Of a DNA stretch of 64,000 bases, positions 1-64,000 are shown in pieces. The DNA lies in assembly GCA_020137815.1 (NCBI GenBank), contig CM035357.1, positions 62,001 to 126,000 on the forward strand, in the 5' to 3' direction. The stretch is from Hormiphora californensis (lineage: Eukaryota > Animalia > Ctenophora). How positions within the stretch are numbered: the stretch's first letter is position 1; every line of letters begins with the position of its first letter. The notes under the pieces were generated by a model. That model saw nothing but the letters and a program-made list of their open reading frames with translations, was not told where the DNA came from and made no database searches. The position numbers and the translations under genes were made by a program.

Positions 1-257
1 CAGGTCTAGTTGTCTCTCTCTCTCTCTCTCTCTAGTCGTGTGACTGTTTGGGTGTTTGGGGGTTTCAGCACATTCTTGATTGCGCCTCCAACTTTATTTC
101 CTCTGGGCTTGCCAATCTCTCACAGTCAACCCTGGGTGAAGGATTGTTAGTAATGAGAATAGATTGAACTAACTATTAGCAACTATGTTACTGTGTATTG
201 TTATTTGTCATGTTCTAACCAGGCAAACTATGATACTGTCGTGTACTCTTACTTGGA

Positions 258-693
258 CTAACTATTAGCAACTATTTCACACTCATACTTGGAGGGTGCA
301 GTAGAGGGCCTCTCTGGTTTTCTCTTTGTTTGTGCGTTCAGTTCTCGTTGAGAGAAGTGCAGGTACTTGGTGAGAGTAGGATCAGGAGGGAGGGGGGCTG
401 AAACATGTGTTAAATTGTGAAATACTGTGTGATGTACTAGACACCAAATCACTTGACATGTTTCCAATCTGTGAGCTCTCACACCGGGCAGAAGGCCTTG
501 TGTGGGCTCACACAAGTCCGAAAGACAGCCTACGTAGCATGACAACAAATCCCTAGTGGTCTGTCAGTGTCATCCTCTCTTACTTGAGACTGATAGTCGA
601 TTTGGTAGCTCCATGTGGAGTCCACACCTCCCACATTTAGGAACAGCTCCCCAGAGGGCAGAGGTTGGCCGAGATCTCAAACTCTCTGCCATA
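258..693 (-). CDS. Probable 5' exons of an unknown gene running off the left edge
   Basis: tttcag acceptor shortly before ATG GCA GAG (MAESLRSRP...KCGRCGLH); exon-like open segments inside ORF 258..548. Phases could not be reconciled. Confidence 0.35.
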
Positions 694-1519
694 TTAGCAA
701 TACTGAAAGGAAGGGTATTGTTTTCATTGTTCCCACGGCCCTTGTCAGCGCTATGTGGATATCATCATGGTTGCGATGTTTTGCTGCGCGCTACATTACT
801 GCGCGCAATGCTCTACATGCCTGTTCTCGCGTGTTACAAATCATACTGCTTTAGGGCACATTTTCTAGGTTCATTTTAAAATTGAAAGTTCTATATCATA
901 GCACTGGCAAGTGCCCCGGGCTCAAAAGGGGGGTGTGGGGGCACAGCCCCCACCATAAACGGGGGTGTGGGGGCAGAGCCCCCACCTTAGAAATACCCTC
1001 TAACTCAAAAAACAAAAGAGAGAGCACACGCAACACTTCTACACACAAGCGCGTGAAAACCTGCCAGTGCTACTATATACCATTGCAGATTTCGGGGGTT
1101 TTGATGCTTTAAAAAAGCATGTTCCAGATGAAGTAGGGAGCTGAAATTTTGTACTCTGAGTGCCCTCATATAGGAGAAGAGGCATGCAAATTTTCAGAAC
1201 GATCGGATGTAAGGTAAAAATTTGCCAGAGGGGTCCCAAAATGCAAAAATGTAAAGGAGGGGAGGGGGAGGGGGAGGGGGAGGGGGGGAGGACGCTTTTT
1301 TATCTTTGAGTGTTCTCCTAAACCACAAATAGTAGAGACTTGCCGTTTGGAACAGTGGTTCCTTACATCATTGCGCTCGGTAATAGCTGTGTGAGAACTT
1401 CGAAATCGCCATAGTTCATTAATTATTCATTAATTAGTCATTAAATATTCATTTTAACCATGGTTGCGATATGACACGACTCGAAGGTCATAAAGACTTG
1501 AAACCGGTCTTAGACGACG

Positions 1520-2095
1520 CGGAAAGATCGATTTATGGGGGGTCTTACTCGGGACAAAAATCTCTATCTCGCACCGTTAAGCCGTTATTTGCATATTTAT
1601 GCACCTATTCACGATTTTATGCATATTTTCAATATTTTCACTTCAGCTGGTCCTAGAACGTTTTCATGGACATATTTCGACGTAAAATAGTCGATTTATG
1701 GGGGGTCGTCCCCCGGACAAAAAGTCGTATCTCGCACCGTTTAGCCGTTATTTGCATATTTATGCACCGATTCATGATTTTATGCATATTCTAAATATTT
1801 CCAGTTCGGCTGGTCTTAGAACGTTTTCATGGACATATTTCGACGCAAAATAATCGATTTATGGGGGGTCTTACTCGGGACAAAAATCTCTATCTCGCAC
1901 CGTTAAGCCGTTAGTTGCATATTTATGCACCGATTCATGATTTAATGCATATTCTTAATATGTCCACTTCGGCTGGTCCTAGAACGTTTTCATGGACATA
2001 TTCCGGCGCAAAATAGTCGATTTATGGGGGGGTCGTCCCCCTAACAAAAAGTCGTATCTCTCACCGTTTAGTCGTTATTCGTATATTTATGAATT
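1520..2095. repeat. ~163-bp tandem repeat (about 3.5 units, alternating A/B variants), probably internal to a non-autonomous DNA element
   Basis: tcgatttatggggggtc recurs at ~1528, 1690, 1854 and 2017, followed alternately by ttactcgggac or gtcccccc. Confidence 0.8.
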
Positions 2096-2164
2096 ATTCA
2101 AATTCGAAAATATGCAGAAACCAGAAAAAAATAGCTTTTTCTATTTTACACCAAAAAGAACAGA

Positions 2165-2390
2165 AATTAAGTCCAAAAACCAATTAAATAAATTAGTTTG
2201 GATGCCCGGGCCCATGTGGTGTCACGGGGGTAACACCTTTAGGCTACTGTCATAAATGATGGATATCGGGAGAGACAAAGGAAATTAGGATAGAAAGAGT
2301 GCGATATAATCAAGAAAGACGAAGAGATAAATAAGAGGAGAGAGAAAAAAAGAGAGGTATAGTGAAAGAAACAGTGAGAGAGAAAGAGAG

Positions 2391-2460
<70 letters not shown>

Positions 2461-2637
2461 GTGTGCGAGAGAGAGACTGAGAGAGATAGATAGAGATAGA
2501 GAGATTGAAGGATAACAATTAACAATTAACGAGATATGCCGTTAATTATGGCAGTAGCCTAAAGGTGTTACCCCCCGTGACACCACATGGGCCCGGGCAT
2601 CCAAACTAATTTATTTAATTGGTTTTTGGACTTAATT
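2165..2637. repeat. ~91-bp inverted repeat pair bracketing a (GA)n microsatellite
   Basis: 2165-2255 is the near-perfect reverse complement of 2546-2637; (GA)n lies at ~2340-2505. Confidence 0.85.
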
Positions 2638-2977
2638 CTTTAATTATTCTTGTGATGTTACACTCCTTTTCATCTTACTTTCACTCTTGAGTCCTGCTAA
2701 TGCTAGGGCAGCTCTAATTGGACCATCAAGCATCAATATTTAGGAAACTAAAAGCTGCTGGCAATGCAACTTGTAGCAACAGTGCTGCAGATTTGCATGT
2801 CATGAATCATCACTCATCAAGTGAGTTATTTAAATTTATTTACTCGGTGATTACTCAGTGATTACTCGGTGATAAATTATTACATAATCCAGCGATGTAG
2901 TCATTTTATGATGCTGCTGTATTGACGTGATGTCTTGCAGAATTGTGTGCTTGAAGAAGGAGTGCGAGATCGAGAGG

Positions 2978-3070
<93 letters not shown>

Positions 3071-3240
3071 GAGAAGGGGACGAGGAGATGCCTGGCGATA
3101 AAAAGGGAGGGGAGAAGGGGGGGGAGTGGAAAGATTGGAATTTAAAGCCCCCCCCTTTTGGGGGGCCCCCCGGAAGTTTCGGGGGCCGCCGGGGGGGTTT
3201 TTTTCCCCCCTCGGGTTTGTTTAAAAGGGGGGAAGAGAGA

Positions 3241-3280
<40 letters not shown>

Positions 3281-3978
3281 ATGGTGTGTGTTTATTGTCA
3301 CCGCATGCAAGCTGTGCTTGACACACGATCGTGCATTCAAAGTTACAGTTCTGGACACACAAATAAACACAGTGTGCTATCGTTAGTAGCAATTTAAGGG
3401 GCCAACCATGTGCATTAAAACATTTAATGAAAAAATCTTGGCTACAAAGTTAATTGGGCGGAATTTTATTAAATTTGAATACATCTAAATATTATTCTAT
3501 ATTTAAATCATCTCATTCCCTAACCTATTGTAAAGCAGCCATCAATTAACATCTTCTAATAACCTACTGTTGGTTAAAGAAGGTGGGTCCCTCGATTTGG
3601 TCCAGTTGGTCGGGGGAGTTGGGTAGTTCAGTGGGTAGAGAGTTCCCGTATCCGTCCAACAAAACCTCGCCTGGAAACAATGATAGAATCAATGAAGGAG
3701 AGAAGTAGTAGGGAGAAGGCCGAAGGGAGAAGGGGGAATGAAGTGATGTGCCTGGAGACAATGATAGAATCAATGAAGGAGAGAAGTGGTAGGGAGAAGG
3801 GGGAATGAAGTGATATTATGATTCTTCTACTCCAAGTGCCTGGCAAATCCATACTATGCACAGAAAGCGGTATGATCGGCACTGGGTATGACACCCCCCT
3901 AGGCCCTACCACCAAGTACTACCATCAGGCAGGTTCGTCTGAACCAACTAAAGGTGTGCTTCCCTCAAGGGTTATAAG

Positions 3979-6900
3979 TTAAGTCCGGTATATCTTCCTA
4001 TTGACTTCATGAGCTAGATGACAATACAGCTGTAGTAATGAACGCTATAGTATTATCTGATTAGACTAAGGTGTGGACTGTGGTGATATGCATGTTGCAA
4101 TTTGTAACAGACACAAACAGAAACACATGCAAACAGACAGACAAACAGACAAACAGACAAACACACAGTAGACACAAAAACAGACTCACGCACAAACACA
4201 AACCGACTATATTATGCCACTGTGCAACATACCGAAAGCCACGTTTTTGATTCTTGCTACCAGTTTCGTCATACAGTGAGCCCGGTGATCAAAGGCGAAC
4301 ACACAAGAACTCTGGAGCTCTTTCTCAAACCAGTCAACTAATAACACCTATAAAGGAGGGGGTGTTAGGCGAATACACAGGAACTCTGGAGCTCTTTCTC
4401 AAACCAGTCAACTAATAACACCTATTAGGAGGGGGTGTTAGGCGAATACACAGGAACTCTGGAGCTCTTTCTCAAACCAGTCAACTAATAACACCTGTAA
4501 TTAGGAGGGGGTGTTAGGCGAATACACAGGAACTCTGGAGCTCTTTCTCGAACCAGTCAACTAATAACACCTATTAGGAGGGGGTGTTAGGCGAATACAC
4601 AGGAACTCTGGAGCTCTTTCTCAAACCAGTCAACTAATAACACCTATTAGGAGGGGGTGTTAGGCGAATACACAGGAACTCTGGAGCTCTTTCTCAAACC
4701 AGTCAACTAATAACACCTATAATTAGGAGGGGGTGTTATTAGGAGGGGGTGTTAGGAGCTGTAATGGGGGGGTGGCGGCCAACATCGGCCTGAATATAAA
4801 TAGGCGTAGACACTTAACAATGATAAAAACTGTAATAAATTAAATATAAAATGAGTCTATTGCCCCACTTGATATAGCTGCTCGTCCCTGTTGCCCTCGC
4901 CCCTCAATCTACCCCGATGCCCCCTGATGGAAACAGTTATTGATCGCACCATGGCGAAAGATAGCCTGAGTCGAAGATAACGGATGCATTGATCGTAGGT
5001 GTATCCCGTTTTCTTAGCTTTCTTATCGGCTAGCTGTTTCAGTGTCTTTTTGAATTCCCGACCGAGACCCCCCGTCGTGGACATTACCAGAGGTGTAAAT
5101 GAAGATTTTTCCACTTCAATGACCCGATGAAGGTAGCCAGTCTTTTTCTCCCTCTCATGTTTTTCATACACTTTAGAGACTGCCTGGTTAGAGTTGGATG
5201 CCACCCTAGGATTAAATACCCTCACATCAAAATAGGTGTTATCCATGCTAGACCAGAAATCACGTGTACTGATATCTAGGCGAGCTCCATCCGCCGTAAT
5301 AGTTCCCTCTGGGAGACTCATTCCTCGTACATTTAGCAGATGGGGTTCAACTTTCGTGTCATGACACACATTACTGAACTCACTTGCAATGAAGTCTCTC
5401 ACGTTGTTGTGGCGAAAGCATACAAAACCGCCGATCTTACATGAGATTGAGTGATCGATACTATTTTCCTCTCCACACACGCAGTTGGTAGGCAGTGCTT
5501 CTCCTGTCAGCGGCAGGTTGTATCGTGCAGACAGAGCATCATGCCACTCTTGTCTGTTCAGGGTAAAGTTTAATGCTTGGAGGGGAAGACAAGTAAGCCA
5601 AGAAGATGCACCTTTCTCAGACAGGAGATCAAGGTTCCTGCTTTCGGTGCTAGTCATTTTGCTTCGAATCTCCTCAATTTTCTGATGATGAATGTCATTT
5701 TTGGTACGGCGAATGATTGATGATTTCTCAGTTTGTTGGTTTTTGTCAACCTGAAATGTTTCGTGTTGGCCAAGAACCGCTGCAGACAAGTCTTCTGTGA
5801 TGAACTTAGAAAAGCTGTACTCCGAATCCGCTGATAGTTCTGGGTTATCAATTCCCAGTCCTCCAAATCTAACAGGGAGGGATGCGACTGATCTCAAGGT
5901 GTCGCTGATAACATGTTGGCCAGTTAGTACAGGGAGAAGTTTTTGGTGGATGGTTTTCTCGATGACTCCAAGTTGTTGGGATATTCCTGGAGTTGTTCTC
6001 ATGAGGTAGCTCCACCTTTTCGAGATCCCGATGGTGTATGCACTATAGGCTAGCTGTGGTTCGTTTACTGCAATTTCACAGAGTTGACTGATTTCCTCGT
6101 TCCATTTTGCAACCTCGTTCTGAACAAATTCCCTCTGGCTCTCCTCTGTTCCGATGTATGATCCTAGGTAGCGTTGGCCGTCTGTGGTGATGTTAGGAGC
6201 TGTAATTGGGGGATAATTAGAGTGAAATCTGGTGATAGGGCAACAGATCAATAATTATAACATAGTTCACAGTGTCATTATAGCTGCCTCTCTCCATTAT
6301 AGTTATCATGATATACCTGTTTCAAAGGAACACTCTGCTTCCCTGACTTGATCCTATCAATAGATTTGTTAACTCCCCTGTTTTCGTCTCTCTGCAGCAG
6401 TGTGTGTAATTTGATACCATGCATTCAGTTACCAAGGTAACGACACACTAGAAAATATCCCAATATCCCATAGAGTTTAGTTTCTATAGTTACCCAACAT
6501 AAAACAAAACTGCTGATATTATTTCCATATCCAGCAGCTCCAACAGGTCAATATTACATATGTAGACCCTAGCTGTTATGATAAACCTACATTAGAGAGA
6601 TAGGTAGGTCCTACCAGCTACCTATCTCTCTCTCTCTAATGTAGGAGGAAACGTACCCACTACCCCTCTTGGTTTGGTACTATCATCTACTTACCCCTCT
6701 TGGTTTGGTGCTGTCATCCACAAAGAGAACGGGAGAGGTATCAGCTATATCAGCCAGTGCAGTCACTGGTCTTGATAGAGTGATGGGGATGGTATCACCG
6801 ATAATTGATTCTGGCAGATCAGTTCCTTCAGGTTCTCTAACTAACACCACAGGAACATGGCTTCCTATTGCTGTCCTCAACTAGAGAGAGAGAGAGAGAG

Positions 6901-9900
6901 AGGGAGGGTGGAGGGTGGAGGGGGTGGAGGGGGAGGGGAGGGGTGGTGGGAAGGGGGAGGTAGGGGTGGTGGGAAGGGGGTGGAGGGGGTGGAGGGGAGG
7001 GGAGGGGGGAGGGAGGGTGGTGGGGTGGGGAGGGTTCCTTCAGGTTCTCTTACTAACACCACAGGAACATGGCTTCCTATTGCCGTCCTCAACTAGTCGA
7101 GAGAGGGTAGGGTGGAGGGGAGGGTGGATGGAGGGGTGGAGGAGGGAGGGGGTGGAGGGTGGTGGGAAGGGGGTGGAGGGGAGGGAGGGTTCCTTCAGGT
7201 TCCCTTACTAACACCACAGGAACATGGCTTCCTATTGCCGTCCTCAACTAGAGGGGGAGGGTGGAGGGGAGGGTGGAGGGAGATGGGTGGAGGGGAGGGA
7301 GAGGGGGAGGGGGTGTGGAGGGGAGGGTTCCTTCAGGTTCTCTTACTAACACCACAGGCACATGGCTTCCTATTGCCGTCCTCAACTAGTCGAGAGAATG
7401 AGGGGGAGGGAGGGGGAGGGGTGGTGGGGAGGGTGGTGGGTAGGGGAGGGTTCCTTCAGGTTCCCTTACTAACACCACAGGAACATGGCTTCCTATTGCT
7501 GTCCTCAACTAGAGAGAGGGGAGGGTGGAGGGGGTGGAGGGGAGGGAGAGGGGTGGAGGGGTTGGGGGAGGGTGGAGGGGAGGGAGGGAGGGGAGGGTGG
7601 AGGGGAGGGAGGGTGGAGGGGAGGGGGAGGGGAGGGAGGGGTGGTGGGAAGGGGGAGGGTGGTGGGGAGGGGGAGGGTGGAGTGGAGGGGAGGGTGGAGT
7701 GGAGGGGGTGGAGCAGGGAGGGGGTGGAGGGGTTGGGGGAGGGTGGAGGGGAGGGGAGGGTTCCTTCAGGTTCTCTAACTAACACCACAGGCACGTGACT
7801 TCCTATTGCCGTCCTCAGCTAGGTAGAGAGAGGGTAGGTAGAGGGAGGGGGAGGGGAGGGGGTGGAGGGGAGGGGGAGGGAGGGTGTAGGGTGTGGAGGG
7901 GAGGGTTCTTTCAGGTTCTCTTACTAACACCACAGGAACATGGCTTCCTATTGCCGTCCTCAACTAGAGAGAGGGTAGGGTGGAGGGGAGGGTGGAGGGA
8001 AGGGGGGGGTGGAGGGGGAGGGAGGGGAGGGAGAGGGGTGGAGGGGAGGGGGATGGAGGGTGGTGGGGAGGGGAGGGTGGTGGGGAGGGTTCCTTCAGGT
8101 TCACGTACTAACACCACAGGCACGTGAGGGGGAGGGTGGAGGGGAGGCTTGGGAGAGAGTGAGGGTAGGGAGAGGGAGGGGAGCCTAGGAGAAAGAGATG
8201 GGACTAAATTGGGGAGAAAGAGAGATGGAGGAGAGTTTACTATTATTCAACATGGTACCTGATGTAGGCAGAAGGGGTCGTTGAGAGAAGTTTCAGACAC
8301 CACAAACACCATAACTGTGCAGCTGCTGACCAATCCTTCCTCAGAGGAGAAACCTGAAGGTAAACCAACTGATGTAATTTATTACCATTCTAATCCGGTT
8401 TAGCAATTTGCCCATAATTCCACCTAGTTCTACGTCCTATTAAATTTCTGGTAACCATGACTGTTGTGTTGTTCAAACCCTTTTTTGGTGAGACAGGGTC
8501 GACCAAAGTAACTGTACCTGGATGGCGTGGTAAGGGAGGATCGGTTTGAACTCTAAAGTGTTGTGCCAGTTCTCTCGCTATAAAATCTGTGTTTGTCCAC
8601 TGAGTCTCACATATCTCACCAGACACATAAATATCTATCTTCTCTGAAATGAAGAGGCTAATATGAGTCAAATGAATTATCTAATGAGATAAATAAATTA
8701 TCTAGTAAGATAAATAAATTATCTAGTAAGATAAATGAATTATCTAGTGAGTTAAATGAATTAACAAGGTCTTATTCACACCATACATGTTAGTGTTTGT
8801 TTTACAGCTCTCACGACCTCTCAATTGTAACAAAAGAATAGCGCTTTAGTCCATTGTATGGTCGTGAGGTGAGAGTTAAGTCCATTGTGTGGCGCCATAA
8901 ATAAATTAACAATGTCAGAGCATTGGTCCCACAGAACAATATAGTGAAGGAAAACAAAAAGGGACTGCTCCAAAGGGTCTACACTTTACAGCTCCCACCC
9001 CCACTAATTGTTTTGAGTTTTCTCATTGGTTTTGTTCCCTTCGGTCCTGAAATGAAGACTTTCTTCCTACTCGCGTGAGTTCTAGACGCAAACCTTTCAA
9101 AAACAAGTTTCCACATTAGACACACCTAGTAGCTACGATTACAACTGACCTGTAACCAGAAACCACTAACTAACCAGTAACCACTTCTTCATGTCTTCAG
9201 TTGTGTGATAATTAACCACCTCGACACCTCTTTTAGTTGTGTCATTACAACTAACCATCTTTTTATTTTCAGTTGTGTGTTACAACTAACCATCTATCCA
9301 TCTATTCAGTTGTGTGATTGGCCTGGTGCATTGTCAGGGTGAGACACCCTGTGGAGACACCCACGAACAGGAAACATGTGAGGTAATAACATCAACATCA
9401 TGATCCCGTTTAGAACCAGCTTAATAACTTTATGACTTCCTGTTTTTATAAATTCAAGCAACCTAAAATACCTAAAGTGTCTCCCATGTTACCCCCTCTT
9501 ATTATCCTCCAGTACCTGCAAGCTACATATGATCTCTGTTCGCCTGGTTCCCTGCTATACTCTGACATGGTCAGTGGATGCAGGCTGACTTGTGGGAGGT
9601 GTGGCGATGGAACTGATGAGAAAGAGGGTGAGGAGAGTGATAACAACACGGATGATAACAAACAGGTAACACGGTGTAACCATAGCAACACAGTAACCAC
9701 TTCAGTTACCATGTCAACTAGTCACAACTTCAGTTACCATGCCACCATGGCAACTAGTAACAACTTAAGTAACCATAGCAACACTGTTTCAGAATGATGA
9801 CTCTACCTGTGAAGACATGTTATCCAGTGCGGACCACCCAGACGCTAGTGCTAACTGCAAACAATTCAGCCACCTTTGTAACCAAAGGAACGAGTTTGGA

Positions 9901-11348
9901 GAGCGAGTTACTGCCCAGTGCCCCGTCACTTGTGGAACTTGTGGATTCAACGACGACACTGGTTAGTTACCATAGTTACCATAGTAACCACTGTAACTGG
10001 TTAGTTTCCTGCATGCTTTTGCTTTTCAACACAAGTTGTTTTTATAATGAACTCAACTGATACACGTCTAGTTATTTAAATTCAACCCGTTTCAGTTTGT
10101 GAAGACATCTTGTCGAATGCGAAGAACCCTAACGCGACACTGAACTGTGAGACCTTCTCCAGCTACTGTGAGGGAGACGGCAACATTGCGGGTCGAGTTC
10201 AGGCTGAGTGCCCCAAAACATGCGGATTCTGCAGTTAATTAGTTAATTAATTAATTAATTAGTTAATTAATAAGTTAATTACCTGGTGTTAGTAGGGAGT
10301 AAGTAGAGCGTTCTCTCCGAGCATGGGGAGACTCCAGAATTCTAGAAACTGCTTTCTCTTGCTCAGTATTTACCCTGTTCTGAAGTTGTGAAAGTGTTAA
10401 TGATATACTGTTAACTACTGTTAATTACTGTCAGTTACTGTTAATGATACACTGTGAAGAAGTTGTTTTACTTGGTACTACCTCGCTACCAGGCTGCAAA
10501 GTTAATCAATTGGTAATGTAACATGGTATAAAGCCAATGTAAACTACCTGGTAGTGGTCAGTGAGGAACAAGTTCAGATACTTCAGTTCTTCATCACTTG
10601 TATTGTTGTGTTACCTGGTAGTGGTCAGTGAGGAACAAGTTCAGATACTTCAGTTCCTCATCCTGAATCAAGTTGGGAAACTGCTCCAGCAGGCTAACAA
10701 ACTTCCTCAATACAGTGTCATGTCTGCCCATCCACTTTAGAGCCCCATCATATGTGTGGGGTAGTTCAGCCTGGTTGGCAGTGTACCGAGGTGATCGTGT
10801 GAGACTTGCTGAGCCGCAGCGAGATGGAAACTTAAAGTGAGAGTGGACCGAATCAGAATTGGACAAGTTTGTTGTAGGTAGTAGAGATTAGCTTTCTGAG
10901 CATTTTGCATTTTTGCCGCTCAAAATCGACCCACCCATCACTGAGATATTTTTGTTATGTTGGGAGAACTCCTGTTTAATCAGTATGTATAAAACAGAAT
11001 AGAAACATTCATGGCGTTTTACTAACACATTCTGAATATAAGCAGTGAGGTTGACATGACCATGCACAGACGCAGGGCAATGCAAGCCAGCATATCAAAA
11101 ATTTAAAGAATGTGTTAGTAAAACACAAGGATTGTTTCTATCCTGTTTGATAAATACTGATCCAGCAGGAATTCTCCCAACATAACAAAAATATCTCAGT
11201 GATGGGTGGGTCGATTTTGAGCGGCAAAAACGCAAAATACTCAGAAAGCTAATCTCTACTACCTACTACAAAATTGTCAAATTCTGATTCGGTCCACTCT
11301 CACTTTAACGACAGGACCTCCATTTCGAATGTTGTCCAACTGTGTCAT
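3979..11348 (-). CDS. TIR-domain protein (TIR_2/SARM-like), ~329 aa, 9 coding exons
   Basis: Exons 11348-11304, 10830-10615, 10379-10283, 8643-8518, 8353-8259, 6880-6695, 6391-6317, 4347-4233, 4013-3979; all GT-AG and phase-consistent (990 nt). TIR pattern: KIDIYVS...EEGLVSSCTVMVFVVSETSLNDPFCLHQLRTAIGSHVPVVLVR...CMTKLVARIK. The last exon is the least certain. Confidence 0.8.
4294..4755 (-). repeat. 73-bp tandem repeat made of the 3' splice site plus the first ~55 nt of the exon starting at 4347
   Basis: Five extra copies of cctcctaatag|gtgttattagttgactggtttgagaaagagctccagag lie upstream of the true exon. Confidence 0.9.
4766..6190 (-). mobile_element. 5'-truncated non-LTR retrotransposon, restriction-like endonuclease type (CRE-clade-like)
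   Basis: ORF 4857..6251 has the RT-end motif RYLGSYIG, a CCHC knuckle (CVCG...DHSISC), RHN, and RLE motifs (ARLDI...YFDVRVFNP...EREKK..Y, FTPLVMSTTGGLG). TSD tgttaggagctgtaat at 4750-4765 and 6191-6206. Confidence 0.9.
6822..8127 (-). repeat. Array of acceptor plus exon-start copies (exon 6880) separated by variable G-run spacers
   Basis: The ~60-nt unit ttccttcaggttct...gtcctcaactag recurs at ~7035, 7190, 7328, 7451, 7761, 7907 and 8089 (partial) besides the true copy. Confidence 0.9.
9052..10238 (+). CDS. Secreted protein with three ShKT domains, nested antisense in the TIR gene intron
   Basis: Five phase-consistent exons (9052-9074, 9310-9381, ~9513-9665, 9793-9961, ~10097-10238). Signal peptide MKTFFLLACVIGLVHCQG; three C-x-D...C...C...C-x2-TC-x2-C units (CRLTCGRC, CPVTCGTC, CPKTCGFC). 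Confidence 0.9.
10836..11304. mobile_element. Palindromic MITE with TTAA TSD and AG...CT termini (Kolobok-like); putative Introner
   Basis: TTAA at 10832-10835 and 11305-11308; termini agtgagagtggaccgaatcagaat / attctgattcggtccactctcact; the arms pair over almost the whole 469 bp. Confidence 0.9.
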
Positions 11349-11397
11349 GGTATCAGCTGTTATTGTGAGATAGCAAGTTAGTTTTTGAGTGTGTTAA

Positions 11398-12065
11398 AGT
11401 AAGAGTGGCGCGCCGTGTTTTCTCACAAAACTTAGTGGATGAACGGGGAGTACCACCAGGACCATTGGTACGGTATCGAAAATTTCCAATTCTGTCTCGT
11501 TCATTAGTTATGACGTAATATGTTCATTATTTCAACTTTCATAAAATTGCTTTACAGAAAAATCTGTGCATTTTGGATTGAAATGGATGCTTGCATCGTG
11601 TTCAGCGTCAAAAAATAGCCGGGGTACCAAATTTTGGTGTCTCTACCTTGTCTGGGACGCGAGATATCGACAATTATCAAAAACGACCAAAATGGGAGAA
11701 AGAGAGTTTGTTATCTTTGGGTGCTAGTTGTTTGTGCGCGCCACCCACTTGTAACAAACTCTCTCTCTCACTTTGGTCGTTTTTGATATTTGTCGATATC
11801 TCGCGTCACAGACAAGGTAGAGACACCAAAATTTGGTACCCCGGCTATTTTTTGACGCTGAACACGATGCAAGCATCCATTTCAATCCAAAATGCACAGA
11901 TTTTTCTGTAAAGCAATTTTATGAAAGTTGAAATAATGAACATATTACGTCATAACTAACGAACGCGACAGAATTGGAAGTTTTCGATACCTTACCAATG
12001 GTCTTGGTGGTACTCGCCGTTCATCCACTAAGTTTTGTGAGAAAACACGGTGTGCCACTCTTACT
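11398..12065. mobile_element. Second palindromic Kolobok-like MITE (TTAA TSD)
   Basis: TTAA at 11394-11397 and 12066-12069; termini agtaagagtggc / gccactcttact; ~320-bp near-perfect arms. Confidence 0.9.
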
Positions 12066-13121
12066 TTAAAAGTGTCGCGTATTAGTTAGCTTTAGCAGCA
12101 GTTTAGGCGGGTTACAAGTGACAAAGTTTCAAATTGAACGTTAGAATCTAAACTCCTTGAATGTCAGGTTAGGGCAAATTTAGGGTTAGTGAATAGTGCA
12201 ATGTTAGGGTTATGGTTAGGGCTCGGGATTACCTATCATGTAACTTTTATTAAGCCGGTTTAACGGTTGAGTGGTTTGGTTTTTAGAGCCATTTTAGCCA
12301 TCTAGTGCAGGGTACATCTACGTCCCATGCGGGTCCAGGGCCGAGCAATCGAGCATGGACTGGGGAGCCCCAGCAGGGGAAGGGGGCGGGGCCCCATAAT
12401 GGGGACCAGGTGAAGCCCCGTGAGCAGGGCCTAGGGGAGACGGCCCCCGAAAATTTTCAGCGGAATTGGCCTTCTTTGAACTGTCTGAGTGCGTTCCGAG
12501 TACTGAAAGAATGGCTTCATCGATTTGACAAACGCCGCTGGCCCCCGATAGCAGCGCTGGATAAGGCAGCGCTTTTCAACGCTTTTCAATTCATCGATTT
12601 TCAATTTTACAAATTAAATGCAAATTCTGTGAAATCTGAACTTTTTTCAAATAGCGCGCGCTGATCTTTCTCCGCTGCAGAAAGTGTAAGGCGCGAATTA
12701 AGGTCCGGACCCGATGAGGCCAAGCTCTGTCGCGCGTTTTCAAAATTAAAAAACTTTCAAAATAAAAATAAAAAAACTTCAATCGCGTGTTCCTCTCGGA
12801 AACAATAAAATCTGGGTGCCTTTCATTGCTAACATTTCGTAGTTTTTGCGCGCGCGACGGGTTAGGGCTATCCGTTAGGGTCTGGTTAGGGTTTGGTTTG
12901 GGGTTATCGGTTAGGGCTAACGATTCTCTAACAGATACCGTTTAGTTTACTCAAATCGGCCATGTGGTTGCGTGGCTATAGCCGCTTGAAAAAAGTCGGT
13001 CTGAGTGTACTCTTTTGGTAGCGCGCACCTGTAAGGCTGCAAGGCACCCAGATTATAATCGCACCCTGTTCCTCTCACTTTAAGTTTCGAGATGAGGGGC
13101 CTCGGAAATGTTTGAAAAGCG

Positions 13122-13490
13122 CTTGGCAAACGTTGCTCTTCCCCGACAGCGCGGGATAAGGCAGCGCTTTTCTAGAAAAGCGCTCTGCCTCATCATGAAT
13201 CATGGGCGATGAGGCTGAGAAACTTTACAAACAAATTGCCCACCTACTCTCAAAAAAGACCAAACAGTCCTACCCCGATTGCATCCGGTATATCAGACCG
13301 AGACTATCTTTGCTGAACAGCTATTGCGATCCCAGATCCGCGCGTTCTGAGCTGTGATTGGTGGGCGTGACTTGAATGTGCATGACTTGAACATTTCCGA
13401 GTCCCCCCCTCATTTCTGCAAAACCTCTGAAGGAGCAAAATTATTATTATTTGAAAAGCGCTGCCTTATCCCGCGCTGCAACGTTTGCCA
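13122..13490. mobile_element. Probable MITE with inverted ends
   Basis: cagcgcgggataaggcagcgcttttc (13147) is inverted at ~13453-13478, and ttggcaaacgttgc is also inverted. A related end sits at ~12552. No TSD read. Confidence 0.5.
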
Positions 13491-13941
13491 ATATTATTAT
13501 TAACTCTTCATACGGTTACCCCCTTTCTCTCTTCGGCAGCTTCTCTTTGGCTGCTGGAAAGTGATGCCAATCGGTGTTGGGGTTAGTGAATCTGAAGGAG
13601 CAAAAAGCTCTCAGGTCCACTTTGAAACGGATACGACTAGAAGATCCAGACGGCTGCTATTTTATCCGTAATAATGTTATCCAAGTGGGATAGTTCCCCA
13701 CTAACTCACCGTTATCAGCGAACCGTGCTAGGAGCAGGCAGTCTACTGCAGTCCCTTACAAATGAAGGAAAACGAGTTGTCTGTAACTAAAACTGTGTCA
13801 GTGCGGTATATAAACTGTTATTACAATGTTTGTTTCTGTTATGTAAAGTAGTATTACGATCATAATTTACAATTTTTATTAGAAAAAGTTACTCAAAACA
13901 TATTGTTCCTTTATCGGACAGTCTTCGTGGTAAAATTACTA

Positions 13942-14805
13942 CAGTCGGACCCCGATTTAGGGGCCCCCGATTTAGTGGCACCCCGATTTAGGGACAGGAT
14001 TTTTTTCCCCCAAAAATTTTTTGAATTTTTTTTTGTGAAATTTTTTTGAAAATTTTTCAAAAAGATACCAGCCACTTCCGAATCGTGTTTCGAATCAGTA
14101 AATCTTATCGCATGTCCTGCTGCTAATTAGACGGTTCGGAACGAACCGATACGTGATCCCCATGGAACCATTGAATCACAAGTTCACCAAGCGTCAAAAT
14201 TTCGATTCGATGGGGATCACATTTCGATTCGTTCCGAACCGTCTAATTAGCAGCAGGACATGCGATAAGATGCGCCGATTCGAAACACGATTCGGACGTG
14301 GCTGGTATACCTTTAAAAAAATTTTAAACTTTTTTGCAAAATTTTACAGTACGATTGTCAATGCTTTGATCGGTGCTCCCCATAAATTTTGAGAGAAAAA
14401 GTTATTTTGAAATTGTGATACTTCCTCACCCGCTTAGGGTGCCCCTATTCGGCATGGTATCACGTATCGGTTCGTTTCGAATCCGCTAATTAGACAGGAC
14501 ATCCAGTAAGCTGCACCGATTCGAAACACAAATCGGACGGGCTGGTATAACTTAGAAAATTTTTCACATTTTTTGAAAAAAAAACTATTTTATATTTTCC
14601 TATTTCTAATCAGAAATGATGATGTCATCAATACATGAATAATGCATATAACAGTTAGAGGTGTCTTTAGTCTTAATAATATAGCATTTTGGGCATAAAA
14701 TATGTTTTTATGGGCCAAATATGGCTTACCCCGATTTAGTGGACACCCCGATTTAGTGGACAAGACCCTTTCCCCCGAGGGTGTCCCTAAATCGGGGTCC
14801 GACTG
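13942..14805. mobile_element. Tc1/mariner (pogo-like) MITE with TA TSD
   Basis: TA-cagtcggaccccgatttag ... ctaaatcggggtccgactg-TA; subterminal ccccgatttag repeats; internal inverted segment at ~14040-14330. Confidence 0.9.
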
Positions 14806-14995
14806 TATTCCAAAATAAAACCCTCAGATATGTCCTTTACTTAGATTTAGTTATACTTCCCGCAGTCATAATTCCAACCGCTGATTGTTAGATGGACAGT
14901 TCAAAATTGGAGGCAAGGTAAATCATGTCGCATTCTTCCTAGCCTGGGAAGTCTCTATATTATCAGGTTGTGGAGCTATGGCTGTGTGGGAAGTA

Positions 14996-15157
14996 TCGAT
15001 TTAGGGACCCCCGATTTAGTGGCACCCCGATTTAGGGACAGGATTTTTTTCCCCCGATATAGGAATTTAACCTTATTCGACCCCGATTTAGTGGACACCC
15101 CGATTTAGTGGACAAGAGCCTTTCCCCCGAGGGTGTCCCTAAATCGGGGTCCGACTG
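14996..15157. mobile_element. Short, left-truncated copy of the same TA MITE family
   Basis: Same ccccgatttag repeats and the same right TIR, ...tcggggtccgactg-TA. Confidence 0.85.
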
Positions 15158-15506
15158 TAGTATTAAGATGATAATTTACAATTTTTATTAGAAAAAGTTA
15201 CTCAAAACATATTGTTCCTTTATCGGACAGTCTCCGTGGTAAAACTCCAAAATAAAACCCTCAGATATGTCCTTTACTTAGATTTACTTAGATACTTCCC
15301 ACAGTCATAATTCCAACCGCTGATTAGATGGACAGTTCAAAATTGGAGGTTAGGGAAATCATGTCGCATTCTTCCTAGCCTTGGAAGTCTCTATATTATC
15401 AGGGTGTGGAGCTATGGCTGTGTGGGAAGTGTCCAAAAATCCAAGTGATTGATAGTTTGAGTTTTACTCAAGGCTGAAGCATCTTACATTTTACATGGAC
15501 AGCAAT

Positions 15507-16139
15507 TTACTTTTTGTCTTTTTTATCATTATTAAGGAGCATAGCGACACCTCCTACTACAGCTACTGCCCCTAAAACTGGGGCAGCAACAGTCCCCAGA
15601 AAGGTGGTAGCCCCGAGACTTTGAAATGTGGCAAACCAAGACCCAGCCGCTACATTCCCGATCATTGACTGAACCGTAGCTGCAGCAGATCCGGCCACAA
15701 CTCCGCTCGAGGTGAATCCAGCCATATACGGAGCAGCCACCGCCACTCCTCCAGCAATGGCTGTCTTTCCGACAGCTTTTCCCACATTGCGGTCCTCTTT
15801 AGAAGGCCCGCTTCTTTGTCTTGTAAGGTTGTAGTTCTTGTAATTCTCATAATTCTCGTTCTTTTTAGAGGGATCTGTTTTCTTCTGGTAAAACCTTTCA
15901 TTGCTCCCAAACACCTTAGGTACAAACTTCAAGGGACACCCTTCCAGTCTTTGCCTCTTCTTGACTTGTTTTATCGCCTCGAGAGCTCTCAAATGTTCGG
16001 ATTCCGGGAATTCAAGGTGGGTAAAACCAGGGTAGTTTCTCACGCGTTCTTTGAGAGCTTCCAGCGTTAGCTCCCTGTCCCCTGACTCCACCAAGAAATT
16101 CAACAAGGTAGTCAGTGTGATGTAATCTGGACTTGACAT
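15507..16139 (-). CDS. IFI6/IFI27 (ISG12)-like protein with N-terminal extension
   Basis: C-terminal GFTSSGVVAGSAAATVQSMIGNVAAGSWFATFQSLGA is the ISG12 motif; the ATG at 16139 directly follows a pyrimidine tract and tgtag acceptor. Confidence 0.85.
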   Translation of the reverse strand: MSSPDYITLTTLLNFLVESGDRELTLEALKERVRNYPGFTHLEFPESEHLRALEAIKQVKKRQRLEGCPLKFVPKVFGSNERFYQKKTDPSKKNENYENYKNYNLTRQRSGPSKEDRNVGKAVGKTAIAGGVAVAAPYMAGFTSSGVVAGSAAATVQSMIGNVAAGSWFATFQSLGATTFLGTVAAPVLGAVAVVGGVAMLLNNDKKDKK

Positions 16140-16232
16140 TTCTACAAGGATCAAAGAGTAAGGAAAAAGTTGGGTTTGTTAAATTGGTAGCGGTAACAAG
16201 AATTATTTGCATTATGTATCCATAATGCTACG

Positions 16233-16650
16233 TTTCCCTGCCCTCTTCGATTTGCCATTCAGCTCGCCCAACGAGTAAGCTGTCCGCAAAATGGGGATTT
16301 GTGTTTTTCGAATTTTTGAACAAAACGCAGAACAGATTTTTCAATTTCTCCATTTTCCCCGATCAAAACGCGCGGCCGATATAAAACAAATTTTGCCGCG
16401 CATTACAGTTTATAGCCGCACGCCCCTCATAAAATTTCAATTGTTTGCGCGCGCGCATTTTACTCCGCAAGTGTCAGATCGCGCGCGCCGCGAGGTTGCC
16501 CTTCGCAACGAAAGTGTGACCAAAATGGTCCCTCTACCGATTAGTTAGTATACCAAAATGTCGTTTTCGAATTCTAACCCTGCTATGCCTTTTTACAAAG
16601 TAAAAAGGCATCCGGGTGAATGCCTTCGGCATTCACCCGGGCAGGGAAAA
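16233..16650. mobile_element. Non-autonomous DNA element with short TIR tttccctgcc/ggcagggaaa and a subterminal double hairpin
   Basis: Hairpins at 16585-16611 and 16612-16640; a related element lies at 55428-55976. Confidence 0.6.
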
Positions 16651-17318
16651 AATCGTTTGAAAGTGTTCTTTTAAAGAAATTCGGTAATGTTTGAGCTACT
16701 AGGAAATAAGAAAATACAATATCAATTTTAGCTAGCTTTGAGACCGTCTAAACAAATCAAGTTCAACTCAAGACAAGTCCACACAACCAGTAGAAAACAA
16801 AGTAAAGCAACAATCAAAGTATGCCAACAGTCAAAGTAACTCAATTGCACAATAGAGAAAATCCAATAAACACATTTGGCGGTTCTGAATATATATGTGA
16901 CACACCTGTTAACATGATAATATGAGGGGCAAAGTCGGGGTCTATATTATAGCATGAGGACATACCAAGTTGTTTATACGTTGCCTTGTTCGACCCTCCT
17001 TCCCCGCACAATTATACGCAGCTCTTCAAATTCAGCTCAAACACAGCTCAGGCATAAACAGTATATCCTCAGGGTTATTACAATAAATTTAGTTTAATTA
17101 TCCTCACTAAATATATGCGAGATTTAAAGCTAATTAACTATTTAGTGGGTAATGTGAATCAGCTGATTCGCTCTCTACTGAATGACTGTATATTCTAACG
17201 AACACCACGTGCATACTGAGTTTTTTATCGCGTCTTGTTATCATTGTACACATTGCACAGTAGCAGGTCTTGGTACCATTGCAATATCTAACACCAACAC
17301 ATATTTATAGGTCCCATA

Positions 17319-17732
17319 ATGAAACCGAAAGGAGGTGATCGAGGAGGTAGGAAAGATCACCGTGGGAAGGGTCCCTACAGGAACAACACCAGTACACAAC
17401 CCAAGGTGCATGTTGCAGTGGGGAAACACAAATGGAAGGCTCTCAGAGATCTGAAAAAGGCTCGTTTAGACGCAGGGTTATACCAGGAGACGAGGAGTGT
17501 TGTAGAGAAGAAGACCAAGTCAGATCTTGTTACAATCGCTCAGAAGAAAGCTGAGAAGATGAAGGAGGAGGGTGAGCAGGAGGTTGATAAAGAGGAGGTA
17601 CAGAGGTTGAGAGAGGAGCAGTGTGAAAAGAGGAAGAGAAATAAAAAGAAGATGACTGCTAAAACTAAACGAGGACAACCAGTTATGAAGCATCAGATTG
17701 GTTATCTGCTGCACAAGATTAAAAACTCCTGA
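17319..17732 (+). CDS. CCDC59: TAP26/Fyv7-family rRNA-processing protein (CCDC59-like)
   Basis: Basic coiled coil ending in the family motif KTKRGQPVMKHQIGYLLHKIK; atttatag acceptor 8 nt before the ATG. Confidence 0.75.
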   Translation: MKPKGGDRGGRKDHRGKGPYRNNTSTQPKVHVAVGKHKWKALRDLKKARLDAGLYQETRSVVEKKTKSDLVTIAQKKAEKMKEEGEQEVDKEEVQRLREEQCEKRKRNKKKMTAKTKRGQPVMKHQIGYLLHKIKNS

Positions 17733-17735
<3 letters not shown>

Positions 17736-17773
<38 letters not shown>

Positions 17774-18092
17774 GCTGCAACGTTTCTTGTTTTAAATCAT
17801 CAATTTTATAACCGCTGCCCTGTTTTACTAACCCGTGTCCTTGACTGATTTGATGAACTCCACTTTTAATTAACCAATTATAACCAGTTAATTAATTAAC
17901 CAATTATTTTATTAACCAGTTAATTAACCAATGATCTCATTAACCAGTTAATTAATTATCTCATTAACCAGTTAATTAATTAACCAATTAGCCAGCTAAT
18001 TAACCAGTTAATTAACCAATTATCTCATTAGCCAGTTAATTAATTAACCAATTATTTTATTAACCAGTTAATTAATCAACCAATTAGCCAGT
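17736..18092. repeat. (GT)n followed by an AT-rich ttaaccagttaattaa simple-repeat array
   Basis: Read directly at 17736-17771 and ~17865-18092. Confidence 0.85.
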
Positions 18093-18125
18093 TAGAGAGG
18101 CACCCTTGATGTGTCTAGGAACACC

Positions 18126-21100
18126 ATGTCAGGAGTACAGAGAGGAGGTGGAGAAGGGGATGCAAAGGTAGTGGGTATTATTGATCCCACTAGACACAGA
18201 CACTCCAACATTCTGAATGTGTCACCCGGCAAATGTGTAAGTGATTTAAATTTATTTCTTAGAAATCGTTCATTGCTCAACCCTCTTTCGGAAACAAGAA
18301 GGGTTAGAATATCCCAGATATTTTCTCGTTCAATTTCCGTTAAGTTGCTACTGACAGTGATATTTTATATGACGTTATGTTGGGCATGTTTGAACGTGCT
18401 CAAAACTTGCTATTTCACATGGAGAGGGTGTGTGTGTGAAATTTAATATGCATCTCTCTCTATCTAAGGGTAGCTTCGGACAATAGATTGTCGTAGGTAT
18501 ATTCATTTCAATGATCATGATGGACCATGTCTATGAACTACCATCATTGATGGTAGTTCATAGACAACAAATTTAGTTGTTTTAATATACTCTCTCTAGG
18601 AACTAGAACTTGCCAGCACAGTGACCCTCTGTACAAAATATCTAGCTCTAATCACTTCCCTAATCACACAAGTTGTTATGTGTAACATCCCCCTTCCACT
18701 AGGTACGTGTGTTGGATAGGGGTGATCCCTGAATGGTATTTAGTTAGAGATCACGAATCAGGAACTGAAGGTTTCCTACCTGCCTCTCTTCTTAACTGTA
18801 TACAACAGGTTCGTCCCATATCCCACCTACAAAAGGTACATTGTCTCTCTCTCACCCAGTTGTTTAATCATTGTGTCTCTCTCACACCCAGTTGTATTGT
18901 GTCTCTCCCAGTCATCTCAAATTCTCAATCAATCCCACCTATCTCGCTATTTGATTCAGCTCAGCTCTATCAGTAGGCAATTATTGCTGCTGTAGAGGCG
19001 GAGAGAGGGTTCCAATGTTCATCGGTTAGAATCAAAGGGGGCTGGTATTTAGCAGGGGTAGACGTGTGAGAGAGGGTGTGAAATGAGCCCTAGGGGTAAT
19101 TCCCCACAGGTCACAAGGGAGAGGAATAACGGTCATACAGGGTATTTATCATGATCACTCTCTCTCTATCACTGTCGCTTCCGCTCTTTCTCTCTAGTCT
19201 CTCTCACCTAACCTTTTCAGCCGGCAGATGAGTGGTATGAACTTAACTCGGATTTTATGGCCCTGGACTCCGACCAATTGACATGCTTCAAAGGAGATAA
19301 GGTAATCTTTTGAAACATGCAAGGATTGTTTCTATCCTGAATATCTAATCACACTATTTCTGTTAAGGTGCGGTTACTTCGTAAAGTTAATAATGATTGG
19401 TGGGAGATAGAGAGTACTCTGAAGGCTACTGGAGAGGTACCAGCTAAACAACTCGAATTTTCATCCCCTCCTGCTGTTAACCAAGGTCAGTCATGAAGTA
19501 CTTCTGTCACGCCCATCCGTGTCATATTTGTTGTCCCCCCCCCCCCCCCCCCCCAATATTGTGGGATATGACCTGCTGAAGTCTCCAAATAGAAGTGTGG
19601 CAAAAGTGGCGCCCAAAATTTCAAAGCTTTCTAAACCTGGCTGTAACGCGCGACTCCACCAAGATAGAAAGCACATCGTGTCATTGCAGTAGTGTGCGCG
19701 GCGCGCTCCTCGTGTCCCTCTAAATCCAGTCATCTCTCCTCGCCGTGTGTGTTTCTTGGAACTGGTCCAACTGTATTTTATTTGGAATGCTGCCAAACCT
19801 GGCTTCACTTATCAGTTATTGATTTCAGGATCTGGGACAAAGATTGTTCCTCCTAACAGGAAATTCAAGAGGACAGCATCTAAAGTTTTACTGAGAGCAT
19901 CATCAGGTGATAAATCTAATTTTCTATAATAATGTTACCTTCCACTACATCTATCTCAATCTCCACTGAATCTCAGATATAAATTCACCCCTCTTCCAGG
20001 TATTAAGACTACAGATATAAAACAGTCAACATCGAAGCTAATGGACACATTGACACCAAAAAGAAGGGCGTCCAGGGCATCCACCCAAAACATTCCTGCA
20101 ACTGAGGGGCCGGCTGGTAAACCTCCCACCGGCTGGGAGTTTGTCAGGAATAGACTGGGTAGAGAGAGTAAGAGAGGTAAACAGAAGAAACAGGTGGAGC
20201 AGGTAGAACCGGTCCCTGCTGCTCAGTTTGTACTGCCCCCACGATCACCGTATGTTTACGAACAACAGGGAAAGGAAAAGTAAGTGAAGTTCACGGGGAG
20301 GGGGGGCTTTTTCCCTTTCCCACACTGTTACAAGAACATGGTTACTCTACCGCCTACAAAAATACAAGTATCCTCCCTAGCCTTGATTTACCTTGCTCTA
20401 CCGACGACCCTAGCCCCGCTCGACCCAATTCCCCCACACCCCTGTCCCAAGTTTGTAACCTCACTATCCCCTCAGTCGGACCCCCTCCCAAGAGAGGAAG
20501 TTGACTCCCAATAAGCCACCACGACGAACAAAGAAGATAGAAGAAGGGAAACGGAAATCAGCTGAAAAGGAACAGGGTTAGTGTTTACCGGGGGGTGTTG
20601 ACCATCATGTTGTACATGTATCACACTAACACACGAGTCAGAACACTGGTTAGGTGGGACATAGAGCTACTGTTTATTGATAAGAAGTTATGTGCACAGT
20701 GGTGCCCCGTACATTTAGAATCCCCCCTTTACTAATACCATTAGTAACAACCCCCCTTTATTTCACAGAGGGTGGAGGACCAAGGATAACGCCCCGTAGT
20801 GGGGACATTAGTTTAACTGATAGTTACCTGTGGGACACCTACACAGGTAAACCTCCTTTATTTTGCTATATTTTCCTCACCAAATTGATGGTTTGGTTCG
20901 AAACTAAAATCCCCCATTTTCAGAATTCCACGATGAACCAGATCATGTAAAGAGTCCTGTACAACCACCATTACCAGTGAAGATAGTACGGGGTGGGGCT
21001 CCTCTAACACCCCCACCTCCAGTTAAACATCCTGCCCCTCCCATCCCACCCCGACCCTCAGGGGAACACCCAGTTGCTATGGAAACCAATAACAACAACC

Positions 21101-21240
21101 TGGTTGCTATGGAAACTAATGAGATTGTGATGGAGACTGTTAGTAGTGACGAACAGGCTGAGGAACCCTTGGAGAGGCAGAATAGTACTGATACAAGGAC
21201 CACCGTATCTGATACATTTAGTGAAGGTATGTTACAATAA
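18126..21240 (+). CDS. Multi-exon adaptor with two SH3 domains and a proline-rich tail
   Basis: SH3-1 NILNVSPGKC|VRVLDRGDPEWYLVRDHESGTEGFLPASLL needs a 1-nt frameshift at the ccc run 18727-18729. SH3-2 DFMALDSDQLTCFKGDK|VRLLRKVNNDWWEIESTLKATGEVPAKQLE (19221-19485). PxxP-rich exon at ~20923-21240. Confidence 0.75.
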
Positions 21241-21570
21241 TTAGTAGCTAGCAGGTGACACACGACCATGTATTGATTGCATCCGTGGGTAGAGAATATC
21301 CCTTCTCCCAGCTGAATAGAGACACTTTTTTAACATGTAAAGGATCAAACAAATAAACACTCATACAATCAGCATCGCATGTAAAAAAAGCAACAGTAGC
21401 ACAATAAAAACACCGTAATACTTTAACAAATAAGCATCAAAAAATTGTTTAGTTAAGACACAGTTGTTTAGTCATGTTCTAACCCTTCTATACCCTTCTT
21501 GTGCGTGGTGAGACAGGGTCGAACAAGTTGTTTAGTTATGGTCTCGCCCATTGATCACGTGACTGACCAA

Positions 21571-24137
21571 CTAGTTGTAATCAGAAGACTCGGACATCTT
21601 CGTGTGGCTATTAGAACCCACTACCACCAAGCTCTCACTCAGGCCAATGTCTCGTCCCAACTGTGCTGGGGTCTCAGAAGGGAGGAGGTTGAGTCCCGAG
21701 AGGATCTGTGTAGTGCTATCATTGGAGTCAGTGTTAACACTAGATGTAGTCTCATTACTGTGATCTCCCTGGTAACCGTTGTCACTGTAACCATGGCAAC
21801 CATGGTAACCATGATGATGTTGTTGGGGGATGATAATTGCTTGTCCCTCAGACATTAGATTGTCATAAGAAGAGGACCTCATCCCCATTCCTCCCTGACA
21901 CCCAGCCACAGTGTCACAGTGTTCCTGATATCCACCCTGTTCCTGACATCCCTCTTGTTCCTGACACCCCTCATATTGTTGCTGTTCCTGTTGCTGTTGT
22001 AAGCAAAAGGAACAGTCACAGTAAGATGAATCTGTTGATTGGGAGGATGATTTCCTATCAGGTTTGTCCTCCTCCATAGTAACATTGAGAATGTAATGAC
22101 TATCTGACCGAGTTTGAGACTTGGATCTCCCTTCTTGATCACGTGGTTTGCTTTGGTCACGTGATCTCCCTTGCTGGTCACGAGATCTCTGTTGCTGGTC
22201 ACGTGACTGCCCCATGTCACAGCCACTATCACAGGATGAACAATTCCCCTCCACACATGTTCTCATTGTCACATTATTAGGGTTGGTGGTTCCACTGTTA
22301 TATTCCGAGTGTCTGATCAGGGATCCATCAGGTAGCACCTCTATCTCGGACAGTGGTATCTTGGGACGGTCCCTGTGAGATATATTGGATTTGAGATGGG
22401 CAACGAACTGACTCGACTTTAGTACTAGGACATTGGATACAGACGAGAGGGGAAAGAACTATTACGGGTTCCTAACTCCTAAGACAACAAACAACAGTTC
22501 TAGTCACGTGACAGTATCCCAAGACATCAACAAACAACAAACATCAGTTCTAGTGGGGTTCTAGTCACGTGACTAGTGACGTCACGCACTAACCTGGGTG
22601 GCGTGGTATTGCTGTCAGTGTGCTCCCTTTGGTCCATGCCCCAGACCCGGAGTATGGCAGTGATGGCATCTTGTTTCCTCATTGCCAGTACAACCACCCC
22701 TGGAGAGGTCGTCCTGGTGTGCTTCTCTGTCTTCAGGTACCTGGTGGATAGAGAGAGGATGATGGTGAGATATTGTATTGGGTGTATACTGTATACACTG
22801 TATAGACTGTAATACATCGGGCAGTGATTTGATCTTCAGGAAAATAGAAAAGAGTGAGACGGTTTTGAAAACTGTTCCAGGGCTCTAGAGTGGTGTTCCT
22901 TACAGCGCAGTGTCAGGCGACTCAAGGTGTTTCTTACTTGTCTATTTTCTTGTATAGTACAACTAGTTTTGATGTGTTTCTTACTTGTCTATTTTCTTGT
23001 ACAGTACTACTAGTTTTGATGTCATGGTCAGCTTCATGTTCTCATACAGCTGACCAGCACGTGATCTGACCCGCTGATCACGTGACAAACAGCAGTTCTA
23101 GTCACGTGACAAACAACTTACTTGTCTATTTTCTTGTAGAGTACAACTAGTTTTGAAGTCATGGTCAGCTTCATGTTCTCATACAGCTGACCAGCCCGTG
23201 ATCTGACCCGCTGATCACGTGTTGATTTCAAAACAAACTTTAGCTCGTCCATCTGGGCTACCCGCATTGTCTGAAGAGGAGGGAGGGATATGAGGTTAAA
23301 AGGAGGTTTACAGCATGGGGACTGGGAAGGATTGTCTGAAGGAGGGGGGTTAGTAATTAGTATTTTCTAAAAGGAGAGGTAGATGAGGTGTTTAGTAATG
23401 CCTGAAGGGAGGGGAGGAGGTGTTTAGAGCATGAGCCATAAAGTCTAACCCTCTCTGAACCAACAAGTATGAACAAGATGTAGGCACTACTAGTACTACC
23501 GGCTAGTATTACTAGGTATACTCATATTATGATAATAGCTGAATAATTAACTTGCAGTGGTAAGTTCAAGAAATCATACCTCTGAGGCTGGCAGTAGTTT
23601 CGCTAGTAGTTTCCCCTCTCTTGTTTTCCAGCATTCAGCTGTTTCAGATGGTGTTACCATTGTTTCAGATGGTGTTTTCATTGTCTGTTGTGGTGTTCTC
23701 ATTTTCTGTTGGAGTGATGTGGTAGAGTTCCGTTTTTGTTTCCCCGATGGCACTACTGGGGTAGTTTTACACTCCTCCTCTTCATCATCCCACTCTACTT
23801 CTTCCAAACTGTAATCGTCTTCCTCCTCTATCCTCCCTCTCTTGGTGTCGACTTGGTGTGGTGGTGATACCTTCTTCTTAGCAGTCTCTTCTGTTATCAG
23901 GGAGGGGTCTAGCTTGTCAGTGATGTATAACAAATAATGGGAAGTGATACAAGCCACACGGTGACCGGGGGAGTCATGTCAAGGATTTCACAATGTAACA
24001 GAAGAATCACAATTCAAAACTAAGCAATTTCAATTACCGGTTGATGTAAAGAAGAGACGTCGTCTGACACTACTTGTTCTGGATGCCATGAGAAGAGGTC
24101 TCTTTCGAGATGTGGACGAGGAAAGGGATTCAAACAT
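21571..24137 (-). CDS. Unknown, largely disordered protein, 5 exons
   Basis: Exons 24137-24038, 23908-23580, 23270-23122, 22740-22594, 22372-21571; all GT-AG and phase-consistent. Confidence 0.75.
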
Positions 24138-25150
24138 ATCACACAAGACAACCAAACTGAACTGAATCACACTGCACTATAGGGGCACTGCTACAGGGTG
24201 TGAGTGAGAGCCAATCAGAGTAGAGAACTGGTGTGACGTCACGAGACACTGGCCAATCAGAGACCAGAACAGAGCTTGCATGACAAGATATGTACTGAGC
24301 TGCTGCTGCACCATCATGCACCAAAAGTAACACACTCTCACGGGGTAACCCTAGTAGTACGGGGGGTGTGGGAGTTTAGAATGGGGATATTCTGGAAGGT
24401 TCTATATTTAGAAGAAAGGGTTTGGTGAGGTGGTTCAAAGTGGTTTAGTGTGGTTTAGAGGTATGAGAATGGAATGGAAGGGGATAACGGTCTGCTTGTG
24501 AAAACGGTTGGAGAACGCTTTTTTCAAATTGCCGAGAGGACGCTAGAAGAAAGGGAGAGTGAGATAGAATGGAGAGGGAGAGAGGGAGAGAGTGCGTCAG
24601 ATCTAAATCTTGTGCAACTGGTGCAGTATCACAAGCATTGGTGCTTGTTGCGAAAGGGTGGGAGGCAGAGGGGCAGCTGTAGGCAGAGGGGCATGGTGAA
24701 AACAACGTGGCGGCGTGAGGAGAAAAGGGAAACTGGGAAGGGCAGGCGGGGTGGTGAACGGAGAATGGGCAAGAATAATTGTTGAGGTTGTATAATTGTA
24801 GGACTGACAGCAGATCTAATCACTGCTAATTCCCTCCCCTCAGTTTTTGACCTGCTACCGGATCCCCCTGCACCTGGAACCTTCTCTCCCTCTAACCGAT
24901 GGTCTCTGATCAGTAGTAGTGGTGGTGGTCCTTCCTCCCTTATGTCACCCAAAACCGCTGGTAAGTATCTCGTACGCTGCGTGAGGCCTCACGTAGCCGC
25001 ACCGAGTCTTCGGCCCGGCGTGGAGAGGATAGTCTTATATGAGACAACTATTTTCATGGTTTTCATGGTTTAGCAAATTTTCGAGTGGTGGATGCAAAAT
25101 TAAACAATCAACAGTGCCTCAGAATCGCTCAATTTCTAATAATTTTACAG

Positions 25151-28100
25151 GCAGCACACAGACGGTGGTTAATATAACTCCCAAGGGTAGTAATGATGAC
25201 ATTACACACTTCTCTCCCGGGGACCAGGGAGGGAGGGCTCCACACTTTTCTCCTGGAGATCTGGGAGGGAGGGCTCCACACTTCTCTCCTGGAGATGGAG
25301 GGAGGGCTCCACCCTCTCTTGCCCTGAGAGGGAAGAGTGAGGCCCACCTTGTTCCGTTTTAGGGTTGCAAAGAGTGGTGATCAACTTGAACAATCAAAGG
25401 TCTCAGAGATTGTCACTTCTAATTATGGCACCACAAGACGTGTTATTCACTTCAATAGACTCAAGGTACAGGTAATTTTCGATCCTTCACACTTTCATCC
25501 TGGGTTCAGTAGGATGGGACACCATTCTCCATACCCTGAGATCTAGAAGGGGGCCACCCTGTGCTCTGTATAGGTCGGTGTAAGGAGGGAGTGCTCACCT
25601 TAGACGGAAGTGGGAGTGTCCACCTTTAGAGAAGAGGTAGGAGTGGAGGGAGCCTTCACTCATGGAGCATGAGCGGCACCACCGTACAGTCCTTTAGTTC
25701 AAATCAAGGCGGTACATTCTCGCGGCAATACCACCAACTCCAACTTTTCAATGCATGCGTGGGTTCAGATAGTTATACCCTGTCTCTCACACGGTACCTA
25801 CCACAAGCTCCTTCTTCTTTCTGCAAAGGTAGGTGGCACCAAGAGCGGCATACACTTCTTCTCTGCAAAGGTAGGTGGCACCAAGAGCGGCATACACTTC
25901 TTCTCTGCAAAGGTAGGTGGCACCAAGAGCGGCATACACTTCTTCTCTGCAAAGGTAGGTGGCACCAAGAGCGGCATACACTTCTTCTCTGCAAAGGTAG
26001 GTGTTTTTAGTGATCTTGATCTCCTTGGGGGGGGGGGGAAGGTACCCACCCCCAGGAAGATACTGAGATATAACCCCCTAGGGGGTTATCTTAGCAACAG
26101 TAGAACTTGGTTTTTGTAACTTCTTAAACAACAGTAGGCAGCCAGAGATAGTGACACAATAATTGTTCGCCTAATTAATACACAATTTCCCCCAGGAGGA
26201 ACCTACAAGTGATGCCCCTGATACCCCCCGTATCCAACGGATCATCAAATCAGACCCCAACTACATAAACATTGTCGATGAGTCATTCTTCAGCCCTCAG
26301 CCCTCCTCCTCAGCAGATGACATTGCCTCAGAAGACATTATCAGTATCAAATCATCAGATCTAGATCTAATTCTAGACGATCAGAGAGGGGACGGGTTGT
26401 TACTAATGATGATCAGAGGGGTCGGGTTGTTACTGCTGCCGAGATATCAACCACACCCACCCCTCAAACAGACAACAGTTTGGTGGTACCTGCAGGGGGT
26501 GCTCCACCTACTACACCTAGCCTACCCATTGTAGCACCCTCCCCTCCACAGGATCCCCTTCCAGACAATTCAGGGTCTGGACAATCACTGAACCATGACA
26601 AGTCCCAGGCCTCTCTTGGCTCCCACCCCAAGTGGGATGAAGTAGCGAGGAAAGCGCGTCAGAAGCTCCGAGCAAAGAAGGAGGATGAGGAGAGACTGAG
26701 GAAGGAGGACGAGAAGGTGAAAAAGAAATATGGAAAGAACTGGTGGAAGAAGAGGGGTGATAACACCACTCAGGGTAACCATGGTAACCAGGGTGGTAGT
26801 AGTGGTGGAAAGGGTTCAGAGAGTTTTGTAAAGAGGAAGGAGATGGATGATAGCATTTTGGACACAACTCAGGACTCCAATGACATTCCTTCCCAACCAG
26901 CTTCCAGCTCAACACCAAGAGAATCTATATCTAATGTTGATCCACTCCAAAAGCCTTCCAGTGAACCTTCATCCACAACAAATAAATTGCCACCGGTATC
27001 CCGACCACAAGTTACTAAGGGTTCAGAAACTCTCCCACAACCCGTTACTAAGGAAGCAGAAACACTCCCACAACCCGTTGCTAAGGGTCCAGAAACTCTC
27101 CCACCAACCGGCGTTGCCAAGACGACAGAAATGCCACCTTCCCGTCCCCCTAAAACTCTGCCCCGCACTAAGAAGTTATTGAGACAGAAAACAGAACAGG
27201 AATTATTGTTACCTAGCAACACCGTGACGTCATCTGACACCCTCCCTAGCAACGTCGTGAGGTCATCTGACACCCTCCCTAGCAACGTCGTGACGTCATG
27301 TGACACTCTCCCTAGCAACGTTTTGACGTCATCTGACACTCTCCCTAGCAACGTAGTGACGTCATCTGACACCCTCCCTAGCAACGTCGTGAGGTCATCT
27401 GACACCCTCCCTAGCAACGTCGTGACGTCTTCTGACACCCTCCCTAGCAACGTCGTGACGTCATCTGACACTCTCCCTAGCAACGTCGTGACGTCATGTG
27501 ACACTCTCCCTAGCAACGTCGTGACGTCATCTGACACCCTCCCTAGCAACACAGGATCGCTCCCTAGCAACACTGATCACACTACCCCATCCCGTGATCA
27601 TCTGGGGGATGGAAGTTATCACTCTGACACCCTCACATTCGTATCAGCTTTACAGGAGGATCAACAACATCAACCATCACCAGGTATGTGGTTGTGGGGG
27701 CGGGTGGGAGGGGGATGGCGGGTGGGTTTTGAAACTGTTTCTAACTTAGTTCTTCCTTCTACTTTATCTAGTATTCGCTAAAGTCCACAGTTAACCCTTC
27801 TTTTTATCGATTTGTAATTCTGCAGATCCCATGTTATTGAGACAACATTCCCTTGATACCTCATTCCCTGTCATTGGGGAGAAGGAGGGAGATGAGGATT
27901 GTGTGATCCTGCTAAGACAATACCACCATCTATCTGCATCAGAATCGGAAATATTCGAACTTCTTACACCTCCAAAACCAGGTAATAACAACATGAGCAT
28001 TTTACTTTCTCTCTTTAGTGGAACTGTGACAGTCGCTGTATCACATTGTCAGCTTATATTATTACCAGGTGTTAGGTGTATAATGTTGTTGACCCCCATA

Positions 28101-30990
28101 TCTCCCCCCAAACAGATAATGCTACAGACCCACTAGCAGGTCTTGAAGATGAGGGGGATGAGGAGGGGGATGTGGTAATTCACCAGGTCAGATCTTCTGA
28201 TGTAGGTACCCCTGGATCATCTGATACACATGTTACACAGGACACCCCCACTAATGATGATGATATGATACAGGAACCAGGTACCAATTAACTAATTAAC
28301 CAATGAGGTAGGAGCCAATTAATTAACTAATTAGTGGGGTAGGATCAATAAATTAACTAATTAATGAGGTAGGAACTAACTAACTGATCTTTATTACCAA
28401 TATCAAAACTAAGTTCACATCAGGGACGGCGCTGGGCCTTCGGCCCAGCAAGTCCCTGGGTGTCCGGGGCCAGGGGCGGTAGCCTCGGTCAGGGGTGTGG
28501 GGGGTGAAACCCCCCACAAGCAGGGTCCAGGGGCGCAGCCCCGGCGGGGGTGTAGGGGGCAGAGCCCCCGCAGGCAGGGTCCAGGGGCTGCAAGCCCCGG
28601 TGGGGGTAGAGGGGGCGAGGCCCCCCGAAAATTTCGGACATTTTGAGGCGTTTTTAAACGATTTTAAGCATTTCTGAACTCCTTTTGTGAAAAATGGAAA
28701 AAAAGATGAAAGTTTTCTGATCACAAGAAAAAACTCATCCGCGCGCACACAACTTTCTGGGTGAACCGGACACCCTGGTCACGTCAAAATGCACTGTGGC
28801 GCGCGGAAAAACCCTCTTTATGCTCTGCCGTGCGTTACAGGTGCGCACAGTGCACCTGGGTGTCCGGCAGAGCTCCGGACACCTGGCTGCGCGCAAATCG
28901 AAAATTTCGCAGTTTTCACCGATTTTTTTCAAATTCTTTTTGTTTTTTTCCATTTTTTCTTCTTTTCTCTCCCCGTCTTTTTGGTCTGGGTGTCCGCGGA
29001 CACCCGGACACCCACGAGCGCCGTCCCTGGTTCACATCTCTTCCTAAGAAAATTCCACCCCTCCTAGGTTCTAGTGACACCCTCCCAGTAACACCTCGTA
29101 TTCCTCCCCCTCACAGGTTCGAGTGACACCCTCCCAGTAACACCTCGTATTCCTCCCCCTTCTAGGTTCGAGTGACACCCTCCCAGTAACACCTCGTATT
29201 CCTCCCCCTCACAGGTTCTAGTGACACCCTCCCAGTGACTCCCCGCATTCCTCCCCCTCACAGGTTCTAGTGACACCCTCCCAGTGACTCCCCGCATTCC
29301 TCCCCCTTCCACTCTTTCAATTCGTGGAATGGATGATCGTCTTGACATGTCTGCTAACAACACCCTCTCCTTTGTCTACACAACAGTGCCCCCAACACCA
29401 TTCCGAAATAGTCTTACTGTGGTAGGTGGAGCGGGGGCGAGGGTGGCAGTGGTCGGCGAGGGTGGGGCGGTTGGGGGTGGAGGCAGTTGGGGGTGGAGGC
29501 AGTTGGGGGTGGAGGCAGTTGGGGGTGGAGGCGGTTGGGGTGGAGGCGGTTGGGGTGGAGGCAGTTGGGGTGGAGGCGGTTGGGGGTGGAGGCGGTTGGG
29601 GTGGAGGTGGTTGGGGTGGAGGCGGTTGGGGTGGAGGTGGTTGGGGGTGGTGGAGGTGGGTGGAGGCAGTTGGGGCGGAGGCGGTTGGGGTGGAGGCGAT
29701 TGGGTGGAGGCGGTTGGGGTGGAAGCGGTTGGGGTGGAGGCGGTTGGGGTGGAGGCGGTTGGGGGTTGAGGCGGTTGGTGGTGGAGGCGGTTGGTGGTGG
29801 AGGCGGTTGGGATGGAGGCGATTGGGGTGGATGCAATTGGGGGTTGCAATTTTTGGAATTCTGCCACACATTTCTTAGGGTGCTTAATATTATCACACTC
29901 ATTATTCACTGCAGGTGGCGGGTTAACATTACCACACTCATTATTCACCAGGTGGCGGGTGGTACCTCTGCAGTGATGAAGGTGTGTCAGGGGGCGGGGG
30001 AATGCGAAGAAGAAGAGGAAGAGTCCACTACCCCAGTAATTGCAGCAGATCGTGTTGAAACTGTGTCAGCTACACCACCACTTCCACCAAAGGGTGAGTT
30101 ATATCTTGTCTGGCCATATCGAATATTGGGTGGATGTTAATTTGTTGTCTTGTTCATCTTGTGATAGTCTCATCGGTTCTATAATAGCATTGTAGGAAGT
30201 ATTTTATACGAAAGTTTTTAGCATGAACCACTCTACCTACCACTACTGGCATGGTGTAAAATGGGGACCGGGGAGGGGACCATACCATTCACATGGTCAT
30301 CTGTTTATTTAACTGCAGTCTGCACGGTCCTCTCCCCGGCCCATTAGAACTCTACCTCTCTATCTATATACAGGGTGTCCCATTAACTCGACCTCCCTCT
30401 CTCTCAGTAACCTCGTCGTCACCTTGTATTGTATCTGGTGGTGGATCCCCGGGCAGTATTGTATCTACCAACAGCACTACAGGGGGTGGTGGAGTAAAGC
30501 GCCGCTCCACTGAGGAGGGTCCCGCCTTAATGACTGTGTCACCACCTAAAGCACCCCGGCACACAATGTAAGTGAGAGAACCAATCAGAGTTGAGAGATT
30601 TAGTCACGTGACTTCTAGCTGACCAATAGGAGGCCAGATGTGAGGTCACGTGACTTTTGAGGCATTCAGTGCGGTGCCAAATAACACACACATCTATTGA
30701 TGAGAATATAGCTATTATAATAGGTAGATTGATGAAAGCCAGTAGTTCTCTTTTGATCAAGCTATCTCAAAACAACAACAGACTCATCATTGTGCCTCAA
30801 TAACACATTCAATTATAATAACACCTCTCTCTTGTGTACATCTCAATACTCGGACAGTGTGGTCTTAGTGTGTTTAGTACAATACAGTACCTGTGTAATT
30901 TGTCATTATTCACTACCGCGCCCTCTCTCTCTCAGCCACCAGTCGCCTACTATGACAACTACCAGTGGACACACGTCCTCTCACTATGAG
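25151..30990 (+). CDS. Long low-complexity Pro/Ser/Thr-rich multi-exon gene, function unknown
   Basis: 433-aa open stretch 26480-27683 ending at a gtatgt donor; further GT-AG exons at ~27826-27980, ~28114-28280, 29264-29421, 29951-30093, ~30373-30567. Start, end and some phases are unresolved. Confidence 0.55.
25810..26002 (+). repeat. 42-bp tandem repeat, each unit containing aaag|gtaggt
   Basis: gtaggt at 25829, 25871, 25913, 25955 and 25997. Confidence 0.9.
27210..27572 (+). repeat. 33-bp coding tandem repeat (SSDTLPSNVVT, about 10 copies)
   Basis: Visible in ORF 26480..27781. Confidence 0.9.
28421..29029. mobile_element. hAT-type MITE with 8-bp TSD
   Basis: TSD gttcacat at 28413-28420 and 29030-29037; 13-bp TIR cagggacggcgct; internal ggggc...gcccc hairpins. 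Confidence 0.92.
29060..29310 (+). repeat. 49-bp tandem repeat of acceptor plus exon start
   Basis: ag|gttc(t/g)agtgacaccctcccagt with the AG ending at 29067, 29116, 29165, 29214 and 29263. Confidence 0.9.
29460..29845 (+). repeat. G-rich 15-16-bp minisatellite (ggtggaggcggttggg), intronic
   Basis: Read directly; lies between the donor at ~29422 and the acceptor at 29950. Confidence 0.85.
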
Positions 30991-31708
30991 GTAGGTGTTT
31001 TTTAGCTGTTCTTCTGTGTTTTGTAAACGTTTTGTACATATTGTATGTTGTTTGTTTGTTGGTAGTCTGTTGTTTGACAAACTTACATATTAGTTTGATT
31101 ATTCTGTTTGTCGGTCGGCGACATTATACCCGTCTGGTTCATTTGTTCAGCCCTGAGAGAATAATAAAAACTCTGACTATCGGTTGGGTTGTCAGTTTCT
31201 CGTTTTCTGCTTCCGTCTGTACGACGTCTTTGGAACTTGATGTACTATAACAGTTCTCCTCCTCGTCTCCCTTAAAGCAGGTGTTCCGAATGTGTAGAAA
31301 TGTATCAGGTTTCCAACCTGAGTCTCTCTGCGTCATGTGTATTCAAGTTCCTGTGTGCTCTGATTTGTGTATACATTTTAGTTTTTTACACCTTCCAACC
31401 GATTCTTTGCATTTAGGATTTTGCCGATTCTTGACTATTATGTCACTCTCTGGCTCCCTCGCCCCTCTCTCAGTGTGTCTCTATAATTTCACCCAGCTGG
31501 GGCACTAAATACTAATTCGACACTGTCACGTTGTTCTACGTAACATGGGTGGAGCGATTTATATTTGGCCATGAAATGTCAACTACCCACACCGCAATAT
31601 AATTTTAGAGAGAGAGCTAGGAATTTCAAAATACTCCAGAGAGTCTCTAATCAAATCAAATATAACGCGTCGTTATTACCTGCCACAGCCCACTGTTATT
31701 TCTGAATC

Positions 31709-32215
31709 ATGTTGTTTGTATTGCCCCTCCTTCTTGTTCTAGTCCCCATGACTGACTCCAGAGGCACTGGTGGACCATTCTTGAAGCAGAAGGAACCCGC
31801 ACTGGGGAAGTGGTATGATACCCCTTACTTTGGTATTGGATCAGTGATCCGTATCAGTGGCACTGTGGGTGAGGGGAGTCACGAGGTGACGGTAGTAACC
31901 ACTGGAGATGAAGGAACACCTATCCTAACTCTCAAACTATCACAGCTTGGTATCAACATTGATAGTTCCGTGTTGAAGTATAACGATCTGACTGCTGAGC
32001 CCCTCCCTGCTCCAACCCCCTTTACTATTGTAGTGGACATCAACTCCCAGGGGACGGCGATGGATATCCACACAGACCAAGGTGTGGGGAGTGTGTTCGT
32101 GGAGTATGGGAACAGAGAGGAAGCCTGGTCTGCACTGTCTAAAGGAAGTAAAGTGAAGGTTGAGGCTAGTGGGAGTGTGACTGTTAGTATGTTGTGGGTA
32201 TACGTACTGGTGTGA
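31709..32215 (+). CDS. Secreted single-exon protein, possible degenerate galectin-like beta-sandwich
   Basis: Signal peptide MLFVLPLLLVLVPMTDS; GIGSVIRISGTV and PFTIVV resemble galectin strands; sugar-binding H/N/R/W residues are not evident. Confidence 0.6.
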   Translation: MLFVLPLLLVLVPMTDSRGTGGPFLKQKEPALGKWYDTPYFGIGSVIRISGTVGEGSHEVTVVTTGDEGTPILTLKLSQLGINIDSSVLKYNDLTAEPLPAPTPFTIVVDINSQGTAMDIHTDQGVGSVFVEYGNREEAWSALSKGSKVKVEASGSVTVSMLWVYVLV

Positions 32216-32685
32216 AGCAGCACAGTGTATTGAACACTGATGGAGTGACTGTGAAGAACAGTGTTATATTGGACAAGGACACTGTCATGGATTTAGGATT
32301 CATTGAGTGAAGTGAGATAGAATTTAAACCCCTTTTTACGATTTGACGATTGTAGTTTTGTATGTTACAACCTTTTTTCAGAAGAATTTAAATTACGAAG
32401 TTATTTCTTTATTGTTCTCCAGAAAACATTGGAGCTAATTGGATGGAGAGGGACATACTTCCCCGGCACTTCATAGATCGTGATGTGTGACATCATAGTA
32501 ATTGCCACGTGACTTTTCATTGTTCACGTGATATAGGTATCAGGAAGGCTCCAGGCTTCCTTCCCCTCTCTCTCTCTTTTTTCCCTCCTCCTCTCTCCCT
32601 TTTTCTCTTCCTCTTTCCCCCTCTCTTCTTCACCCTAGTGCCTTTAGCACTGCTCTCTCTTCTCCTCATCTCTCCTCTCTCTTCC

Positions 32686-32722
<37 letters not shown>

Positions 32723-34750
32723 TATCTGGCCGCTCCGTTCTGCCCTTCTTTCTCTCCCTTCTTTTCTGTTCTCCCTCTCTTCTTCCCCTTCTTCTCTCTC
32801 TCTGTTCACCTTCTTGTGCTTCACTATCTGGTTCTGGGGTTCTCCTCTCTCTCTGCGTGCTCTCTTTTTCTCTTCTCCGTTCAGTTCCAGGATACCAGTC
32901 CCGCCGCAGTTTCCTAATGTTACATATGGGCCTATGGTTCCTGTTTCGTGTTTGTGTCTAGATTTGTCCTCTTGGCCTCTCTCTCTCGTTGGAAATATAT
33001 GGTTGCGGGTTATCCCAACACAAGTTTGTTGGTTTGAATATTACTATTTGGCCTGTACGGTTCTTGGGTGAGATCCTCCAGACTCCGGGGTGCTCATGCT
33101 ACAGATAGGAAGCAGATTAGAGCCATGGTTCCATGTGAGCTGCGTTTTACGGGGCTCTGAAGTATATTAGCTTGCTGCGGCCCCTCCTCCGTTAGGATGC
33201 GGAAATCCTATCGCCGAAAATTTTAAATTGTTTTATGGTTCCCCGTGGCTTTCTTGTTGATCTTCAACGTCCAGTCGGGTTGTACACAGTCAGTGCATTC
33301 GGAACCTTTAAAATTTGGTAGGGAAATGGAATGGGGGGTTCTAAGTTTAAAGGGGGGGAGGGGGAAAAGAGAAATTGGGGGAAATGGTTCCCCTTTTTAA
33401 GTTAAAAATCTTAGGTTTTAGCTTTCCTTTGGGGCCTTCTTTTTTACGATTTAAAATGGGCCCAACCCCCCCCGGTGGAAAGTCATTCTTTTTTTTTTTG
33501 GTGGGGTGTTTTCCCTTTCGGTTTTTGTAAAATTTTTTTGGGGTTTTTTTTCCCCTCTCTCCTCTCCTCTCTCTTCTCTCTCTCTCTCTCTCTCTCTCTC
33601 CCTGTGTATCCTGGACCAGCAGATACCAGTCAGCGCCGCAATGTTTTCTCAATGCCCCTGTACAAATGTACCTGTGACCCCTGCCTGATGTCTGATGTCT
33701 GATGTCTGATATGTCTTCCTCTTGTTCAAACCATGTCATGTTGTTGTTATGGAAATAGTTATGTGAATTCTGGGGGTTAAATCCCCTTACTACATGGCAT
33801 GTTGTTGTTATGGAAATAGTTATGTGAATTCTGGGGGTATCAGTTTCTTCAATAGAATAATCCAAGGCCCGAGCTGCTAGGTTACAAGTAGGATGTATAA
33901 TATAGCTTGGTAAATTGGGTTTTCCAGTTGTGGAATTCGTGCTTTTACGTCGTTCTAGAAGATATATTAGCTTTGCTTGGCCGCCTCTCTCCCTCCGTTG
34001 GTAAAAGAAGAGTTGGAACATTGTTACTAGGCCCAAACAAACAAGATATATATGGTATGTTTGATAGTATTACTAGTTTGCCCTGTTACGTTCTGTTTTG
34101 TGGTTGGAGATCGCTCTGCAGAGCTCTGGTGTGTGCTCAATGCTCATACAGATAGGAGCAAGATTAGAGACAACCGATAGTGGTAGATGAGAGACGGATG
34201 GGAAGGTGAGAGAGATACTGAGGTGGAGAGGTGGATATAGAGAGAGAGAACGATAGAGAGAGAATTGGAGCTGGAAATAGTGTCGTTGACAAGTCCCTAT
34301 CACCAGTAATAACTCTGTAAGCGTGTTGAGTCTCTTCGTATTGGTACTGCGGGTGTGACTCTTCATTTCACTTGACTCTCTCAACATGCGTCTAGATCCC
34401 CAGCCTCGGTGCCACACAGTCAGTTGCTGCATTTGTTGTGTGGAATGTGGCGGTGTCTCTAACGGTTATCAGGTTTTTGTAACATTGATTTTTGGTTTGG
34501 TTCTTTAGATGTTTCCAAGTCCGTGCGTTTGTCTGTCTGCTAAAACCACCACAGTCCAATAGTTTCTCTTCCCATTAGGAGTTGATAGTAACAGGACCGC
34601 CTGTTGTTGAGGATATCAGAGTACTAGTTGAACCTGATGAAGGTATGTAAGGTGTAGGTTTCTTCCTTTTTGAATCTCCTGGGTGTGAATCTTTAGGATG
34701 TTTAATACTGCAAAACACATAGCCATGACAGTATATGATGCAGTATTATG

Positions 34751-37360
34751 GGTAGTATGAAAGATTAGGTCGTGCGCGCCAAATGGCGCCATATGGCGCC
34801 AAATGGCGCCATCATATTCGCCAAATGGCGCCACGTGGCGAACAAATGGCGCCATTTGGCGCCAAAATGTGGCGAGTGCGCACTATCGCCAAATGGCGCC
34901 ATTTCTGGCGCCAAATGGCGCCACGTGGCGCCAGTGGCGATCGCCATTCGCCAAATGTTGGCGACTCTTGGCGGTATCGCCACGTGGCGATGGTACAAAG
35001 TCTGAAAAAAAACATGCGCAAAATTGTTATCGCCAAATGGCGCCATTTGGCGCCATTAAGTGATCAGGAGATCAAGTCGCCAAATGGCGCCGTTTGGCGA
35101 CATCTGGCGCCGTTCGTCGCCAAATGGCGCCGTTTGGCGCCAATCTTCACAAAATGGCGCCAAATCGCGCCATTTGGCGAATTTTTCGCCATATGGCGCC
35201 ATTTGGCGCCACTTGGCGATACTCATCGCCAAACATCGCCATTTGTCGATGTATCAATAATATTTTCATTGGTTTTCAAAGGTGTACACTCGCCGTTCTG
35301 CGCCACGTGGCGCCACGTGGCGCCAACTGGCGATTAATTCGCCAAATGGCGCCGTTTGTCGCCATTTGGCGACATATGGCGCCAAGAATCGCCATATGGC
35401 GCCATTTAGCGCCAAACGTCGCCATTCGGCGCCAAATGTCGCCATATGGCGCCAAATTTTTGTCAAATGTTTGTCGCCATTTGGCGCCAAATGTCGCCAT
35501 ATGGCGCCATTTGTCGCCGAACGTCGCCATTTGGCGCCAAATGTCGCCATATAGCGCCAAATGGCGACATATGGCGCAAACTGTTTGTCAAATGTTAGTC
35601 GCCATTTTGGGCCAAACGTCGCCATTTGGCGCCAAACGTCGCCATTTGGCGCCAAATGTCGCCATATGGCGCCAAATTTTTGTCAAATGTTTGTCGCCAT
35701 TTGGCGCCAAACGTCGCCATTTGTCGCCACTTGGCGCCAAACGTCGCCATTTGGCGCCATATAGCGCCAAATGGCGACATATGGCGCAAACTGTTTGTCA
35801 AATGTTAGTCGCCATTTTGCGCCAAACGTCGCCATCTGGCGCCAAACGTCGCCATTTGGCGCCAAATGTCGCCATATGGCGCCAAATTTTTGTCAAATAT
35901 TTGTCGCCATATGGCGCCACTTGGCGCCAAACATCGCCATTTGGCGCCAAACGTCGCCATTTGGCGCCAAATGTCGTCATATAGCGCCAAATGGCGACAT
36001 ATGGCGCAAACTGTTTGTCAAATGTTAGTCGCCATTTTGCGCCAAATGTCGCCATATGGCGCCAAACGTCGCCATTTGGCGCCAAATGTCGCCATATGTC
36101 GCCAAATTTTTTTCCAATATTTGTCGCCATTTGGCGCCAAACATCGCCATTTGTCGCCACTTGGCGCCGAACGTCGCCATTTGGCGCCATATAGCGCCAA
36201 ATGGCGACATATGGCGCAAACTGTTTGTCAAATGTTAGTCGCCATTTGTCGCCAAACGTCGCCATCTGGCGCCAAACGTCGCCATTTGGCGCCAAATGTC
36301 GCCATATGGCGCCAAATTTTTGTCAAATATTTGTCGCCATTTGGCGCCAAACATCGCCATTTGTCGCCATTTGGCGCCATATAGCGCCAATTGGCGCCAT
36401 ATGGTGACGTTTGGCGCCAAATGGCGAACTAACTTCGACCGCCATTTGGCGCCATATGGCGACATTTGGCGCCATTTGGTGACGTTTGGCGCCAAATGGC
36501 GAACTAACTTTGACCGCCATTTGGCGCCATATGGCGACAATTGGCGCCATATGGTGACGTTTGGCGCTAAATGGCGAACTAACTTTGACCGACATTTGGC
36601 GCCATGTGGCGACGTTCGGCGCCAAATGGCGAACTAGCTTTACCATATGGCGATATTTGGCGCCATATGGCGATATTTGGCGCCATATGGCGATATTTGG
36701 CGCCATATGGCGATATTTGGCGTCATATGGCGACATTTGGCGCTATATGGCGACATTTGGCGCCAAATGGCGACGTTCGGCGCCAAGTGGCGACAAATGG
36801 CGCCATATGGCGACGTTTGGCGACAAACATTTGACAAAAATTTGGCGCCATTTGGCGACATTTGGCGCCATATGGCGACATTTGGCGCCAAATGGCGACA
36901 TTTGACGCGAAATGGCGCCGCATGGCGACGTTTGGCGCAACTAGCAACATTTGGCGCCAATTGGCGCCAGTTGGCGATTTTTTCGCCAAATGGCGCCACG
37001 CGGCGCCGAGTGGCGAGCGTCATATTTTGGAAAGCATTGAAAATTTGCTATTCTTATCGCCAAATGGCGCCATTTGGCGATAAATATGTTGCGCATGTTT
37101 TTTTCAGACTTTGTACCATCGCCACGTGGCGATACCGCCAAGAGTCGCCAATATTTGGCGAATGGCGATCGCCACTGGCGCCACGTGGCGCCAGATCTGG
37201 CGCCATTTGGCGCCAGAAATGGCGATATTTGGCGATAGTGCGCACTCGCCACATTTTGGCGCCAAATGGCGCCATTTATTCACCACGTGGCGCCATTTGG
37301 CGAATTTGATGGCGCCAAATGGCGCCATTTGGCGCGCACGACCTAATCTTTCATACTACC
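34751..37360. mobile_element. 2.6-kb foldback-type non-autonomous DNA transposon with 8-bp TSD and GG termini (Merlin- or MULE-like)
   Basis: TSD gtattatg at 34743-34750 and 37361-37368; TIR ggtagtatgaaagattaggtcgtgcgcgcc extending ~300 bp; interior of 11-bp tggcgccaaat-type units with a ~210-220-bp higher-order period. Confidence 0.92.
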
Positions 37361-37702
37361 GTATTATGTAACATCAATCAATAAGATCACACCCTGTCAC
37401 ATCCTCCACACAGAGCCGATAACAGCAATGACGCGGCGTGATATAAAGATAAGGAAACAGCACAGTGTATGTGATGGAAAGGAGAATCTGAGGGTTCAGG
37501 GTAGTCCCCGGGCTGCTGCTAGAGGTTCTCCCACTACAACTACTGGGACTACTGGAGGAGGTGGAGAAGTAGAGGTGGATAGTGCCAGTGAGTATTATTC
37601 CGGGTGACAACTCCAGTCTCCAAGAGACCACCTTTACTGATGTTTGGGGTGGTTTTATCACGCTATAAATACAGATTATTACAGTGAACTTTTGATTCCC
37701 AG

Positions 37703-39219
37703 ACTTTTGGCCAATTGATCCATAAACATCCCCCCAGTTGTATCAAGGTTATCGTCCAGTCAAGACCAACCATCCTACATCTACCCAACATCCCCTGGAG
37801 ACAACCATCTTGGGACTGTAAAGGCACCGTACAATAAGGCTAACTCATACCCTCCTAATTATAACAGCAACATATTCAGTCTGACAGTGGAACAACCACC
37901 ACCATCCGCACCACCTGGAGGTAATGAACTGGGTGACCCACAACTCTGGGTGTCATAGAACCTGGATTAGCCAGAGTTGTATGAGCCAGAGTACTCCCGT
38001 AATGCCAGAGTTGTAGGTTGGAGAGCTCAGTAAACCGTAGTTCTCCAAGGGTTGAGTTATTGTTTAGTAGAGTTATTATTGAATAATGAATATAGTTTCC
38101 TAACACCCTCTCTCTCCCCCTCAGTTGAGCCTACAGCACCCTTCTTCCCTCCCCCCAACTCTACATCACCAAGGATGGCGGGTCACAGATACCCCCACCC
38201 CTCCAATGATACTGTCCTGTACGCAGAACCAACCTCCACCCCTCTCTCCATCCGACCCCCCTCTCTTCCTGCTGATTATGTTAGCAAGGTTTTCGGAGAG
38301 GACCGAGCTGTCAGGGTAATTAACCAATTAGTTAATTAGTTAATTAGTTAATTAATAGTAGGGTATACCACTAGATAGAGGATCGTGCTGTACGGGTAAT
38401 TAACCAATTAGTTAATTAGTTAATTGATGAGAGGGTAATTAGCCAATTAGTTAATTAGTTAATCACTAGATAGAGGATCGAGCTGTCAGGGTAATTAACC
38501 AATTAGTTAATTAGTTAATTAGTTAATGACATGTTATATCACTAGCTATAGAGGATCGTGCTGTCAGGGTAATTAACCAATTAGTTAATTGATGAGAGGG
38601 TAATTAGCCAATTAGTTAATTAGTTAATTGATGATAATTTATATCACTAGATAGAGGATCGAGCTGTACGGGTAATTAGTCAATTAGTTAATTAATGATA
38701 GGTTGTATCACTAGATAGAGGATCGAGCTGTACGGGTAATTAACCAATTAGTTAATTAGTTAATGACAGGATATATCACTAGTTAGAGGATCGTGCTGTA
38801 CGGGTAATTAACCAATTAGTTAATTGATGACAGGATATATCACTAGATAGAGGATCGAGCTGTCCGGGTAATTAACCAATTAGTTAATTAGTTAATGACA
38901 GGATATATCACTAGAGATATCTTTACAAGCATCAGTAATTGAACTGCAACCAAGCTTGTGGGTTCAATTAGAAGAGTGCAGTGGTGAAATATGTAAATTG
39001 GGACAGGGGCCAATTAGCAAGCACAACAATCTCATGATCTCTCCCTCTCTCTCTCCAACTACTACTACCACTACCAACCTCTCCCTCTCTCCTCAGGACC
39101 ACTACCAATATCAGAGACCACCCCAAGTTGCCCCACCCCCTCGGCCCAGTGACCCACCCACACCTCTCATCTACCCAACTCTAACCAGCGAACTTGCCCG
39201 GCTACCACCTGATAAAAAG
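37703..39219 (+). CDS. Exons of a proline-rich protein (incomplete model)
   Basis: Exons ~37703-37920 (probable homopolymer frameshift near 37730), 38125-38315 and 39097-39219; downstream phases are consistent. Confidence 0.6.
38298..38915 (+). repeat. Tandem copies of exon end plus donor (gaggatcgagctgtcagg|gtaattaacc)
   Basis: True junction at 38315/38316 plus about 7 copies (38378, 38473, 38551, 38654, 38718, 38786, 38850). Confidence 0.9.
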
Positions 39220-39408
39220 GTATGACGGGGTTTAGAATTGGGTTTAGGGTTTCGAGCTGAGCTCAGGTTATTTGGTGCGCTACCAAGGGTTTGGTTTATT
39301 TGGCTACTTCACGGGATTGGTATGATTTGGGGATAAGTTTGGTATGATTTGGGGATAAGTTTGGTATGATTTGGGGATGTGTTTGGTAAAATTTAGGGAT
39401 AAGTACTA

Positions 39409-40516
39409 CCGCGCGGCCCAAAAAAAACTAAGGGTACGTTGGCCTTCTTTTCTCCCAGAATTTTAATTTCGATCACTCTGATATTTTGTCACAATATTTG
39501 TATGGTTAATCATTCGAGGAATCCGGAGTTTCAAAACATAAAAGTGTGAAGTTCATGAATGAACCCATTTTTTCATTTTTCGGGTTTTTCCACGTTTTCG
39601 CATGGTTAAATTCGATTTTATTCTTAAAAATAGCAACCATGCATTAGAGTAAACAACAATAAATGGCAATCCGAGTTTTTATTAAAAATGAATCAAGTTT
39701 AGTTGGTGAAATAAATGATTGAAAAACGGTCATTTTTACCAAACATCGATTTTAACCCGTTTTGACAAGAAATTGGTAAATTCAGGCGCTAAAAATTCGT
39801 AGGGCCATTACACTTGATCGATATTGATGTTAGCCAGAATTTCGGCGCTCTATCTAAAAATTCATTTTTACGACTGGAATGAATCCTAAATGAACTTGAA
39901 AACAAGAAAACTATTCCAAACTGGAATTTCACAGTCGCCTTTGGGTAACGATTTCCTTTCAAACGCGACTAATTTTAGCTCAATTGGGCCACCACAAGAG
40001 ACACAGTGGCCACTTTCCCGACACTAGGTATGGTCAAGTGACCCCTATTGAACCGCTAGCGTCATTAATAAGTGCCAATAAGCAGGTGTAATGGTCGCGT
40101 ATCACGTATCACATCTGCTAATTAGGACGGTATAACGATACAGCGTCGGTTAGAATGTAAGTTCTCTAGCTAACACGTCATAATTTGATGGGGATCACAT
40201 GACCCAACCTAGGCTTGGTAAACTGGTCACTGTGATTCTTGTGGTGATCCAATTAAGCTCAAACTGGTCGCGTTCGAAAGGAAATCGATAGCCAAACAAA
40301 TTTGTAAAACTTTGGTACCAAAATATGGTCCCGTTTTGGCGTTCATTAGATGTTCATTCGGGCGAAAATAATGAATTTTCATCCAGAAGGCTGAAACTCT
40401 GGATTCCTCGAATGAGTAACCATACAAATATTGTGACAAAATATCAGAGTGATTGAAATTAAATTTCTAGGAGAAAAGAAGGCCAACGTACCCTTAGTTT
40501 TTTTTGGGCCGCGCGG
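39409..40516. mobile_element. Tc1/mariner-type non-autonomous element with TA TSD and ~125-bp TIRs
   Basis: TA-ccgcgcggcccaaaaaaaactaagggtacg...-TA; an empty-site copy gggataagtacTAccatgaaactc lies at ~40545-40568. Confidence 0.92.
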
Positions 40517-40888
40517 TACCATGAAACTCGTTTGGTAAAATTTTGGGATAAGTACTACCATGAAACTCAATCTCACAAGATACCGAGGGAGTTTCAGACC
40601 ACATGCACAGCTGGTTTTACATGACCGTCTTGCACACACCTCCCTGTTAATCGTATCCATTAATTGATTTATCATGTGTACCATTGTTCACAAGATGTGT
40701 ATGTTTCACATTCAGCTACATCTGGTGGATGGGGTCTGGAAGGCTGAACTCTTCCAACCCCTCTTCTCTCCTCTTTGCCCCCTCTTCTTTGCCCCTCTCT
40801 CTCTTCTTTGCCCCCTCTCTTCTTCTTGGCGCCCTCTTGTTAACCCTCTCTTGTTACTGCAGCACCCTCTCTGTGAAGAAGGGTTCCC

Positions 40889-54803
<13,915 letters not shown>

Positions 54804-55427
54804 ATTCATCCAATTTAACAATTCCCTGAGGGTATATAGGAGCTGTGGATCTGCAGTAGTAGTAGTCGATATATACCGCCCCTTCTTTACAAGGTGTTCG
54901 TGAGAGAGGGGTATCCTCTCTGATCTCCAGTAGAAGAGACTCTCCTTCCCGCTCTTTTTAGTAGACCCCCTACCAAGAGCCTGATTGATTGTTTAACTCT
55001 TCGCTTTCCCCTCTCTTTGTTTAGCTCTTTGTCTGAAGCCTTTCAGTTGTCTCCGATATGTTGTATTACTAGCCCACTGTCATATTCTATTTGTTTCTAA
55101 CCCCCTTTGATGTTGTATTTCTAGTCCACTGTTATTCTATTTGTTTCTAACCCCCTCCCCGCTACCAGTTCTAATGTTACTGGAAAGGCCACTTTATCCC
55201 AGTGAATACCACCACACCTTTGATTCCTACTCTTCTTACTCAACTGTATTGGGAGACATAAATCAGGTTGGTCTTGTGAGACTGGGAGATGATTTCAGGA
55301 GGGATAAATCAAATCAAGACCTGTTTCATTTTCTATCTCTCTCCTTCTCCCTCGCTTATTATTCTTTGGAACTCGTATTATTGTTCCGCATTCCGCATCT
55401 CTTAATGGATTTGGGCCATGGGGTATT

Positions 55428-55976
55428 TTTTCCCTGCCCGGGTGGATGCCCGAAGGGCATCCACCCGGATGATCGTTTTAGCACGTGTGCTAAAAAGATC
55501 ATAAAGGGTTTAGAAATCTCGGATTTGAAATAGTAACTCGAGCGTGGTCAAAATCGCGTGTGTCACGGTAGCAGCCTGACAACCGCGATGCTGACAATTT
55601 TGAAAAGTTCGTCCGCAAAGTTATTTCACTACGGATTGTGGCTGCGCGCGGCGCTCTCAATGCAGCGTTGTTGGTCTCACACCTCGCGCGTTACAGCATG
55701 GCGCCGCTACTAGCGCTCGAATGGATTTAACTTCTTAATCAATCTGATCGAAACTAAAAGCTCAGCTCGTTAGTATGGTGACTGACGGAACGTGAGAAGT
55801 TCCCATGCATAGCTTAGTGTCACATAACATTGTAATTAGGCGTTGGCGTCGCGACGATCAGATCACATTGCACGGTATCATCTAGTGTGGGCGGCGCTCA
55901 GAGATCTCATCGCAGATCTCATCGCAGATCGCATATCAGTGAATGTGATCGGTTTGAGTATTCGTTGGCAGGGAAA
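55428..55976. mobile_element. Relative of the 16233-16650 element in the opposite orientation
   Basis: Same tttccctgcc/ggcagggaaa ends; hairpins at 55438-55468 and 55469-55502. Confidence 0.6.
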
Positions 55977-56673
55977 CACAGCATTATGAAACATAATGCA
56001 ATAATAATTCTTGTTAGATGTTATGTTTCACGGATCATTGCCAAATGAAGGGTTTACTAAAATGACGATGAAGTTTTCAAAAAAAGGGGGGGAGTAGGAT
56101 CTGACTGTGCTCTGTTCTCCTATGAGGTTCCAGACCACAGTCAGTCCCTAGGGTGGAGCTAAATGAACATCGTGAATTTGGACAGCTTGTTAAAAGAAGA
56201 CAAGAGTACACAGCACTTCTTTCTCTCTCTGCCTATCTCTCCATCTTTACCTATCTCTCCATCTCTCTCTCTCTCTCTCTCTTCCTCTCTCTCTGAAAAT
56301 GCTGCGGTGCACACGTTTTGTTCATCAAGCAGCTTTCAACTTCAAGACACCGAGAGAGAGAAAGAAAGGAGAGGATTGCACAGACGGTCCAAGTGTTCAG
56401 TTTCTCTGACTAGTTATTTTGTGTAGGTAGTACTAGTTGAAGCGTCACTGCACCGGATCACATTGCAACTAGGATGAACAGGGTCAGTGTACTACACCTT
56501 ATCTCAAGATCACATTTCACATTTCATATTCCATCTCTGTATTTTGTATTCCAGTTTACATTTCAACAATCCCAGTTTTCATTTCAACAATCCTGTTTAT
56601 TATTTGATTTCTGTGAAATCAATATCAGTCAAACCACAGTCCTTTTACCATCACACCACTACTGAACACCACC

Positions 56674-58605
56674 ATGTTAAGCTCTCTTGGCGTTATTCTC
56701 TTCTCTGAGAGTGTTAAACAAATCCGAAAAGTGGGTTACCTAAAGTTTGGGCTTGGGATTATTGGCGACACGTGTTGGCATGAGAGTGAGGTTTGGTAAA
56801 ATACTATTTTTATGATTCCCATGTAATGGTTTCTAACACATTCCTCCTCCCTCAGTTATCAGGAAATTCTGACAATGATGAAACTGAGCTGCGGGTATCT
56901 CCCCCTCAAAGATGCAGTGTCCAGACTAGAAACGTGAAGATAAACACTGATACTGTCGATCTATCTGCTTATGCGGTGAGTCTTGTCATGTCTTGTGACA
57001 CTTTATTTAGGATTCGAATATAGAACCCTCCCCCCCCCCCCCCTATCGAATGCTTTCCACCATTACTGATTTCGATAGTGCACTATCTCTAACCATTCCT
57101 TCTCTCTGCAGGCTGATTCAAAGGGCAACAAGAGTTGGCTTGGTCGCCTCAAGAAATCCATTATTGGACGGGGCCAGTCCAAAAAGAAAATCAAAGACCC
57201 CTCAGTGACACGTACCCGAGCTGAGGTCACTACAGACGAACCAACAACTGCAGCAGCAACCCGGCCATCTCGGCCTGCAACCCTCCCCAGTGCACCCCCC
57301 ACCGCTCCAGAACCGTCCCCAGAACCCGAGCCAATGGTTGAATATGAGCCTGAAACGAAACCAAAACCCCAGACACCCCAACCTAGCTCTATCTACCCAA
57401 CACTCCCTCACCCCACCCCACCACCACAATCCACAGCGGCTCTCTCTCCAGCTCACATTACACAACAAGTATTTGGTACACTACCCGTACCTCCCAATGT
57501 GCCATTCATGGTGTATTCCTTCCCGTACGGTGTCACCAGACCTGACCAGGCAGCCCAAGTGGTGCACAATATGGGACCAGGAGATGGAGGAGGTGGAGGG
57601 TTCCAGGGTCCACTACCTGGTGGAGGGTTCCAGCCTGGTATGATGCCTGTTATACCTGAACAACAACACCAGATTAGGAGGAGGGAGAAGAGAAGGAAGG
57701 AGGGACCTCATGAGTGTATTGATCCTGTCATACTGTCACATGACCTTATACGGCACGTCAAACGGAGGTAGGTTTCCATTGGCTCACACTGCATTTTATA
57801 AAGCACGCTCTGTGAGGGCAGAGCAATTGGTTTCCATGGTTCTTGTCTGATTTTTGTCTGAAATCTGAAATACTTCTGCAACTAATCCCCCCTCCCCTCA
57901 GTTGTGGTCTAAACAGTGGCCGATCTAGAACTGCAGCGAGAGCCATTGTTCAGTGTCTAGAGGATGGTATCCCTGAGTCCAGTAAGATACACATCCTATC
58001 CGAGGTGCTATCCGCCATGGATTCAACGTTCAGGGAACACAGAACTACTGAGACGAAACGGAAACGAACCAGAGCAGCCGCACTACTGACTCTAAACGAG
58101 GTTTGTGTTAATGGTGGGGGTCTGATACTTTGTATTAGTTTGAGTTTGGTCTTTCTAATTGTAACTTGGACCATGCCGTGAAATCTACCCTTGATCTTAC
58201 ACTGTATTATCCGTTCAGGAGCAAGAGCAAGAGGCTGGTGGGGTAAAGCGACACTCTTGTAAGAGGACCTTAAAGGAGGAGAAGATACTGATGGACTACC
58301 TCCAACAAACTCTTGAAATACTGGTGAGTGTTGTGTGTGGCCCACTGTCACTGTTCAGTATAATAGCTCCTGTCGTTGTCTTGGAGACAGATATTTCTTT
58401 TAAAGCTCCTTATTCCCCCAAGAATCCCTGATCCCTTATTCCCATGAAAACCAACCTAAACCAACACCAAATTAACTAACCACCTGTTTATTTCCAGGAG
58501 GAGATGTCCGAGTCAGCTGATAACAGTAATCCAGATTTTCACATGTTGTTCAACCTTGCTAACAAGTTGTTAGAGACAATGTTTGATAAACTGGCAAGGA
58601 AATAA
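56674..58605 (+). CDS. Unknown protein, 6 exons, with a proline-rich middle and helical C-terminus
   Basis: Exons 56674-56730, 56856-56975, 57112-57767, 57902-58100, 58219-58323, 58498-58605; all GT-AG and phase-consistent. Confidence 0.8.
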
Positions 58606-59202
58606 CTTATTACAATTATACACACTGTGTTATATACTTAGTTTATTAATCTATTACGTTTTTTGACTGTTTTTGTTAAAACTGAAGGGCAGCGATTTTT
58701 CCATTAGTTATTAGAACCAGTTATTATTGTACAATCATCAAATGAACGCATTGTCTTAACCGTAAAATGTTCTTGTCGTTAATTTTCTCTGGCTAATTGG
58801 TAAATGGGTAAAAATTGGCTCAGGCCAGGTATGATGATTGCTGCGCAGTTGGGGCTGTGGGAAAATACAAACGCGCGGCGCAATATTTGCGCGTGCAAAG
58901 CCGCGCACAATAGAATCAAATTTCGGGTTCAAAATTTTGTTCACGCGATCGCGCGGCCCGGACCACATTTTTTCAAATTCGAAACGTGCGTTGTCGGTTT
59001 ACGCTTATGACTTATGAGCACCACTTAACACTTTCATCCGTTTTGTTCGTTCCCAGCACTTCCCGATCAATAATCACGTTGAAAAAAAGTTAATTGAATT
59101 TCAAAACTGTACTTTTAGTGACTGAAATGGAGTTCGAGAACAAAAAAGTTTTCTGTGGAACAATTCTCCCCTAATATCACATCCTTTTCAGGCCTTCCTC
59201 CC

Positions 59203-60522
59203 ATGGTATCGAATGAAATTATCGGAGTTATCGTCCTAGCCGCGGTTGCATTTGTTATAGTTGTCATCTACCTCTTCAAATGCGTATCAGACTGTTTAGC
59301 AGCTCGGAGAAAAAGCTCCGCTCCAGGGGCTTTGACAGACGAGGACCTAATTCAGATATCGTTAGAGTCTCGTGCTGATCCGATTCCTAATGATGCATAT
59401 GATGAAATGGGCCAGGACACATCAAATGCCAACCATAATGACTTTAGTCAGGTCTGTCGGTCGTTAGAGGTGGCGGCCAGGAAAGATAAATTCAATATGA
59501 TCAACCACACGGCGTGGCCTAAGGGCTATATCCCTCTTACATCTCCCTCACCGGGAGCTCCAGAATTAGGAATAGAGAGTGATGAGAACTATGATACTCC
59601 GCGTCAATCCCAGCCAGAGCAGGAGACATACAATGTGCCAATGAACCGACAATACCCAACATCACCAATCACTTACGACTGTCCTAAATCTCCAGCTGTG
59701 GTGGATGCGTCTGTTATTGTCCACCAGCCCTATCGAGATGCTGAACCACCGGGACAGGAACACCTCTATGCTCCAATTCTAAAATCACCACCTCCAGCTC
59801 CTCGATCTGCGGCTGCTGTTGAGAGCGATGCCCCCACATTCTTCCCACCCCGATCTAATGGCGGGACTGTTCCTCCCAGTGTATTTACGGAATCCTCTGA
59901 CTCTCAGAGCGTTACTACTCCCTCACAGACATATGACGTTCCACCAGGGATGATCGGTTTCCAGTCCCAACTAGAAACATATGATGTCCCACCTGGAGGT
60001 TTCCAAGAGGTTTACGATGTCCCCCCGGGAGGGTTTGTGTCCCAAGAGGTTTACGATGTACCTCCTCACCACCATGACATGATGATGTCATACCAACAGG
60101 AGACATATGACACCCCAACCTTCCAGCAGGAAACATATGATACACCAACCTTCCAGCAGGAAACAGAGAATACAGCACCAAACTCTCAGTACCCCCCAGT
60201 TAACAGTGTCTTCTTCATCCCTGATGATGTTGATCTAGATGAGTGTATTGACGAGGAGGTACCCAAGAGGCGACAAAGGAGGAACTCAACCCGATCCATC
60301 AAGACACTAGATGATATGGATCTAAATGGAAAACCCAAGAAAAAGAAGGAGGGGGATGGAACACCTAAAGCGAAGAAGAAGAGGAGGAAGTCGGTAGCGG
60401 GGTCTGAAGCGAGTGAAACACCTAGCAAACAAGGGGTAAATATTGAATTTGGGGATGGGGAGAAGAACTCACCTTTCTCGAACTTGACGGCACAGCCCAC
60501 CGCCCGGACTTATCAGCTGTAG
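59203..60522 (+). CDS. Single-pass membrane adaptor with multiple YDxP motifs
   Basis: TM segment IIGVIVLAAVAFVIVVIYLF; nine Y(D/N)xP motifs; ATG at 59203 follows a ccttttcag acceptor. Confidence 0.85.
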   Translation: MVSNEIIGVIVLAAVAFVIVVIYLFKCVSDCLAARRKSSAPGALTDEDLIQISLESRADPIPNDAYDEMGQDTSNANHNDFSQVCRSLEVAARKDKFNMINHTAWPKGYIPLTSPSPGAPELGIESDENYDTPRQSQPEQETYNVPMNRQYPTSPITYDCPKSPAVVDASVIVHQPYRDAEPPGQEHLYAPILKSPPPAPRSAAAVESDAPTFFPPRSNGGTVPPSVFTESSDSQSVTTPSQTYDVPPGMIGFQSQLETYDVPPGGFQEVYDVPPGGFVSQEVYDVPPHHHDMMMSYQQETYDTPTFQQETYDTPTFQQETENTAPNSQYPPVNSVFFIPDDVDLDECIDEEVPKRRQRRNSTRSIKTLDDMDLNGKPKKKKEGDGTPKAKKKRRKSVAGSEASETPSKQGVNIEFGDGEKNSPFSNLTAQPTARTYQL

Positions 60523-60589
60523 CTACATTGTAGTGTATAATGTACATTGTACATTGTATATGATGTAGTGTTTGCTGGTTATAATAATA

Positions 60590-60710
60590 CAGTCGGACCC
60601 CAACTTATCGGGATGCCCGGGGGAAAGGGTTTTGTTCGGCAAATAGGGGGTTCTGGGGTTTCGGGAACATCTGGTACATGTTGGGTTCCCGGTAAATAGG
60701 GGTCCCAATG
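60590..60710. mobile_element. Degenerate fragment related to the cagtcggacccc TA MITE
   Basis: Starts TA-cagtcggacccc; gggggaaagggt matches the family subterminal sequence. Confidence 0.55.
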
Positions 60711-61043
60711 TGTATAGCTGGTGATATATAGGGGTCCCAATGTGTATAGCTGGTGATAATATAGAGTTTTATTTTAGCATGTGATACGTTTTTTACAATG
60801 ATGACATTTTACAGATAGGTCCCGGTTTGTGCTGTTGCAATACAAGCCCCGGTAAACAACAAGTTCCACACTTGGTTACGAAGTTACCCCTTGCCTGCGC
60901 GCATGTGAGGTGTCTTCAATACCAAGTTTCACACTGAATTTGGTGGATGTTATTTTTGCCGGTTTTGCACATTCTGAATATATTTTATTATTGCACGAAA
61001 CTTCTTTCTTTTAGCGTGTGTGTTAGCTTCTCTCTCTGTATTG

Positions 61044-61152
61044 CAGGAACCGACCGAATCAGGAAATACTGGTCCCTGATTGGCTGATAACCAGTCACGT
61101 GACCTAAATAACGAGTTCTGATTGGTTGTTTACTTGTTTCGGTCGGTTCCTA
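61044..61152. mobile_element. 109-bp hAT-type MITE with 8-bp TSD
   Basis: TSD ctgtattg at 61036-61043 and 61153-61160; TIR (c/t)aggaaccgaccgaa. Confidence 0.85.
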
Positions 61153-62058
61153 CTGTATTGTGTACCTTCCTCGATGTATCGATAAAACATTGATTTCTTT
61201 ACAGCCAATTTGTTTCTAATTCGTTTTTTTTATCTCTACACAACAACTATCTATAGCTACTATCTATTCTCTCCACCAACTATCTATCACATTAGTATCG
61301 ACTCTACTTTGCCTCCATCATGCCTCTAACTAAATCGTCTCTTCCTTCACCTCTCCTACCCACTAGACACACACACACACTATCTATAGTTTAACCTAGA
61401 CACCCACTCTCTGCTATCAATTAAATCACTTCCCCCCTAGACACAGGAAATGTGTCACACCCACTATCTGCTATCAATTATCATCTCACCTATATTCTGA
61501 CAGCTTCCAAAAAATTACAGCCCTCATTTCCTCTCTCTCTACATACTACTGGTCTCTACATCTCTCTCATTTCCTCTCTCTACACCCCCATTATATGAGT
61601 GTTACTTTCTCTAGATAACTCGCTACTTGTTGTCACAAATCTCCCCCTCTCTCTACATTTTTTTAGTCATGTCGTGGCGACTCTTGTGCGTTCTTTTTGT
61701 ACTCCCCTTGATAACCCTGGGGCAAGATGACAAGAAACCAGCTGTAGCTGAGAAAATAGATTGTAAGTTGAACCCCTGCTAGCTTGCTGCTTGTCCTGTG
61801 TAACAGACGGACAGTAGTTTGTTTGGAGTTGTCACCTGCCGGTAAAGTTTGTGTGTGTGTTTTATCGGTAACCCGATACCGTTCTAATACTGCAAAACGA
61901 GTGTTTGCTAAAGATAGAGAGAGCTGCAAAATGAGTTGACAGGTAGGGAGAAAGTAGGAGAAATATTTTACCCTAAACTCTCCTCTTATCTTGAGTCATG
62001 TACCTACCCTCGTATTCTAAACCATCCCATAATTCCAAGGTCCTGCCTATATTTTCAG

Positions 62059-63351
62059 TGCCATGCAGTCAAGGATCCTTCCTGAATAAGACGAGACCTG
62101 CCCGTCAGTTTTGTCAGAAATGTCCTGAGAACACCTATTGGGCCCTGAATATCACTTATGTGGTCGTTAATAAAGAGTACCAGCAGGTAATTAAATACTA
62201 ATTAGGGTAATTATCTAATTACCTAATTATGTTATTATCTAATTAGGATTCATAACTTTCTTTAATTTTGAGTTCATTTTCTGAAAGGTGTATTTTACAC
62301 AAAAAAAAACAATTAATAATTTTGTTAGTTAGGAAAATACTACATTGTCGAATCGTTTAAAGAGGTTAAAAACCGTTTTAGCATTAAATGTTGCATTAGT
62401 TGAATTCTCGAGATTTACATTTCCTCTTTTTTATGTTCCTTGATTTGTGAATGCAATCAATTATTGATAGAACTAACAAGACAGCTTTAATGATTAAATC
62501 GGTAATTGGATGTGATACATGAACCACATATTAATTGAAAATGACGTAAGAGTTAATTGTTTCGACCTTGTAACTGATCAAATTGAGAGGGTGACAGAGA
62601 GACACTGATAGAGAGACATAGAGTCAACCTCTGACTGTGTAACTGAACAACAATCTAAATCATATCTCTCTTCCTGCCAAAAGAGTAATGAGGTCAATCC
62701 CGAAACTTTTATAGTTGACAACATCTAACCTCCCCCTTCTCTCCCAGAAAGTTAACGGTGCCAAGTGTGTGGCATGTGCGATCTACCTGAGATCTCCAGA
62801 GGGCTCCATAGACGTTACTGCATGTGTCTGTCGTGAGGGGGATTCAACTTGTGCATCTACGGGTAAGCTAATAATTCAAAACCACTTACATAGAAATAAG
62901 TCATCCAGTCGAATTTTGTGTTTCATGAATGATTCCTTTACACCATGCCAGTAACTACACATTCCCCTCGTCCCCCAGATGACTCCACTAAACTATTACC
63001 CCCTTCGTCCCCAGACGACTCCACTAAACTATTACCCCCTTCGTCCCCAGATGACTCCACTAAACTATTACCCCCTTCATCCCCAGATGATATCCACTAA
63101 ACTATTACCCCCTTCATCCCCAGATGATTTCCACTAAACTATTACCCCCTTCCTCCCCAGATGACTCCACTAAACTATTACCCCCTCGTCCCCCCCCCCC
63201 CAGTAACTACACTGTATCCCCCTTCATCCCCAGATGATCTCCAGAAGAATAATCTGATGATAATTATTGGAATTATAATCACTCTAATTGCTATTGGGTT
63301 CCTTATTGGAATTCTCTTTTTCTGTAGAATGTACGGACCTGGAATATTTAG
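62059..63351 (+). CDS. Exons of a membrane protein with an ephrin-receptor-like (GCC2/GCC3) Cys-rich domain
   Basis: 62059-62186 (PCSQGSF...CQKCPENTY), 62748-62862 (CVAC...SPEGSIDVTACVC), 63234-63351 (TM); phases are consistent; start and end not located. Confidence 0.75.
62960..63240 (+). repeat. 36-37-bp tandem repeat of the acceptor ccccag|atga
   Basis: Six copies precede the true acceptor at 63233. Confidence 0.9.
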
Positions 63352-63737
63352 GTGAGTGAGATGCTATTTCTTGTTACTGCTGTTATTCCAGGGAGACAGA
63401 AGACATTGTCTTGCACTGTCTTCTCAATGATAAATTCTGAGGATTTTCCTGGTTAACTTATTGGTAGCTGGGAATTGGAGAGTTACAAATGACATCTCGT
63501 GTCCAAGTTCTAAGTTAGGGGAAGCCAGTACTGGGAGAGGGGGAAGTGTAAATCAGGGGGGGGGGGGTTGTTATAGACTATGTGGGAGTGTAAATCAGGA
63601 AGCTGTAACCAGGCTCCACTGGGTGGGGTTTTATACACTGTGTAATAATACACAGCAGCTGATATATTGGCCAGATGTAATGAAGAATCAGATGACATAA
63701 GGTGGCACCGAACATTTCGTATCATCTCTCTGTCTCT

Positions 63738-63843
<106 letters not shown>

Positions 63844-63847
63844 CTCT

Positions 63848-63932
<85 letters not shown>

Positions 63933-64000
63933 ATCTCTCTCGGTTTACCAATTAAACATACCTGTCAGAATACAGACATTCTAGCTCGAAATTGTTCTAG

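Follow-up and report, generated by a model that had tools for sequence, protein, structure and literature searches.

A recent, polymorphic palindromic MITE in a conserved coding exon of the ctenophore Hormiphora californensis: a candidate nascent intron

In protists, transposons are a well-documented source of new introns. Exonic copies of Tc1 in C. elegans and of Ds/dSpm in maize are also commonly spliced from the pre-mRNA, using sites in or near their termini, and the allele is partly or fully rescued; the splicing is usually imprecise and leaves small in-frame or out-of-frame scars. The introners of Micromonas pusilla and Aureococcus are MITE-like DNA transposons that create introns (review PMC11282704; survey 10.1101/2022.06.06.494994), and the MITE introns of the animal Fritillaria borealis and the hairpin introners of Amoebophrya are spliced genome-wide, backed by RNA, and mostly non-canonical (AG-AC, AG-AT or variable) (PMC11282704, PMC7789003). 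The 2022 survey gives Introners for just two animal groups; its accessible text names copepods, and ctenophores are not mentioned there (10.1101/2022.06.06.494994). The locus described here poses the question of whether one step is enough to turn a generic MITE into an intron. It lies in a stretch of 64,000 nucleotides of H. californensis (assembly GCA_020137815.1, contig CM035357.1, positions 62,001 to 126,000 of the forward strand), which was analysed whole and is called the window below. The host gene and the transposons at its 5' end are as follows, in window coordinates.

261–11348, minus strand: host gene with 11 or more exons, which match Mnemiopsis protein P0002 and Bolinopsis protein P0006 over residues 1 to about 448
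11304–11348, minus strand: exon 1a, ATG + 15 codons, MTQLDNIRNGGPVVK, the N-terminus conserved in P0002 and P0006
10615–10830, minus strand: exon 1b (FPSRCGSASL...TDHYQ, 72 codons), with the genuine donor GTAACA next to it at 10614
10283–10379, minus strand: exon 2, NRVNTEQEKAVSRILESPHARR..., with acceptor cttcag and donor GTAATT
10836–11304, no strand assigned: MITE, a palindromic, non-autonomous DNA transposon of 469 bp with termini AGTGAGAGTGG...CCACTCTCACT
10832–10835, no strand assigned (left as on the plus strand): left TTAA target-site duplication (TSD)
11305–11308, no strand assigned (right as on the plus strand): right TTAA target-site duplication
10832–11033, no strand assigned: left palindrome arm, pairing with 11107–11308
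11107–11308, no strand assigned: right palindrome arm, pairing with 10832–11033
11398–12065, no strand assigned: sister MITE, 668 bp, with 311-nt arms that are 96% complementary, termini AGTAAGAGTGG, and TTAA at 11394–97 and 12066–69

The MITE is the only break in the frame of the host gene when this is compared exon by exon with the Mnemiopsis and Bolinopsis proteins. On the minus strand, the ATG is at 11348–11346 and exon 1a ends in AAA, its last base (11304) being also the first base of the MITE, and GTGAGA follows at once. The frame resumes after tttaag as FPSRCGS and runs up to the donor of exon 1b. The N-termini of P0002 and P0006 read MTQLDNIRSSRP(V/M)VRFPSRCGSA without interruption and are colinear across the insertion site, and FPSRCGSASL is the most conserved N-terminal motif of the host protein. 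By this comparison the element interrupts real, conserved coding sequence at codon 15/16, and the placement of the MITE inside the first coding exon, as given in the preliminary description, is borne out by the continuous frame on either side and by the orthologues. The exons were searched one by one, with the database protein P0001 (see below) standing in for the joined exons 1a and 1b. No paralogue of exon 1b was found in the genome, where the locus itself was the sole match, and no transcript-derived Hormiphora protein was found in the protein database. The gene had been labelled a TIR gene, and this label finds no support: the TIR domain PF13676 had no match in the window, TIR_2 matched only the Bolinopsis protein and did so below threshold (13 bits where the cut-off is 28; E 0.13), and no TIR domain was among the PDB sequence matches. 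The AF2 model of the host protein (pLDDT 33) was too poor for a fold search.

The structure proposed for the element is confirmed. Its TTAA duplication is perfect, its arms are 202 nt each and 92% complementary, and TTAAAGTGAGAGTGGACCGAATCAGAAT is found at both ends with 0 mismatches, when no occurrence of it would be expected by chance. Folded as RNA, the palindrome forms a stem of some 215 bp at −333.5 kcal/mol (z −36). The ORFs within the 469 bp are all short. The element shows the features of a MITE: it is short, has TIRs and a TSD, lacks coding capacity and is present in many homogeneous copies at unrelated loci. Kolobok elements are recognized by a TTAA target duplication and an RR (AG) terminus, and one Xenopus Kolobok TIR starts AGTGAT (PMC6004289). 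The junction here reads TTAA|AGTGAGAGTGG, with the same AG start, and the TTAA-specific element may be called Kolobok-like on its target site and terminus, as it had been. The TTAA target is also used by piggyBac and is shared by the two groups. No autonomous partner with the same TIRs was found among the longer elements with these termini or at piggyBac-type loci: the former (1.4–2.4 kb) are without a transposase ORF, and the 1.5 kb flanking each side of an intact piggyBac-type ORF in the genome lack the family TIR motif.

An allele without the MITE exists, and the insertion is very recent and still polymorphic. The empty site was not found within the window, and exact and codon-degenerate scans of JGI metagenomes for the uninterrupted junction gave 0 matches. 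In a sequencing run of another sample under the same organism label (X5), one contig joins 10831 to 11305 as GTCGTTAAGTTT; it lacks the 473 nt between, and 4 letters at the joint are ambiguous. This empty site reads GTT AAG TTT, the AAG being as predicted from the filled allele. Reads of the empty allele would contain GTCGTTAAGTTTCC. For this run 5 differences are listed in exon 1b, every one of them synonymous (P ~0.007), the SNP positions being 10660, 10710/10711 and 10765/10768, and at the four listed sites from 10710 to 10768 only non-reference letters are seen. P0001, a metagenome-derived protein seen on 4 ENA contigs (each of 805 bp or less), starts MTQLDNIRNGGPVVKFPSR and reads MTQLDNIRNGGPVVKFPS straight through the insertion site. 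Its tail, VKLNEFSYQAEQLIRRN, occurs in neither the window nor the genome; since it differs from exon 2, the protein probably derives from unspliced DNA and reads into a diverged intron 1. The empty site in X5 and the uninterrupted P0001 mark the insertion as a young polymorphism, and together with the colinear Mnemiopsis and Bolinopsis proteins they supply the element-free haplotypes and orthologues that had been named as a check. The copy itself carries only 2 differences private to it within its family.

The sequences that could allow this element to be removed as an intron are the following.

11298–11303, minus strand: candidate 5' splice site GTGAGA, with AAA| on the exon side, formed by MITE bases 2–7
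10852–10856, minus strand: CTGAT, resembling a branch point as judged from its letters
10831–10848, minus strand: candidate 3' splice region ggtccactctcactttaag, in which the pyrimidine tract belongs to the TIR and the AG to the TSD plus a host G

The candidate acceptor AG consists of the last A of the TTAA at 10832–35 (minus strand) and the host G at 10831, and the A of the CTGAT motif lies 22 nt upstream of that G. Removal of 11303–10831 (473 nt) would join 11304 to 10830, giving the predicted junction GTCGTTAAA|TTTCCATCT; the frame is kept and the sole change is from AAG to AAA, both Lys. At the level of sequence alone this agrees with one feature of Introners, with a GT inside the element (MITE bases 2–3), an AG from the TSD and host G, and an unbroken frame. 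The frame arithmetic of the preliminary description is correct. The description of the element as perfectly spliceable goes too far: the genuine acceptors of the host gene are YAG in 9/9 cases and its donors GTA in 9/9, whereas the MITE offers AAG and GTG, and the hairpin is very stable. In the stem the donor is paired to the pyrimidine tract, an arrangement that could block access of U1 and U2AF. A CAG lies 22 nt downstream of the candidate acceptor and is a possible competitor, the use of which would shift the frame.

These weaknesses bear on a second reading, in which the filled allele is a loss-of-function or hypomorphic one, the MITE being either retained, with a stop soon after VRVDRIRI, or mis-spliced, for example to the downstream CAG. 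Being young, and shielded by an intact allele in a highly heterozygous population, such an allele could persist. The polymorphism of the insertion (the empty-site contig in X5, and P0001 on its four metagenome contigs), the near-identity of the copy to its family, the suboptimal acceptor and the sequestered splice sites are all in keeping with this, as is the SNP heterozygosity of about 2% reported for H. californensis (PMC8527503). On the other side, the candidate donor can pair with U1 at +1 to +5, and the pyrimidine tract and CTGAT motif are at a suitable distance. Exonic Tc1 and Ds/dSpm are commonly spliced out elsewhere, and the rest of the gene is intact on this haplotype, although a young null allele would look alike. 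We rate loss of function as possible but rather less likely than not. A third reading supposes a new 5' end for the transcript, either because the acceptor at the MITE end takes a spliced leader or because transcription starts in or after the MITE, with translation from Met34 of exon 1b and a truncated N-terminus. Trans-spliced leaders are reported to be common in H. californensis mRNAs (PMC8527503), and only 46 nt separate the sister MITE from the host-gene ATG downstream of it, which already disturbs the native promoter and 5' UTR. Nothing was found that points directly to such a transcript, and FPSRCGSASL, the N-terminal motif with the strongest conservation, would be missing from its product; this reading is very improbable.

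The wider claim had been that the MITE represents an Introner-like, intron-generating family, and here the copies elsewhere in the genome are informative. The family, as defined by the termini CCACTCTYACTTTAA, has about 340 copies in the 110.7-Mb genome, with 685 exact termini and at least 40 full-length copies at 95–100% identity; the mean pairwise identity among copies is 96.8%. TTAA is present on both sides in 30/30 other copies examined, and their flanks are unrelated. Among 30 unselected copies the one at 10836–11304 alone is in a convincing coding exon, a rough figure because exonic status was judged by ORF length, eye and Pfam alone. ORFs spanning the excised sites of unselected copies are not longer than those at random control positions, and none of 22 copies selected for TTAAG lies mid-exon. 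In the fullest form of the claim, the family generates introns, splicing removes insertions at TTAAG precisely and efficiently whatever their orientation, the copy described here is a functional new intron, and selection keeps exonic copies with a G after TTAA. Several observations agree with it. The splice-site logic of the sequence is correct and fits the Micromonas introner model (PMC11282704), and Introners are over-represented in marine organisms according to the 2022 survey (10.1101/2022.06.06.494994). Of the 685 termini, 158 (23%) have a G after TTAA, a share that is 10.5% among background TTAA sites (P ~3e-21). A Sushi-domain exon (C1:9,680,089–9,680,770) has a sister-family copy (L049) exactly at its native TTAAG| acceptor. 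The same MITE terminus now makes up the 3' splice region of this exon, and to judge from its position that terminus may be used, or at least tolerated, for splicing.

Against this stand the scarcity of copies in recognisable coding exons (1/30, and 0/22 after selection for TTAAG) and the unremarkable ORFs at excised sites. The proposed check, a TTAAG bias among exonic copies, gave a bias that is family-wide and not linked to exons: 14 of 15 sampled elements with a TTAAG-type end lie outside recognisable coding exons, and exon rescue fails to explain the excess. Among TTAAG copies the spanning ORF is longer on the sense than on the antisense strand in 12 of about 19, an uninformative split. Since the enrichment is not tied to exons, it probably reflects a target preference and not selection for exon rescue. 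The weak acceptor and strong hairpin count against the claim as well, and no spliced read was present in the clearly labelled RNA run X20, which gave other MITE copies only, or in X22 (presumed RNA), in which nothing was found. Judged by the sampled copies, the family is an ordinary MITE inserting genome-wide, not a specialised intron generator, and the claim in its fullest form is unlikely. A further reading, in which ctenophores carry active Kolobok-like MITEs and, owing to their palindromic ends, any TTAAG insertion on whichever strand becomes a GT-AG intron that is removed precisely and leaves the frame intact, with this locus as a nascent polymorphic intron, is a little easier to accept but still improbable.

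The reading that we favour, with somewhat better than even confidence, is that of a recent, polymorphic TTAA-MITE insertion, one accidental exonic copy that happens to be rescuable. When the filled allele is transcribed, a usable U1-type donor, AAA|GTGAGA, would come from the first TIR, and the pyrimidine tract and a weak AAG acceptor from the second TIR together with the TTAA copy and the G of the host. This follows introner logic, with the 5' site taken from the element and the 3' AG co-opted from the TSD, and the family-wide preference for TTAAG would raise the odds of rescuable exonic accidents. Because such a donor and acceptor are on offer, chances are about even that some filled-allele transcripts are spliced from 11303 to 10831 and yield a protein identical to that of the empty allele. 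The locus is, from its letters, a plausible candidate for a nascent intron. If spliced, it would add one more animal lineage to those that gain introns through transposons, with a TTAAG preference that would bias insertions toward spliceable ones; if unspliced, it would be an ordinary insertional mutation, and donor-like TIRs and TSD-derived AGs would be things that arise by chance. The roughly two-fold TTAAG excess is a separate, small finding that bears on how often exonic insertions are rescuable. Both alleles of this segregating insertion are available, and the sequenced individual of the species has deep RNA-seq and Iso-Seq data, so that the locus would make a clean natural experiment.

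Compared with described systems, the element resembles the Kolobok and T2-MITEs of Xenopus in its TTAA duplication, AG (RR) start, non-autonomous nature, high copy number and recent activity (PMC6004289), and differs in that the longer elements with these termini and the piggyBac-type loci included no Kolobok transposase gene and no autonomous partner sharing its TIRs. With the introners of Micromonas and Aureococcus it shares a short, non-autonomous form with TIRs and a TSD, a 5' GT from the element and a 3' AG from the duplicated target, restoration of the frame on removal, presence or absence varying between individuals, and a marine host. Those introners are many near-identical spliced copies in genes, whereas here one copy in 30 is in a coding exon and its splicing is putative. 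The AG also needs an extra host G, so that only TTAAG sites qualify, and the element is a near-perfect 469-bp palindrome. The MITE introns of Fritillaria and the hairpin introners of Amoebophrya are likewise marine and transposon-derived, with paired TIRs that bring the intron ends together and TSDs at the exon-intron borders (PMC11282704, PMC7789003); in contrast to their mostly non-canonical introns, the present case has canonical GT-AG candidate sites, at a single locus read from DNA. And where the removal of Ds/dSpm or Tc1 usually leaves a scar, the geometry here would give an exact, synonymous restoration of the coding sequence.

The element studied here is a palindromic MITE with matching ends and TTAA at both borders, as the preliminary description had it, and a related copy lies close by:

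10832-11033 and 11107-11308, MITE arms of 202 nt, 92% complementary, with 73 nt between them (inverted-repeat finder)
10836-11304, MITE proper, 469 bp, with TTAA flanks at 10832-35 and 11305-08
11398-12065 (TTAA-flanked span 11394-12069), sister MITE copy, arms 96% complementary, termini AGTAAGAGTGG

A 28-mer (TTAAAGTGAGAGTGGACCGAATCAGAAT) is found without mismatch at the two ends of the MITE and at no other place in the window; by chance none would be expected. The window corresponds to C8:62001-126000 in an assembly of 110,691,255 bases in 45 contigs. A DNA search of this genome found at least 40 full-length copies of 95-100% identity when the best 40 of 440 first-look candidates were scored. 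Each of the 30 copies that were fetched is bordered by TTAA at either end, and the sequences beyond are unrelated from copy to copy; once oriented and aligned, the copies show a mean identity of 96.8% with the outermost 13-15 bases invariant, and the copy in the host gene has only two private differences from them. Genome-wide there are 685 exact occurrences of the terminus CCACTCTYACTTTAA, compared with one of a control pattern, which corresponds to roughly 340 elements. The 469-bp element has the attributes of a MITE, and a sister family (668 bp, 311-nt arms) has the terminus AGTRAGAGTGG in common with it.

The stated signature of Kolobok transposons is a TTAA target and an AG (RR) terminus (PMC6004289), and the MITE has both. 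Longer elements sharing its ends contain no transposase ORF, and no autonomous partner with the same TIR was found; the TIR is also missing from the piggyBac-type loci of this genome. The label 'Kolobok-like', as originally given, is reasonable on the terminal signature but, with no autonomous partner found, not proven. One of the piggyBac-type loci, L033 (G000:C4:6129054-6133028), has an intact transposase frame of 517 codons (PF13843, E 1.6e-67) enclosed by inverted repeats, 255 nt or more in length and distinct from those of the MITE, and about 20 degraded relatives of this transposase occur elsewhere in the genome.

The MITE interrupts a real first coding exon, in agreement with the earlier reading. 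The exons were each searched on their own: exon 1b, the half downstream of the insertion (72 codons, 10830-10615), matches one database protein, P0001 (104 aa, 97% identical), which has the N-terminus MTQLDNIRNGGPVVKFPSRCGS. Used as a query against 1.84 billion representatives, P0001 retrieved a 519-aa hypothetical protein of Mnemiopsis leidyi, aligned from residue 1, and Bolinopsis microptera has an 80%-identical orthologue; these two proteins both start MTQLDNIRSSRP(V/M)VRFPSRCGSA. The shared N-termini indicate that the stretch from the ATG at 11348 to the MITE, which sits between codons 15 and 16, is coding sequence conserved across ctenophores, and the database and ctenophore homologues rule out a chance ORF. 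On the window, tblastn of the Mnemiopsis and Bolinopsis proteins gave at least 11 colinear minus-strand exons, from ~261 to 11348, along which the MITE is the sole frame break. The name 'TIR gene' could not be upheld: the TIR_2 profile had no match in the window and reached only E 0.13 with the Bolinopsis protein, a PDB sequence search returned nothing for TIR, and the structure model was of unusable quality.

Other features in and around the gene deserve mention. P0005, a database ORF of 97 aa from another relative, has its start at MVRFPTRCGSASL, near the MITE position, and continues through an AT-rich insert of 41 residues at another site, suggesting lineage-specific introns in the N-terminal exon. 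At 10545-10660, ~50 bp that include the exon 1b end and the adjoining GTA donor are present in two copies, ~16 nt apart (DEELKYLNLFLTDHYQ/gta in each), giving two candidate donors, with a stop on the way to the second. ORFs at 9432-10238 (plus strand, opposite to the host, in its intron 2) have, by eye, ShK-toxin-like cysteine patterns (CPxTCGxC) and look like a nested intronic gene, a class reportedly frequent in H. californensis (PMC8527503). Intronic tandem arrays of the next exon's 5' part plus upstream sequence occupy 6880-8100 and 4293-4738; the exon 5 start array has six extra copies of LRTAIGSHVPVVLVREPEGT (periods about 123-155, G-rich spacers), and that of the exon 7 start several extra copies of VLLVDWFEKELQSSCVFA (TRF period 73, 6 units). 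A 464-codon ORF in a host intron (4857-6251, minus strand), without a Pfam match, resembles on visual inspection the C-terminal portion of a retroelement polyprotein, and an ORF at 15510-16154 (minus strand) carries an Ifi-6-16 (interferon-induced 6-16) family domain (E 8.5e-9).

No empty site occurs in the window and no paralogue of exon 1b in the genome. Logan contigs from four sequencing runs were placed on window positions 8300-12500, and one contig from X5, a run with the same organism label but from a different sample and study, joins 10831 to 11305, skipping 473 bases, with four letters that fit either side. The skipped part has TT at its start and CT at its end, and on the minus strand the joint reads GTCGTTAAGTTT, with a single TTAA and AAG, exactly the empty site that had been predicted. 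Splicing of a filled allele is ruled out as its source, since that would connect 10830 with 11304 and give AAA. Coverage in X5 varies strongly, with a tendency to rise over exons, and the run may therefore be RNA rather than DNA; in either case the contig shows an allele without the MITE. All five X5 differences listed within exon 1b are synonymous (P ~0.007 among possible transitions), which supports purifying selection on this exon. P0001, seen on four ENA contigs no longer than 805 bp, continues after ...TDHYQ with 17 residues that have no match in exon 2 or elsewhere in the genome; this tail is most likely read-through into a diverged intron 1, its source being unspliced DNA without the MITE. 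The MITE-less allele in X5 and P0001 indicates that the insertion is young and polymorphic, and the locus has the polymorphism associated with introners.

The filled site on the minus strand reads ...GGT CCT GTC GTT AAA/GTGAGAGTGGACCGAATCAGAAT ... ATTCTGATTCGGTCCACTCTCACTTTAAG/TTT CCA TCT... In the proposed mechanism the MITE end would supply the 5' splice site, the 3' AG would be co-opted from the TSD and the host G, and exact GT-AG removal of 11303-10831 would rescue the filled allele. This segment is exactly the inserted length (the 469-bp element and the 4-bp duplication), and its excision is predicted to change AAG to AAA. The candidate donor AAA/GTGAGA has G, T, R, A and G at +1 to +5, and CTGAT, followed by ccactctcacttt, lies 22 nt upstream of the candidate acceptor AG, so that the sequence-level features of an introner are found at this locus. 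The insertion had been called 'perfectly spliceable'; the frame-exact GT-AG geometry is confirmed, but the adverb is too strong. Among the nine genuine introns of the gene, inferred from protein alignment, every acceptor is YAG (7 CAG, 2 TAG) and every donor starts GTA, whereas the MITE offers AAG and GTG. Its RNA is predicted to fold into a nearly perfect stem of ~215 bp (-333.5 kcal/mol, against an average of -120 for shuffles; z = -36), in which TTAA, donor and pyrimidine tract pair with each other. This stem could hide both candidate sites or, alternatively, bring them together, as proposed for the hairpin introns of Amoebophrya and euglenids (PMC7789003, PMC11282704). Within exon 1b, a CAG at 22 nt is a possible rival acceptor whose use would shift the frame. 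Contigs of the X20 metatranscriptome placed on 8300-12500 were only other MITE copies (90-99% likeness), those of X22 (guessed to be RNA) gave no placement there, the protein database held no transcript-derived Hormiphora protein for the host gene, and the uninterrupted junction had no match in scans of JGI metagenomes. The MITE is a young exonic insertion that exact GT-AG splicing could rescue, and the chance of substantial correct splicing of 11303-10831 appears about even. The sister MITE stops 46 nt short of the host ATG, on its upstream side, and thereby also disrupts the native promoter and 5' UTR; the base after its TTAA is C on the gene strand, and the same splice rule does not apply to it.

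The suggestion of an intron-generating, Introner-like family fared poorly. When 30 unselected copies were excised in silico, the longest stop-free frames across the sites (mostly 33-131 codons) were no longer than those at random positions of the same loci (median 74, 90th percentile 143), and the longest looked non-coding on translation; by this rough test only the host locus is a convincing coding exon. None of 22 TTAAG-selected copies with both ends found lies mid-exon, and two abut exons, L049 and L048, the latter about 45 nt upstream of the likely acceptor of a B9-domain exon. The expected G bias after TTAA does exist family-wide (158 of 685 termini, 23.1%, against 10.5% in a background of 1,907 TTAA sites from about 190 kb of genome; P ~3e-21), with 17 of 60 termini in the 30-copy sample, but its tie to coding exons fails: half of the sampled elements have a G-type end and only one lies in a recognisable coding exon, so selection for exon rescue cannot produce the excess. 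In the same roughly 190 kb, TTAAG/CTTAA is about half as common as TTAAC/GTTAA. The simpler reading is that the G excess probably reflects a preference of the transposase for TTAAG targets. That these MITEs form a true ctenophore Introner family seems rather unlikely.

A parallel for the acceptor comes from a phase 1-1 Sushi-domain exon (Pfam Sushi, E 7e-9):

C1:9680089-9680770, sister-family MITE in locus L049 (G000:C1:9678588-9681603)

Its insertion point is precisely the TTAA within ...cattccaTTAAG/CA, a sequence that must originally have been the native acceptor, and the MITE terminus now supplies the pyrimidine tract and branch region of the exon. The present 3' splice region, ccactcttactttaag, has the same configuration as the MITE in the host gene, and would indirectly favour the acceptor half of the splice model.

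A literature search for 'introner' and 'ctenophore' found no relevant paper, and the accessible part of a 2022 survey reports Introners in only two animal groups, with no mention there of ctenophores (10.1101/2022.06.06.494994). In introners as published, the element contributes the 5' site and recruits the 3' AG from the TSD (PMC11282704), and the MITE, on sequence alone, likewise carries a candidate donor and would take its AG from the TSD. Unlike those of introners, the copies of this family are not mainly introns within genes. Exonic DNA transposons are often spliced out via sites near their ends, and the candidate sites of the MITE, at or near its own ends, resemble these.
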